The position numbers and the translations under genes were made by a program. A stretch of 11,074 nt of DNA. It comes from Candidatus Krumholzibacteriia bacterium. GTDB taxonomy: Bacteria > Krumholzibacteriota > Krumholzibacteriia > WVZY01. The notes under the pieces are model-generated. The model had not been told where the DNA came from and searched no databases. It saw only the letters and a list, made by a program, of their open reading frames with translations. Positions 1 through 11,074 of this stretch are shown piece after piece; position 1 is the first letter of the stretch; each line of letters opens with the position of its first letter. The stretch is from the NCBI GenBank assembly GCA_036478295.1, contig JAZGDW010000251.1, positions 1 to 11,074 on the forward strand. Direction: 5' to 3'.

Positions 1-1
1 G

Positions 2-526
2 GGTTCGCACCTGGGACTGAACATTTCCAGAACCCTTGCCGAAGTTCAAAACGGAACCATGGCCGTCGAGAGCGAACCGGGTGTGGGGACCGAAGTGAGC
101 GTGTTTCTGCCCGTAGACCCCTCCACAGCTGAGATCGTCGGCCGCTTCAAGTCGATCGAGCGCTGTTTTTTTACTCACCTGCGCAAGGGCGTTTTTGTGT
201 ACGCACTCCACAAGTACGAATCCAAACGATGGCCAGAGATCGTCCAGCAGTGGGCAAGAACGCCGGTGATAAACCCCGAGAAGCGCGATGAACGGGAATC
301 CAATCTTTTCCTGTGGACCCTGGGAGAGGACGTAGCCGTGGCGGTCGGCGCTCGTGAAGACGACCCCGGGCTGGTCAGCGGAGGGTTGGGCGGAAGCTGG
401 GCCACCTCCGTGCAGGGCTACATGGTTGGGCGCTCCTTTGCGCCAACCGAGGGTTCCCGAATGACCCAGCTGATAAACCTGGCTTTCAGCCGAATGAAGA
501 ACGCATCGCCGGTTCTGACCCGGTGA
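2..526 (+). CDS. Sensor histidine kinase, C-terminal fragment (end of HATPase_c domain plus ~135-aa C-terminal extension); 5'-truncated by the window edge
   Basis: The frame is open from nt 2 and reads GSHLGLNISRTLAEVQNGTMAVESEPGVGTEVSVFLP. This matches the G2 box/helix and the final 'G.i.veS..G.Gt.f...lP' strands of HATPase_c. The ATG at 59 is internal. A response regulator follows directly. Confidence 0.85.
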   Translation, partial: GSHLGLNISRTLAEVQNGTMAVESEPGVGTEVSVFLPVDPSTAEIVGRFKSIERCFFTHLRKGVFVYALHKYESKRWPEIVQQWARTPVINPEKRDERESNLFLWTLGEDVAVAVGAREDDPGLVSGGLGGSWATSVQGYMVGRSFAPTEGSRMTQLINLAFSRMKNASPVLTR

Positions 527-552
527 CATAACCGAAAAGAGGAGTGTTCGAA

Positions 553-954
553 ATGGAAAACATAAGGATTCTTCTGGTCGATGACGAGCAGGATATCGTG
601 GACACGATAAAGTACAGTCTCGAGCTGAGGGGCTATGATGTCGATGTTGCGTACGACGGAGTGAGCGCGTTGGCCAAAGCCCGCAAGGGACTCTATAATG
701 TGCTCTTGCTGGATGTGATGCTTCCGGGCAAGAACGGCTACGAAGTGTCGCGCCTGCTCAAAGAGGATATGGCCAAGAACCACATCGCTTCCTTCGGGAT
801 TATCCTCATTACCGCCAGACGACTCGATACCGAAGTGCGCGAGGAGTTTGTGGCCACGTGGTCCAAAGCCGACGCGTGTATCTACAAGCCCTTTGAAATG
901 GAGGATCTCACCGACACCATCACTTCGTTGCTGGAGGCCGTCGTGTCGTCGTAA
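553..954 (+). CDS. Single-domain response regulator (CheY-like receiver)
   Basis: Receiver motifs ILLVDDE, LLLDVMLPGKNG (phospho-Asp), IILITA and YKPF are present, with no output domain. AGAGGAG at 538-544 lies 8 nt before ATG 553, which is favoured over the GTG at 544. Confidence 0.93.
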   Translation: MENIRILLVDDEQDIVDTIKYSLELRGYDVDVAYDGVSALAKARKGLYNVLLLDVMLPGKNGYEVSRLLKEDMAKNHIASFGIILITARRLDTEVREEFVATWSKADACIYKPFEMEDLTDTITSLLEAVVSS

Positions 955-1042
955 GTCATCGGGGTACCCGAAGCGTCCACGGAATACTTCACTCAGGTTT
1001 CTTTTCAATCTCGTCCCCGCGTCCCCGCAGGGCGGGCCGTCC

Positions 1043-1056
1043 TTGACAAATCTCAA
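1043..1056. promoter_or_regulatory. Putative FNR/CRP-family binding site (it also contains a perfect TTGACA hexamer)
   Basis: TTGAC-AAAT-CTCAA matches TTGAT-N4-ATCAA at 8/10 positions and lies in the AT-rich spacer upstream of the Rieske gene. Confidence 0.45.
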
Positions 1057-1068
1057 TAAAGAAATGCA

Positions 1069-1097
1069 TTGTACATCCTGTATTTGCGGTGTATATT
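1069..1097 (+). promoter_or_regulatory. Putative sigma70-type promoter for the Rieske/cytochrome b operon
   Basis: TTGTAC (1069-1074), 17 nt, TATATT (1092-1097). An alternative reading is TTGACA (1043-1048), 18 nt, CATTGT (1067-1072). Confidence 0.45.
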
Positions 1098-1115
1098 TCG
1101 TGAAAATTTTCTCTA
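1098..1115. promoter_or_regulatory. Putative Rex-like operator
   Basis: TCGTGAA-AATT-TTCTCTA matches TTGTGAA-N4-TTCACAA at 11/14 positions and sits directly downstream of the candidate -10. Confidence 0.45.
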
Positions 1116-1134
1116 ATTGGTAAAGGGGGAACGC

Positions 1135-1566
1135 ATGCCGGCAACTCGCCGCCAGTTCACGAATCTGCTCCTTGGAGGCGGCCTCATCGGTTGGCTGGGC
1201 AGCGTGGTGTACCCCATCGTCTCGTATCTCAAGCCGCCCGAGGTCCCGGAAGCCAACGTGCAGACGGTCAACGCGGGCCCGGCGGCGGAGTTCGAGCCCA
1301 ACGCGGGCCAGATCATCAAGTTCGGTCGCCTGCCCGTCATCGTCATCAAGACGGCCACCGGTGATTTCAGGGCGTTTTCGGCGACCTGCACGCATCTGGA
1401 CTGTATCGTTCAATACCGCTCCGATCTCAGGCAGATCTGGTGCGCCTGTCATAACGGGCTCTATGACCTCAAGGGACGCAACGTCTCGGGACCGCCCCCG
1501 CGGCCGCTGGATGAATTCGCCGTCAACATCGTCAACGACGAAGTGCTCGTATCCAGGCTGGCGTAA
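1135..1566 (+). CDS. Rieske [2Fe-2S] subunit of a Rieske/cytochrome b complex (PetC/QcrA-like)
   Basis: Tat-type TRRQF motif followed by a hydrophobic anchor, Rieske boxes CTHLDC and CACHNGLY, and a GPPPRPL loop. RBS AAGGGGGA at 1123-1130 precedes ATG 1135. Confidence 0.96.
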   Translation: MPATRRQFTNLLLGGGLIGWLGSVVYPIVSYLKPPEVPEANVQTVNAGPAAEFEPNAGQIIKFGRLPVIVIKTATGDFRAFSATCTHLDCIVQYRSDLRQIWCACHNGLYDLKGRNVSGPPPRPLDEFAVNIVNDEVLVSRLA

Positions 1567-1576
1567 GGAACAATGA

Positions 1577-2656
1577 ATGCCAAGGAAACGTCAGAGAATC
1601 TTTGGGTGGCTGGATGAGCGTTTTCACATCAGCCCCCTGATCGAGTTCATGCGGCACAAGAAGGTGCCCGTACACCGGCACACCGTGTGGTACTACATGG
1701 GAGGTGTCGCCCTCTTCTTGTTTGTCGTGCAGGTGGCGACCGGTATTCTGCTCGTGCTCTACTATCAGGCGGACGAGGAAGCCGCGTTCGAGAGCGTTCG
1801 TTTTCTCATGACGAAGGTGCCGTTCGGTTGGCTGATCCGCTCGATACACAGCTGGGCAGCGAACCTGATGGTGCTCTTCGTGTTTATCCACATGTTCAGC
1901 ACGTTCTTCACCAGGGCGTTCCGTAAGCCGCGTGAGCTGACCTGGGTCAGCGGGTTCACGCTCCTCGCGCTGGCGTTGTTTTTTGGCTTTACGGGCTACC
2001 TGCTGCCGTGGAACGAGCTGTCCTTTTTTGCCACGAAAGTGGGGACCGACATCGCGGGTGCGGTACCGTTCATTGGTAACGCGATCAAGGTCGTGTTGAG
2101 GGGCGGTGAGGATGTCACCGGGGCGACGCTCTCCCGCTTCTACGCCATTCATATCGCCATCATTCCCGCAATTTTCACAGCCATACTGGTCCTGCACCTG
2201 CTCTTCGTACAACGGCAGGGCATGCACGAGCCGGAGTATGTCGCCAAATTGCCCAGTGACAAGAAGAAGATGATTTCTTTTTTCCCAAACTTTTTGATGA
2301 GGGATATGTTGCTGTGGCTCATGGTCTTGAACGTCCTTATCTTTCTGGCCGTGTTCTTTCCCTGGGAACTCGGCCACAAAGCCGACGCGTTCGCGCCGGC
2401 TCCATCGGGCATCAAGCCAGAGTGGTTCTTCATGTTCATGTTTCAGACGCTGAAAGTCCTGCCGGCCCACATTTTGTTCATGGAAGGGGAGGTGCTGGGC
2501 ATTCTGTTCTTCGGACTGGTCGGCGTCGCGTGGATGCTGGTCCCGTTCTGGGAGATAAAACATCGTCCGGACAAGAGAGTGCGACCCATGACGGTCATCG
2601 GAGTCACGGCGATCCTGTACATAGTCGTCATGACGATCTGGGGTTATCTTGAATAG
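1577..2656 (+). CDS. Cytochrome b of a Rieske/cytochrome b complex (unsplit b6 + subunit IV type; PetB/QcrB-like)
   Basis: Heme b ligand pairs RSIHSW...FIHMF and AIHIA...VLHLL, plus RKPRELTW, GYLLPW, TLSRFY, FFPNF and the Qo motif IKPEWF. Lies 10 nt downstream of the Rieske gene. Confidence 0.96.
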   Translation: MPRKRQRIFGWLDERFHISPLIEFMRHKKVPVHRHTVWYYMGGVALFLFVVQVATGILLVLYYQADEEAAFESVRFLMTKVPFGWLIRSIHSWAANLMVLFVFIHMFSTFFTRAFRKPRELTWVSGFTLLALALFFGFTGYLLPWNELSFFATKVGTDIAGAVPFIGNAIKVVLRGGEDVTGATLSRFYAIHIAIIPAIFTAILVLHLLFVQRQGMHEPEYVAKLPSDKKKMISFFPNFLMRDMLLWLMVLNVLIFLAVFFPWELGHKADAFAPAPSGIKPEWFFMFMFQTLKVLPAHILFMEGEVLGILFFGLVGVAWMLVPFWEIKHRPDKRVRPMTVIGVTAILYIVVMTIWGYLE

Positions 2657-2669
2657 AAGAGGACATGCG

Positions 2670-3938
2670 ATGGTCAATCATGGACCGCCAATAATCACCA
2701 TCAGTCTGGCGGTTGCACTTGTAACACTCCTGGTCTTGCCCGTGCCAGGCCTGGGGCAGGAAGAGGCGGTCGTCGCATCAGATCAGTGCGTGGCGTGCCA
2801 CAGTGACCTCGAGGTCTTGCCTCACGATTATATCGTGGAAGATGTTCACATGAAGGCGGGACTGGGCTGTGCCGGCTGCCACGGTGGTGACCCCATGTCG
2901 GACGACGACGAAGTGGCGATGTCGCCGAAGGCCGGCTACGTCGGCGCGCCCGCAAAGAAGGATATCTCGAAGTTCTGCGGCAAGTGTCATTCCGACATCG
3001 AATTTATGAGGCGCTACCAACCTAGAATTCCTACCGACCAGGCCAGCCAGTACGCGACGAGTGTCCATGGGATCCGCCTCGCGCGGGGCGACGAAAACGT
3101 GGCCGACTGTACGAGCTGCCACACTGCGCACGGGATTCTCGCGGTCAAGGACTCGCGCTCGTCCGTGTATGCGCTGAACGTTCCCGCTACCTGCAATAAG
3201 TGCCACGGCGATGCCAAGCTCATGAGCGGCTACGGAATACGGACCGACCAGTACGAGAAGTATGCCCAGAGCGTCCACGGCAAGGCGCTTCTCGAGAACC
3301 AGGATGTGGGTGCCCCGGCGTGCAACGACTGCCACGGCAACCATGGGGCGATGCCACCGGGCATCACCTCGGTGAGACAGGTCTGTGGCCACTGCCACGT
3401 CAATAACATGCAGTTTTTCACCGCGTCGAAAATGGGGGCGGCGTTCGACAGGGAGGAATTGCATGGGTGCGAAGAATGTCACGGTAATCACGATGTCAAG
3501 AGGACAGCGGACGACATGGTCGGTATCGGAGACGCCGCCGTGTGCATCGACTGTCATGACGAAGGCGACAAGGGTTATGAGACCGCCGGCAAGATCAGCG
3601 GGCTGCTGACCGCGCTGACAACGGTCTACGATCAGGCCGAGACGAAGCGGGAGGAAGTTAGCCGCATCGGCATGGATGACGAGGAGATAGGTTTCGTCCT
3701 GCAGGAAGCCCACCAGAGCCTGATCCAGGCCCGGACGTTGGTGCACACGTTCGATGACGTTAAGGTCGGCGTGCAGACCTCCGCAGGCACCGCGAAGGCC
3801 CAGGAGGCGCTGGACCTGGCGATCGAGCAGATCCAGGAGCACGGCGTCCGCCGGCGCGGATTCGGCCTGGCCACCATTTTCATTACTATCCTCGTGATCG
3901 CGCTCTTCCTGAAGATCCGGCAGCTGCCCGACAGCTAG
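2670..3938 (+). CDS. Membrane-anchored nonaheme cytochrome c, the probable electron-acceptor subunit of the Rieske/cyt b complex
   Basis: N-terminal signal-like hydrophobic stretch; 9 CxxCH motifs (CVACH, CAGCH, CGKCH, CTSCH, CNKCH, CNDCH, CGHCH, CEECH, CIDCH); helical C-terminal region; C-terminal TM helix FGLATIFITILVIALFL. AGAGGA before ATG 2670 favours this start over TTG 2649. Confidence 0.92.
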   Translation: MVNHGPPIITISLAVALVTLLVLPVPGLGQEEAVVASDQCVACHSDLEVLPHDYIVEDVHMKAGLGCAGCHGGDPMSDDDEVAMSPKAGYVGAPAKKDISKFCGKCHSDIEFMRRYQPRIPTDQASQYATSVHGIRLARGDENVADCTSCHTAHGILAVKDSRSSVYALNVPATCNKCHGDAKLMSGYGIRTDQYEKYAQSVHGKALLENQDVGAPACNDCHGNHGAMPPGITSVRQVCGHCHVNNMQFFTASKMGAAFDREELHGCEECHGNHDVKRTADDMVGIGDAAVCIDCHDEGDKGYETAGKISGLLTALTTVYDQAETKREEVSRIGMDDEEIGFVLQEAHQSLIQARTLVHTFDDVKVGVQTSAGTAKAQEALDLAIEQIQEHGVRRRGFGLATIFITILVIALFLKIRQLPDS

Positions 3939-3993
3939 GCGCTTGTTTTCGCCAGCGGACGGGGCGTCGCGGGGCAGGCAATCACTTAACTAT

Positions 3994-4007
3994 TTGATAA
4001 GAATCAA
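3994..4007. promoter_or_regulatory. FNR-type (CRP/FNR family) binding site, perfect consensus
   Basis: TTGAT-AAGA-ATCAA is a 10/10 match to TTGAT-N4-ATCAA. Its centre (4000.5) is about 61.5 nt upstream of the predicted start site near 4062. Confidence 0.7.
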
Positions 4008-4027
4008 TTTATTTGGGCGTTCTTGTT

Positions 4028-4056
4028 TTGCCAAACATACGCGATCAGTTTATAAT
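4028..4056 (+). promoter_or_regulatory. sigma70-type promoter of the tetraheme cytochrome gene
   Basis: TTGCCA (4028-4033), 17 nt, TATAAT (4051-4056), within an AT-rich spacer. Confidence 0.8.
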
Positions 4057-4061
4057 ACAGT

Positions 4062-4079
4062 AAGAGAACGATTTCACAA
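4062..4079. promoter_or_regulatory. Putative Rex-like operator overlapping the predicted transcription start
   Basis: AAGAGAA-CGAT-TTCACAA (reverse complement TTGTGAA-ATCG-TTCTCTT) matches the Rex consensus at 11/14 positions with one perfect half-site, and is 13/18 identical to the site at 1098-1115. Confidence 0.5.
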
Positions 4080-4103
4080 TCTCTGGGAGGGAGGAGAGAG
4101 AAA

Positions 4104-4685
4104 ATGAGTAAGTTATTGACTGGGATAGTGTTGGTGGCTTGCGCCGTCCTGTGGTGTACCCCGAGTTCCGCAAATGGGGACCAGCGGACGTACCTGGGGG
4201 CTGCCAAGTGTAAGATGTGCCACAAGACGCCGGCCCAGGGCGAGCAGTTCGGAATCTGGCAAAAAGGGCCGCACGCGGGAGCGTACGAGTCTCTGGCCAG
4301 TGAAAAGGCCATGGAGGTCGCCAAGAAGCAGGGGATAGAGGATCCACAAAAGGCGGATGCCTGTCTCAAGTGCCACGTGACCGCCCACGGTGTCGATGCC
4401 GAATACCTTGGTCCGAAATACGCGATAACCGACGGCGTCGGCTGCGAGTCCTGCCACGGCGCCGGCAGCGACTACAGCAAGAAGAAGGCGATGGTGGCGG
4501 TCACCTCGGGAAAGGCGGAGGGGGCCTCGGTCGGTCTGATCAAACCGACCAAGGAAACCTGCGTCACCTGCCACAACGAAGAGAGTCCGTTCTACAAGGA
4601 ATTCGACTTCGAGAAGATGTTTGCGAAGATCAAGCACTCGGTGCCCGAGGAACGAAAGGCCAAATACAAGACCGTATCAGAGTGA
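4104..4685 (+). CDS. Exported tetraheme cytochrome c, cytochrome c554-like family
   Basis: Signal peptide; 4 CxxCH motifs (YLGAAKCKMCH, CLKCH, GVGCESCHGAGS, CVTCH); W..gpHa.A pattern and terminal IKH typical of the c554-like family; strong RBS GGAGGGAGGAG. Confidence 0.9.
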   Translation: MSKLLTGIVLVACAVLWCTPSSANGDQRTYLGAAKCKMCHKTPAQGEQFGIWQKGPHAGAYESLASEKAMEVAKKQGIEDPQKADACLKCHVTAHGVDAEYLGPKYAITDGVGCESCHGAGSDYSKKKAMVAVTSGKAEGASVGLIKPTKETCVTCHNEESPFYKEFDFEKMFAKIKHSVPEERKAKYKTVSE

Positions 4686-4742
4686 CCAACAAGACCCAGC
4701 AAGCTTGACGCGTATTGCGTGTGAAGCAGCCATGACGGCAAG

Positions 4743-4776
4743 AGGGACCGGGGATAATCGCCGGTCCCTTTTTCTT
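4743..4776 (+). terminator. Rho-independent terminator between the convergent blocks
   Basis: Perfect 9-bp stem AGGGACCGG (4743-4751) / CCGGTCCCT (4761-4769) with a 9-nt loop, followed by TTTTCTT. The U-tract on the - strand is weak, so bidirectional use is uncertain. Confidence 0.85.
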
Positions 4777-4809
4777 GGAGCTTGTAACTGGGGTTTGTAA
4801 CATAGTGCG

Positions 4810-7638
4810 CTAATTGTATCCGAACAGCACCGAGTAGATTATCAGGCAGGTCAGGACGATGCCGATCGTGAGAAACGTGTAACCCGCCAAACGGATCATC
4901 GTCTCGTATCGCTTAGAGATCACTTTCGTTACCACCCGTTTTCGCAGTTCTCCCGATCGCTTGAGTTCCTCATAGGCCTCGGGACGGTCGCTCTTGTAGT
5001 GCTCGAGTGGGACCACACCGGTAAAGACTACCGTGTCCATGGGAAACGCTTCCGGCCTCAAATGTGTATTGAAGAAATGCACGGTGAAGATGAAGCCGAC
5101 GGCGAGCAACGCTTCATCGCTGTGAATGATCGTGGCTACATTGATCAACCAGCCCGGGACGAACTTGGTAAAGAGCACCGGAAACCACAACATGAGCCCG
5201 GACGCGCCGATGATCGCGACACCCCAGAACACGGCCATATAGTCGAATTTCTCCCAGTAGGTCCAACGACCGTAGTTCGGCCTGGGTCCCTTGCCAAAGA
5301 ACCATTTCAAAGTCCCGACAAAATCGATAACGTCCTTCCTGTTGAACATCATCGATCCTTTTCCCAATATGAGCTCGCGCCAGCTGATTCGCCGCTTGCG
5401 CTTGTACCTGGCCAGAGATGTCAGATGAAACGCAAAATAACCGAAGGTTATCACCGCCGCGACGCGATGGATAACACCGGCTGTTTGCACGCCCCCCAGC
5501 AGGTTGGCGATGAATGCGGCCCACGGCATCCCGGAGAATTTCAACATCATCCCGGTAAGAGCGAGAGACATGAAGCTTACGATGACACAGAGGTGCGTCA
5601 GACGCTGCGGGAGGGTGAAGCGTTTTATGTAATGACGGCCATGGGGCTTACTTTTCACGGCCTTTTGTTCTCGCATGAGTTTGAAGGAGCGCGGTAGCCA
5701 CAGTAGAGTGTGCACGCCAAAAAAACCAAAGACGCCGATCAACAACCAGGTCATCGTCCAGTACGTGTAGTAGAGAATGGGGTACTTGACCGGATCGTGG
5801 TGCGTGGCATGAGTCAGGTAGCCCGTAAAGCGCGCGTTGGCGTCTTCGTGACACTTTTGGCAGGTGGTCACGATATTTCTGAAACCGACCGTCGAATTGG
5901 GATCATTGTGGCTCAAGATCATGTGGGCGCCGTGGCAGTCCGAGCACTTGGCCGCTTGCAGGTAGCCGAGCCGGTACGCCTTGCCGTGCATGGTTTCGAG
6001 GTACGTGTCACCGAGATGCGTGTGGCACGAGCCGCACTGCTCCGTAACCTCGGTCATGAACTGGTCTTTCTCCACCTCTCCGATGGTGTGCGAGGAATGG
6101 CAGTCCGCGCAGTTGGGCAGCTTGCCCTCATGCTCCCCGTCCGCCGAATAATGCACACTCTTGATGTACTGTTTGTAGATTCCCCTGTGACATCCGGCAC
6201 ACGTCGCCGGAACGTTCTTGGCGAAGACCGTTGAGCGCTCGTCGGTGTGTTTCAAGACCATATGCGAGCCGTGGCAGTCGATACAGATGGCGCTCGGCAG
6301 GAGCCCCTTTTCCGTCAGGCCTCGCCCGTGGACGCTCCGCGAGTAGTCGGCGAGCGCGGTGGTTTCGGTGAGATCCGCCACCTGCGCCGCCTTGCCTCCC
6401 TCCCGATGGCAATCACCGCACAGCTCGGGCACCGATGCCCGGAACGTGGCGGCTGTCTCGTCGCGATGGGACCTCGTACCGTGCTCGCCGTGGCAGGTCG
6501 TGCAGTACGGCGCCTCGCTTATACCGTTGACGTGGGCCACGCCGTGGCCGCTCGTATAGTATTCCTCCGAGATTTTCGCATGACAGTTCGAGCAGTCGAT
6601 CTTTCCGGCGGGCTCGCACGGCCGCTTCAGGCGGGGGTCGATATCGACGTGGCATTTGACACACGGGATGTTCTCATGGACCGACCGCGCGATAGCACTC
6701 CGGTCCACGGTCATCGACAGGGTGTCCCCCGCAACGATCTTGTGTACATCCGTCTTTTCGTGGCACTTCAGGCAGGCGCGATCGGAAACAGTGAGCGCGA
6801 CGATGTCCTTGCGCACCTTGTGCGGCAGGTGGCAGTCCGTGCACGCGGGGATCGCACCCGGTGCGGTCTCCCATAACTCGCCGCGGATCACCTTTGCGTG
6901 GACGTCCTCGATCCTCGAATGGCACTGCATGCAGGTTGCCGCTATGTTGCGGGGTGAAATAGACGCCCTCGGATCGGTGTGCGGCAGGATGAGATGACTA
7001 CGATGGCAGCTGGTGCAGGTGGCGGTGACGATGAGGCCCTTTTCAAAGAGTCCCTCGCCGTGGATGCTCTGGCTGTAGTTTTCGACGATATTGTGGGCCG
7101 ATATATCGTAAACACTGGCCACGGGCGCGCCCTCACGGTGGCAGCGGCCGCACAGGTACGGGACATTCATCTTGCGGGTTGGCGACGCCGCGTCTTGCGG
7201 AGAGAGAATATCGTGCACGCCGTGGCAATCCGTGCAGCGGGGGGCGTACGGGGCTTTGCGGTTCGCCGCCTTGCCGTGGATGCTCGCGTCATAGTCGAGC
7301 TGTGCGTCGTCGTGGCACATCCCGCAGTTGACCCACTCGAGCGCTTCGGGATGGGGAAGGTCCTCCACATCCGCGTCTTCATGGCAGTCGATGCACTCGA
7401 GGTCGCGGTGGACCGACCTCAGGAAGACCGCGTTATCTACATAAGCGGAAACGGACCGCCCCGCCCGCGTTCCTTTCAGGTCGGGGTCGGAATGACAATC
7501 GAGGCAGGTTTCGTTGTCCACGGAGGAGAGAGCCGGTGACGACAACGCGAACAGCAAGAGAGCCGCCGCGGCAAGTGCACTTGCAACTTGCCTCCACGGT
7601 GCCGGTTTCTCAAGGCTGCGTTCCGGTATGGCATTCAT
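4810..7638 (-). CDS. CbcL-like fusion: 19-heme periplasmic cytochrome c domain plus C-terminal FdnI/HydC-type diheme cytochrome b (putative quinol:cytochrome c oxidoreductase)
   Basis: Signal peptide (...[13 protein letters not shown]); 19 CxxCH motifs; membrane domain with [10 protein letters not shown]...[23 protein letters not shown] and [26 protein letters not shown] 7638 is preferred over 7731 because it follows GGGAG/AGGA, precedes the signal peptide, and overlaps the upstream gene by only 29 nt. Confidence 0.92.
6085..7510 (-). repeat. Internal tandem duplication (protein level) of an 8-heme module in the CbcL-like gene: copy A ~6820-7510, copy B ~6085-6780
   Basis: Collinear motifs between copies: [12 protein letters not shown] / [23 protein letters not shown] / [23 protein letters not shown] / [27 protein letters not shown] / [28 protein letters not shown] / [21 protein letters not shown] / LPNCADCH. 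Confidence 0.85.
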
Positions 7639-9121
7639 AACATCCTGTCTCCCGCCACTCCTCGTCGATGTCTTCTGGATGAACGAACTCCAGTCCGTCC
7701 TGCGAGGTGGCCATCTGCGCACGCTCGCCACTGCCCTGAGACAGAATACTGTGACACGTCTTGCAATCCCGCGTGATCACCCACCCCTCGTCGCTGACCT
7801 TGTTACCGTCATGGCAGCGCATGCAACCCGGAAAAATGAAGTGACCGATGTTGTCCGGGTAGTGTTCCCAGCGAACCTTCATCTCTGGAAAGATGTTTTC
7901 GGAAAACTGGCGCTGGGTTGCCAGCACAGCCTGCTCGATCGCGACGCTGCGGTTGCGTGAAATATCTGGATAGTTTTCCCGGTAGAAATCAGGGATCTGC
8001 ATCGCCATGATGCGAAGAGCCTCGGGTTCCGTCTCGTAGTCTCCCTGCATCGCTTCCACGGCCACGCGCTTGATTTCGGGCAGCGTCCGGTCGATCTGCC
8101 CGGTGAGAATCGCCCGGTCTACGAGGTAGTCCGGCGAGCGGAACTTATGGCTGGGTCGGTTGTGGCAATCCATGCAGTCCATCCCCCGGGGCGTCAGCTC
8201 CCCCAGTTCTTCCTCGGTAAGGGGGTTTCCGCTATCCTGGTACACGGTCTGTCTCCCCGTTATGCGGTCCGTCACGCGGATCCAGGGAATATTCTGGCGC
8301 TCTTCATCCCGGGCTATGTATTCGACGCCGACGCCGATGTTCATGTGCCAGTGGATGCCGGCGGTCTGGCCGGTTTTCGGGTCGCCACCACCGGTTTTTA
8401 TCAGCATGTTAATCGGCCACGCGGAACTGCTGTCGTCGTAGACAAAATGATTGAACTGCCTCTGTTGCGCGCCGAAGAACTTACGCGGCCAGTGGCATTG
8501 TTCGCACGTTTCCTGGGCGGGGCGGAGGTTCTTGATCGGTGTTGGAATGGGCCGCGGGAATTTCTTGGCTGCCACCGCGTAAACCTGATAGGCCCCGGAG
8601 AGTTTCGACTTGGCATACCAGCCGGCGCCCTCACCCACGTGACAAGCCGTGCAGGCGACGCGCGCGTGCGGGGAGTTCTGGTATGCAGTGTGCTCGGGCT
8701 TCATCACCGAGTGACAGGTTTCGCCGCAAAACGCGACGGACTCGGTGTGGTGATAGGCGTGATAGGCCCCGACCGCGCTGAGTGACGCGTAGAGAAAACC
8801 GCCGATGATAAAAACCGTGAACGCGTTCCGATGGGTGCGTTTGCTGAAGTCGATGTAGGCCCACTGGGATGGATCTGGACCGCCGCGCCGTTTGGCGGCT
8901 TTCCACTGGCGGTACATGCCGATGGGAACCAGTATCAGTCCCGTCAGCAGGATCGGGGGCAGAACCATGTAGATAAAAATGCCGAGGTAGGGATTCGCTT
9001 CACCCGCCCCGGCCTGGACGAGCAGAAAGAACACCATCGTCATGGCGGTGATCACCGCCAGAAATCCGCCCGCGATGCTGAGCTTATTGTATACGAGTCT
9101 CGGAAACCGGAACCCCGCCAT
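7610..9121 (-). CDS. ImcH-like heptaheme NapC/NirT-family inner-membrane cytochrome c (quinol dehydrogenase)
   Basis: Three N-terminal TM helices; FCGETCHSVM (CX3CH); SPHARVACTACH; YAKSKLSG; CEQCH; CMDCHNRPSH; PGCMRCHDG; CKTCH; CYECH, giving 7 heme motifs in 503 aa. RBS GGGGGAG precedes ATG 9121. Confidence 0.88.
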   Translation of the reverse strand: MAGFRFPRLVYNKLSIAGGFLAVITAMTMVFFLLVQAGAGEANPYLGIFIYMVLPPILLTGLILVPIGMYRQWKAAKRRGGPDPSQWAYIDFSKRTHRNAFTVFIIGGFLYASLSAVGAYHAYHHTESVAFCGETCHSVMKPEHTAYQNSPHARVACTACHVGEGAGWYAKSKLSGAYQVYAVAAKKFPRPIPTPIKNLRPAQETCEQCHWPRKFFGAQQRQFNHFVYDDSSSAWPINMLIKTGGGDPKTGQTAGIHWHMNIGVGVEYIARDEERQNIPWIRVTDRITGRQTVYQDSGNPLTEEELGELTPRGMDCMDCHNRPSHKFRSPDYLVDRAILTGQIDRTLPEIKRVAVEAMQGDYETEPEALRIMAMQIPDFYRENYPDISRNRSVAIEQAVLATQRQFSENIFPEMKVRWEHYPDNIGHFIFPGCMRCHDGNKVSDEGWVITRDCKTCHSILSQGSGERAQMATSQDGLEFVHPEDIDEEWRETGCYECHTGTQP

Positions 9122-9149
9122 AATGCTCCCCCAAACGTTGCTGTTCTCT

Positions 9150-10421
9150 CTACGTTACAGCGGGCGGGCTCTCCATGCCACTGTTTCCGGCGAGATCCTC
9201 TCGGTCCGGCAACTCATGTCCCGGTCCCCCCGGCTGCCGATTCTCGTCCCAGGGTGGCAGTATGCGGAGAAGTACGTAGAGTATGATGAATGGAAGCGTC
9301 AGAAGCGCAATAGACGTCAGGAGCCCCTCCACTCCGAAGAACGACATTTTGTACACGGTGAGCCCCCGGAAACTCTTCGAAAACAACTGCCCGCCAATAA
9401 CGACGTTCCAGCGCGTCGAGAAAATACCCACCTGGACAAGCAGGGCAGAGACAAAGTAAACCAGTTTTCTCAACTCGCCCGGCGCCTTTGAGAGCTTTAT
9501 CGCCGCGATCGCAAACAGGGGTATCAACATGCCGATGAGCAGCTGGATGACCACGAGGCTGACAAACAGTTTGCCCGACACGAGCGTGCTGATGATCTTG
9601 ATGGATTCCTCCGATTCGTACACGCGGTGCACGAAGTCAAGTAGCTCCAGGGAGAAGTCCACGATCATCGCATAGAAGAGAAAGCTGGCAAGCTTGTCCA
9701 GGCAGATCATATCGACCACCCTTGAGCGCAACGGCGTCACGATCATGTATATGAGCAGCACCAGCGCGATGCCGGAGACGATTGCGGAGAACAGAAAAAC
9801 GATGGGCATGAGCACACTCGACCACCAGGGGTTTGCCTTGACCGAGCCAAAGATGAAGCCCACGTAGCCGTGCAGCAGAAATGCGGAAGGTATGCCGATG
9901 ATGGTCAGCACTTTCGCAGCCTTCCTGTCAAATCGCATGGCACGTTCGGATATATCGGATGAAAAGAGCGAGAGCGCCCTGTGAAGCCACTTTCGTGGCC
10001 CCCGTTCGGCCCTGGCCCAGAGGATGATGTCTCTTCTGTAATCAAACCAGATTTCGAGCAGCAAGACGGCCATCAAGTACCACGCGTAGACAAAACCGAA
10101 CATCGCCATCGCGGAACTCTTGTTGGGAGTCAGGAATATCTCGAATGATTTCTCCGGATGGACCAGGTGGGCGACCAGCGGTAGCGGGGCCACCAGGAGA
10201 AAGGCCAGCGCTGTTAGGAGCGACAAGCGGTACACGGGTTTCACCTCGGTGGCGTTGAACACCTTGACCAGCGATGCGAGGATGAACGCGCCCGCGACCA
10301 GACCCGTCACGTACGGATAGACCACGATGAGGATGCTCCAGTGCAGCTCGATCTCATTGGGGTAAATGTACCCCGAAATCTCTTTCATAATACCTGCCAG
10401 GTGTTCAACGACTCCTCCCAA
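9150..10421 (-). CDS. NrfD/PsrC-family integral membrane protein (quinone-interacting subunit)
   Basis: W.ilIvvYPYVTGLVAG start, HLVHPEK, SSAMA, YVGFIFGSVKANPWW, P.vFlfSAivSG and RWNVVIGGQ, with many TM helices. The TTG start at 10421 has a GGAGGTG RBS inside the end of the upstream gene; ATG 10388 is an alternative. Confidence 0.93.
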   Translation of the reverse strand: MGGVVEHLAGIMKEISGYIYPNEIELHWSILIVVYPYVTGLVAGAFILASLVKVFNATEVKPVYRLSLLTALAFLLVAPLPLVAHLVHPEKSFEIFLTPNKSSAMAMFGFVYAWYLMAVLLLEIWFDYRRDIILWARAERGPRKWLHRALSLFSSDISERAMRFDRKAAKVLTIIGIPSAFLLHGYVGFIFGSVKANPWWSSVLMPIVFLFSAIVSGIALVLLIYMIVTPLRSRVVDMICLDKLASFLFYAMIVDFSLELLDFVHRVYESEESIKIISTLVSGKLFVSLVVIQLLIGMLIPLFAIAAIKLSKAPGELRKLVYFVSALLVQVGIFSTRWNVVIGGQLFSKSFRGLTVYKMSFFGVEGLLTSIALLTLPFIILYVLLRILPPWDENRQPGGPGHELPDREDLAGNSGMESPPAVT

Positions 10422-10423
10422 GG

Positions 10424-11074
10424 TTAATTCACCTCCCGGTCCAGATTCGCGTAGAAAACCTTGGGCTCGGTGTTGAGCGATGGCTTCAAGACTCCAATCT
10501 TGTTCATACGCATAAACCTCGTCAGTGGACTCGCCTTCTTGTCGAGTTCACCAAACACCCTGGCCTGAGTGGGGCATACTTCGACGCAAGCCGGTACCTG
10601 CCCTTTTACGATACGGTGGTAGCAGAAAGTGCACTTCTCGGCCGTGCGAGTCTCCGGGTTGAGGAAACGCGCGCCGTACGGGCACGCCTGGATGCAGTAA
10701 CGGCAGCCGATACAGTAGTCGGAGTCGACCAGGACAACGCCGTCGGGAGTCTTGAACGTCGCCCCGACCGGACAGACCTGAACGCACGGCGGATTGTCGC
10801 AATGGTTGCACAGTTTGGGAACGAAAAAGCTCCGGATGGTATCCTTTTCGGTGGCCTCGTACCCGAAACTCTTCATGGCGCCGTTGGGACTGTCTACGAC
10901 CACCTCACCATCGAATTCGATGCGGTACCGTTCGACCCAGGTTCTGAAGAAGAAAGGATCTTTGGGTACGCCGTTTTCGTTTTTGCAGGCCTCGACACAA
11001 CGGCCGCACCCGATGCACTTGTTTATATCGATTGCCATGCCCCAACGGTGTTCGCTCGGTCTGTAGCCTTTGCC
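10424..11074 (-). CDS. NrfC/PsrB/DmsB-like 4x[4Fe-4S] ferredoxin subunit; 5'-truncated by the window edge
   Basis: Cys groups CIGCGRCVEAC, CNHCDNPPCVQVCP, CIGCRYCIQACP and CTFC...PACVEVCP. The frame stays open to nt 11074 (GKGYRPSEHRWGMAID...), so the ATG at 11038 is probably internal. Confidence 0.94.
   Translation of the reverse strand, partial: GKGYRPSEHRWGMAIDINKCIGCGRCVEACKNENGVPKDPFFFRTWVERYRIEFDGEVVVDSPNGAMKSFGYEATEKDTIRSFFVPKLCNHCDNPPCVQVCPVGATFKTPDGVVLVDSDYCIGCRYCIQACPYGARFLNPETRTAEKCTFCYHRIVKGQVPACVEVCPTQARVFGELDKKASPLTRFMRMNKIGVLKPSLNTEPKVFYANLDREVN

Follow-up and report, generated by a model that had tools for sequence, protein, structure and literature searches.

Four inner-membrane modules and a predicted outer-membrane conduit in a Krumholzibacteriia genome would probably pass electrons from menaquinol, under low oxygen, to external acceptors such as Fe(III), Mn(IV) or humics. 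The window analysed is the entire contig C170 (1..11,074) of this genome, labelled G000, and it is the inner-membrane half of a cytochrome gene cluster that spans 17 kb. Decaheme, porin and lipoprotein genes on a second contig, C197, are linked to it through a close relative, and the locus is therefore a candidate complete menaquinol-to-surface pathway.

Results

The features of the locus are listed below, by position in the window or on C197.

2..526, plus strand: 3' end of a histidine kinase gene (HATPase_c tail), cut at the contig start, a likely member of the locus
553..954, plus strand: single-domain response regulator (PF00072, E 2e-18)
1043..1056: FNR/Crp-type box with one mismatch, 92 bp 5' of the Rieske start
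1135..1566, plus strand: Rieske [2Fe-2S] protein, 143 aa (PF00355, TM_PetC)
1577..2656, plus strand: unsplit cytochrome b, 359 aa, seven hydrophobic segments (His91/105/192/207, PEWF)
2670..3938, plus strand: nonaheme cytochrome c (nine CXXCH); by hydropathy it has a signal at the N terminus and a membrane anchor at the C terminus
3994..4007: perfect FNR/Crp-type box, TTGAT-N4-ATCAA, 5' of the tetraheme gene
4028..4056, plus strand: sigma-70-like promoter, 11/12 consensus positions, by pattern match alone
4104..4685, plus strand: soluble c554-like tetraheme cytochrome, predicted periplasmic shuttle (PF13435, E 1e-19)
4750..4769, plus strand: hairpin with T tail between the convergent blocks, a possible terminator by pattern
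4810..7638, minus strand: CbcL/MtrH/MtoC-family fusion, 942 aa, 19 heme c motifs and a C-terminal cytochrome b domain
7610..9121, minus strand: ImcH-family cytochrome of 503 aa with seven hemes and, at its N terminus, three membrane helices
9150..10421, minus strand: NrfD/PsrC-family membrane subunit (PF03916, E 5e-39)
10424..11074, minus strand: NrfC/PsrB-family 4Fe-4S protein, 5' end lost at the contig end (Pfam/NCBIfam)
C197, right after the gap: start only of a second bc-type multiheme gene, then a divergent promoter
C197:21216-22169: MtrA-like decaheme, 10 motifs
C197:19627-21216: porin, 529-aa barrel
C197:18508-19599: hexaheme lipoprotein, 363 aa, NrfA/OcwA fold

The preliminary description had assigned four modules of the quinone pool to the window, with 39 heme motifs in all, and both counts hold: the frames are intact at their positions, Pfam/NCBIfam matches back each module label, and 38 CXXCH (9+4+19+6) with one CX3CH make 39. 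By chance a protein has a mean of 0.01-0.10 motifs and a maximum of 2 (2,000 shuffles of each protein). C170 carries 38 of the 141 motifs in the G000 ORFs with at least two motifs (n=34).

In the Rieske block, the two boxes read CTHLDC and CACHNGLY, a motif kept in relatives; they are without Ser at the potential-raising position, and we take the protein to be a low-potential one for want of this Ser of high-potential proteins. The four heme b His and PEWF are also present, with the Rieske and cytochrome b genes 10 bp apart. The nonaheme cytochrome, whose gene comes after Rieske/b in relatives and other phyla too, stands in for cytochrome c1/f. The module type matches Geobacter Cbc3 (CbcVWX), the c subunit of which is a pentaheme; with a nonaheme bearing a C-terminal anchor, the block is not classed as Cbc3. 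An Fe-S protein with an NrfD-type subunit and no catalytic subunit, as found at the other end of the window, is a trait of Cbc4. Geobacter Cbc4 (CbcSTU) has a membrane-anchored tetraheme, CbcS, whereas an octaheme gene lies 5' of NrfC in five of five mapped relatives; the corresponding spot in G000 falls in an unsequenced gap. Neither a molybdopterin nor an NrfA gene adjoins NrfC/NrfD in relative G011.

The ImcH-like protein, with hydrophobic segments at 16-34, 47-65 and 100-118, falls within the family definition of three N-terminal membrane helices and 495-519 aa (PMC6295460). As is typical of ImcH, it has one CX3CH (CGETCH, residues 132-137) and six CX2CH. Quinol-site and heme-1 residues are named for ImcH in bioRxiv 2023.05.03.539133 (E127, H137, K173, Q179, Y188): the first four occur here with numbering identical to Geobacter ImcH, and residue 188 is Phe, likewise in 18 of 80 homologues. 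The family is further marked by being required for respiration above -0.1 V. This match in architecture and in four of five named residues is one example of how the module identities proposed earlier are borne out. No solved structure was found to match the ImcH-like protein or the porin by sequence. The ImcH tree, which took in no Geobacter sequence, follows host kinship, with the clade of Zixibacteria-titled loci as sister of the one that holds the window's protein (support 92).

The 19-heme fusion fits the CbcL/MtrH/MtoC family (an N-terminal c domain of 3-23 motifs, joined to a cytochrome b domain whose His are conserved), and His643/682/724/738/839/854/859 are invariant in 120/120 homologues. 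Its b domain scores 28.1 bits against Ni_hydr_CYTB, slightly below the Pfam cut-off of 30.1; a simple scan gives four strong hydrophobic segments where six are expected, and one weak match to solved structures was found by sequence. It is not Geobacter CbcL proper, which has nine c hemes against 19 here and in which V205/F525 form a potential switch. A short Geobacter-type CbcL was sought among homologues, and no named Geobacter protein was returned.

How is the window joined to the conduit? In a ~94% identical relative, one public contig of 22,592 bp (run X3, depth 25.7) bridges the two: its stretch 4251-15317 corresponds to the window, and 17893-22592 to the end of C197. The gap from C170 to C197 is thus 2,575 bp, with the linkage seen in this relative and not in G000, among whose contigs none extends either gap end. 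A metagenome scan with NrfD as query gave no near-identical locus (best 78%). The earlier remark that no porin or terminal enzyme is visible is right for the window itself, but porin-cytochrome genes begin ~3.2 kb past its end, and the conduit genes occupy the stretch 3-7 kb beyond. The sequenced heme motifs of the whole chain number 59, gap excluded.

The decaheme is counted as MtrA/DmsE-type: its best PDB match is 6R2Q chain A (E 2e-19, residues 39-289), and it scores 162.5 bits against TIGR03508, under the cut-off of 192.2. The porin has no match in Pfam or NCBIfam, PF11854 included, and therefore marker surveys would miss it; its predicted model (pLDDT 89, 26 strands) has 6R2Q chain B (MtrB) as top Foldseek match (E 2e-16, TM 0.72; runner-up E 7e-8). 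The PF11854 cut-off is passed by 4/16 porin homologues scanned, those four having been chosen for that mark. Close homologues occur in 25 of 35 same-order genomes searched.

As for the hexaheme lipoprotein, Cys23 is invariant in 121 sequences, CXXCK occurs in 0/121, and seven conserved extra His and one Met are available for the six hemes. OcwA is the top match in both profile and Foldseek searches; in the fold comparison, cell-surface cytochromes score Z 14.5 and 14.0 and nitrite reductases of the NrfA type Z 12.6-13.0, which counts as a tie. Its gene lies directly 3' of the porin gene in G000, G001, G006, G007, G013, G014, G015, G016, G018, G023, G025 and G031. There is no MtrC/OmcA-type surface decaheme, a hexaheme of NrfA/OcwA fold being in its place. 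An NrfA/HAO operon is ruled out by the missing CXXCK and by the lack of a PF02335 match in the genome at E 0.001. Complex prediction of porin and lipoprotein scored 0.00, which weighs neither way. From the models, the lipoprotein is a candidate surface cytochrome, and the conduit likely works like MtrCAB without being an MtrCAB member.

The boxes TTGAT-N4-ATCAA, which we take to be the FNR/Crp-type consensus, may bear on regulation. G000 has 12 perfect boxes, two of them in the cytochrome locus (the second in the C197 divergent promoter); of the ten others only one, before the nar locus, precedes a clear respiratory locus. A like box stands 5' of the tetraheme gene in G001, G004 and G007, and in close relatives boxes precede first genes and 0/56 internal genes. 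They were not found in family f2, the test restricted to the window is not significant (54/200 shuffles), and the Crp/Fnr protein of G000 has Ser in place of the third N-terminal Cys. The window has 10 terminator-like sites against 9.3 by chance, i.e. no excess. Kinase and regulator homologues border the cluster in G014, G015, G023 and G031, and a response regulator copy, 63-69% identical, lies immediately 5' of imcH in G014, G023 and G031.

Is the arrangement fixed among relatives? Of the 13 same-order genomes that have ImcH, CbcL, cytochrome b and porin, 6 carry the whole set inside 15 kb; none of the first three was found in 6 of 25 porin-bearing relatives. NrfCD adjoins ImcH in one of five relatives with both and is missing from most; ImcH and CbcL are lost in a same-genus relative; in G001 only Rieske/b is left, joined straight to the conduit. 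Elsewhere, 19 of 80 ImcH loci have two further modules, and the ImcH and CbcL accession numbers of Desulfuromonas acetexigens are consecutive. Since modules are split, reordered or lost, one large complex is ruled out, and the modules are mix-and-match alternatives.

Discussion

Is such a cluster already known? Castelle et al. 2013 (PMC3903129) described a 'putative iron respiration pathway' cluster, RBG1_768-781, in Zixibacteria RBG-1. That paper gives, at one locus, an MtrA-like decaheme, an MtrB-like porin, 4Fe-4S and NrfD proteins, a nonaheme and petA. A 19-heme c/2-heme b fusion of 926 aa (942 here) is encoded next to a 6-CXXCH cytochrome of 478 aa (503 here), and there are petB, of 359 aa in both, and an 11-heme protein whose annotation is a b fusion of the formate-dehydrogenase type; ACIII and an aa3 oxidase are encoded in that genome too. 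Compared by annotation, its inventory of decaheme, porin, Fe-S/NrfD, 19-heme bc, 6-CXXCH, nonaheme, petB and petA is found entire in our locus. In that account, RBG-1 differs by two monoheme and one 13-heme cytochrome, an Fe-S protein annotated as HmcB-like and another gene order, leaves ImcH and CbcL unnamed and is reported without extracellular cytochrome, whereas the Krumholzibacteriia locus has the c554-like tetraheme and, after the porin, the hexaheme lipoprotein. Other Zixibacteria-titled loci hold homologues 41-66% identical in like clusters. The idea that the packing is new and an island is thus given up: the inventory was published nearly alike, the ImcH tree is one of kinship, and GC is 58% in C170 and 60% in the genome. 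Recent acquisition is ruled out on the latter two grounds, notwithstanding a tRNA-Phe gene just beyond the lipoprotein gene. The cluster is therefore described but not characterised experimentally, no test of an RBG-1-like cluster having been found in the literature; the ground for refutation named in the preliminary description, a cluster already characterised, applies in part. For Krumholzibacteriota no description was found in the literature searched, subscription journals being mostly outside reach, and the accessible part of PMC12545173 does not mention the lineage. New here are the naming of ImcH and CbcL, the compactness of the porin, a lipoprotein predicted to sit at the surface, and the regulatory boxes.

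Geobacter sulfurreducens has the four module types in common (ImcH, CbcL, Cbc3 and Cbc4), and its Cbc3-6 are predicted quinol:cytochrome c oxidoreductases. Our locus differs in a bc fusion of 19 hemes (9 in Geobacter), a nonaheme on Rieske/b, a c554-like (PDB match to c554, E 3e-9) rather than PpcA-type shuttle, a single locus and a host predicted to be a facultative aerobe; calling it a 'multi-potential' toolkit is an analogy with Geobacter. The Geobacter extHIJKLMNOPQS cluster (Cbc6; PMC5877670) is conserved and likewise groups a porin-like gene with multihemes, Rieske and cytochrome b but, in the accessible part of that source, with an unrelated small porin, a split cytochrome b and no ImcH, CbcL or NrfD; the ExtP model scored under the cut-off with the window proteins. 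Shewanella MtrCAB (PDB 6R2Q) likewise has a decaheme, an MtrB-fold barrel and a lipoprotein cytochrome. Our barrel has 529 aa against 649 in MtrB, 12% identity and no PF11854 match. An NrfA-type heme core with a three-helix bundle, as predicted for the lipoprotein, serves as a cell-surface cytochrome in Thermincola potens (OcwA, 6I5B) and in Carboxydothermus ferrireducens (S-layer undecaheme 6QVM, which we take to be OmhA); the lipoprotein differs in its six hemes, 363 aa, 20-23% identity and place as a diderm lipoprotein beside a porin gene. Some mtrCAB clusters have quinol dehydrogenase genes alongside, with cymA, netBCD or mtoC passengers (PMC8805035); ours has no MtrC and four or five inner-membrane modules instead of one or two. 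Zhong and Shi reported no mtrAB adjoining imcH (PMC6295460).

How would the locus work? The ImcH-like, CbcL-like, Rieske/b/nonaheme and (octaheme)/NrfC/NrfD modules would each oxidise menaquinol, with H+/e- yields differing as in Geobacter; electrons would cross the periplasm by way of the c554-like tetraheme or of the long chain of 19 hemes. The decaheme would be lodged in the barrel, the way MtrB holds MtrA, and the lipoprotein would face outward, doing MtrC's job with an OcwA/OmhA-type fold. A Crp/Fnr-family regulator may turn the locus on jointly with the nitrate reductase locus. The earlier guess of extracellular electron transfer gains support from the linked decaheme-porin-lipoprotein set, CcmF-type heme c maturation and menaquinone genes (PF02621, 3 matches).

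Then in which direction do electrons flow? Predicted from the genes, outward flow to extracellular acceptors is the most likely answer and a probable one. Counted against it are systems of the same genome that could take electrons inside the cell: an ACIII/Qrc-like complex, NarGH, two oxidases of the A type and two further enzymes, one NapA-like and one AioA/IdrA-like. The locus might thus be a general hub from quinol to the periplasm for soluble acceptors (nitrate through Nap, iodate or arsenic through the AioA/IdrA-like enzyme, oxygen through the oxidases), with the lipoprotein as a periplasm-facing enzyme. Such terminal enzymes are at hand, modules in G002 and G011 cluster without a close porin nearby, the porin family is beside ImcH in only 3/80 loci across other phyla (two being same-order relatives), and the lipoprotein fold ties with NrfA. 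We nevertheless hold this unlikely, as the lipoprotein gene follows the porin gene in 12 mapped loci, its family has no CXXCK but has seven conserved extra His and a Met for six hemes, and the Nar, Nap-like and AioA-like loci bring their own partner genes.

Inward wiring, with Fe(II), reduced humics or a partner cell as the electron source and a path through the porin-cytochrome to the quinone pool and on to oxygen or nitrate reductases, is unlikely too, though the oxidases, Nar and the Nap-like enzyme would suit it, the CbcL family includes MtoC of Fe(II) oxidisers, and other Krumholzibacteria carry cyc2. Against it stand a Rieske protein without the Ser that presumably marks high-potential ones, a genome, 91% complete, in which neither RuBisCO nor NiFe hydrogenase was found, and a crude genome scan that gave no Cyc2-like frame. 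Castelle et al. (PMC3903129) favoured Fe(II) oxidation for RBG-1, an argument resting on the absent extracellular cytochrome, a candidate for which is present in the Krumholzibacteriia lineage; moreover ImcH is implicated in quinol oxidation only (PMC6295460). The heme chain might finally be mainly a reversible electron store and two-way link, by which a facultative aerobe rides sediment redox swings and discharges to O2, nitrate or solids. Fusions of 19 and 11-19 hemes do exceed the nine of Geobacter CbcL, aerobic and anaerobic chains coexist in the genome, and a capacitor role of large multihemes is published speculation; this reading, which overlaps the outward one and is without direct evidence, leaves four chemically different quinol sites unexplained and is likewise unlikely.

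With outward transfer as the preferred reading, the locus might, tentatively, represent a third type of three-part conduit: an MtrA-like decaheme, a compact 26-strand barrel and a surface lipoprotein whose OcwA/OmhA fold otherwise occurs in metal reducers that are Gram-positive, with four or five quinol oxidoreductases of different potentials in one anoxia-induced 17-kb locus. If this is true, the order would comprise widespread, overlooked, facultatively aerobic respirers of metals and humics, and the locus would be a single portable unit to test potential-dependent switching outside Geobacter. The natural variants (full set in G000, most without NrfCD, G001 with Rieske/b only) make a comparative series for Rieske/b and NrfCD-type complexes. 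Because RBG-1 was read as an iron oxidiser for want of a surface cytochrome, and a candidate for one is present here, the question of direction in RBG-1 is reopened. In a reactor fed with Fe(III), a Krumholzibacteria genome with different marker genes accounted for 9.1% of the reads (bioRxiv 2020.09.22.307553). If the outward reading is right, a common uncultured lineage of sediment and soil would join the metal-respiring guild.

Modules of the window

The window makes up all of contig C170 of genome G000 (3.5 Mb, 91% complete) and holds 38 CXXCH motifs and one CX3CH motif, the latter in the ImcH-like protein. The 39 heme motifs of the preliminary description are thus right if the CX3CH is counted, as the ImcH family definition does; shuffled proteins, taken as a chance control, gave at most 2 motifs per protein. 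The genes that it named are all there and intact, except that NrfC is truncated at the contig end. A kinase/response-regulator pair (window 2-954) accompanies the cluster, before the Rieske gene in the window and before imcH in family f2 of the relatives.

What kind of modules are these? The ImcH-like protein (503 aa) has three N-terminal helices, the CX3CH and six CXXCH; its E127, H137, K173 and Q179 have numbering identical to Geobacter ImcH, and residue 188 is Phe. In a quick tree (92 rows, 3 duplicates dropped, without any Geobacter row) it forms a clade with a Krumholzibacteriia-titled record (support 100), sister to Zixibacteria-titled records (support 92). The 942-aa protein is a fusion of the CbcL/MtrH/MtoC family, and its 19 hemes lie inside the published range of 3-23 for that family but differ from the 9 of Geobacter CbcL. 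The Rieske protein, an unsplit cytochrome b and an anchored nonaheme cytochrome constitute one Rieske/b module. A Ser missing from Rieske box II goes with menaquinol-type complexes, and since this Ser is absent here, the sequence suggests that the module is of that type; menaquinone genes were found in the genome. The tetraheme cytochrome is c554-like. No catalytic partner adjoins NrfC/NrfD. An octaheme gene lies before NrfC in all 5 relatives mapped, and of 80 metagenome NrfD loci, 54 gave a match to a similar cytochrome. In one metagenome locus, L161, an 807-aa, 18-heme protein with 46% identity to ImcH sits between Rieske/b/nonaheme and octaheme/NrfC/NrfD genes; by its sequence it appears to be a long ImcH fusion with a heme count above the published range.

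Linkage to a predicted conduit

It had been noted that no porin is visible. This holds for the window but not for the linked contig C197, which has a decaheme, a porin and a lipoprotein gene. In relatives, the cluster has beside it genes for a decaheme, for a protein of ~530 aa and for one with 6-7 hemes. Their G000 homologues stand at the end of C197; next to them a second bc-type gene begins and is cut off. One public contig of 22,592 bp holds the window (617 of 11,074 letters differ) and also the C197 end, reversed, 2,575 bp beyond it. The gap would fit the remainder of a ~13-heme bc fusion, an octaheme and the NrfC start, whose predicted size is 2,620-2,640 bp as against 2,575 bp. The whole locus measures ~16.9 kb, and 59 heme motifs have been sequenced in it. 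For the linked porin and lipoprotein, the nearest homologues that bear a name carry the label Candidatus Krumholzibacteriia. Closely matching pieces (90-99% alike) occur in two runs from a single marine-sediment study. At L116:15157-15232 a tRNA-Phe gene lies immediately 3' of the hexaheme lipoprotein gene, on the same strand.

The 529-aa protein has no match in Pfam or NCBIfam. Its predicted structure is a 26-strand barrel with chain B of the Mtr complex as best match, while the top PDB match of the decaheme is chain A. We take chains A and B to be MtrA and MtrB; MtrB has 26 strands. The hexaheme protein has a signal peptide, then an invariant Cys, and contains no CXXCK. It shares its fold with OcwA, with the S-layer cytochrome of Carboxydothermus and with enzymes of the NrfA type; the Z scores are tied between them.

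The decaheme-porin pair has a second, distant subfamily, with 24-28% identity, at L140, L141 and L150 of relatives G011, G002 and G008, and in G008 (L150) the pair is followed by an 8-heme protein in place of the hexaheme. An Ignavibacteriaceae-titled locus, L017, unites Rieske-block genes, ImcH, tetraheme, lipoprotein, porin and decaheme; therefore the conduit type reaches beyond Krumholzibacteriia. In G000, C129:36847-37548 and C271:12478-15423 encode a tetraheme protein and a hexaheme protein (other than the lipoprotein) whose terminal tails resemble outer-surface sorting signals. A homologue of this tetraheme lies between conduit and Rieske block in G004.

Distribution

Of 35 genomes from the same order, 19 have full ImcH, and the 19-heme fusion likewise occurs in 19; 22 have a close cytochrome b, 25 a close porin (identity at least 35%) and 10 a full NrfD. 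The counts leave out ImcH fragments (G001, G006, G022), a partial NrfD (G012) and distant porins (24-28%, six genomes). ImcH adjoins the 19-heme fusion in 15/16, and ImcH, fusion, cytochrome b and porin fall within 15 kb in 6/13, several others being cut by contig ends. NrfD is next to ImcH in 1/5. Six of the 25 porin genomes have no match to any of the three inner-membrane queries. One relative, G013 (96% complete, 20 contigs), has a full conduit (C7:148000-152600, L147) and no match for ImcH, CbcL-type, cytochrome b or NrfD, therefore some other quinol exit must feed the conduit there. G001, of the same genus as G000, keeps Rieske/b/nonaheme, tetraheme and conduit, with imcH and cbcL as remnants only and one heme motif decayed. 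Two deletions left these remnants (L123:4966-5945, on G001:C18), and Rieske/b/nonaheme is the sole intact quinol exit beside the conduit.

For 80 ImcH loci of a genome collection, three of them from same-order relatives, the DNA available at each locus showed no further module in 41, one in 20, two in 19 and three in none. Module clustering is common, and the four-module form is rare.

Regulation

The FNR consensus is TTGAT-N4-ATCAA. Perfect copies number 12 in G000, against 1-8 for other spacers; two lie in the locus (Poisson p ~0.002, post hoc and inflated by AT-rich intergenic DNA) and one before the nar locus. Before the Rieske gene stands a box with one mismatch. Contig C79 encodes a Crp/Fnr protein. 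With at most one mismatch, boxes occur before the Rieske gene in 3/15, the tetraheme gene in 4/15 and the decaheme gene in 6/15 regions, of which G001 supplies two; all these boxes belong to family f1. Before internal genes the count is 0/56. The test on the window alone was not significant (54/200 shuffles).

Discussion

What are the modules for? Most probably they are alternative menaquinol exits that feed the decaheme-porin-lipoprotein conduit to extracellular acceptors at low oxygen, and the tetraheme or the 19-heme chain would carry the electrons to it. What the data show are the genes, their linkage, the predicted folds and the boxes; the direction of flow, the exposure at the surface, the partners and the tuning of potentials are inferred. 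The modules might instead be a hub for soluble acceptors. The genome encodes NarGH, NapA-like and AioA/IdrA-like enzymes, ActA/ActB- or Qrc-like genes and, for oxygen, two A-type oxidases and one bd-like match. We consider this role unlikely. Searches of this 91% complete genome found no NrfA, NiFe hydrogenase or RuBisCO. Inward electron flow seems about as unlikely; for the Zixibacteria genome RBG-1, Castelle et al. 2013 favour Fe(II) oxidation because an extracellular cytochrome was not seen. Use of the heme chain for storage or in both directions is unlikely to a similar degree. Heme c maturation genes, which the preliminary description advised seeking, are represented by a CcmF-type lyase.

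Elsewhere in G000 (C72:1-4306, L126), two genes for MauG-like diheme peroxidases stand in series with a Rieske gene and one for an AioA-like molybdoenzyme, and contig C221 has second copies of the peroxidase-like genes. The set resembles the idr iodate reductase cluster; we know of no report of such a cluster in this lineage.

The preliminary observation is real and the locus fuller than could be seen from the window, but the G000 locus is a variant of a cluster kind published since 2013. According to Castelle et al. 2013, the RBG-1 cluster has MtrA-like and MtrB-like proteins, two monohemes, a 4Fe-4S protein, NrfD, petB and petA, with 13-, 11-, 19-, 6- and 9-heme proteins, of lengths near those of the G000 locus. 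Other precedents are ImcH and CbcL of D. acetexigens, whose accessions are consecutive (PMC12133095), a porin alongside Rieske/b in Geobacter extH-S (PMC5877670), mtrCAB alongside cymA, netBCD or mtoC (PMC8805035), and iron cycling in Krumholzibacteria, proposed on the basis of OmcS and Cyc2 (bioRxiv 2020.09.22.307553); PMC6295460 found no mtrAB adjoining imcH. Related literature includes PMC6703420, PMC13591261, PMC9769843, PMC11495043, PMC8235581, PMC7005843, PMC12545173 and two bioRxiv papers on CbcL and ImcH. The literature searches found no description of the cluster in Krumholzibacteriota, although figures or supplements outside them could contain one. The finding would gain interest if a conduit of hybrid type, in which the surface lipoprotein has the OcwA fold, were shown to export electrons.
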